Under the pieces are notes generated by a model. That model did no database searches, was not told the DNA's origin, and saw only the letters and a list, made by a program, of their open reading frames with translations. The translations under genes and the position numbers were made by a program. A DNA stretch of 62,914 bases, the filler included, from Stramenopiles sp. TOSAG23-3 (taxonomy: Eukaryota): the NCBI GenBank assembly GCA_900128585.1. It is 19 parts of 19 records of this genome, joined end to end, with 100 filler letters (N's around TTAATTAATTAA, not from the genome) between each part and the next. Parts side by side here need not be neighbours in the genome. Positions count along the whole stretch, not along the records: positions 26,590 to 29,805 come from LT644352.1; 18 more parts are not named here. One strand, given 5' to 3'. The number at the start of each line of letters is the position of its first letter. Within the stretch, counting starts at the first letter, position 1. Positions 1-62,914 of the stretch are shown here, piece by piece.

Positions 1-287
1 TCTTCTCATTGGAATATAAATAATTCCTCAGTGATTGACAATCAACGAAACGAAATTAAAAAATCAAATTAAAACATCAAGATGGGATTAGGGTTGGAAC
101 TGAAATAGTAAAATTGATTTAAAATGAGAGTCGGTCTAAAAAGCATATGATACTGTAAAAAAAAAAATTATATAAATATATATGTTTTTCTTGACGTGCA
201 TTGAGATAAGATACTATAACGTTTTAAGAATTCTTATGCATTTAAAAAAACGGAACCTCGACGGAGTGACAAGTCTGGTTAAGACTA

Positions 288-1944
288 TTACCTTACAGCA
301 ACCTGGTCGTCGATTTTTAGAAGCATTTGCACAGTCTCAGTGGCTAATGTAAGTGCAGAAATAGTGATCAGCAAAGGTTGCCATACGCTCTCTTCGCGAA
401 TATCAGTAATACATCCCTTGCGCACATTTATGCCCACATAAGATTCCCCTTGAGCATGCCGACGTCGCAATTCCGTAACTACAGAAATTGGATTGAGTCC
501 CGCATTTTCTGCGAGAGTGTACGGGATAACCTCCATTGCGCTTGCGTAAGCTCTCGCACAGTAAGACTCTTGACCAGATAGAGTCTGGGACCATCGAACA
601 AGTCCATGAGCGACTTCCACCTCTGGTGCACCACCGCCGGCAATCATAAATCGTTTCTTTACTAATGAGCGTACAACACACAATGCATCATGAAGAGACC
701 TATCTGCCTCATCCAATACGACTTTGTTACTGCCACGAACCAAAATTGAGCATGTTTTACCTTGCCCCTCGATCCCCGTAATCTTTACCACACGCCCTTT
801 GCCTCCAATCGTAGCTTCCTCTACCCTTGCAGCGCTGCCTAACATTTCAGGTTTCATTTGGTCAATGTGAGCGATTGGTTTGCACCCTACAGATTTGCAA
901 ACAAATTCAACATCTTCTCTTTCAATATTTGTCACAACGGCAATCCCGAGTTTTGCCAAAAAATGAAGAGACAAATCGTTAACAGCATCCCTCAAAATAC
1001 TCTTTTGAACTAGCAATACCGTGCAGCCACTTCTTTGAATTGCTTTGCATAGTTTCAGAATATATTTCCTTTCTTGCCTCAGAATTTTGTCCATTTGGCT
1101 ATACTCGCTAACCACAACCTGATTGTCAATGTCAGTTTTCGGCGCAGAAAGGCAAAACTGGATGAGACCAATTCGGGCATTCTCAATGACAGCAGAACCA
1201 TTCGCGGCTTTGTTAAGGCCTTTGCCGAATACAATACCATCAACCAATTCCGTATCATCCATTGTCCCACCCACACGAGTTACAATTCTTATGTCATTTA
1301 AGTCAACATTCACAGCCGTATCCACGTCTATAACTTTCAACACAGAATCAACAGCAATAGGTGCAAATGTTTCTGCATATTGAGATATCACTTTTGATGA
1401 GAGAGAAGTTCTAGCAGTTTGTATAAGCTTTTCGCGATCAGAAAGTTTAATCGGAGTTGCCACTTTTTCCAACAACTCTTCTGCTTTAATCACAGCAGAC
1501 CCCCAGGCTTTCGAAATGACCGACGGATGGATACCTTTTGAAAGAAGCTTTTGGGCCTCCTGAAGCATGGAACCGCAGAGTACTACTACACTTGTGGTGC
1601 CATCGCCCGCTTCAACATCTTGTGCGGACGAGATACCAACGAGCATCTTGGCGGCAGGATGAAATACGTTCATTTTGTTGAGTATTGTAGCACCATCGTT
1701 CGTTACCAAAACAGTCCCGTCTGGGCTTTGAATCATTTTGTCCATTCCGCGGGGACCTAAAGAAGTTCGTACGGCGTCCGCGATTGCTGTAGGTGCATTG
1801 AAATATATATAGCGTGGTTAGAAAAAAATCAACAGAAGTGGCACGAGCAAGGGAGAGTTACTTACCTTTGGCAGCAATTATGTTGGATGTTCGGACATCC
1901 TTTTCTTTAGCGGAAACCTTGAACGATTCGCCTGTATTCGACAT
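288..1944 (-). CDS. CCT4: T-complex protein 1 subunit delta (CCT4); exons 1944-1866 and 1786-288, 79-nt GT-AG intron 1865-1787
   Basis: Spliced N-terminus [53 protein letters not shown] and GDGTTSV motifs; delta-like [14 protein letters not shown] and [12 protein letters not shown]; intron GTAAGT...CTACAG restores the frame. Confidence 0.95.
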
Positions 1945-2003
1945 GGATATAGAGTTCTAAAATCTATAAAAACTATTTGCTTTGGTTGATAGACGTATTA
2001 AAT

Positions 2004-2097
2004 GGATTTCGGTTCAGATGGGGCGAAGATTACTCGGTTTCGATTCAGATGGAGTGAAGATTATTCGGTTTCGATTCAGGTAAGGTGAAGATTACTC
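2004..2097. repeat. Three imperfect tandem copies of a 31-bp unit upstream of CCT4
   Basis: GGTTTCGATTCAGATGGAGTGAAGATTA(C/T)TC-like units at about 2004, 2036 and 2067. Confidence 0.9.
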
Positions 2098-2663
2098 GGC
2101 CTACTGCACTTCCCTGACGACAATTCCCTGTATTAGTTTCACATTGCTCACCACCCTTGGAGTGTAAACGATGGGACTCGAAGCTTGTCAGCCAGCCATC
2201 ACGTCCAATTTGCTAGTAATAAAAGCATTAGAAGAAAAGATGTAATTTTTTGTTGATTTCAATTTTGTCTAAAGTATATATGAACAGCATTGAAATGGTA
2301 CATTTCATGACATTTTGAATTGTTCTATATTTGACCTCACAGGTTAATAGCATTACTGTAGAACAAATAAATGAATGGCCCGGCTCGAAGTTATAAATAT
2401 AAACCGCATTGAAATTAGTGTAATAATAGTACAGCCAGAACCCAGAAACAGCGCAGAAAATATTTCAATTCAAGAGCTTCATATCCTTTTTTTGAATCCT
2501 TCTATCTTCGAAAACTACTATCTTGTACTACTAAATATAAAATGGAACAGTGCGTCAGTCGTCTCCACTTGTATCAATTCGTCAAAATTTGTCGTCGATT
2601 TTCAATTTTAGAATTATTCTAGACAGCTACAAATTCGAAATTACAATCAGCTATTTAGTTTTT

Positions 2664-2735
2664 ACGCCTATGGTATTTCTATATATTAATTGTGACAAAA
2701 CGCCTCTGGTATTTCTATATATTATTTGTGACAAA
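2664..2735. repeat. Tandem duplication of a 36-bp unit
   Basis: ACGCCT(A/C)TGGTATTTCTATATATTA(A/T)TTGTGACAAA occurs twice. Confidence 0.9.
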
Positions 2736-3228
2736 ACTTGTCATACTACTTCAAGTCTAAATTTCATTTTTTCCTATATGAGCAAAATTTGAATTAAGTG
2801 TACAGAACACTGCGAAGTGTAGTGTACACACTCGACTAATAAAAGATTATAAATAATTTACAGTCAATCATACTGTATAGCATTAATGATGTACATACTG
2901 TGAAAACACTTAACTTTTATATTTATGTGATAGATTCAGTTTATTCCAATTATTCTGTGTGCATAAAATTAATTCATCGACTGAAGGTTAGAATTTCTTA
3001 CTTTTGATTCCCTGCCCTCGAGGCCACACGGTTTCTCGGCCGAGACAATAATTGAAACCATTCTTTAGCACGATATAACAAATAGAGTTGAGAACACGTT
3101 AGTTAAGTAAAAGAATTTAATTAGAGGTACCTCCGGCCTCCGGCACGGCACCCTGCTGATTTAAGGGGTCTGGCAGTCGTTTAAAGCATGAAGTGTTTGT
3201 GGTTTTAAGGACCATGCCGCGTTCGTGT

Positions 3229-3328
3229 NNNNNNNNNNNNNNNNNNNNNNNNNNNNNNNNNNNNNNNNNNNNTTAATTAATTAANNNNNNNNNNNNNNNN
3301 NNNNNNNNNNNNNNNNNNNNNNNNNNNN
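3229..3328. other. Artificial contig spacer (first of 18; the others start at 6555, 9881, 13206, 16530, 19852, 23173, 26490, 29806, 33121, 36435, 39748, 43061, 46373, 49684, 52994, 56304, 59610)
   Basis: Identical 44 N + TTAATTAATTAA (stops in all six frames) + 44 N every ~3.3 kb; the intervening contigs are in non-increasing length order. Confidence 0.99.
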
Positions 3329-3426
3329 AAAGATACGTTAAGTTATTTTTTAGAGGACAAATACAGGAATTCAAGTTTCTAAGAGAACAAAATTTGTTTA
3401 CCACGGTTAATTTTCCAGAGTTCAAA

Positions 3427-4311
3427 ATGAAACGTGCAATACTGTTGACAGCGGCCGCCCTGGCTCTTGCTGGGAACGCCAGTGCGGAACGGTGCGAACG
3501 CAACGAAAAGACGCGTGGGATTGCCACCATGCTTGCGCAGGGTGCATCCGATGCTCGCACGCTTCAATCCAAGTTGCCTAAAGAGTGGGCTTGTGAATGT
3601 CATGAGCACGAAATTAAGGCGTACTGCAACGTTGGTGCTCCTGAACAAGGTGCGTTCTTATGTTGTATCCCCAAAGGTCTGAGCTGCAAGACAAAACCAA
3701 GTGAAACCGCTAAATTGCCTGCAGAGAAACACATGAAGAAAAACCATTGGAAAATGTGCGCCACGGACCACTCGTTCTGCCAAGGCGAACAGCTCATCCT
3801 TCCTTCCGCCGATCTGAAGAAATTTCCGGACGGGTTAGACCCTGTTTGTGGAAAAGAAGGGACCAAAGCTTTCGAGGTTGCCAAGAAGTTAGGTATGCCT
3901 TTAAGGCCTTGCGGTGGAGCCTTCTTTGACCGTTGCGAATGTCCAAAGGGAGAGAAAAAGATCATGCGCGACTATATTGAATTCAAAGGAGTTGCATACT
4001 CGCAGCCCGACTGTGTTCCAGAAGGTTCTGGTGATGGAGACGACTTGGAACAAGAAGCAAAACGTGAACTTGATGATGAGCGAAATGAACAGGGCCAAGA
4101 GGACGACGAAGAAGAAAAAGAAGAAGAAGAAGAAGAAGACCAGGTGATGGCGTCGTCGAAATCGAGTTTGCGATCAAACAAAAATAAGAGGAAAACAGAA
4201 AAGGCGTTTTTCGATAACCAAGATAAATTGGATTCGGACGAGAAGAAGAAGAGCGAGGACGAGTTCTTTGGAAGTGCAAAAGAGAAGGAGGACGAATTCT
4301 TCAAACTTTAA
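3427..4311 (+). CDS. Secreted cysteine-rich protein with acidic C-terminal region, family unknown
   Basis: Signal peptide MKRAILLTAAALALAGNASA, 14 Cys in the N-terminal two-thirds, then a D/E-rich tail. Confidence 0.8.
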   Translation: MKRAILLTAAALALAGNASAERCERNEKTRGIATMLAQGASDARTLQSKLPKEWACECHEHEIKAYCNVGAPEQGAFLCCIPKGLSCKTKPSETAKLPAEKHMKKNHWKMCATDHSFCQGEQLILPSADLKKFPDGLDPVCGKEGTKAFEVAKKLGMPLRPCGGAFFDRCECPKGEKKIMRDYIEFKGVAYSQPDCVPEGSGDGDDLEQEAKRELDDERNEQGQEDDEEEKEEEEEEDQVMASSKSSLRSNKNKRKTEKAFFDNQDKLDSDEKKKSEDEFFGSAKEKEDEFFKL

Positions 4312-4645
4312 ACGTTCTCGTGGCTCCAGCGAGACGGTCAAAGCGCTGACTCGCTTAGGCTTTTAAGCAATGAAAATAAAAATATTTAAAATATTGAGTC
4401 TTTTAAAACATACTAAGATCATATATAATTTGTTTTTCTTTTAAGATTTTTAATAAACTTTGTGAAAGTAAACTGGTTTATCCTCTTTGGTTCGAGTAAA
4501 TGCGTGCTGTTGAATTTTTAAAATATTATTTTTCAAGAAATTTCTTAAATTTTACTTCGTAATTCTTTCTTCGGTTTAAGAGCCAATTAAACGTTTAACG
4601 CTAAACTCGCGCTTTTACAGAATACGACTGGATCGCCACACCTCA

Positions 4646-6202
4646 CTACGTCTCTACTTTCACGTCTGCCACGGTTGCATGCTCGTCATGAAAGACCTTA
4701 ATTTTTTCGTGGTGCACATCATCCAGCAGGTTGCAAAATTGTTGAAATGATACCTCTGCATCATCGCCATCATTTAGGCTCTCGTATCTGGATTTTGCCG
4801 CTGCCACAAATGCCTTTGGGTCAATTATGGGCGCTTTCGCAAACACGCTGGAAATCTTAGAAAGAGCAATTAAGCCGGCCTTTTTCGCATCCACGGCCTG
4901 AAAGGATTCCCGGAGAATCCGCTTGTTGTGCAGCATGCAATGGTCCATGGCCCCAGCAAGAAAGCTGGTGTAAGCAATGCCGCTCTCGGCTTCCATATCG
5001 ACAACCATTTTTGAGAAAAGTTTTTGTAAACTCTTCTTTGAACTTGTAGATTCAATGGCATTCTTCGCTTCCTCCCAAGAGATAAAACCGTTCCGCTGAT
5101 TATCAACACTTACAAAGGCCTGTCTCAACTCCAAAATATCGTTCGGGAGAAGATTTTCTGCTATATGGCCCATGGCCGCTTTTCGCTTGCCTTCCTCTTT
5201 GCTAAAGCTTGTCAGGCGTCCGAGCATCTGCGGGTCGAAGCTGGTGGTAGAAGCTCGGTTCACACTGCTTTTTAGCCAACGGTGGATGAGGGCCTGTTTT
5301 GCATTGAAACGAGTCTCTGGATCGGGGTCCAACAGGTTGTTCAGGAAGTCCTTGCACTCGTCGCTAACTTCCGACACCCAAAACGGTTCCAGAAAATGCG
5401 CCTTGTAGCTCCGTTCAAGTTTGTCGCTAAGGGGGACACAATCTTGGGCACGGCGCTTGAAGGGCATTTTGCCCGAAATCAACGAATACGCGATCACCCC
5501 TATGCTCCACAAATCCACTTTGTCGTCGTATTTTTCCAGCTCGCCATAGTACGCCCTTTGAATCTCAGGGGCAAGAAAACCGGGGGTCCCCAGAAAAGTC
5601 TTCATTTCACTCACCATGGCATGTTCCTTATAATGCTTCTTTGACAGCCCGAAATCGATTAATTTCAGCAGCGGGTTCTTTTCGTTGCCCCCCCTTGCAA
5701 ACAACCAGTTGTCCATCTTCAAATCTCGGTGGCATATCCCCTTAGCATGAACATACCCCACAGCGCTTATCATTTGCCGAACAAGACTGCGAACCTCGGC
5801 TTCGGTGTACCTGTGGTTCTTCTTGCTCAGCAAACGATCCAGCAAATCACCGCCCGGGCAAAGCTCCAGTACCATGTAGACCATTTTTGAATCTTCGTAC
5901 GCGGCCTTTAACTTGACAACATTCCTGTGCCTCAATGTGGACAAGAACTTGATTTCCATCCGCAGAGCCTTCATGTCCTTCACCACGTGCTTGGAAACCC
6001 GCTTCACGGCGACGGCCTCACCAGTTTCTAAATGAACGGCCTTTGTAACTTGCCCCGTCATCCCTTCGCCCAAGACTTCCTCATCGCCTAGGTCCAAATA
6101 CTTTGAAATGTGCTCGCCTTTCTGCAGAATGTAGGTTCTGCTGGGCTCCCCATCATCTAGAACTTCCGCCGCCCCCGCTTCCGTCGACAAGCATTTCCCC
6201 AT
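4646..6202 (-). CDS. Calcium-dependent protein kinase (CDPK)-like with degenerate EF-hands
   Basis: MGKC acylation-type start; LGEGMTG, VAVK, HRDLK, DFG, APE; junction region followed by EF-hand-like DNQRNGFISWEE. Confidence 0.9.
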   Translation of the reverse strand: MGKCLSTEAGAAEVLDDGEPSRTYILQKGEHISKYLDLGDEEVLGEGMTGQVTKAVHLETGEAVAVKRVSKHVVKDMKALRMEIKFLSTLRHRNVVKLKAAYEDSKMVYMVLELCPGGDLLDRLLSKKNHRYTEAEVRSLVRQMISAVGYVHAKGICHRDLKMDNWLFARGGNEKNPLLKLIDFGLSKKHYKEHAMVSEMKTFLGTPGFLAPEIQRAYYGELEKYDDKVDLWSIGVIAYSLISGKMPFKRRAQDCVPLSDKLERSYKAHFLEPFWVSEVSDECKDFLNNLLDPDPETRFNAKQALIHRWLKSSVNRASTTSFDPQMLGRLTSFSKEEGKRKAAMGHIAENLLPNDILELRQAFVSVDNQRNGFISWEEAKNAIESTSSKKSLQKLFSKMVVDMEAESGIAYTSFLAGAMDHCMLHNKRILRESFQAVDAKKAGLIALSKISSVFAKAPIIDPKAFVAAAKSRYESLNDGDDAEVSFQQFCNLLDDVHHEKIKVFHDEHATVADVKVET

Positions 6203-6654
6203 ACTGCTGTTATTGATGATGGTCTGTCTTCCGAACGGCTGCTTTACAAAAAGTCCCTACGGTTATTTGCAATAATCTTCTCCTTCTTATGTGTGTGTGT
6301 GCGCGCGCGCGTGTGTGCTCCCTTTTCCCTGTGCAATTTCACTCAACTAAACCAGTATAGTTATGGATGTTGTATAAAATAATTGACCTGCACAAGTATC
6401 ACTCAGCACTTTCCTCTTTTTCTGCAATGCATGGAAGATCGACCACCTGATGGAGGAGCATTTTTTTAAATATTATTTCTGAGGAGGTGCTGAGGAGAGA
6501 GGAGGGAGGTGACGAGGTGACGATTCATCATCAAAATCCGAAATAGTCACATCTNNNNNNNNNNNNNNNNNNNNNNNNNNNNNNNNNNNNNNNNNNNNTT
6601 AATTAATTAANNNNNNNNNNNNNNNNNNNNNNNNNNNNNNNNNNNNNNNNNNNN

Positions 6655-7366
6655 CCAGAATGGGAAGAACGGCCATCAAAACGAGCGCCATTTCCCAGGA
6701 AGTTACCATGGCAATGATCAGCCCAGCGAAAAACTGGCACACCGAGGCGATGAAAGTACCCAGCTGCTGCCCGCTTGCAACCTTCAATGCATTCGTATGC
6801 TGCCCCATCGAAGTGGGCACCCCATATATATCGAGCCCGTCATAATGCCGCATGTCCAAAAAAAGAACGTTGCGCAAATACGATTCTCGAAATGCAAAGA
6901 CTTGTCTGTCCGCCCCAATGTTGAAGCAAATGTTATTTACAAACCCACTGAAGAACATACCAACTGAGATGAAAAGGAAGAGGGTCAAAGTGCTACTGTC
7001 GCCGGTCGATGCGGCATTCGGTTCAGCAACGGTGGAGGTACTGTTCGAATCCACAACAGTGCCATGCCTACTGCCAGCTGTTTCGGAGAGTATTGCCCCG
7101 AGAAATATTGATAAACACGGCATGCAAACCCCTTGAAAAATTGCCGCTACTGTCCCTGCCACGTACAGCAGCGTGACGTCCCATGTTGTACAGAAATGAA
7201 ATAGGTGTTTTGGCCCAAAGGTTACCGCAGAGTTCGGTGGAGGGGTGGATGGAGTGACTTCTGCCATAGTATCTTTGGCAAAGCCAGCACACACAGTGGG
7301 TCTTACAAAGAATAAAACCAACAATATAATAGTAAAGATGTTTATAAAGAACTCGGGCGGGACCAT
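6655..7366 (-). CDS. ABCB/MDR-type ABC transporter, N-terminal transmembrane fragment (truncated by contig end; start may be 7267)
   Basis: LFHFCTTWDVTLLYVAGTVAAIFQGVCMP, GADRQVFAFRESYLRNVL, FFAGLIIAMVTSWEMALV match P-glycoprotein TMD1. Confidence 0.88.
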
Positions 7367-8034
7367 TCATTGTCTTCAATTGTTTGTTTCGGGTATTACT
7401 TTTTTTGTATTAGTCTATTTTTTAAAACAAAATATTATTATCTTCTATCTATCTTCTTTTTTCTTCTTTTTTTTTCTTCTACTATTTTTTTTTATTTTAT
7501 TATTTAGACTAATAATTTTTTTATTTAATAATAATAATATTTATTATTAGTATTTATATATTATAGTCTATACAGTACGTGTATTACTATAATAGTTTTT
7601 ATATTTATTTATACCTGGTATTAATACCCGTTCCCCCCGAAGTACCGGTATCTTCTGATTATTATACTGAAACAAAAAATTGCCATAATTTAGTTGCTAT
7701 TCTTATATAACAAGTAATAAAACGCACACGTTTTCGTTTGCAAAATCATTATTGGCTGTTATTTTATTTATTTCAAAAAAAGTTTAAATTACCTATCATT
7801 TTGTACTATGGCACTACATATACTATTGACGGCGTAATTTCACAATCCGCATTAGAGATAAACACTGTACTACAGGCCACTCTTCTGATTGGTTTATGTA
7901 TATAACACGGTAGGCAACAATGCCTCACTTGTTTTTTAAAACAAAATATATAGTCCTATACAAATTATGCCTTACTTTTTTAGTTCTTAAGAATTGGTTT
8001 TAGTGCTTTCTCAACCGATGCGTGTTGCACACAA

Positions 8035-9512
8035 TTAAGGTTCATTCAGCCAATCGGCCACTTGCTTTCGGATTGCCAGCCGTGCTTGGACAATCGGTTT
8101 CTCATCGGTGGGCTGTGTTTTGTGTGTCCAAAAATGGTGGGACGCGCCTGGGACGTAGAGCGTCGGCTGGTTGGCCGGATCCGGGCTTTTCAGAATACTA
8201 AGTGTACTCCAAGGGTCGACTTGACCATTTGGCCACATTACTCTGGTGCCCACAGGTTTGAGCCCGCCATAGTATGCGTCCGTGTTGTTAACATTCTGCG
8301 CTACTATGGACGGGTCGATTTTAAAGTCAGAGGAACAGAATGCCATTTCATCGGCCAAGCTATCGAGGCCTTGAGTGTACATGCACTGGCTACCAACATT
8401 GCAGGTTTGGTAAAAACCCATTTCGTTGCACGTCTGCCACCCCCAGTAGTCCGGCGGGGAACCATCTTCCACGTTCGCATTGTAACTTGCGCCACGCTGG
8501 CCTTTGGCGACAACGGCCAATTGTTTCACAGGATCAGACCCTTTGATCAACATGATCTCACAAATGGATTTTATGTTACAGGATGGCTGGGTGCATGCTG
8601 GGTCGTTGCTCTGGGCTGGGAAGTACGCTACACCTTCCCCCGCGAAGGCGCGTTGGTTGGCTTTCGTTTTCAACCAGTCTGCGCTGGGAATGGATGGAAA
8701 CAGGGACGCCAGTTCGGCTCTGCCTTCGTCTGTGTTCATCAGATTCCCAATTGCAACGTGCCCGTTTGCGATGGCATCGGCGCATTCTTGGGACCCACCA
8801 ACCGACGGCACGGTGAAAGCGTACGTAACGTGGTCGTTGTACTCTTGCATTTCCAGCTTCGTGTGCACTGGGGCGCTGCTCGCGATGGCGGCGTGGACAA
8901 GGTTGGGAAATTTAAGACGAAACCACCCTGCGAGCATGCCTGGGTAGCTCCCGCCCCAGCTGACCCATTTGTTCTGGTCGCTCAGGCCATATTTCTCCGT
9001 TGCAAATTCGTGAAACGCGGCAAGGTCGGCAAGCGCCTGCTTGGAGTTCAAGTATATCAAATCCGTCGTTGGTTCGTCCAGGGAGTCCACGGGGCAGTTC
9101 GGGTGCTCTTTGTTGGTCAGGTCGCACCCGTAGTATCGGTGCTGAACCGCCAAAAAGAGGGCGCCGACTTCCGGAAGCCAGTCAACCGCATTGCTGCTGT
9201 GGAGAACGCGGGGCCCTCGCCTCCGACGCAGAGGAACACTGGGGCGTTGGAGCCAGGTCCCTTCCAAAAGGTGTCGTTCACAAAGTATTCTTGCTCCCAC
9301 CTGTTCGCGTTCGAGCCGTCGAAATGATTCTGACGCTGCGGAAAGTAAAACGGGCCTGATGCGGAACCTTGAAGGGTCTTCGCATTCATCGGTGGGACAG
9401 GCGAGTACGCCCCCATGAGGTCGTGCTGACGCTGACGCTTCGAGCGTGAGGAAGCGAGCGCGAGGACGCACACACAAGCCAGAAATGTTAACACAACGAT
9501 GAAATTCTTCAT
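8035..9512 (-). CDS. Secreted serine peptidase family S28, frameshifted near 9200 (possible pseudogene or assembly error)
   Basis: Signal peptide MKNFIVVLTFLACVCVLALA, QNHFD and FLCVGGEGP in one frame; HRYYG, QALADLA, GGSYPG, ASSAPV, DPW and GASHH in another frame. Confidence 0.9.
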
Positions 9513-9762
9513 ACTTTTATTAAACGTTCGTATTCGGATTGGAACTGTAATAAAATGCAATGTCATGAAAATGTACTCTTCGTTCAAAACAAAACAATTC
9601 CTTTCGAAACCAACAATTCATCGCAAATGCCATTATTATCAATCGTCAAAGATATCATCTATAATAATAATAATAAAATTGTCAGGGGAGAAGAAGAGGA
9701 GGGAGGAGAGGAGAGGAGCGGAGGAGGGGAGGTCCTATTTTAAATTATTACACTTCTTAAAA

Positions 9763-9802
9763 ACCGCACTTCCTAGACTACGCGTAGTCTAGGAAGTGCG
9801 GT
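9763..9802. repeat. Perfect 40-bp palindrome with no spacer
   Basis: ACCGCACTTCCTAGACTACG followed directly by its reverse complement CGTAGTCTAGGAAGTGCGGT. Confidence 0.97.
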
Positions 9803-10050
9803 AAACTTTATACTTATAAAAGTATATAATAACAATACGACATATTGATAGGATCTATTTAAAAATCGTATTAAACATTANNNNNNNNNNNNNNNNNNNN
9901 NNNNNNNNNNNNNNNNNNNNNNNNTTAATTAATTAANNNNNNNNNNNNNNNNNNNNNNNNNNNNNNNNNNNNNNNNNNNNACAACAACAACAAAATCACA
10001 TATTAGGAAAGAAGATTTTTTTCTAGTTGGCATGGAGTCATTCTAAACCG

Positions 10051-11569
10051 ATGCTGCTGCGAGTCTCCCTTAGGCCGAACGTTCGCACGTACCGTGCCGC
10101 GTGGCGGGCGTACTCAAACCGGGCCCCCCCCAGAGCAACACAATGCGACGGTTCAGAACGCACGCCGAGGCTCCCACAAATATGTTGTGCTGCAACAGTA
10201 CCGTGAATTTATGAGAGAGTCTGATCGTTTGAAAGACGAGGACGAAGTGTTGGGCGACTATGTCCGCTGGCACGCGCGAAACGAGTTCAAGAAATACAAA
10301 ATCAAGTACACTCACGGCAAAAGGTTCAAGGGAAAGAAGCGTTTAAACATGGAAATAAAGAAAGGCAGGAGGCAGCTGCGGGCGTTGAAGGCAGCGCAGC
10401 ATGATCAGTCTGCAAAGAAAAACCTGATTAGTTTGGCATACGGAAAAACCGGACGCCTTTCAACGCTTCTGAAAATGCGTATCAAGGAGGCCCACCGACA
10501 CAAAACGACACAGTACATTAAGTACCCAGAACGCTACTATTACGGCTTGCCTGCGAGTGTAAAACCGTTCTTTAATTTTTGCGCCGAACAAAGTTTGGGA
10601 AAGGCCAGGGAGGGTGTGGCATCGGGCCCGTTGACCGCGCGGGAGCGTGCGGAGAAAGATCTCGCGTGGTTCTATGACCTGGACGTTGCGGGTTACTTTT
10701 TGAGCGGTGGCAATGGTCACAAAGCCATCGAAGGGAACCTTCCGTTGTACGCGGAGGCGTTGGGGATCCCCTATGGGGATGCAAGCGGTGTCGATTACCG
10801 CGCAGAATTTTTGAAAGATCAACGATGCCGGAGGCGGGAAACGGTGCTGGCAATGTACCGCTCTTTCCTTCGCACGTCCCACTCCCTCCACCGCAAAGAC
10901 GCCGTTGTTGGCGAGTATCTTGCCTGGCGTGCTGGGTATGAATTTCGGAACAAGGCGATGTGCGAAGACGAAGACAGGCTCCGTTCGTCGATGAAGAAAG
11001 GGAAGCAACTTCTTCGCGTCGTGCACCGATCTAGCCTTGGGGACGACAAGGCCATGGTGAAAATGCTTCGGCTGGCCTACGGAAAGACGGGGCGCGTCAT
11101 GCACTTGCTGATGGACCGTGTAGGGGAGGCGAAGGCGCGGGAAAGCTTGTTCGTGAAGAAGCCGGAAAAGTATGACGGGCTTCCACCGTCTATGAAAGTT
11201 TACTTTGATTTTTGTGCACGGCAGACGCTGGATAGCCTGAAGGGCGACGATGACGGCAACGCCAAGCCGGGCAGCACCCCGATCGACCATCTAGACGGGC
11301 CAAGCCTGGGAATGGTCGTCTTGACTCGCCCGGTCAGCAAAGTGCCAAAGCAAAGCAAACGGTTGGCAAAGAAAGAAACTCAGCGTGGCTGGTACTTTGA
11401 CCTGTACACAAAGGACTTTTTTGTAAATAACTGGACGACGTCCGGCTACCTTGAAGACAAACGGTTGTACGCAAAGGCGCTTGAGTTCAATTTGACCTCT
11501 GGGGAAAGCGACATCCCTGTAGTAAGCCAAGCCGAGCTGGACATAATATTTCGCCCGTTGGATCCTTAA
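10051..11569 (+). CDS. Protein with two tandem LYR-motif-like modules, probably mitochondrial; one-base frameshift in the C8 run at 10124-10131
   Basis: Internal duplication VLQQYREFMR..EF..LAYGKTGR / VLAMYRSFLR..EF..LAYGKTGR; the ATG at 10051 gives an Arg-rich, acid-free presequence that joins the long ORF if one C is removed. Confidence 0.7.
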
Positions 11570-11980
11570 ACGATTGCCGGGGCGTGGTCCAAGGGTGTGG
11601 ATACGTCTACGAAACGTGTTCCGTGTGCGAATATTGTATTTTTAATCGAGGGCGCGCCCGTTTGCGTTCGTTCTTCGTGCTGCTTATCAAGGTGTCAGGG
11701 CAAGAGTATTGAAAAGAACAGCTGGGGTGATTGCTCTTAGAGGATAAAGAAGCGTGAGTGCTTATTTTAAATAAAACCAAACAGCCATTTTTTGTTGTTC
11801 AATAAAACTCACCATTCTATGCGTACGTTACAGCGTTAGGTTTCTGGTTCAGAACGATAACGTTAGTGTTTAAAATTAAAATATTGCTGCCGGTGTGGTG
11901 TGGCAGGTGCGCGGCAGGATGACCCCGTTTTGCTGCTGGAGTCTCCTTCGAACGGGGCCAACGTGCTCGCTGGCTATACC

Positions 11981-12739
11981 TTAGGCCGTGCCGAGTTTGA
12001 TCCTGCTGGCGGCGTGTGGCGCGGCGACCTGGCTGCCACTGGTCGAAGGTGCAACTGCTCCTGCGTCGTTGCTGAGCTTTTGCTTCTTGTAATCAGCTTC
12101 CAAGGCGTCAACCGACCTCGGGGGCGGGGCGTTCTGGGACCGGACCCTGAACCCAAAAACCCTTGGAACGTACCCGGGGGTCGGGCGCCTCGAACTGGGG
12201 CGCAAGGCAGGGTACTGCATCAGAAGCAAGTGGGCGAACGTAGACCCAAAGTATGCGCCGTCCAAATTCTCTTCCCTATAGTTCTGCTGTTTCTGCGCGG
12301 GATAAAAAACACTATTGCAGCGAGCACAATAGACCATCACTTCGTGGTACCGAAGCTGGTCCCTTAGCCCGACCGGCAGGACGGGCTGTCCGGCGCACTC
12401 CATAACGGGGCAGACGCCGAACTCGCCGATTCGGTACTTTCGAAGCATCCGTTCCATTCCCCTCTTTGTCAGTATGTAACGCGCGTGGATAAGGCCGTAC
12501 AGGTCCATCGCCTGCTGGTCGATACTTTCGTGGTCGATGTTATGACTGTCTGCCACGTCCAGGATGATATTCAAGCAGGCGCGAAAGTTTGGTATTATGT
12601 TTCGCAGCCCGTACAAGTTAAAGTTATCCTCAATATAATTTCGGTCAACTTCACAGAAAAATTCGTGTCCCTCCTGCAGAAGAAACCACTCTATCCACGA
12701 CTCTACGTCAGACGAGTCGTCCGTAGAAGAACTGGACAT
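11981..12739 (-). CDS. CSNK2B: Casein kinase II regulatory subunit beta
   Basis: SWIEWF, EFFCEVD, FNLYGL, LYGLIHARYILT, Zn finger CPVMEC..YCARC, DGAYFG, YVPRVFGF. Confidence 0.96.
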   Translation of the reverse strand: MSSSSTDDSSDVESWIEWFLLQEGHEFFCEVDRNYIEDNFNLYGLRNIIPNFRACLNIILDVADSHNIDHESIDQQAMDLYGLIHARYILTKRGMERMLRKYRIGEFGVCPVMECAGQPVLPVGLRDQLRYHEVMVYCARCNSVFYPAQKQQNYREENLDGAYFGSTFAHLLLMQYPALRPSSRRPTPGYVPRVFGFRVRSQNAPPPRSVDALEADYKKQKLSNDAGAVAPSTSGSQVAAPHAASRIKLGTA

Positions 12740-13140
12740 GTTACGGAACGCCAGGATTGCAAGCTATACAAGAACAAAGGAAGGGTGGGGCCTGGGGCTT
12801 GCAAAGAAACCTTGGAAACGAGACAGCGCCAAAATGCCGTTGAACACCTCGTATGTGCGGGTGCGTGGGTGTACGAGAAAAGGCACGTCGTATCACTAGA
12901 AAGAACCGAAACGAAGGGTCTTAGCTATTTCAAAACGTAAATCGTATACCTTCTCCTTACTTTTGCACAACCTTTTCGTGTTGTTTACTTTGTGTTCACT
13001 TCTTTTCATTTTGTATTAATCATTATTAATAAAATTGGCATACTACACGTATTTTTTATTATTATTAATTATAATAATAATAATTTTATTAATAATTAAT
13101 TCCGCCGCCACCACCATGATGATAAAAGAATAGGTCCTTC

Positions 13141-13142
<2 letters not shown>

Positions 13143-13204
<62 letters not shown>

Positions 13205-13205
13205 T
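13143..13205. repeat. (TTTC)n microsatellite at contig end
   Basis: Direct reading. Confidence 0.97.
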
Positions 13206-13305
13206 NNNNNNNNNNNNNNNNNNNNNNNNNNNNNNNNNNNNNNNNNNNNTTAATTAATTAANNNNNNNNNNNNNNNNNNNNNNNNNNNNNNNNNNNNNNN
13301 NNNNN

Positions 13306-13813
13306 TGCTGCGATGCGGTGCGCAGGCACGGGAGGGCATCACCACTATTTTCATGCCGGCTGCCTTCAAGGCTGGATACGGTCCCAAAGGGGAAGGGCGC
13401 AGACGGCGACCTGCCCAATATGCAGAGGCCGGCTGCAGTTCAACCGGTCCCGCCTTCAAGCCTTCCTTTCAAACGAAAGTGAATCGACAACCCTCAGCAA
13501 CGATGAACGGACATTCTTACAGTCCATCTCGGATGGACTCACTGGCAGCAACAATTGGGAAGACATGACCGCCTTGGAAAGGGTCGGGTATACAGGGGGA
13601 ATATTAGCCGCCGCTGCTGGGGGGTTTATGGTAAGTTACTCGGACAACGTTCAGACGAACCCATACTTTATGGCAGATGCGTGGAATATGCTTCCTGCGG
13701 ATCATAGAATCGCCGCAACGGTGGGGTGGTTTGGCGGCATCGTTGCCCGCATCGTTGCTGCGAACAACCAAAGCAAAAAAAGAGGAGGAGGGAGAAATGA
13801 CGATTCCGATTGA
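13306..13813 (+). CDS. RING-H2-type zinc finger protein with C-terminal hydrophobic segments (5' truncated)
   Basis: C..HHHYFHAGCLQGW..CPICR followed by two Gly/Ala-rich hydrophobic stretches. Confidence 0.75.
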
Positions 13814-14228
13814 CCAAAACAAACATGAACATGTTTACATAATGTACAGAAAAGGCTCTAATTAAGGCACATAATCCTTAGATCTTTCATTTTCATAGCT
13901 TCATTATAATTATATATAATAATTCTAGATTTAAAATAATATTCTTGAACCGAAATCCAATTAACTATGTACATGACAACAATTCCTTTTTTTAAAACTA
14001 ATTTTCGAGAAGAAGAAGAAGAAGAGATAGAAAACGAAGAAGCTTTTTTTTTCTCTAATGTGATTTAAGTGAACTAAATATATAAAATACAAAAAGTCAT
14101 AAATGGACAAACGATTTGTTTTTTAAATTGAATTCATTTTCTCAGAAAGCAGAGTATACATCGCTTATGCCGTGGGTGGTATTGGTGAGTAGGCGGTATT
14201 AAACTTCGCACGAAGAAGAACATAAAAT

Positions 14229-16529
14229 ATGGGTAATTGTACGGGGGGCGAACGGAAAATTGCTGCAAAGATCGCAAAGCAATTGCAATTTCCAGAGCGC
14301 GTTGGTGCCATTGATCATGGTATTTCTTTGGAGGACATAGAACGGGCAATCATTGTCTTTCAAAACAATGCAAAGGAACAAGGAGAGGCGAGGGCGTTCA
14401 CGGACCTCGTAGTGGAGCATGCAATCAACGGGTCTGCGGGGGCGAATGAATCCCTCGCGCCAGCGCTCTTTTCCGTTGCGCTGTGCTCTGATTCTGAGGG
14501 GACTGTCGTTACGATTCATCAAATTGTACAGGCCTTGAAGGCCACCGATCTCTTCCAAACGGCTCCATCAGGGAAAGGAGGGAACTCTCCTGCGGGACTA
14601 GGGTCCAACCCAAGCAGCAAGCAAACCTCACCGGCGCTAGAGAACGCCGTTTGCTCGTGTGTGTGGGCCTTTGGGCAGCTGCAAAGTGTTGAACAAATAT
14701 TAGACACCCAAGTGCCAGGGCTGCTCAACAAACTAGAAATGTTGGAGAGGAAAGGCACGCGCGCCACGGAGGGCACGTTGATCAACGCAAACGAAAAGTT
14801 TCGGAACACCCTGCTTCATTGCATTTCGCCGAAACGGTTCGTTACTGGGCTGATATTGACTTGCAAAAGCACTGATTTCTCGTACAAGTTCAGATTGTTG
14901 CAAAGTGTGTGCGGGGAACGCTTGGTCGCAGAAAGACCAAAGCTTTTTTCCAGCTGGGTCTCGTTCGCAAAAGCGTTCGAACAGGCGTACGAAGTGGCCT
15001 TTGCCTTCACTGCTGCATTTAATATAGAATACAACTGGCGGGAAAACGAATCTCCGAAGAAAAAAGAAGCCATCGATGGGTTCCGCGACCATGGGGGGGT
15101 AATGGGACTGTACGTGAACCATGTCATGGGCGAGGCCACGTACCTCCAGTACCCAGACGAGTTGAAAACGACCAGGGGGCAAGTGATATCGCCCGGGGAA
15201 GTGTACAGATTTTGCAAGGCGTCCTTGGAGTACCGACGGGTGATCCAAGTGTTGCGGGGAGTGCCGGTAAATCTAGAGGTCGGCACTATCGATTTGTACG
15301 AGCGGGAAGGGTTGGCGTCCGTGGATTCGAAGAGCGGGGTCACCCAGAAGGAACGGTACGATTGTTTCGAAAACGACCGGAAACAGGTGTTTCTCCGCAG
15401 CGCGAACCAAGTGAAAGGGTATTTTAGCTGCAAATTAGAGGTCGAAAGCATAGAGCCCCACGAGGCGTGGGAGGATATCTTTCACTCGTACATGCAATCG
15501 TGCGAGACGCTTTACGCTGGAAAGCCCGAATCGCTGTGCAGAATTTTGGAAGAATTGAATTTCATCGTCTTGTACACGTACATTTCGTTGGAGTGTGCAG
15601 CAGAATTTCTATGCGAGAAATTTGATTGCATGCACTTGTCCGACACGCCCACCGACATTTGGAAAGCGCTGTACGAAGAAAACATACCCGAGATTCACAG
15701 GGCAATACAGCACGGGGCACACGTCAGTGCAAAGAACCTTATCTACGACAAAAGTTTGCTAAAGGTGGCCTGCACATTGTCAGAAAACGTGTTCTACACG
15801 CTGCTAAGCTTTCGACACAACGATTGCATGGTGTGGGAAGACGAGTTGATGTCTGTTGCCGCCACCGCGGGAAACACCAAAGTTATGGAAATGCTATCGA
15901 TTCTGTACCACGACGATGGGAAGAGCAAGATCTACAACTTGGGCTACGGGGTTGGCCGGCCCGCCGTCGGTAGGTGGGCTACGCCCACCCCATTCCACCG
16001 AGTTTGCAGCATGGTGTCGACCAACGTGCTTTCGGTGCTCAAGACTATGTTTGAGTTTGAGGGCCAGCTGCTAGATTATAGAACCATTGTCACTGCACCA
16101 GGAAGCTCCCAGGCGTGCGCAAACGAAAGTCGAGTGGAGTGTTTTTTTCGTGTCCTCATTGCGGTGGACAACCAGAACAAGACGGGCCTGGATTACGCAC
16201 TTTTGAATGGAAAAATGGGGTCCGAAATCGTTGGCTACCTTCTTGAACTGATGCGGCGCGTCCAGCTCGAGGAAGAAGACAAACCCTTGTACGTTCATTC
16301 CACCTGCGCGTACGCGTTTGTGGAGGCTTCCAAACTGCTTCCGGAAGATACCAGCAACATTTTAGCAGAAACCCCATGGGTGTCGCGCGCACAAGTAGAC
16401 TCCACGTTAACACGCTACATCAACGATTGTCGAACACATGCCACGGGCCGTGAGGTGTACGGCTCCGTTGACCCTGCAACCATCCTTCGGAGCATGTCCG
16501 ACAGCGAAATGAACCAGAAGAAAAGCTCG
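14229..16529 (+). CDS. Large protein with C-terminal ankyrin-like repeats and MGNC acylation-type start (3' truncated)
   Basis: Open frame of more than 760 codons; IWKALYEENIPEIHRAIQHGAHV, TPFHRVC, DNQNKTGLDYALLNG. Confidence 0.7.
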
Positions 16530-16629
16530 NNNNNNNNNNNNNNNNNNNNNNNNNNNNNNNNNNNNNNNNNNNNTTAATTAATTAANNNNNNNNNNNNNNN
16601 NNNNNNNNNNNNNNNNNNNNNNNNNNNNN

Positions 16630-17520
16630 CCCAGGCGTCATTTTCATCCACACGACAACGTCCATGTATATCGGTTGCTTCGACCGGACGGCTTCTTGCA
16701 CCTGGCGGTAGAACTCGCCTCTATTCCTTCTGATGGTAACCTGGTCCCAGAGCTTGGGAATCCCGGTCCCGCCACCCCTGCTTCTTTGGACTACGTGAAT
16801 GCCCCTGGTAAACCCGTCGGTGCTCGACCTGAACTCTTCGTAATTGCGCAGAATGTGATCGGTAAACGCCCGCAGCCCGTCGGACTGCTTGCGGCACGTT
16901 ACCACCAGCTCGTGGCTAAGCCGGAGGTCTGTTATGTACGGCAAAACGCTCCCAAAGAATACGCTTGGCCCAATCAGGGCCGTCACGACCTCGACCTGGC
17001 CAGACGTTGACTGCGGGTCGCCTTCGCTGTAGTTCAGGTACAACCCTTTCAGCTTGGCAATGGTGTCGAAGAGGTGGCCGACCGCGTCGACGCTGATGTC
17101 TTGCAGCACCACTTTCGAGCCGTACACATTGAAGTAGTCCTTAATTTGCGTCACGTAACCCTTGTCCACCGTCGTTGGCATACAGGTGTTTTTGATCAGT
17201 ATCGTCCGCTTGACGTCGATTTGCATCTCTAGCTCCTTCCGACGAAGCCTGGGGATCAGGTAACGGTAGGGGTTGGAGGGGAAGAATTTTTCCGCTATCA
17301 AGTCTCCCACGGCACGCTTTATCACCTTTTCTAGCAGCGTCGCCGTCAAATACTTTTCTAACTCTAAGTTCCTCCGTTTGACGTGCTGTTCGGATTCATG
17401 GATAGCCAACGAGGAGACCTCTATGCCCGCTTTCGCTTTTCTCCGGTTGTTCGTTTTAGCCTTCCGGGGCGCCTTCTTTCTAATTTTACGCCCCGGGCGT
17501 TCTTTCCCCGGTTCAAACAT
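16630..17520 (-). CDS. Hypothetical protein with a possible Dpy-30/RIIa-type dimerisation-docking motif (3' truncated)
   Basis: Long ORF with coding-like composition; LEKYLTATLLEKVIKRAVGDLIAEKFFPSNPYRYL resembles D/D domains. Confidence 0.55.
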
Positions 17521-18515
17521 GGACTTGGTGACGAAACGCACGGCTCGGACGGACGGGCGGGCACACACACACAGGGACGTACGAACAAAACAAGCGTTGA
17601 GTTATAGAAATTATGTTCTTCTGAAATAAGATAAAACCTTTTATGAAGATATGAAGGGAAAAAAGAAACTAATGAACAACTAAAAGAAATATTTAAATAT
17701 TTAATATAATTGTTGTTCACTAACTACCATTATTCAATTCAGTAAAAAAAAATACGAAAAAAAGTTTCTACTGTTTTAAATATTAATAATAATATTAATT
17801 TTCCAACAAACAATCAAAAGAAGAAGAACGAAGGAATTATTTATATAATAATAATAGCAAAGAGGTAAATTAAAAAAAGTTTTTTTGAAAAAGAAACCTA
17901 CTGTAACAGTCTAAATAATACGCGTAATCTAAATTATTATATTTAACCCTAACCATATCGCTATTCATATTCATTCTCTCATTCCACTCATATTATTCTC
18001 TCATATTCTCTCACTCCTTCAAACCAAAACCTGTTGCCCTGTCTATTCTTATGTTATACTTTGGTTGAAAGAAGGAAGTGAGTAAATCCAAATGTTAATA
18101 TGAAAACGAAACAAAAGGGGGGGTGGGGTGGGGGGAAAGGGATTCTTCCAATAAAATGTAATTCACATAAGTGATGTAAATAGGAGATGATATTAATTAT
18201 ATCATATTATCTTTATGTATAGTTGCATTTGCATTGATGATTAAGTATGTAGGTGTAGTTATTTATTAGTTTATATCAACTTACGCGTATACAGGTATGT
18301 ATCATTCGTTAAACACGTTTAAACGTAGTAGTCAAACAGCTACTAAAACACGCACGTTTTGGGTGCAGGTTATGGTAAAGGGAGGAAGGAAAGAGTAGTT
18401 GCAGAAGTCTTACGCGTTCCTTTCCCTTCCATTCTTCTTTTTTCTTTTGCAACCATAACATTAGAACGAACGTGTGCATTTGGACCTTCTTTCTTCTCGT
18501 ACTGGTGAGAACAAC

Positions 18516-19415
18516 ATGATTCGTCAAGCAGTTACAGTTGGCATAGCCTGCTTCCTGGCAGCGGGGGTGAGCGCAGGGCACATTCGCAAGCCGTACCACA
18601 CGCCGTACACGCCCGGGGTGATTCCGCGTTACTACCCAGAGAACTTGGTGCAACTGTTGAACAGCACGCACGACAAGGATTTGAAAGTGATCCGGGATAG
18701 CCGAAAGGAAGCGTTCGAAAACTTGGGCGAGATGTTGGACAGTCAAACGAACGACACTGAAAAACTGTTCGCCCGCGCCACGGAACGCTTTGAGAGAACT
18801 AAAGATAAAGTTGATAAATCGTTCGAAGGCTTCCAAGAAAAAGCGGCCTACCAGTCCAAAATACTAGCCAAACGAGCTGCCTACGCCAATTTGAAGATGA
18901 AAAAGACGTTCAACGAAATCCGTTCCATGTCCTCCAGTTTCCAAAAGGCAGCCGTCCCAGAAGCTCCCAAACCGGTGCTTACGAAAGCAGCGGCAAAGAA
19001 AGAAGCGCTCTTGAAGCCCGTTGCGGAGCAGAAGGAGGCAATGTTGAGCGTATACGATAAAATTGCCGCGAAGGTCGACGACGAGCAGGATCAGGCGTTG
19101 AATCATTTAAAGACTGACATCAGCGACGGGGGCGTGGTAGGCAAGAATTTCTCGAAGGTCCGTGCCAACGAGACATTTTATAGGCTAAGGTATAAGCATT
19201 TGCTCCAAAAGGTGAGAAAGACGCTGACGAAGGTCGCGCCAATGTTCAACAGCAGTGTTGGAGAAATCAAACTCTCGCCGAAAAAGCATTCCACTGGGCC
19301 GTCTTCCCTCGAAGGCGCGGTCTCAAATTTAGAACACTCACTGGACTCTTTGAATGAAATTAAAGATAGTGCGAACGAAGCATCCAAGCGCAAAGTGAAG
19401 AAAGGAGGAAAGTGA
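18516..19415 (+). CDS. Secreted helical/coiled-coil hypothetical protein
   Basis: Signal peptide MIRQAVTVGIACFLAAGVSA followed by K/E/A-rich helical sequence. Confidence 0.75.
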   Translation: MIRQAVTVGIACFLAAGVSAGHIRKPYHTPYTPGVIPRYYPENLVQLLNSTHDKDLKVIRDSRKEAFENLGEMLDSQTNDTEKLFARATERFERTKDKVDKSFEGFQEKAAYQSKILAKRAAYANLKMKKTFNEIRSMSSSFQKAAVPEAPKPVLTKAAAKKEALLKPVAEQKEAMLSVYDKIAAKVDDEQDQALNHLKTDISDGGVVGKNFSKVRANETFYRLRYKHLLQKVRKTLTKVAPMFNSSVGEIKLSPKKHSTGPSSLEGAVSNLEHSLDSLNEIKDSANEASKRKVKKGGK

Positions 19416-19617
19416 ACATTGTTAAAATTAGTACTTTTACCTTAAATTTATCATACGTTAATCCAATAGGAATAATGTAATCCCCTAATACCTGGTACAG
19501 CTCCAAGTTACTTAAGGTAGTATATATGTACCGGTACATTATTTGATATTATTTTACTCCCGCTGGCATTTTAAAACACCAAAACACGGTGCACGCACTC
19601 GTACACAAATGGACCGT

Positions 19618-19851
19618 TCACGCCAGTGATTGAAAGTCGGCAAAAAAAACATCGAACGTGGCCCTAATTTTCCCTCGCAAGCTGGCCATCGTTTCAACAA
19701 ACTCGGCGGTGGACGCCCTTGCAGTATCTTCCTTCTTTCGAAAAGACTTGAGAATCCCATTTGTATTCACATCGCCCTCGTCTAAATCATTGCAAATGTC
19801 CGCGTACTTCAGGGTGCTCTTCAGCTTCTTCTCCTCGTCGCTCCCCTTGTT
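19618..19851 (-). CDS. 3' fragment of a hypothetical protein
   Basis: Frame open from the contig end (NKGSDEEKKLKSTLKYADIC...FADFQSLA) to TGA; GC-rich, coding-like. Confidence 0.55.
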   Translation of the reverse strand, partial: NKGSDEEKKLKSTLKYADICNDLDEGDVNTNGILKSFRKKEDTARASTAEFVETMASLRGKIRATFDVFFADFQSLA

Positions 19852-20298
19852 NNNNNNNNNNNNNNNNNNNNNNNNNNNNNNNNNNNNNNNNNNNNTTAAT
19901 TAATTAANNNNNNNNNNNNNNNNNNNNNNNNNNNNNNNNNNNNNNNNNNNNTCTGTACGATGCCATATAACTAGTGACAGCATGGAATTAAATTTAAAAA
20001 ATAAAAGATTTTTTTCTTTTGTTGTGTATTGTTTTTAATTGGTTCGGTAGATTTACAGTAGTATTTAAATTAATACATTTGACAACATGGCTGGCTCCAT
20101 CCATCAGAATCAAGATCTTCTGTTGTTTTTTTTTCTCTTTTTTTTTGTGTGCTGTGGTGTGTCAGTTGTTTGTTGACGCGATCTTGTTGTACATCTTTTT
20201 TTTATTATTAAACCGAAATTAATAGTCACAGACAGGAAGAAATTGCTTTTTGCACCGAAAAATTTTAGAAATTAAAAAGCAAATAAGAATTGTAACAT

Positions 20299-21318
20299 TT
20301 AGTTACATGAGTCTCTGTACCAATTCCGACAGAAGCTAACTTCAATCATGTTTCTAGCTGTCCCCATTTGATTCAACCCAGCACGATGTATGGTGCGATA
20401 ATCATACAGAATAAATGAACCCGCGCTGACATTCAATGTTAAATGCGACATTGGTGGATGAATGCTTAGGCCAGAGTACTTTGGGTCTGTCAGATTCGTC
20501 TCGTTATCGTCTTGAAGTGTTCGCCATTCTGCATCCTCGTCCTCATCATCCGTGGTGAACAAAAATAGGTCATCTTTTGTGCGCAAATCTGGCATTAAGT
20601 GTGACCCAGTCAAAAACTCTGTGCACCCGCTCATGGTGTCACAATGAACAAGGGGAACAAAGACAACTATACAAGATGGCGGCAATTGAACAGGAATGTC
20701 CCTGAACAAAGCTTGGCCACAGTCTGCATGCCAACGCTGATGACGAGGTGATTCGGTGCGATGAAATGCACCTACCATTTCTGTTCTAAAAGAATTTTCA
20801 AGAAAAAGGTCCAAAATGGGCAGAATTTTCTTAATTTGTGAGCTCAGCTGTTCGCTTTTTGAACCAGGGAGCCCATCTTCTTCTAAGCCCAGCACTTCTT
20901 CTAAGTCCATTTCTACTAAACCGATCGAATTTTCCTGGCAAAAATCGTGTTCGTCGCATTGATTCGCGACATCGTTGACTAGATCGTCTAACCCAGTTAT
21001 GTGCTTCGGGCGGTTCCAAAAACTATCTATTGCGAGTACTCCACACTCTGCAAAGATACGAGCAGCGTGCGAAAAAGAAGTGGTCAGATTCCCGTCAGCA
21101 TATTCTGCTCGAGTCGGGGTAATCACTGCTTCCTTCATACAATCTATGGACGGACGAAGGCCTTGGTATGTATTTTTCACCGGCACCTCCACGTTCTCCC
21201 TACAACTTTCTCCGCCACCCTCCTCTTCTGAAGTACCCTCTCCAAATTTTCCCGAATGCCCGAGCAGAACGAGAACAAGAACAATGAACCTCAACAGAGA
21301 TCTAACAAAGCCAAACAT
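20299..21318 (-). CDS. Phytanoyl-CoA dioxygenase (PhyH)-family Fe(II)/2OG dioxygenase with signal peptide
   Basis: QRWHAD (HxD), VFVPL, GCTEFLTGSH, GSFILYDYRTIHRAGLN; hydrophobic N-terminus. Confidence 0.85.
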   Translation of the reverse strand: MFGFVRSLLRFIVLVLVLLGHSGKFGEGTSEEEGGGESCRENVEVPVKNTYQGLRPSIDCMKEAVITPTRAEYADGNLTTSFSHAARIFAECGVLAIDSFWNRPKHITGLDDLVNDVANQCDEHDFCQENSIGLVEMDLEEVLGLEEDGLPGSKSEQLSSQIKKILPILDLFLENSFRTEMVGAFHRTESPRHQRWHADCGQALFRDIPVQLPPSCIVVFVPLVHCDTMSGCTEFLTGSHLMPDLRTKDDLFLFTTDDEDEDAEWRTLQDDNETNLTDPKYSGLSIHPPMSHLTLNVSAGSFILYDYRTIHRAGLNQMGTARNMIEVSFCRNWYRDSCN

Positions 21319-22088
21319 GTTCCCGCCTTACGTCTCTTGTTTTACGTCCCTGTTGGTATACGCAAGAACAACCGCGAACTACAAAACACCGAAGCCTACA
21401 CAACACACAAGTCCGCAACATTAACCCATGGTGTGAATGAAGTGAACACAATTGGAGACGACATAAAAATGCAATGTTAGTCCTCGTCTATAAAGATAAT
21501 ACACTACTCGTCCCAATGCTCCAATTTCAAATTATTACCTCCTCCTGGTTTTGTTGCGCTAGTATTGAAAGAAATTGAGAATTGAGACGTCGTAATAATT
21601 TATTAATCAATTTCTACTCCTCCGGTACATACCAGATGGTACCGGTACCGGTACAGGTATAATATTAATACCAGCTACCGGGATACGGTACCGGGATACC
21701 GGAATTCGCGTCGTCATCTTGGTATACCAAGTAATAGCTTATATTTACAAGGATACAGTATTTAGATATAAAAAATAGAACACACTTCTTCTTCTTCCCC
21801 ACCACACCACCACTCCTCTGCTGTAGGTATAAGTAAAATACGACGTTGTTTTATTTTTTATTAATTATTATTATTATTCCGAATGACTACCAATGGTATG
21901 AAGTACAATGCTTGTAAACGGAGACGACTAATTTCCAATATTTTTAAAACAATTGTAAACATTATTCTACCCTTTTTTGATTGAGTGTAACACCTTTTGT
22001 TAAAACGAAAGAATAAGAAAAAATCCTATTTTCGGCGCCGGTGTGCCTGGATCAATTGAAAAAAGTACTGCCTCGAAATTGCTGTTTC

Positions 22089-23141
22089 ATGCCCACGGAA
22101 AACCAGGCGGAAAACGGCGCCGCCGCAAAGGGGGGCACGTTCGACGCTATTAAGTCCAAGAGAGAGGAAGGCGAAACTGTCGGCGCGGTGAAGCACAACT
22201 GTGTTGACAGGTTTGTTATTACCAGGTGCAACTCACCTCCGCCTTGTTTGGTGAAAATTGATGCGTGTTGGACATTTTGTGAACTCAGCAGTTGCTGCGT
22301 TAACATTGGCAACTGTGGCTGTCGCTTCGGGGAGAAGCATAGAAAGGCAATAATGTACTTTGCAAGCTTCCTTTCGTTCATCAGCTTGTTCATCGGTGCA
22401 ATCGCTATCGTCGGCTCTGGTACAGCGACGGCCGAAGTTGTCGAATTTCCTTGGTCCTATGGCAACGTAAAAGTGAAATATCTGATGGACAACACGACGT
22501 TCATGGCGTTAAAGAAGAGGCACGGCATTGAATTTGAAGACGAGGAGATGAAGGTGTACGTAGGACTAAATGCCGTTGTTGTGGACGGAAGAGAGTTGCT
22601 GACTGAGAAAGTGAAAATTGCCTTGGATTCTTTCAATCCAAAAAATCTATCGCAGTCTGAAAGTGTGCGGTACAACCACCTTTCTGAGGAAGGGTTATCC
22701 GAGCTCTTCAAAATTCGCTCGGTGCATTGGGAAGACCAAAGGTGCAACCTGAGGTTTTCCAGCGAGCTGTGCAAGAACTGTGCTGCCGTCGCGATGAGTT
22801 CGACTACTTTTGCGATCTTGGCACTTATTACAACTATACCGCAGCTTCAAACGGACCTGCTACGTGCGCATGCCTGCAACGATGTTCGTTGCCAGAAAGC
22901 ATTTGGAATATTTACAGGGCTCTGGGGCCTATTCTCCAACATGATGTCCTTACAACAGTTTCATTTGGCATGCAAAGTAGACCTTGATAGGCAGTCAGGG
23001 GCTACGTGGAACGCTGGCATTGGCTTGCAATGCATCACGATTGCTACGTTTCTGAAAGTCTTTGATGTCTTATGCCACGCTGTTGTCCCAGTGCCAAAAA
23101 ACGTCGAGGATATGGCACACTATTACTTGGGAAGACCGTGA
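22089..23141 (+). CDS. Four-transmembrane protein, amastin/claudin-like topology
   Basis: One TM, a large loop with PW and CKNC motifs, then three TM segments; Cys-rich N-terminus. Confidence 0.6.
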   Translation: MPTENQAENGAAAKGGTFDAIKSKREEGETVGAVKHNCVDRFVITRCNSPPPCLVKIDACWTFCELSSCCVNIGNCGCRFGEKHRKAIMYFASFLSFISLFIGAIAIVGSGTATAEVVEFPWSYGNVKVKYLMDNTTFMALKKRHGIEFEDEEMKVYVGLNAVVVDGRELLTEKVKIALDSFNPKNLSQSESVRYNHLSEEGLSELFKIRSVHWEDQRCNLRFSSELCKNCAAVAMSSTTFAILALITTIPQLQTDLLRAHACNDVRCQKAFGIFTGLWGLFSNMMSLQQFHLACKVDLDRQSGATWNAGIGLQCITIATFLKVFDVLCHAVVPVPKNVEDMAHYYLGRP

Positions 23142-23845
23142 ACAACGACACGGCTAAAAAAATAGATAATAANNNNNNNNNNNNNNNNNNNNNNNNNNNN
23201 NNNNNNNNNNNNNNNNTTAATTAATTAANNNNNNNNNNNNNNNNNNNNNNNNNNNNNNNNNNNNNNNNNNNNAACGATGAATTGTGAAGATAAAAAAAAG
23301 AACGATCTATGCAATTCAAACACACTGTTTGGGCAAAAACCGTTACTTTCAGAAGGTACGGTATTCAATCTTTTGCAAAACATAGACGAGATAATTCCCC
23401 AATTCCTTTTCAGTTACCTTCAACAAGATAAGTTCCAACTAATTGGGCAAGCAGGCATGCATAGGGCGTCTCTTTTTTTTTAAATCTTAAAAGTGCGGAG
23501 AAAATGGCGAATATCTCCATTTTAGTGGCCAAAATACGAACCAATAATGAACTAGAATGGAACGAAATGTATGCTTGCCCAAAAATTTGGGCATTGTAAT
23601 TTCTAGTTCACTGCAAAAAAATGGGAGGAAACCGCCCAGGCGTTTTGAAGAAACATTACTTTTGCTATTTATGAAATTAACGGTTTTGGTTGAAGCATGC
23701 AAAGCTGTAAAGAAACGTTTGAATTAGAGCGCTTGAATCCTGTTGAAGGGAAACGGCGAAGTCTCTTGAACGGCAAAGGGCCTGGAGGAAGGCAACGGTG
23801 ATGGGGAAAATTTAGAGAAACAGTTTTTAAAATATTTAAATCAGA

Positions 23846-26224
23846 TTAAGCAGTAACTTCGGCTAAATTTACTTCGGCTAACTTGTCCTTGTATGCTTGA
23901 CAATTCCTTCTGTCATGCCCCACTAGTTTGCAGAACCCACACCGGCGCGGTGCCCGGCCCGCATGGGGTTTCTTTCCGTACTCCCCCAGGTCAAGTCCTT
24001 TGTACTTCTTTGCCTGCATCCTTCTCAATTTCTTATTCCTTGGCTTCCTTTTAGGAAACCTAAGCTTCTGTTTTCGTTTTAAAAGACGGCCCTGTTCCAG
24101 CTTGGCCAGCCTCTCTTCCTGGAAAGGAGTGGGGGGTATACCCAGAGCTGTTAGCAGCGCTGAATAGAGCCCACTGAAGCCCCCCTCATTCAAAAAAAGA
24201 CAAACGGCCATAGCGCAGATATCGTACCGCACAGAATTTGGAGAGAAAAGACGCTTGTCCATCATTGCTATCATGATGAAGTTTGACGACTCTATGGCAT
24301 TGGTATTGGCCCCTGTAATGTACTTTGCAATTACCTCATCCTTTCCATGCATGTTTAAGAACTCTTCTAAAATTGGAATGCAGGGGTTTTCTGTAGTACT
24401 GGTAGACGACACGGTAGGAGAAATAGTTAGATTCTTATTTACGTTAGAATCAAAACTTCTACTTCCCATGCTGCCCTCTGTACTCTTCGTCTCTTCTGAC
24501 GGCGGTGTTGGTGGATCATGCTTCTTTCGCTTTTTCTTCTTTTTCTTCTTCTCTGGTTTTGGCAGTGGTGCAGGAAATGACACAGGAGTTAACGGAACTC
24601 GGTTCGTTCTACGCTGTTTTATTTCCCAGCAGCGACGCAACGAACAAAAACTATTCGGTTCCTGACATCTTCCTGTTAAGTGGAAAATGCACATATCTCT
24701 CAGCTGTTTCCTAGCTGTCTCCACGTCTCTATTTTTGATCATAATATCACGGAAAACTTTTGACAGATATCGTATTGCCTCCGTACTACAAGGCCAAGTA
24801 TTACGGTTCCCCTTTTTTTTGTAATGCCGCGGAAGGTCGCTCTCTTTGAACAGTTTTACAAAACTCTTTGCAATATTTTTTGCACCGTGGCGAAGGCACA
24901 GAAGTTCTTTCAGCTCAGGTGTAAACCCTGCCTCTGGGTGGGTGGCAAGATACGCTTCTTTGGCATTTTTTGCCTTGATGAAACCTGTCGTATCGTCGTC
25001 ATGAATTATGGTTACTACGTCGAGCCCAAATTCCAATAAATCAACGACAAATTGACTTAATCCTACTGGATCCATCGATCCAGCAGAGCCAGGAAAAACC
25101 TCCGTATCAAAGACCATGTCGCTGTCTTCATGTTCAAACCAATTCTTGATGTTTTTGAAGTACTTCGACCTTTTGAACCTACCTGGCAACTCACGATGAT
25201 AACTGTGAACGCCGACGCAATTCCGCGTGGGCTGTAAATCAACGCCGTCCGGCGAGAGAATTAGTCCGATGACATGTCCATCAAGACTATTCCACCCCCA
25301 TCTCTTCTGCCACCTGCCGTCTGTGGCAAGAGCAACAGGGATAGGCCTGGAAATTGGGTGGTCTGGGTGGGCTTTCTTGTAAGAGGCTATATATTCAATA
25401 ATAGCCCTTTTCACGCTCTGCCGGTGGAGCTCTTTAATTTTCGGCAAAATTACTCGTGCTTGTATTTGATCTAGAGTCGAATCGGCCGGGGTAGAGACAC
25501 CATTTAATATGTCCGTTCTACGATTAGAACTTTTGCTTCCACTAAAGGTTGAGTTTATTGCTTTGATAACATTTCTCTCAAGATATGAACGCTTTCCTAT
25601 TTTCACCTTTTTTTGTGTTTCAACGCGTCTCACAACCTCCCCAGTTGCCTTGCTCATTGCAATTAAAGATCGCGACCGAGGCTGAATTAGTACGCGAGTG
25701 CCTGGTGGTGTCAACGAGTTTAACATTTTCTCGTCCACCAGGACTTTATGTCCTTCGTGCCGTTCCTGCCAGTTGAACGTTGTCTTCGCATTTGGCGTCT
25801 CTGACATTTGACGTTTTTTTGGTTCATTGATACGGCGTCCATACCTGCTTGTTTGTTTAGGAACGTTCTCCATTTGGATTGGTTCTGCAAGGGTTTCCGT
25901 GTTTCGGAAACGTGTACTCAATTTCAAGTCTGTCTCTTCCTCGTCGCTGCTCTCTGCCTCGTCCTCAACAACCTCTCCCCCCCCCCCGTACCCACAGTGA
26001 ACACATTTTCGTTCAGTTGGGCTTTCTCCCTTTTCTCGTTGCAATGCTCTACGTGCGCACTTTATTTGTTGGCGATAAGATTTTGCACGCCTCCTCCAGT
26101 AATGAGTGCGTTCAGCACAGTTTACGTCATATTTCTTCTTCAAATCCTGAAGTAAAGAACAGCATGGACTATTGCATTCAAACGGTTGCACAGGTGTCGT
26201 CGGCAGCGTTGCCGATGCTGCCAT
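23846..26224 (-). mobile_element. DDE transposase of the Mutator-like/Kolobok group with C-terminal CCHC zinc knuckle
   Basis: ATDGRWQKR (D1), GSAGSMD, IIHDDDT (D2), CLRH (CxxH), NTNAIES (E), CGFCKLVGHDRRNC. Confidence 0.85.
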
Positions 26225-26413
26225 AGCAATTGGTGAGCCACTTCAACTTGGGAGATTTGATCGTTTCCAAGGCTTTCTCCAGTTCCAAAAGACTTTACGC
26301 AAGCCTTCGGTCGAGTATATAATAATTATCATAATAAAAAATAACAAAAAAAGTTATTTTTTCCCAAAGAAGAAGTTAATGCTATTCGCTGTTATGAAAT
26401 CAGCCCCAAAATA

Positions 26414-26464
26414 TTTTCCTATCAAATTTTTTTAGCTTTTGCATTTCTTAATTTGATAGGAAAA
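26414..26464. repeat. 15-bp perfect inverted repeat upstream of the transposase
   Basis: TTTTCCTATCAAATT, 21-nt spacer, AATTTGATAGGAAAA. Confidence 0.85.
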
Positions 26465-28035
26465 ACAACCGATTTGGCCCACTACTCCANNNNNNNNNNN
26501 NNNNNNNNNNNNNNNNNNNNNNNNNNNNNNNNNTTAATTAATTAANNNNNNNNNNNNNNNNNNNNNNNNNNNNNNNNNNNNNNNNNNNNGTGTAGTTTAG
26601 AAGAAGCCACAATATGCCTTCTATGTAAAATTGAGAAAAAAGATTAGTCATGCTATAAAGGTCTGGATAAAACTCTTGTTAATGCTTCATTGAAACTTTG
26701 TGCAAACTTCATCATCACAAATAATAATAATATTATTATTTATTAGAAAAATATAATAATTATTTTTTTATTTATTTTTTATTTTTACATTACAGTAGAC
26801 GACCATATTATTATTATTAATTTTATTTATTAAACAACATAATGACAATGATGAATAATATAATATCTATAATAATAATAATAATACTGTACTACGGTAA
26901 TAGATACTGCTATATAATTAAATTATTTTATTACAAACATCAAAGCAGAAGGTCTCTACTGCACAACAATAAAAAGCTTCTTCTTCCTTCCTCCTCCTCT
27001 TTCCTACTTCCTCCTCCTATCAAATTAATTTCAGAAAATAATTTTTATTACTGTACTGTATACTGTACTATAAAGATTATTTATTTACTTTACGATGCGT
27101 TATAGATAGCAGGGAGCGACGAATCGGTAGAGACAACATAGAAGGCACAGAGAGAGGGACTGCAAGAAGAAGCAACGAGATGAGACCGTCGTGCTGGTAA
27201 CACCACACAGCTATATTCTTGTATTTTCATCCAGGCCGAGATTTCGGCAATAATTATACATAGTGTTGCTACAGTTTAATACCCTTCGTCCCAAATTTGC
27301 GGGCATACAAAGGCCATTTAATAAATGTTTAAGGGTACAATTTACAGTATCAACTGGGCAGCAAGCCATCGTTGTTAAATAATACAACTCGACTATTGGA
27401 AGGAAAAGGAGAGATATGCTATTACTATACCTTAACAAAATATTACCAAAATTTTTGTCGTTTTCGGAATACAAAACGACCTCATGCTGTTGCAATTTGT
27501 TGGTTGGGCAGTTTCGACTTTAAAAAAAAGATGTTTTCTGTGGAACACATCGTTTTTTTTGTGCCAGGTACACAGGGTGACCAGCAGTAGAGGATTCACA
27601 GCAGTGATAGAACATTGTTAAAAAAGAAGGCAAGCAGCCTGTCGAATAAAAATACACCTATCTAAAATTTGTAATTAAATTTAGTAGTCGTCTATACAAT
27701 TTGATTCTCTATATATAATTAATTAATTTTGCTCAGAAGAAAGAAGAAAATTCGAAATTATTCTTGACTTCGATTTTCTTCAGATAGGTAATACGATATC
27801 AACAATAATACAGTACTATTAACATATAAATACGATTATTCCTAAAGAAAGATATTAGATGTCATTACGGCGTCGTCCGTCGTCCGTCGTCCGTCTTACG
27901 AAGAAGTACTGAACGGTGGTAGCAATTTTCTTCTCTTTCAAAAACCCGAAGAGTATAATAATGGGTAAAACGCTCTGCTACATAAATCAAGAATGACCAG
28001 CCACTGTTCCTCTGCAAATTGTAGACATAACCCCT

Positions 28036-29058
28036 TCACATAATCTCCGCGAGCTCGTCTTCCATGATTTCTTCCGCAGAGCGTGCGCGCTTCTTGGGTC
28101 GTTCAGATCCTTCATCGCCAGATTCGTCAGAGGAAGAATCATCGGAGGAGGAGGAATCGTCGTCCGACGACGACGATTCTGCGGCTCGTTTCGCAGTGCG
28201 CTTCGCGGCACTTTCTTCCGCCTTTTTTCTCTGTTCTTCTACCTTTTTCTCTTGTCTGATTTTCACAATCTTGTCGACGGCTTGGGCTTTGTAAAAATTT
28301 AGGGAATTGTCCCAAAACGAGTTATTCCCGTATTTTACAGTGTCCCAGCCATGGTCTGATTTTCTCTCTGGCTGAATCTTCTGTATTGCATACAATGAGA
28401 AACTACTCGGATTCTGAAAACTTTTCCCATCATACAGTATCACTCCTTCATCTGTGAGGTCACCAACTATTTCCGTTCCTTTCCAAGTAATCTTTAAGAC
28501 CCCTTTACCAGCAGCTATGGTTTTTACATCTAACATTTCTTTCAGAGTAATGCGTATATTCGTTTTCGTGCTGCCCCCCTCTTTCTCTTTCCACTCTTTA
28601 TAACAATTATCCAGCACTGGAATCAAGTACTCGAAATCACATTCTTTTAGAGCTTCTCGAATATCCGGGGCAGCGATCATCTTCCGCCCGTTCTCTTTCG
28701 TTAGGTCAATTGCGACATAAGCGATGGCCCTGGAAAAAGCCTCAAAAGACCTTGTCAGGGCTTGCTGGGCATTCTTGTCAACTGAAAAACCCTCGGGCAG
28801 TTGTTTTTCCACCAATCTCTGAACACTTGCGTTTGGCACAAGGGGCTTTACTTTCCCAGGAACCATCTCCTTGCCAGCGAAGCCGACTTCAGTAGTTTTT
28901 GGGCTTTGTTCCTCGTCTGGTTTGCTATTTTCTTCAGGTGCAGACGTGCTATTTCCCTCAGAGACAGACTCCTGCGGTGCAGAGACTGGCAGTTCAGGGG
29001 CAGAGGGTGTAGACACCGACGACTGCGTATTGGGGGGGGCAGCGACAGCAGTGCTCAT
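28036..29058 (-). CDS. NF-YB/POLE3(DPB4)-type histone-fold protein fused to a RAMA domain
   Basis: VPNASVQRLVEKQLP..RKMIAAPDIREALKECDFEYLIPVL (histone fold); ITLKEML..GDLTDEG..FQNPSSF..GWDTVKY (MPND-type RAMA). Confidence 0.8.
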   Translation of the reverse strand: MSTAVAAPPNTQSSVSTPSAPELPVSAPQESVSEGNSTSAPEENSKPDEEQSPKTTEVGFAGKEMVPGKVKPLVPNASVQRLVEKQLPEGFSVDKNAQQALTRSFEAFSRAIAYVAIDLTKENGRKMIAAPDIREALKECDFEYLIPVLDNCYKEWKEKEGGSTKTNIRITLKEMLDVKTIAAGKGVLKITWKGTEIVGDLTDEGVILYDGKSFQNPSSFSLYAIQKIQPERKSDHGWDTVKYGNNSFWDNSLNFYKAQAVDKIVKIRQEKKVEEQRKKAEESAAKRTAKRAAESSSSDDDSSSSDDSSSDESGDEGSERPKKRARSAEEIMEDELAEIM

Positions 29059-30165
29059 TGTGTGCTAGTAGTGTAGTTATATTTTCAAAAGCAAGCGGTG
29101 CGAATATCGTTCAATGGTACCAAATGCGTTAAAATTGAGATAAAAACTTGGATTGCTCTAATCTTTTTATTGGGAAAGTCAGCGCAATCTACATGATCAA
29201 ATAGAAGATATGTTATAATTGAAGCAAACAATCGAACACATCATATTTAGTATTATTATATTATTGCCCTACTATATATTATAATATATAATAATACCTT
29301 CGACGACGACGATCCGATGGAACAACAAATAAATAATAATAATAAAATTAATTATTATTATTATTTTTTATTAGACGACTATCTACACAGCAGTATTATT
29401 TTATTATTTAATTTTTTTTACTTTTTTTTTTGTTTCCTTCTGCTGTATTGTACTGTACTATTAATACATTATTTTTTAAAAATATTTTTTTAGTCGTTCT
29501 TCTTCTACCTGCTCAGCATGGCGCCAACACGACATGCTGAGCCACGACAGGGGACAGGGCCAGGAGGAGAGCAGGAGGCCAAAATAGTAGAGGAATGATG
29601 ATTATTATTTTTTTATAGTTTAGTTACTGTAATGTGTAATGGAAGAATAGAAGAACGACGACTATTAGATAAATAAAATAATAATAAAAAAAGCAAATCT
29701 TGTCCTCTCCTTCATTCCATTCATATTAATACATCATTCAGTCCTTCAAAAAAAAACAAAAAATACTAAAATATAATACAGTATCATCATCCATCACTCA
29801 CGTCTNNNNNNNNNNNNNNNNNNNNNNNNNNNNNNNNNNNNNNNNNNNNTTAATTAATTAANNNNNNNNNNNNNNNNNNNNNNNNNNNNNNNNNNNNNNN
29901 NNNNNTTATTATTATTATTATTGAATGTTATCATTTTTTCAAGCAACAAGGGCTGTACGTACGTTTTTTCGAACTCCACCCCAGCGATCGACGAAAAGGA
30001 ATGGGAAGTTTTTATAAAAAAGGAAACTGAAAAGACGATAAAGAAGGGACGGAACGTTTTCTATTTTATTCTATTATCTTCGCATTTTCGTTTCTTTCCT
30101 TCTTCATTTTTCCCGTGGGTTACGGGAGGCAACGAGGGTTTCTTTTTGTTCGATTCCTAGGAACG

Positions 30166-30738
30166 ATGGCGTCGGTGATAACGGCGTGGATATCCGAGTG
30201 GTATGTTTATGTTTTGAAAACGCTTGGGTTCGCAAACAGAGAGGCAACGGTGGTAGTCGTCGGTCTGGACAACGCGGGGAAAACCACGCTGTTGCACCGT
30301 CTAAAGACGGGGACCGTGCGGTCGTTTGCTCCGACGGAGCGGGTGAAGGAGCAGTCGTTCAAGATCGGCGGCGTGAACTTTACGGGGTGGGATTTGGGAG
30401 GCCACGACGCCGTGAGACACTTGTGGGCGGAGTATTATGTAAAGCACGACGCGATCGTTTTTATGGTAGATTGCACCGATGTGAAGCGCTTTGAAGAAGC
30501 GCAGGTAGAGCTGGAAGAAATCCTGAGCGACGAGGACGTGGACGAAATTCCAGTGCTCATCCTGTCCAATAAGATCGACCGGAAAGATGCAGTAGTTTTG
30601 GACGACGTCATCAAAGCCGTGGGGGCTGACGGGAAATGGCCGGATCGGAAGGCTCCGTTACGGGCGTTCGAGGTGTCAATCCTGAAAGGGATTGGGTACG
30701 AGGACGCCTTCCAGTGGCTTGCCTCGCAGCTGCCATGA
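30166..30738 (+). CDS. Sar1-subfamily small GTPase, divergent
   Basis: GLDNAGKTTLLH, WDLGGH (Sar-type His), NKID, GYEDAFQWL, amphipathic N-terminus. Confidence 0.9.
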   Translation: MASVITAWISEWYVYVLKTLGFANREATVVVVGLDNAGKTTLLHRLKTGTVRSFAPTERVKEQSFKIGGVNFTGWDLGGHDAVRHLWAEYYVKHDAIVFMVDCTDVKRFEEAQVELEEILSDEDVDEIPVLILSNKIDRKDAVVLDDVIKAVGADGKWPDRKAPLRAFEVSILKGIGYEDAFQWLASQLP

Positions 30739-31230
30739 CACGGGCAGGCCTGAAGTAAAGTTTCACGAAGTACTCGCGCACGTGCATTCGGCCCTGGGCT
30801 CAAACTGTACCGTATAATTATCCGTGTACACTTTTTTTTGAAAACAAACATTTCACATTTTCATAAAAAAACTATTTTTTTATTTTTTTCTTGTTTACAC
30901 ACCCGATGAAAACTTTTATTTGCAACCCTCCTCAATCTTTAAAAAACAAATTATATTAAATTTCAATTACTATAAAAAATAACAGCCAAATTTTTCTTGT
31001 TTATACTAGAGTATGCTCACATACTATATCACTATCAATAGTTTTTTTTATAGAGTATGCTTTAATCTTAAAATAATGTATCTCTCTTGTCGCACCCTGC
31101 TAAATTCGTAGCTTTTCTATTTTCGCCTTTCAACTTTTTAAAAACTTTATGTACAGTGTGTACCGGTCCGCGATGATCTTCATTAATCGTAAGTGCCCCA
31201 ACCGCAGCACGCACGCCCCCTGCCTTCATT

Positions 31231-32682
31231 TTAGAACGCCATTTCTTCCTCGTCGCACACGTCTGGTCTTGGGTCGTCTAGGAGCTTTACCGTTTCCGAG
31301 CGCGCTTTGGCTTCCCAGAGGTCCCGGGCAAGGACTTCCCAATTGGGCGAATGCTGCGATTTCAGCCATTTGAAATCGTTCACCTCTTTCCACATGCCCG
31401 ATTTCCTCAGCAAGTTCGCAGCTCTCAGCTGTTCGGGGAGTTCTGGGTAATCTAAGTTGTACGGGGCAAAGAAGAGCTTCGTGCAATCTTCTATTATGGG
31501 GTGGCTCAAGGCATGCAAATGAAAAACGCACTCTTCACTATGGTGAAGCCTAATTTGGCGACTGGCCAGCCAAAATTTTGTGTTGGTGCAGTAATGCAGG
31601 AGCAGCGACCCGGCGATCGGCCCCCCGTACACAAAGCAGTTGGTCAGCTTGTCTACTCGGAGCGCGCTCATCGTATCTTTAAGAACTACGACGCAGTCCG
31701 TCAAATTGTACAGGACCACGTCGCCCCCCGTCTTCAGCTGTCCCGGCTCGACGTGGATGACCTCCCCCGTCTTGTTTTCGATCGACAGATCGTACGAGGA
31801 GCGGTCGATTTCAGGGTACTTGCCCGCGCTATCGACGTCCCCAGCGAATCCACTGCCGAGGACGATTGGTGCAAGCTCGGATGCGGCGGCGGGAACGTCC
31901 GTTTTCATCTCCTTCTTAGCCTTCGCCCGTTTAGATTTGAACGAGAAGCGCTTCCTAGGCTGCAGCTGCTCTTTCACCTCCTTCGCCCGCTTCTTCATGG
32001 CGCTGATCTTCGTGTTCGCCGTCCGGCGGTCGAAGCCCGGGAGAAACATTGCCGACGTCGAGAGAATGGTCTGGACCTCGTCGATCTTGGGAAAGACGTT
32101 GTCGACCTCCACCATGAGCTGCTCGATCTCCGCTTTCGGGGTGGTCGCCGTTTTCTTCGCCAGCACACCGTCCAAAAACCTGTTGATGGACTCCTGGCGG
32201 ACCTTGAACCGCTGCCAGAACACGTCCACGGACTCGTTCGGGTCCTCCAACTTCGCTTTCAAAGCCCGCTTCGCGGCGTGCGCCTCGAACCTCGCCTGGA
32301 TCTTTGCCGCCTGGATCGCGTCCATCCTCTCCTTTGCCTTGAGCTGACGCGCGGCCTTTTTCTCCGCATCCTTTTCGTTGAACGACACTTCGTACAGGGT
32401 GGTATCGTTCCCTTGGGCCTGGTCTTTCACCTTCACGCTGTTGAGCGTCTCCACGTCCACGTCGGAGTAGCCCTTCTTTCGCAGCATTTTCGCCAGCTGC
32501 TTGAGCTTTACGCCCTCCGGGAGGCTCGCATCGAACAAAATGATGGAGCGACACTTTCGGTAGACGTCAACCGGTGCCGGCGGGAGCTGATCGTTGCCCT
32601 TTCGCTGGGCCTCCAAGTAGGTCGCCGCTTGCTCTTGGGCAGCGACCAGGTCGTTTGAATTCGGGGTCGCGAAACTTGCCAT
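31231..32682 (-). CDS. TBCC: Tubulin-specific chaperone C with N-terminal extension
   Basis: FLPGFDRR and PRKRFSFKSK (TBCC N-terminal domain); GPIAGS, ASRQIRLH, PIIEDC, FAPY, VNDFKWLKSQHSPNW. Confidence 0.93.
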   Translation of the reverse strand: MASFATPNSNDLVAAQEQAATYLEAQRKGNDQLPPAPVDVYRKCRSIILFDASLPEGVKLKQLAKMLRKKGYSDVDVETLNSVKVKDQAQGNDTTLYEVSFNEKDAEKKAARQLKAKERMDAIQAAKIQARFEAHAAKRALKAKLEDPNESVDVFWQRFKVRQESINRFLDGVLAKKTATTPKAEIEQLMVEVDNVFPKIDEVQTILSTSAMFLPGFDRRTANTKISAMKKRAKEVKEQLQPRKRFSFKSKRAKAKKEMKTDVPAAASELAPIVLGSGFAGDVDSAGKYPEIDRSSYDLSIENKTGEVIHVEPGQLKTGGDVVLYNLTDCVVVLKDTMSALRVDKLTNCFVYGGPIAGSLLLHYCTNTKFWLASRQIRLHHSEECVFHLHALSHPIIEDCTKLFFAPYNLDYPELPEQLRAANLLRKSGMWKEVNDFKWLKSQHSPNWEVLARDLWEAKARSETVKLLDDPRPDVCDEEEMAF

Positions 32683-33243
32683 TCTAGTCGTCGAAGTGTG
32701 TGTATAATAATAAAATATAAACAGCAACAACAAATGGGAGGGGGTTGGAATACGTGTATGTAAATGTGCGTGTGAAAATGTTTAAAGTAAGAAAACTGAA
32801 CTCATCTGTTTGTGTGTATATATTTAGTGCACTTGATCAAGTAAAAAGAAAGAAAGAAAAGTAGTTGAATGGAGGAGAAGAAGAAGAAGAAAAGAAGGTA
32901 TATTATAATTAAATAATAATTGATTATTATTATATTATTATGTTTTAAATTAACGGCCTTGGTGCTATGTAGATGTATTAACATTGGTTTGAATTCTATT
33001 TCTTTCAATAATAAAAAATAAAAAAAAAAAATGAAAATAATAGCTAGTACATATAGTAAATAGAAGAAGAAAGGAAGAAAGAAAGAGAAGGAAGAAAGAA
33101 AGAGAAGAAAGAAAGAAAGANNNNNNNNNNNNNNNNNNNNNNNNNNNNNNNNNNNNNNNNNNNNTTAATTAATTAANNNNNNNNNNNNNNNNNNNNNNNN
33201 NNNNNNNNNNNNNNNNNNNNAACAATACAACTTCGTGTTTACA

Positions 33244-43358: not shown

Positions 43359-45653
43359 ATGGGTTTCCTAATCGACGCGACGCCGCTGACTTGGGAGCAG
43401 GCGCAACCATATTTGGAATACATACGTACCCACGGCCTTCTCCAGTTCATCAATATTTACAACAAAGTAAAAGATCGTAGGAACGATAAGCTTTTGTGGG
43501 GAGATGAGATTGAATACATGGTGCTCAGGCTTGACCCTGACAATCAAAAAGTGTGCGTTTCCCTTCGGGCGGACAAAATTATTACTCAACTCGCAGACGA
43601 AGAGGCCAAGTTGAAGAAGGAAGGGTTGTCGAGCGTTGCGTGGCACCCAGAATACGGGAACTGGATGGTCGAAGCGACGCCAAGTAGACCGTATGGAGGG
43701 TACGCAAGTGATTTGACATCTGTCGTCGAGAACATGCGGACAAGAAGGATGCGAATAAATTCGGCACTGGAGTCGAACGAAATTGCCCTTACCATAGTTG
43801 CGTTCCCTACGTTTGGAGTAGGACAGTTTACCTTTCCAGCAACAAGCCCAGGGGGTATTAGTGCGGAGTCGGACTGCGTTTCGGACCAAGTGATAAATCC
43901 GCACCCCCGATTCGGGACTTTAACTGCCAATATTCGAAAACGAAGGGGGGGGAAAGTTGACATCAAACTCCCGCTATATCAAGATACTTTTACGAACAGA
44001 AAGAACTTGGGCGAGGAGAACGGTGGTAGTCAGTTCAAGATGGATCTCGACCAACCGACGGGAACGGTTGCTTCACAGCCAGCCGCCGACGACGAAAAAA
44101 TGGCAGCAGCTGCTGCCGGGGAAGACAAAGGGAACGACGGCTCGAAGACTCTCGCCTCACCCACACAAACCCCAGCAGCAGAGAAGAACGAAGAATTTGT
44201 TTCCATGGATTGCATGGCGTTTGGTATGGGCTGTTGCTGCCTGCAGGTCACGTTCCAAGCGCGAGATATCGACGAGTCCTTGCGACTGTACGATCAGTTG
44301 GCTGTTTTGACTCCTATATTTTTGGCACTGAGTGCGGCGTGCCCAATAATGAAAGGAAAAATTGTCGATACAGACGTGAGGTGGTCAGTTATTGCAGGGT
44401 CAGTTGACGACCGGACGCCCGCTGAGAGAGGCATGGGAGAATCCAGAGGTGGAACCGTTGCTGGCACTGGCACGAGGCCTATCCGCAAGTCAAGGTATGA
44501 CTCCATTGATTCCTTCATTTCCCAGAACAAATTCTTCCATGAAAAGTACAACGATCTGCAAATCGAGCTGGACGAAGATGCATTGAAGTTGCTTACGGAT
44601 GCGGGTGTACCAGCACTCTTGGCACAGCACATCGCACATTTATGGATCCGAGACCCGCTTGTCATTTACAAAGAGCGCGTTGAAATCGATGACAAGACAG
44701 AGGTGGACCATTTTGAAAATATACAGTCGACGAACTGGCAGAGCGTGCGATGGAAGCCCCCGCCGCCCACGATGGATGGTAAGGATGGAATAGGGTGGCG
44801 TGTAGAATTTCGATCTACAGAAGTTCAGCTCACAGAGTTCGAGAACGCTGCATTTTCTGTTATCATTGCCTTGGTTTCACGCGTGATTCTATTCTTCGAC
44901 TTAAACATGTACATGCCGCTGTCTAAAGTAGACGAGAATATGCAGCGGGCGCACAAGCGTGGAGCTGTTACGGACGAAGTGTTCTTCTTTCGTAACCACG
45001 TCATACCGCTGGCCGAGGAATGTGGGCAGGGCGACGATGGCAAAGCATTTCACGAAGACGTCGAAGATGCGTGCATGCCTATGACAATTGGCGAAATCCT
45101 CATGGGGAAGTCTTTCGAAGGCACAAACCACCGCTTTCCAGGGCTTTTCCCTCTAATTTATGCATACTTGGATATTATTGAGTGCGCTCCCGACACTCGA
45201 CTGAAAATCGAGAATTATTGCAACTTCTTGTACATGCGATCAACAGGGAAGTTGATGACCACGGCCACCTGGATGAGGAAATTCGTAACGTCTCATCCTT
45301 CTTACCAGAACGACTCGGTAGTTTCAGACGACATTGCGTATGACCTCATGGTGGCTTGCGCGGATATAACCAGCGGCAAAACAAAGTGCAGCGAGCTTTT
45401 CGGTGACTTTTCAATACACCCCCACCAATCTCCGAAAACGGATAGTTCTGCAAAGGGATCTGGGACAGACAATGCCCCACGCACCCCGACCCGAAAGTTA
45501 CGCGGCGCGTCATTCCGAGAAGAGGTCAAGACTATGTGGCAGTGCAATTTAATCAAGCAATTGATAGAAAAGTACTCTAGTAAGGTGGGCGATCACACGT
45601 TGGGAAGCCAGGCGGGAACATTCAAGTCGACCACTGCGTATTTGAACGTATAG
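43359..45653 (+). CDS. GCLC: Glutamate-cysteine ligase catalytic subunit (animal/fungal type)
   Basis: LLWGDEIEY, WHPEYG, HPRFGTLTANIR, MDCMAFGMGCCCLQVTFQ, KSRYDS, HFENIQSTNWQ, GWRVEFR. Confidence 0.97.
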   Translation: MGFLIDATPLTWEQAQPYLEYIRTHGLLQFINIYNKVKDRRNDKLLWGDEIEYMVLRLDPDNQKVCVSLRADKIITQLADEEAKLKKEGLSSVAWHPEYGNWMVEATPSRPYGGYASDLTSVVENMRTRRMRINSALESNEIALTIVAFPTFGVGQFTFPATSPGGISAESDCVSDQVINPHPRFGTLTANIRKRRGGKVDIKLPLYQDTFTNRKNLGEENGGSQFKMDLDQPTGTVASQPAADDEKMAAAAAGEDKGNDGSKTLASPTQTPAAEKNEEFVSMDCMAFGMGCCCLQVTFQARDIDESLRLYDQLAVLTPIFLALSAACPIMKGKIVDTDVRWSVIAGSVDDRTPAERGMGESRGGTVAGTGTRPIRKSRYDSIDSFISQNKFFHEKYNDLQIELDEDALKLLTDAGVPALLAQHIAHLWIRDPLVIYKERVEIDDKTEVDHFENIQSTNWQSVRWKPPPPTMDGKDGIGWRVEFRSTEVQLTEFENAAFSVIIALVSRVILFFDLNMYMPLSKVDENMQRAHKRGAVTDEVFFFRNHVIPLAEECGQGDDGKAFHEDVEDACMPMTIGEILMGKSFEGTNHRFPGLFPLIYAYLDIIECAPDTRLKIENYCNFLYMRSTGKLMTTATWMRKFVTSHPSYQNDSVVSDDIAYDLMVACADITSGKTKCSELFGDFSIHPHQSPKTDSSAKGSGTDNAPRTPTRKLRGASFREEVKTMWQCNLIKQLIEKYSSKVGDHTLGSQAGTFKSTTAYLNV

Positions 45654-47176
45654 TAACCCAAGCATTTGCTTCGCTCGCCCGTTGCGGTCACAAAAACATA
45701 GCAAAAAGAAAACATAGACACTATTGTGTAATACTTTCAGTTAAAGATAGTAAATAACAGCCAATTTTCTTGTTTTAAGATAGAAACATAAAATAATTAT
45801 CCCTCACTGTGTGCTATTAACACTTCATTCTGTCCCTACTACACGGATTTTAGTCCTCCCTGTGTAATGCTAGCACTTTCTTCACGGGAACATCACATCA
45901 CTTCGGCCATTTTCGGATCTAATTATTAGGAGTTATTAGGAGTCCTCGTAGACCGTAGACCTAGCACGCTCAACTCATAAAACAACAAAATAAAAATGAT
46001 GATGGAATAAGAAAAAAAATGGACAAATAAAAATAAAAACTACGTTTTGTTGTTGTACATGGAAGGAAGTATTCATATAATTTTTTAGATATATAATACC
46101 CTGGTATGCATCGAAGCAGCGGATATTTTGTGTAAACCTGAACTATATTTCGTGTTTTGTTTATAATTAACTCTGATTGTTCTGTTCTCCTAAGGCAAAC
46201 CAGTATCGGATGAATTCAATATCAAATGTGTGCAAAACGCCAAAATCTGCCGGTGCTTAATTCATGACATCGACATTGATGCTTTGTACTTGTTTCCGAA
46301 GTGCGCAGGTCGCCGATTCTTATGAAATCGAATACATACAGCGCATCCCTATCCCCGAGAAGTTTGAACACTNNNNNNNNNNNNNNNNNNNNNNNNNNNN
46401 NNNNNNNNNNNNNNNNTTAATTAATTAANNNNNNNNNNNNNNNNNNNNNNNNNNNNNNNNNNNNNNNNNNNNGAAGAAGAAGAAGAAGAAGAAGAAGAAA
46501 GAAGAAGAAGAAGAAGAAGAAGAAGAAGAAGAAGAAGAAGAAGAAGAAAAAAAAGAAACGAATGAAGATGGGTGGTTCTTCTTCTTCTTTATATAATATA
46601 TAATAATAATGAACACAGCATCAAATATTAATTATTATCTACACAGATGACTTACTTCTTCTTCTTTATTCCATTTTATAATAAATATAATAATATATTA
46701 ATACCTTTATTAATACAAGTACGAGGACGTATAGACTATATAATAATAAATAGCTGATGATGATGAATATAAAAAATAGTTTGATGATGAGGTTGTTGTT
46801 TTCTTCTTTCTTTTTCGTTCTTCACTGATGAGAGAGAAGAAGAAGAAGAAGGCTTCTTTTTTTTTCTTTTTTTTTCCTTCTTCTTCCCTCCTCTTCTTTC
46901 TTTCTTCTTCCGTCCTTCTTTTTTTCTCTTTCTTCTTCTTCTTTTTTTTTTTTTCCCTCTTTTTCTTTCTTTTTTTGGTTTACGCGAATAAAATACAATA
47001 ACTTTACTTTTTATATGCACGATTTCATTTCATACAACACAGATTTATTTTATTTTTTTCACAAAGTGGCTGAATTACATTTTCTCACCAATTGACGCCA
47101 AGGGACGGACAAATTTATAGAAACGCATTCTAGTCGTTCATTCGCTGCACGGACCTCCTACCACGTATTGCGTACA

Positions 47177-47980
47177 ATGGGAAACGCGCAGCAATCTGGG
47201 GAGTCGTCCGCGGGAGGGGCGGGCGGTGCTCCCACGGCGGCCACCGCTACAAAGAGCAGGTGCCCGGTCGGGTATGGAAAACAGATCGATCACCCTATGT
47301 TGAATAGCGCAAAACAGGCGAAGCAGAAGGGTGATCCGATAAAAGTTCGCATCGACCCTCGGAACATGATGCCCACGTCCGGGACCAACGAGCGAAAACT
47401 TCACTCGAAGCAGACCATTCCCCTCTCCACGGGCCGACGCCGAAGCACCATTCCGAAGGGGTCCTTCACCCCAACGCACCAAGAACAGGACAAAGGGGTG
47501 AAAAGCGACGAGATGAACTGGGTGTACCCGAGCGAGCAAATGTTTTACAACGCAATGGAGCGCAAGGGATGGGATCCGAACGCGGCGGACATGCAGGCAG
47601 TTGTACAGATTCACAATGCAGTCAACGAGCGGACGTGGGGGGAGGTCTTGAAGTGGGAACGGTTGCACCAGGAAGAGAATGCGACGGAGGAAGGTCCTCG
47701 CCTGGTTAAATTTTTAGGAAGGCCCCAGGACCTATCTCCCAAAGCCCGGTTTTTGCACTTTATTGGGTACGCCAAGTACAAACCGTTTGACCGGCACGAT
47801 TGGACCGTCGAGCGCGGAAGCGGGAAACAGGTGCGGTACGTCATTGATTTTTATGGAGGAAAACAAGACCCAAACTCATCGATGAAACCGATTGCGTTTC
47901 ATTTAGACGTCAGGCCTGCCATTGATAGTTTCGAAGCCGTCTACGATCGTATTTACATGGGGCTGTTCCATGACGATTAA
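47177..47980 (+). CDS. HCCS: Holocytochrome c synthase (cytochrome c/c1 heme lyase)
   Basis: CPV heme motif, WVYPSEQMFYNAMERKG, HNAVNE, LSPKAR, PFDRHDW, RYVIDFY, LDVRPA. Confidence 0.96.
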   Translation: MGNAQQSGESSAGGAGGAPTAATATKSRCPVGYGKQIDHPMLNSAKQAKQKGDPIKVRIDPRNMMPTSGTNERKLHSKQTIPLSTGRRRSTIPKGSFTPTHQEQDKGVKSDEMNWVYPSEQMFYNAMERKGWDPNAADMQAVVQIHNAVNERTWGEVLKWERLHQEENATEEGPRLVKFLGRPQDLSPKARFLHFIGYAKYKPFDRHDWTVERGSGKQVRYVIDFYGGKQDPNSSMKPIAFHLDVRPAIDSFEAVYDRIYMGLFHDD

Positions 47981-48344
47981 ATGTACCAGTGTCTGATTTA
48001 GTCTTCACCTGTACGTACCTGGTATGCCATATTAATATTCTATTATAATACCTGGCCAATTTTCTTGTTTTTTTAATACCTGGTATGGTGGGTACTACCG
48101 GATCAAAAATAGAGGAGTAGAACGGTACCAGGTACCGGTACCTGGTATCATACAGGTATAATACCTATAGGTAGTACCTGGTAAAACTCTTTTTTCTCAA
48201 TTTTTTTTTACTACAAAGTGGTTGTCGACTTTCTACTTTATTTTACTCACTTCCTTCTTTTCACATTTTGTATTTCGACAGTTTTCACCTATCGCAATAC
48301 CATTTTAATACAAGGCAAGTTATAAATTTACACTGTCTGTGCGG

Positions 48345-49403
48345 ATGAGCGCTGTGGGTGGAGGGTTAGGCGTTCTGTGCTTAGGGATCAATGTGCTGGA
48401 CTATACGGTAGTCCTGGACGACTTCCCGTTCGCGGATACGAAGCAAGTTGCACGCCGTCAAATTGTCAGTGGTGGGGGGAATGCTGCGAACGCTGCGGTC
48501 CAGGTAAGTCGTCTTGGAGTGGTCTCCAAACTCTTGTCGAACGTTGGGGATGACCTGAACGGGAGAACGCTTTTGGAATTTTTGAAAAAGGAGAACGTTA
48601 ACGTTCAGGGCGTAGAAATCGCAGACGCAGGGCACTCTGTAACGTGCTTTGTGGTGGTCGCCGGCAAAACGAGAACAATAATGTCCATGCCCTACGAGCA
48701 ACGCGTACCAAATTTGTCCATACCGTTTCTTCGCCACCAAGTCAGCGACCACGGAATTTTCGACAACGTGGCCGTTCTTCACCTGGACGGCCGCCACCCT
48801 GAGGCGGCCATAGAGGCAGCTGAACGTGCCCAAGAACAAAAGGTCAGCGTGCTAGTAGAAGCGGAGTTGCGGTCTTCGCAGATGATGCGAACGCAAGGAG
48901 AGGAAATAAAACGCCTCATGTCGTACGCCGACATTGTAGTTACTTCACAAGATTTCCCCACGACTATCGCCTCGAAGGGAGGAAGCGATGGGGGAAAGCC
49001 CAGCCTGGTCCACGCACTGATAGAGGTGGTCGGTAGATTTGCCCCGTTGTGCACCCGCGCAGTGGTTACGCTGGGAAAACATGGCTGCGTGGCCATCGAA
49101 AGGGTGGCGCCGGGGAAAACGGGTCAGCACACGTGGACCACACACACAGTACCAACGTTTCAAATTGCGAAAGAAGTGGAAGATACCACTGGGGCGGGCG
49201 ACGCCTTTATTGGCGGATTGGCCGCATCGATCGCCCGAAACTTACCCTTCAACTCTGCATTGAAAATCGCCTCGTGGACAGGAAGCATGAATTGCAGAGG
49301 GGTCGGCGCTCGCGGGGGCATGCCCAAGGCACTAGAGATGCCGGCAAGCATACGACGCCTTTGGGAGGGCAAGGCGGAATGCGGCAAGAGTGGACAAAAG
49401 TAA
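48345..49403 (+). CDS. PfkB/ribokinase-family sugar kinase (ketohexokinase/YihV-like)
   Basis: GGGNAANAA, VGDD, HLDGRH, VTLGKHG, DTTGAGDAFIGG. Confidence 0.92.
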   Translation: MSAVGGGLGVLCLGINVLDYTVVLDDFPFADTKQVARRQIVSGGGNAANAAVQVSRLGVVSKLLSNVGDDLNGRTLLEFLKKENVNVQGVEIADAGHSVTCFVVVAGKTRTIMSMPYEQRVPNLSIPFLRHQVSDHGIFDNVAVLHLDGRHPEAAIEAAERAQEQKVSVLVEAELRSSQMMRTQGEEIKRLMSYADIVVTSQDFPTTIASKGGSDGGKPSLVHALIEVVGRFAPLCTRAVVTLGKHGCVAIERVAPGKTGQHTWTTHTVPTFQIAKEVEDTTGAGDAFIGGLAASIARNLPFNSALKIASWTGSMNCRGVGARGGMPKALEMPASIRRLWEGKAECGKSGQK

Positions 49404-50374
49404 AGTTAAAAGTAAACATGCTTTGATAAATGACGTTAAATTTAAGATCGTTTTAATATCATACGCAGATACTATATATTTTGTTTTTTCATACGCAGAT
49501 TCATTTTCGCGGTACATGAGAAAGCTAAGTAAATTTTAATTATGCGATAAAACAAAATATATAGTATGTTTTGAAAAAACCCAAAATATATAGTATGTTT
49601 AAAATATGATAGTTTGAATGATGAATACCAGAAGTTTTATTCTGGAACAAGGAGGAGTTTAGGTTCTTGAACGGTTTTACCTTNNNNNNNNNNNNNNNNN
49701 NNNNNNNNNNNNNNNNNNNNNNNNNNNTTAATTAATTAANNNNNNNNNNNNNNNNNNNNNNNNNNNNNNNNNNNNNNNNNNNNGTTATGCGTTCTCCTTG
49801 CTTTAGTTTGGCATTTTCTGGCCAAACGCTTTCATACTTTGAAAATCGAGTCGGATTTTTTTTCGCGCCACGGACACTGAACACTTTATTAAACAGGTGT
49901 CTACTATGGCATTTTACTTTTTAAAAAACAACGACGGTCGTCTTTTTATTTTTGCACGAAAGCGATCAAATTAACATGGAATAGCATTATGGCATCTGAC
50001 CAAGGAACTTGATTAAATTTTCGAAGAACCGAAAAAATCTTCTGAGTGACATAAAATAAGTACTCGTATCTCTTGATTCATTGTATAAATCTTAATAAGT
50101 GTTGATTAAAAACAAATTATGTATATGTTGATTAATACTTAGTTTGCCAGGCGGTCGGCCTACCGTCTTTCCTAATTAATCCATTTGCATCTCTCTCTCC
50201 TGTCAAACAAAAATTACGACGCTGGAGGAAAGGGGGCGTGTACCTTTTGGGCAGAGAACCAGGTCGTTGGGGATAGAAAAACGCTCGCACGATCGGACTA
50301 GAAAAGATAATTTCTAGAGTATTTAGACATTACCAGCCTCTTTGTTTTCTCTACACTTATGCCCACCCCACCCG

Positions 50375-51616
50375 TCATCTCTTCCCCAGCGCGTTGCTCA
50401 AATCGTCCACTAGGTCGCGCTTGTCTTCGAGGCCAATCGACAGTCGAAGCAAACTGTCTGGTGTCGGCGTATCCTCTGGCTCGATGCTGGCTCGGTGCTC
50501 GATCAACGATTCTGTACCACCGAGAGAAGTTGCGCGTGCAAAAAGTTTTGTTTTAGCGGCCACGGCGACGGCCTTTTCCATGCCCCCGTGAATTTCTATA
50601 GACATCATGCCGCCGTAGCAATCTGGAATGTTCATTTGCGATTTCATGATTTCATGTTGGGGATGGTCTGGATTTCCTGGAAAGTGTACCTTCGAGACGG
50701 CAGGATGCTCGGATAAAAATTGGGCCACGTAGTTTGCATTTTCACAGTGGAGTTTCATGCGTGCTTGGAGAGATCTTAGCCCTCTCAAGAGTAACCAGCA
50801 GTCAAACGGCGACGGGACAGCGCCGCCAAGCTGCTGAACAGTTTTGCATTGTTCAAAGATCGACCCTGCCGTCTCGTTACAGTCTGGCCCGAGGATAACT
50901 GCGCCCCCCGTCATATCGCTGTGACCACCCATGTACTTCGTCGTAGAGTGCAAGACCATGTCCGCACCGAATTCAAACGGGGAGCATAGGACCGGCGACA
51001 TCCATGTGGAATCGACGGCATGCAACGCCCCGTGTGCACGGCAAAGGTCGGAAAGCCTCCTCATGTCGGGAACATTCAGCATCGGGTTGGACGGTATTTC
51101 GGATATCAGGACGACCGGGCCAGTCCCTGGCCTTGAGGCCCTCTCGAGGCAGGCACTGAGTTCCTCTTCGCTGGACAGGTCAACGACCGAATGTTCCAGA
51201 CCCCATCTCGAAAACACCCCGTGAATGAGGCTTCTGGTACCGTGGTACATGTCCTCCCCGAGAACAACGTGCCCCCCTTGCCCGAGCGCTGAAATTAGCG
51301 CGTGAATCCCAGCAAGACCAGAGCCGAAAGAGCAGGCTTCATCTCCGCCCTCGAGCTCCGCGAGGGTCTTTTCCAGTAACGACCGAGTAGGGTTCCCCAT
51401 CCTCCCGTATATAAACTCACCATCATAAGACAAGTCCTTCTCGCGCTCAAAAGTCGATGACATCACAATGCTCGGGGTGAGTGCCTTCGTAACAGGGTCA
51501 ACGGTGCAACCGGCCCGAGCAACCTTCGTGGCTTTGGCAACCGTCGCGAAGCCCCCCCTGACAGACAGGTTCCTGCACACCGTCCTGGAACCGGTCACAA
51601 TTCCAAGCCAATACAT
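50375..51616 (-). CDS. Cystathionine gamma-lyase/synthase family PLP enzyme with a possible N-terminal targeting peptide
   Basis: YGRMGNPT, EIPSNP, VDST, HSTTKYMGGHSD (PLP Lys), SLGGTESLIEH, LRLSIGLE. Confidence 0.93.
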   Translation of the reverse strand: MYWLGIVTGSRTVCRNLSVRGGFATVAKATKVARAGCTVDPVTKALTPSIVMSSTFEREKDLSYDGEFIYGRMGNPTRSLLEKTLAELEGGDEACSFGSGLAGIHALISALGQGGHVVLGEDMYHGTRSLIHGVFSRWGLEHSVVDLSSEEELSACLERASRPGTGPVVLISEIPSNPMLNVPDMRRLSDLCRAHGALHAVDSTWMSPVLCSPFEFGADMVLHSTTKYMGGHSDMTGGAVILGPDCNETAGSIFEQCKTVQQLGGAVPSPFDCWLLLRGLRSLQARMKLHCENANYVAQFLSEHPAVSKVHFPGNPDHPQHEIMKSQMNIPDCYGGMMSIEIHGGMEKAVAVAAKTKLFARATSLGGTESLIEHRASIEPEDTPTPDSLLRLSIGLEDKRDLVDDLSNALGKR

Positions 51617-52106
51617 TGTACGGTAAGACTGTTGTCACGATCAGTTACTGCATGCAAGTCTATGCCTGTAATCTCTTTTCGGTCCGCTGTTTTATTTTCT
51701 TCCGGTTGTTCATGGTTGTGGGATTCGGTGGTACGATTTAGATACGATTATTATTAAGTAGAAAAAATAATGAAGAAAAAAAAGGTAGGAGGAGGGAGAA
51801 GAGGAGGAGGAGGAGGAAGAAGGGAAAAAGAAGAAAAAAGACGATTATTAATATGTGTTGCTGTGTCCATGTCGTCCCCGGAAGCTCGTCATCATCATCG
51901 TGTTTTTTATTTAATAATTATTAAACGAAGAGAAAAAAAACTGGAGAAGAAGAAGAAGAAGAAGAAAGAAGAGACTAAAAAATAAAACGGCGAACTGCAA
52001 AAATTTGTTTATTGTAGTAGTACGGTATAATACTACCAAGCAAAAGAAAAAAACAGCAACGGTAATAACAGCAACAAACTACAACACCCCACAGACACAT
52101 ACATAA

Positions 52107-52993
52107 ATGGATGCATCAAATTCTTCTCTTTTGTTGCACCTTTCTACCCATACAAGAATGGTTGTTGGTAATTTATTCCTGTTGCATAATTACAACAGTG
52201 AACGTAAATTACGAGGGAAAATCTCGCAATTGAATCACGTCGTAAATATTGTTTTCTCTAAGTGTTTTCACGTTCTTCAATGGTTTCCTGAGAAAGTTAT
52301 TTCAGAAGCTTATTCATTGTAAGTTCTTTGGGGACCCCAAAAAATTCGCTGTTATAGAAAGACGGTTTATTGATTTTCTATTTTTCCTTTATGCTCCGAA
52401 CACTTCTTCGTCGCTCACAGCGAAGGCGGGAACGCTCCGTCCTGCGGCATCGCAGGTCGAATATTGCCAATACTCGCCAAGATTACTTAGATGAACTTGC
52501 GAAAATAGCTCGAGTGCAAAATGTAGCAGCCGCAAGAATACAAGCAATGAAACGACGTTGGGATGCGAAAGTTAGAGTTGCGTGGATGCGGAAAATTGAA
52601 GCAGCAGCGCTGCTGCTACAGAAGCATTGGCGGGGTATTCTTGGTCGCCGAATTGCTCACGAGGAAAAAATGAAATTAATTAGGGTTGTCCCAACGAAAT
52701 TTCAGATGCAGCAACTAAAGAAAAGGTGCATTGTTATGAGTAGGTTTGGAGAGTGGCAAGAGCTGAGGGACTCACATACGAATCATATTTTTTTCTACCA
52801 TACACCCACTGGTGATTCACAGTGGGACCCTCCTACAGGAAAAGAACTTGGAGATGTCACTGATTACCACTGTACCTTTGAAGACTGCCTGCAGATATTT
52901 CCCAATCTACTGGCCCTAGAACATCACCGAGACACATCCCATCGATGGCAATGCCCTGCCTGCTTTCAGAACAATTCTGTCAATGCCTTTCCA
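52107..52993 (+). CDS. IQ-motif + WW + C2H2 zinc-finger protein; probable intron 52319-52455 (3' truncated)
   Basis: IQAMKRRW and LQKHWRGILGR (IQ); WQELRD..FFYHTPTGDSQWDPP (WW); CTFEDC..HHRDTSH; GTAAGT...CGCAG joins the 52107 ORF in frame (5' exon less certain). Confidence 0.7.
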
Positions 52994-53093
52994 NNNNNNN
53001 NNNNNNNNNNNNNNNNNNNNNNNNNNNNNNNNNNNNNTTAATTAATTAANNNNNNNNNNNNNNNNNNNNNNNNNNNNNNNNNNNNNNNNNNNN

Positions 53094-54631
53094 CCCGCAG
53101 GCAGCTCCAGGCGGCGCCAAAAACGGTAGCAGACGTACTCGGAATGAACACTGGCATCAAAAAAATAAACGAACCCCTAAGGACGTCACAAACATTGAAA
53201 AGACCCGTAGAATCGATGTTCATGTCCGCAAAACCAGCGCCCATCAGAGATGTGCAAGAGCCCAGTGACACTCGTGTGCAGGCCTATGACAAAATTAAAT
53301 TTCCTAACTCCGCCCCGTCGCTGTCCTCTGGGCCCGTTCTGGGCGACAAAGACGAGGTCTTGAAACCGTTAGATTTGCAGGGATTTGTGCGTCCAAATGA
53401 AGTGCAGGAGCAAAACCGTCCAAACAATCTCGATCCACGGAACTCGGCGTTGGCATCGTCCTGCGATACGGAGGAATACGAATCTCTCGCCGGGGCGGTG
53501 CGAGAGGGCAGCGGCGCGTCCGAAACGGACAGCGCGAACGATTCGGACACTGCCAGCGAAGAAAGGATCGTCCCTGGAAAAGAACGACAGGATGAAACGG
53601 GAGATAGTGAGGTTGGCTTGGGCAGTGGTGAGTCGTCTACTGGGAGTAGTGAGGAGGAGGGGGACGCGGACAATGAAACGGATGAACGGCCGACCTCGTC
53701 GTCGAACAGCACCGTCTCTTCCACCTGCGCAGAAGACGACGGCAGTGGCATCGACACGAGTCCTGCCATTAAAGCGGAATCAACGACTAAACAGAAGCTT
53801 AAGAAAGGCAAACAGAAGAAGAAGAAGAAAATAAAGAAGAAAAATAGGAGTAGCAGTTGTCTTTCTTCTACCGCAGGATCAAAACCAGGTAAACGAGAAC
53901 TTTCGTCCTTCGGCTTGAAGAGCTCGTCGAAGACACTTCGCGCGAGGGGAAGCAAACCCCGAACTGCCCCGAGTAGAAAAGTTCAAGGTATACCCGCTAA
54001 ATTGGTTTGCACGCCTCGTGAGGCTGCTCCAAAACAGAAGAAGAAGCGCCTGGACACGGGCTTGGATGATCTGAAATCAAAAGGGTTTGAAGTAAAATAC
54101 TTCGTCAAGAGCGACGATTCAAATGCACTAGAGGAGCAGATCAAGGCAGAGACTGAACAGGCCCGACGGGAAAGAAGAGAACGGCAAGCCTTGGATACTG
54201 GTTTAAATAAACTGAAGGCAGACGGGTACGTCATAAAAATTTCGAACAAGGAATCGAGCGAAGACGATGCGGAGACGAAGTCGACTCCACGAAAAGACTT
54301 TGACGTCGTGAAACAAATGCAAAAGGCACAAAAACGTGTAAAAGAGCGAAAAAAGCAGGAAGCCAAGGAGAAGAAAGACAAGGTTTCCCAAGGCGAAAAG
54401 GCAGCGTCGTACGTTAGGGAAACGGCAAACAAGCAGAAAGAACTGCGACGAGCTCGTATTTATGCTATTAATGCAATTCAAAGAGAGTGGCGGATGGCCA
54501 TGATGGCAGCGTTTGCTCATAATCGCCAATTGATGGATCAAGAGGACCTAGAGGCGGAGGAAGTGACGTGCCTGAGTCCGACCAAATTTTCGGAGGAAAA
54601 CGTTGGTGAGAAGGAAGTCTCTGCGGAATGA
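53094..54631 (+). CDS. Low-complexity protein with a C-terminal SVBP-like motif (5' truncated)
   Basis: Frame open from the contig start; KELRRARIYAINAIQRE resembles the SVBP core RAEIYALNRVM; internal repeat LDTGL..LK..G. Confidence 0.6.
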
Positions 54632-55083
54632 AGTAGGTGGGGAGGGGACGGGGGGGGGCTCAAAGAAGACGCGCTCGCATTTTTTCCTAAATTTAGAGAG
54701 AGAACGTCTTATTTGTGCCCGCGCACGCAGCCAGGCAAGCAACAGTTTTTAAAACAGAAACTGTAACGGATGATAAAAAAACAAAAAACTGGCTGTTAAT
54801 TAAAGTTCTAACCCTAATTTCAAAAATTTTAGAAAAAGAAGAAAAATACTATTTTTTATAATAATAAGATTTTCAGTTTTTTATCTAAAGCATACTATAT
54901 AATTTGTTTTTTTTCAGTTTATCTAAAATTCGCACGCTCTTAATTCATTTTACGAAAAAGAATTTTAAGAAAAAAAATAATTCTTTGAAAATTCTTAAAA
55001 ATTGGAATCACCACATAGAATCAATTTAGCTTTTCTCGTGCTCCCAGCCTCTTCTCACGCCCTCCCTCGCTTCCCCAACCTTT

Positions 55084-62914: not shown

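Follow-up and report, generated by a model that had tools for sequence, protein, structure and literature searches.

The protein described here joins two modules, each with known relatives. On the histone-fold side, the closest are CHRAC-14, POLE3 (CHRAC-17) and Dpb4, which represent the H2B-like subunit common to Pol epsilon and CHRAC/ISW2; CHRAC-14 is the protein we take to be the fly counterpart of POLE3. POLE3-POLE4 has been described as an H3-H4 chaperone, and Dpb4 as a component of two complexes. The second module, the RAMA domain, was reported to combine in eukaryotes with JAB, PHD, Chromo, Tudor, Bromo, SET, BRCT, ARID, MBD, AT-hook, RING, ankyrin and DAM domains (Iyer et al., 2016). 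In MPND, where RAMA accompanies a JAB/MPN deubiquitinase-like domain, residues S113, S115 and W135 touch the DNA backbone, and replacing them with alanine nearly abolishes binding; the RAMA itself also pulls down histones, and an acidic region beside it suppresses DNA binding while favouring that of histones (Yang, 2023). These findings were obtained with one animal protein, the RAMA of which is 33-34% identical to the domain considered below. The same fold forms the C-terminal domain of CcrM, a bacterial adenine methyltransferase (6pbd).

The window, that is, the whole stretch of DNA analysed here, comprises 62,914 nucleotides, filler included, from the assembly of Stramenopiles sp. TOSAG23-3 (GCA_900128585.1). 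Within the part derived from LT644352.1, positions 28036..29058 of the minus strand, on which all features below lie, form an uninterrupted ORF running from ATG to stop and encoding 340 amino acids. The coding sequence is a single exon: RNA-library contigs cross it without joints, and in relatives, single tblastn segments cover both domains. From the N- to the C-terminus, the protein consists of a disordered N-terminus, an H2B-like histone fold, a RAMA domain, a basic helix, an acidic Ser/Asp tail and the motif RPKKRAR. The initial annotation had called both domains in this order, and a profile check bore this out, with each match exceeding its curated cut-off; the landmarks it gave also fall where it had placed them, LVPNASV starting at 28842, ITLKEML starting at 28551 and HGWDTVKY ending at 28330. 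We propose, with a probability of roughly 0.6, that this protein, from an uncultured marine microbial eukaryote, acts on chromatin in the nucleus, namely, as a divergent H2B-like subunit of a histone-fold dimer with a RAMA domain of its own for binding dsDNA and histones. The window also encodes a glutamate-cysteine ligase, and an Rfam search across it returned no RNA gene.

A fusion of this kind could in principle be an artefact, produced by chimeric assembly or by reading two adjacent genes as one; the source does resemble a small gapped assembly, there are runs of N in the window, and two small sequencing runs were flagged as its possible origin. Against this, the same 340-aa protein, as a 90% identity cluster of 14 members, recurs on contigs of three different sources (JGI/IMG, ENA and Logan). 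The whole or part of the stretch was found in 20 of the 24 sequencing runs listed, originating from 15 studies, and among the runs listed, 14 DNA or unlabelled ones contain at least half of the sampled words of the ORF. Furthermore, ten contig pieces from four RNA libraries, each from a different study and three of them prepared with polyA or oligo-dT, together span 27915..29102, an approximate transcript extent entered on the minus strand; since these are assembled contigs, they specify neither the strand nor the true transcript ends, and they document presence in RNA libraries rather than prove transcription. One of them, 494 nt in length (28165-28658), reaches from the RAMA domain through the linker into the end of the histone fold without joints, so that the domain junction is crossed. 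The flanks at 27700-27914 and 29103-29400 lie outside the RNA-library contigs, which carries no evidential weight. Given also that the same fusion recurs in eight further lineages, the artefact explanation is effectively refuted.

The distribution of the fusion was assessed by an exhaustive HMMER search of a library of 1.84 billion proteins, in which the best 150 of 323 matches were examined. Seven of these 150 combine a histone fold with RAMA, whereas 110 match in RAMA only; 16 of the latter carry JAB, none of these 16 together with a histone fold, and zf-CW, ARID, Bromodomain, Tudor and PHD domains were likewise seen alongside RAMA among the matches examined. A metagenome scan yielded eight loci, which carry little context because each is only 1.3-3.4 kb long. 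Taken together, marine metagenomes contain the fusion in at least nine lineages (P0001; P0003/L001; P0004; P0005; P0011; P0006/L005/L008; P0035/L003/L004; L002; L006/L007), with identities of 27-61% between lineages. They fall into two subfamilies that have the domain order, the acidic tail and the basic motif in common. Word-indexed homologue searches led to no protein beyond the 90% cluster to which the query itself belongs; no relatives were found in viral contigs, and the Protein Atlas contained no usable match for the 340-aa protein. In the best RAMA tree found, the seven fused rows group together, with a log-likelihood 40 above that of the free search and a p-AU of 0.969. The free search had split these rows (three changes), but given that the constrained search found a better tree, we consider the split a search failure. 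Together with the histone-fold tree discussed below, this phylogeny indicates that the fusion is conserved and has one origin. The parts are known, but their combination appears to be new: we found no description of a protein with a histone fold and RAMA in the literature searched, and the histone fold is not among the RAMA architectures in the main-text list of Iyer et al. (2016), the supplement of which may contain one. In joining RAMA to a chromatin-related module, the fusion nevertheless resembles the architectures given there.

The RAMA domain occupies residues 168-263 (28270..28557), as delimited by the Pfam profile, the MPND match and structure comparison. PF18755 is matched over residues 157-260 (profile positions 6-101 of 107) with an E-value of 2.1e-16 and 60.2 bits, the curated cut-off being 35.2. 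The initial annotation had noted that this block follows the RAMA of MPND, and both types of comparison agree: among solved structures, MPND 7ydt_A is matched in sequence with an E-value of 2.4e-8, and the AlphaFold model superimposes on the MPND-DNA complex 7ydw_A with a Foldseek E-value of 3e-7, a TM score of 0.85, a Z-score of 15.8 and an rmsd of 1.2 A over 89 residues. In this model, built from an 82-row alignment (mean pLDDT 78.3, with 182 residues at 90 or above), the beta-rich RAMA spans residues 172-252 with pLDDT of about 86-98. The C-terminal domain of CcrM (6pbd_A) is more distant, with a Z-score of 11.8, an rmsd of 2.5 A over 89 aligned residues and 12% identity, and unlike the domain considered here, it is fused to a methyltransferase and serves the enzyme instead of a histone-like module. 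The second block is a true RAMA domain, with MPND as its closest solved relative. The likeness to MPND extends to an acidic stretch following the RAMA and to the chromatin context, but the 340-aa protein has a histone fold N-terminal to the RAMA and lacks the JAB/MPN domain, for which there was no Pfam match at E-values up to 10, its C-terminus being a helix followed by a disordered acidic tail. In the sequence alignment, the counterparts of MPND S113, S115 and W135 are N216, S218 and W238, so that two of the three DNA-backbone contact residues are identical, with the third changed from Ser to Asn. S218 and W238 are invariant in the 11 family sequences, and position 216 is occupied by N, T, S or A. 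By analogy with MPND, DNA binding by this RAMA is plausible. The domain is under tight constraint: among eight full-length natural variants, none of the 98 positions in residues 166-263 varies, compared with six of 100 in residues 66-165.

Whether such a domain recognizes modified DNA is a separate issue. RAMA is one of the few candidate 6mA reader domains. The domain was defined on the basis of its association with restriction enzymes and adenine methylases, and a capacity to tell m6A apart was predicted for it (Iyer, 2016). AMT1-dependent methylation of linker adenines, located beside active promoters, was reported to be widespread among unicellular eukaryotes, and finding its readers was called key (Nat Genet 2025). 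The RAMA of the fusion might, as the initial annotation proposed, be a specific N6-methyladenine reader, recognizing, for instance, methylated ApT in linker DNA and placing the histone-fold dimer at methylated sites, a role that would fit either class of histone fold considered below; the tight constraint on the domain is in line with this. However, the results on MPND conflict. Selective pull-down of its RAMA with a 6mA oligonucleotide was reported, along with a lack of selectivity for the RAMA of MYSM1 (Kweon, 2019), whereas in another study, binding of MPND to dsDNA was unaffected by 6mA, and the crystal complex displays backbone contacts only, with no contact to a base (Yang, 2023). The CcrM homologue, too, has been described as a nonspecific DNA-binding domain. 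In the window, no methyltransferase was detected among the other 30 large ORFs and 59 small ORFs. 6mA reading by RAMA in general is a hypothesis contested in the literature, and for the protein at hand we consider it rather doubtful. Being small, soluble-looking and intron-free, the 340-aa protein offers a simple second test case for RAMA.

The histone fold corresponds to residues 74-160 (28579..28839), a span defined by the Pfam CBFD_NFYB_HMF profile, the CHRAC-14 match and the helices of the model. PF00808 is matched over residues 74-137 (profile positions 3-65 of 65) with an E-value of 3.2e-6 and a modest 27.8 bits, above the curated cut-off of 21.4. The model contains all elements of the fold, alpha1-L1-alpha2-L2-alpha3 and an H2B-type alpha-C, with helices at residues 76-86, 95-122, 130-139 and 143-160 (pLDDT about 86-97), the last being the alpha-C helix. 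Residues N123, R125 and D132 are invariant across the 11 family sequences. In structure comparisons, Z-scores to NF-YB, CHRAC-14, Dpb4 and NC2-beta range from 10.3 to 11.8, and those to H2B are about 10. Several relatives score below the PF00808 cut-off (P0003 at 18 bits and L002 at 21.3 bits), P0005 and P0011 have only weak 'Histone' matches, and P0006 has no histone-fold Pfam match; therefore, the assignment of the fold in subfamily b relies on the alignment, on profile matches of about 1e-7 to NF-YB and on a model of moderate quality (pLDDT 54-79). A SidC_C match on P0006 is below the cut-off and was taken as noise. The strong PDB matches of both subfamilies are all to B-type chains (CHRAC-14, Dpb4, NC2-beta, NF-YB and ORP1), and the best H2A-type match, NF-YC3, was obtained with an E-value of 0.024 from the whole-family profile only, not from subfamily b. 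To judge from these sequence matches, the fold is H2B-like in both subfamilies. The idea that the two subfamilies constitute an H2A-like/H2B-like pair was rejected, given that subfamily b matches B-type chains only.

The initial annotation had also connected the fold with POLE3/DPB4. In its strongest form, this connection would make the protein a true POLE3/Dpb4/CHRAC-14 orthologue that acquired a RAMA domain, a subunit shared between Pol epsilon and an ISWI/CHRAC-type complex and with roles in nucleosome sliding and at the replication fork. Among solved histone folds, CHRAC-14 (2byk_B) is indeed the closest, matched by the window protein with an E-value of 5.2e-9 compared to 1.9e-4 for the next class, NF-YB, and structure alignments with the CHRAC-14/POLE3/Dpb4 class give 31-33% identity and a common H2B-type alpha-C helix. 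The family profile places CHRAC-14 (2.9e-14) and Schizosaccharomyces pombe Dpb4 (7.1e-12) at the top among histone folds, and the nearest unfused relatives sampled are of the CHRAC-14 class (P0018, 1e-25; P0083, 1.6e-21; P0084, 2.3e-16). An acidic C-terminal tail, a feature of POLE3-type proteins, is present as well. However, the sampled unfused proteins match CHRAC-14 more strongly than the fused ones do, by 7 to 17 orders of magnitude, and in the family profile NC2-beta (2.1e-11) almost equals Dpb4. Subfamily b does not fall clearly into any class; for it, CHRAC-14 (1.1e-6) ranks below NF-YB (1.5e-7) and NC2-beta (9e-7), with Dpb4 at only 4.5e-4. In the histone-fold tree, which was computed from 90 columns for five fused and 33 unfused rows (three of the 33 labelled, and none named as NF-YB or NC2-beta), the fused folds occupy one side of a branch with 86/86 support, outside all 33 unfused relatives and on branches that are long (0.9-1.1 and 1.9 changes per column); nesting among ordinary POLE3/CHRAC-14/Dpb4-type members was not seen among these mostly unlabelled rows. 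Thus, the resemblance to CHRAC-14 as the closest solved fold stands, but the protein differs from this class in carrying RAMA and in being far more divergent, and we regard orthology as possible yet disfavoured.

The same comparisons bear on an alternative in which the protein belongs to the transcription-factor subunits of the NF-YB or NC2-beta (Dr1) type; at promoters, it would then dimerize with a counterpart resembling NF-YC or NC2-alpha, and RAMA would serve as an extra DNA anchor. These proteins belong to the same Pfam family, provide the top histone-fold matches for subfamily b, and tie in structure with CHRAC-14 and Dpb4 (Z-scores of 11.8 for NF-YB and 10.8 for NC2-beta against 11.4 for each of the other two); NC2-beta, as mentioned above, is nearly level with Dpb4 in the whole-family profile. 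Nonetheless, NF-YB cores are generally very strongly conserved across eukaryotes, whereas the solved NF-YB chains are only 20-25% identical to the window protein, which matches NF-YB 4-5 orders of magnitude more weakly than CHRAC-14. Human NC2-beta is not among the matches of the window protein at E-values up to 1, and a microsporidian-type homologue appears at 0.055. An assignment to either type is accordingly improbable. We likewise attach a low probability to the compound proposal that the protein is a POLE3/CHRAC-14-type replication or remodeller subunit, the RAMA of which reads methylated or hemimethylated linker adenine. In these marine protists, this would tie the 6mA mark directly to how nucleosomes are spaced or to how parental histones are recycled at the replication fork, and the protein, itself histone-like, would be the first dedicated reader of the mark among unicellular eukaryotes. 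Even if the RAMA did not read methylation, a histone-fold subunit with a predicted second DNA-binding domain built in would be an unusual design for a histone-like DNA-binding dimer.

Under the favoured reading, that of a divergent H2B-like dimer subunit with its own RAMA, the histone fold would be unable to stand alone and would pair head-to-tail with an H2A-like partner encoded elsewhere; no match to such a partner was obtained in the other 30 large ORFs of the window, nor in any of its 59 small ORFs. The resulting H2A-H2B-like dimer would lie on DNA without sequence preference. A linker of about 10 residues tethers the histone fold to the RAMA domain, which might hold the dsDNA backbone at a second point and perhaps also bind histones, as in MPND; with a pTM of 0.51, the model leaves the arrangement of the two domains relative to each other uncertain. 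The regions flanking the two domains are charged. Residues 1-65 (28864..29058) form a Ser/Pro/Glu-rich N-terminus with a net charge of -7, which is modelled without secondary structure (pLDDT 39-56) and is not conserved in the alignment of the 11 family sequences. At the other end, the last RAMA helix (residues 253-295 in the model, pLDDT about 92-95) continues into a Lys/Arg-rich extension with a net charge of +5 (residues 264-295, 28174..28269), which is not kept in subfamily b. It is followed by the acidic tail (residues 296-319, 28102..28173), with a net charge of -10, pLDDT below 50 and many Ser-x-x-Asp/Glu sites. The serine- and aspartate-rich composition pointed out in the initial annotation is evident here, 12 Ser and 10 Asp/Glu being found within the 25 residues 296-320, and an acidic tail after the RAMA domain is present in all full-length relatives. 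Matches of this low-complexity region to DUF755, YxzE, Nucleo_P87 and SURF2 are below the Pfam cut-offs and were taken as noise. We infer that the tail, probably phosphorylated, would temper DNA binding and favour contact with basic histones. Finally, basic motifs of the RPKKRAR type act as nuclear localization signals, and the one at residues 320-326 (28081..28101) likely mediates nuclear entry; R324 does not vary, and each full-length relative has a K-K-R or K-R-A-K motif.

The fusion gene (window 28036-29058, minus strand) is a single ORF of 340 codons, running from an ATG to a stop. The initial annotation had placed a histone-fold block, a RAMA block and a Ser/Asp-rich tail in this ORF, and all three lie where it put them when re-located on the translation. 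Both domains score above the curated Pfam cut-offs: CBFD_NFYB_HMF at residues 74-137 (27.8 bits versus 21.4, E 3.2e-6) and RAMA at residues 157-260 (60.2 bits versus 35.2, E 2.1e-16). Among sequences of solved structures, the top matches are Drosophila CHRAC-14 (E 5.2e-9, residues 74-156) and MPND, an animal RAMA protein (E 2.4e-8, residues 163-246), followed more weakly by NF-YB chains (from 1.9e-4), Schizosaccharomyces pombe Dpb4 (0.015) and an NC2-beta-type chain (0.055). One sequence source labels the protein only as 'histone H3/H4'.

The fusion is real, on four grounds. Identical or near-identical 340-residue proteins form a 90% cluster of 14 members drawn from JGI/IMG, ENA and Logan assemblies. 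The fusion-gene stretch is present, whole or in part, in 20 of the 24 sequencing runs listed, from 15 studies, and at least half of its sampled words were found in 14 runs; two small runs may be its own source. Contigs from four RNA libraries, each of a different study and three prepared with polyA or oligo-dT, yielded 10 pieces over positions 27700-29400, all inside 27915-29102 and with no joints; one 494-nt piece (28165-28658) covers the RAMA domain and linker and reaches into the last part of the histone fold, and positions 28445-28721 are tiled by two pieces from another run. Since contigs of this kind do not prove transcription, they are only consistent with one unspliced mRNA. Finally, an exhaustive HMMER search with residues 60-275 against 1.84 billion cluster representatives returned 323 matches at E ≤1e-3, and seven of the best 150 of these carry both domains, namely, the protein's own cluster, P0003, P0005, P0006 and P0011, and the fragments P0004 and P0035 (P, metagenome protein relatives). 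The other 143 of these 150, sorted with Pfam (149 of 150) and with a histone-fold HMM of the family searched against every stored protein, comprise 33 with the histone fold only and 110 with RAMA but no histone fold; the family HMM matched none of the latter, among which 16 carry JAB and others zf-CW, ARID, bromodomain, Tudor or PHD domains.

The AlphaFold2 model (82-row alignment; mean pLDDT 78.3, and at least 90 for 182 residues) predicts a disordered N-terminus (residues 1-65), a histone fold whose additional alpha-C helix is of the H2B/NF-YB type (helices 76-86, 95-122, 130-139 and 143-160), a linker of about 10 residues, a beta-rich RAMA domain (172-252) and an extended last RAMA helix reaching residue 295, followed by a disordered tail. 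The top Foldseek match is MPND (7ydw_A; E 3e-7, TM 0.85, rmsd 1.1 Å), followed by CHRAC-14, NF-YB and Dpb4 at about 1e-4 and the bacterial adenine methyltransferase CcrM at 9e-3. Upon realignment, the modelled RAMA region superimposes on MPND with Z 15.8 (rmsd 1.2 Å, 89 residues, 34% identity) and on the CcrM C-terminal domain with Z 11.8, and the histone fold on NF-YB (11.8), CHRAC-14 (11.4), Dpb4 (11.4), NC2-beta (10.8) and H2B (about 10). Structural comparison thus confirms both folds, and the near-equal Z-scores put the choice among H2B-like classes beyond its reach.

A tblastn search of eight short metagenome loci (L001-L008) added two fused lineages, L002 and L006/L007, to give nine (P0001, P0003/L001, P0004, P0005, P0011, P0006/L005/L008, P0035/L003/L004, L002 and L006/L007), with computed pairwise identities of 27%-61%. 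The window's protein, P0003 and P0004 make up subfamily a, and the other six lineages subfamily b; in both, the order is histone fold, short basic linker, RAMA, acidic tail and a K-K-R or K-R-A-K motif. The Pfam histone-fold score of subfamily b is under the cut-off; its profile matches the solved folds of NF-YB, ORP1, NC2-beta and CHRAC-14 at 1e-7 to 1e-6, and its AlphaFold model (six rows) predicts the same four helices (pLDDT 54-79) followed by a confident RAMA domain. All members are of metagenomic origin, one by label from a 0.22-3 micrometre marine fraction, and none was found in the viral contigs searched. The histone-fold tree has 90 columns and contains 5 fused and 33 unfused rows, the two fragments and the near-identical members of the cluster having been omitted; a branch with support 86/86 separates the fused histone folds from the rest. 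In the RAMA tree (112 rows, short fragments left out), a free quick search split the fused rows; the tree that keeps them together is 40 log-likelihood units better (p-AU 0.969). Because the fused rows group in the former tree and in the better version of the latter, a single origin of the fusion fits the trees of both domains.

An N-terminal peptide, (E)GVDGSGGVGGFA[A/K]PPM, is common to five of the six subfamily-b lineages, that is, all with an N-terminus, L002 being cut short (carriers L004:1709-2812, L007:536-1609, L008:2-1111, P0005, P0011, P0178 and P0189). It precedes a low-complexity stretch that otherwise lacks conservation; residues 56-66 of the window's protein hold only a faint echo of it. 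In L008, the 24 codons between an upstream stop and the motif contain no ATG, so that translation may start elsewhere or an upstream exon may exist. In two subfamily-b lineages, the immediate tail-to-tail neighbour of the fusion gene is a gene for an RBBP4/CAF-1 subunit C-type histone-binding WD40 protein (CAF1C_H4-bd plus WD40; L005:1011-3029, L006:1088-2802 and L007:1782-2870, all minus strand), whose coding sequence is interrupted, presumably by introns, and falls into 2-3 ORFs. The window has no gene of this kind, and this neighbourhood may be plain synteny.

By sequence similarity, the histone fold is H2B-like and nearest to the POLE3/CHRAC-14/Dpb4 group: for the window's protein CHRAC-14 leads other histone folds by more than four orders of magnitude, and the family profile ranks CHRAC-14 (2.9e-14) before Dpb4 (7.1e-12), NC2-beta (2.1e-11) and NF-YB (4.3e-10). 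However, subfamily b alone ranks NF-YB first (1.5e-7, then NC2-beta 9e-7, CHRAC-14 1.1e-6 and Dpb4 4.5e-4), and the fused folds, far more divergent than ordinary members of the group, fall outside their 33 unfused relatives, albeit in a tree that tests the assignment indirectly, being without named NF-YB, NC2-beta or POLE3 rows. The three of these 33 that were labelled, from separate clades, are clearly of the CHRAC-14 class (1e-25, 1.6e-21 and 2.3e-16), with Dpb4 or NF-YB next. A true POLE3/Dpb4 role is improbable though not far-fetched; the gene appears more likely to be a paralogue whose divergence followed the fusion than an orthologue.

The RAMA domain takes its name from its association with adenine methylases and restriction enzymes, and a part in discriminating m6A was predicted for it; the main-text list of its eukaryotic partners in that study does not include a histone fold (Iyer et al., 2016). 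The RAMA domain of MPND, but not that of MYSM1, was reported to bind 6mA duplex selectively (Kweon et al., 2019). In the report of the MPND structure with DNA, the protein binds double-stranded DNA independently of sequence and 6mA has no effect; S113, S115 and W135 form backbone hydrogen bonds, and their alanine mutants nearly abolish binding (Yang et al., 2023). The same report describes histones pulled down by the domain, and an acidic region just after it that inhibits DNA binding and promotes histone binding. A 2024 paper again describes a methylated-DNA preference as not confirmable, and the CcrM homologue has been called a nonspecific DNA-binding domain. The aligned counterparts in the fusion protein are N216, S218 and W238; the 11 aligned family sequences all keep S218 and W238, and none of 98 positions (residues 166-263) varies among eight full-length natural variants, compared with 6 of 100, mostly in the L2 loop, in residues 66-165. 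Given this invariance, binding of double-stranded DNA is a reasonable inference. The premise of 6mA reading is contested: the domain is present, and such a role was predicted, but methyl-reading, though possible, finds no support in the best structural data, which come from MPND, the only relative studied. A specific 6mA reader, as initially annotated, is unlikely here.

The natural variants of the protein cluster in and near the L2 loop of the histone fold (residues 123-132, window 28663-28692), as T120M, M127T, A129V and P131T/A, in addition to K71R. Two of the changes in the loop region also occur in RNA-library contigs, at 28668 and 28673.

H2B-like folds of this class pair with H2A-like partners. 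The fusion protein would be expected to do likewise, although no histone-fold partner was found among the other 30 large and 59 small ORFs of the window; the dimer would bind DNA without sequence preference, and RAMA, tethered at the alpha-C end, would provide a second contact with DNA or histones. The basic helix has a net charge of +5 and the acidic Ser/Asp tail one of -10, residues 291-330 contain nine Ser/Thr-x-x-Asp/Glu sites, and an RPKKRAR motif is present. Helix, tail and motif would suit a nuclear protein in which the tail modulates DNA binding, as it does in MPND. To this general picture, a nuclear subunit of a histone-fold dimer with an added, tail-tuned RAMA contact, we assign a probability of roughly 60%.

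No paper on a RAMA domain combined with a histone fold emerged from the literature search, and wider searches returned nothing relevant. Both domains are known; joining them is new, and the fusion has been seen only within a small clade of uncultured marine eukaryotes. Readers of 6mA in protists are described as an open question (Nat Genet 2025), for which the protein is a neat candidate.

The window is ordinary gene-dense eukaryotic DNA (about 45% G+C, AT-rich spacers), with genes for a CCT subunit, a calcium-dependent-type kinase, CK2-beta, Sar1, tubulin cofactor C, eIF3c, glutamate-cysteine ligase and cytochrome c haem lyase, among others; a profile search of its ORFs found no methyltransferase. 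Downstream of the fusion gene, a 792-residue ORF (23846-26224, minus strand) matches the Mutator-like transposase profile PF20700 (30 bits versus a cut-off of 26.5) and carries a CCHC-like motif at its C-terminus; it resembles a MULE-type element, domesticated or active. N runs, seen as X in translated ORFs near 29.9, 36.45 and 39.77 kb, are scaffold gaps and thus mark a gapped assembly. One of them ends a 1049-residue ORF (36654-39803, plus strand) that combines a DSPc dual-specificity phosphatase with an NLI/FCP1-like phosphatase (NIF). The eIF3 subunit C gene occupies two plus-strand ORFs (33235-34386 and 34692-36482, the second running into an N run), the first aligning with positions 5-250 of the eIF-3c_N profile and the second with 317-588. 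The roughly 300 nt in between suggest an intron or a frame break. A 658-residue ORF (59729-61705, plus strand) encodes both a lipid desaturase domain (PF10520) and a cytochrome b561 domain. The glutamate-cysteine ligase (43359-45653, plus strand) belongs to the PF03074 (GCS) type and carries an extension of 280 residues at its N-terminus. In land plants and green algae, the type in use is the other one, GCS2; if this distribution holds, the ligase speaks against a green-algal origin of the window.
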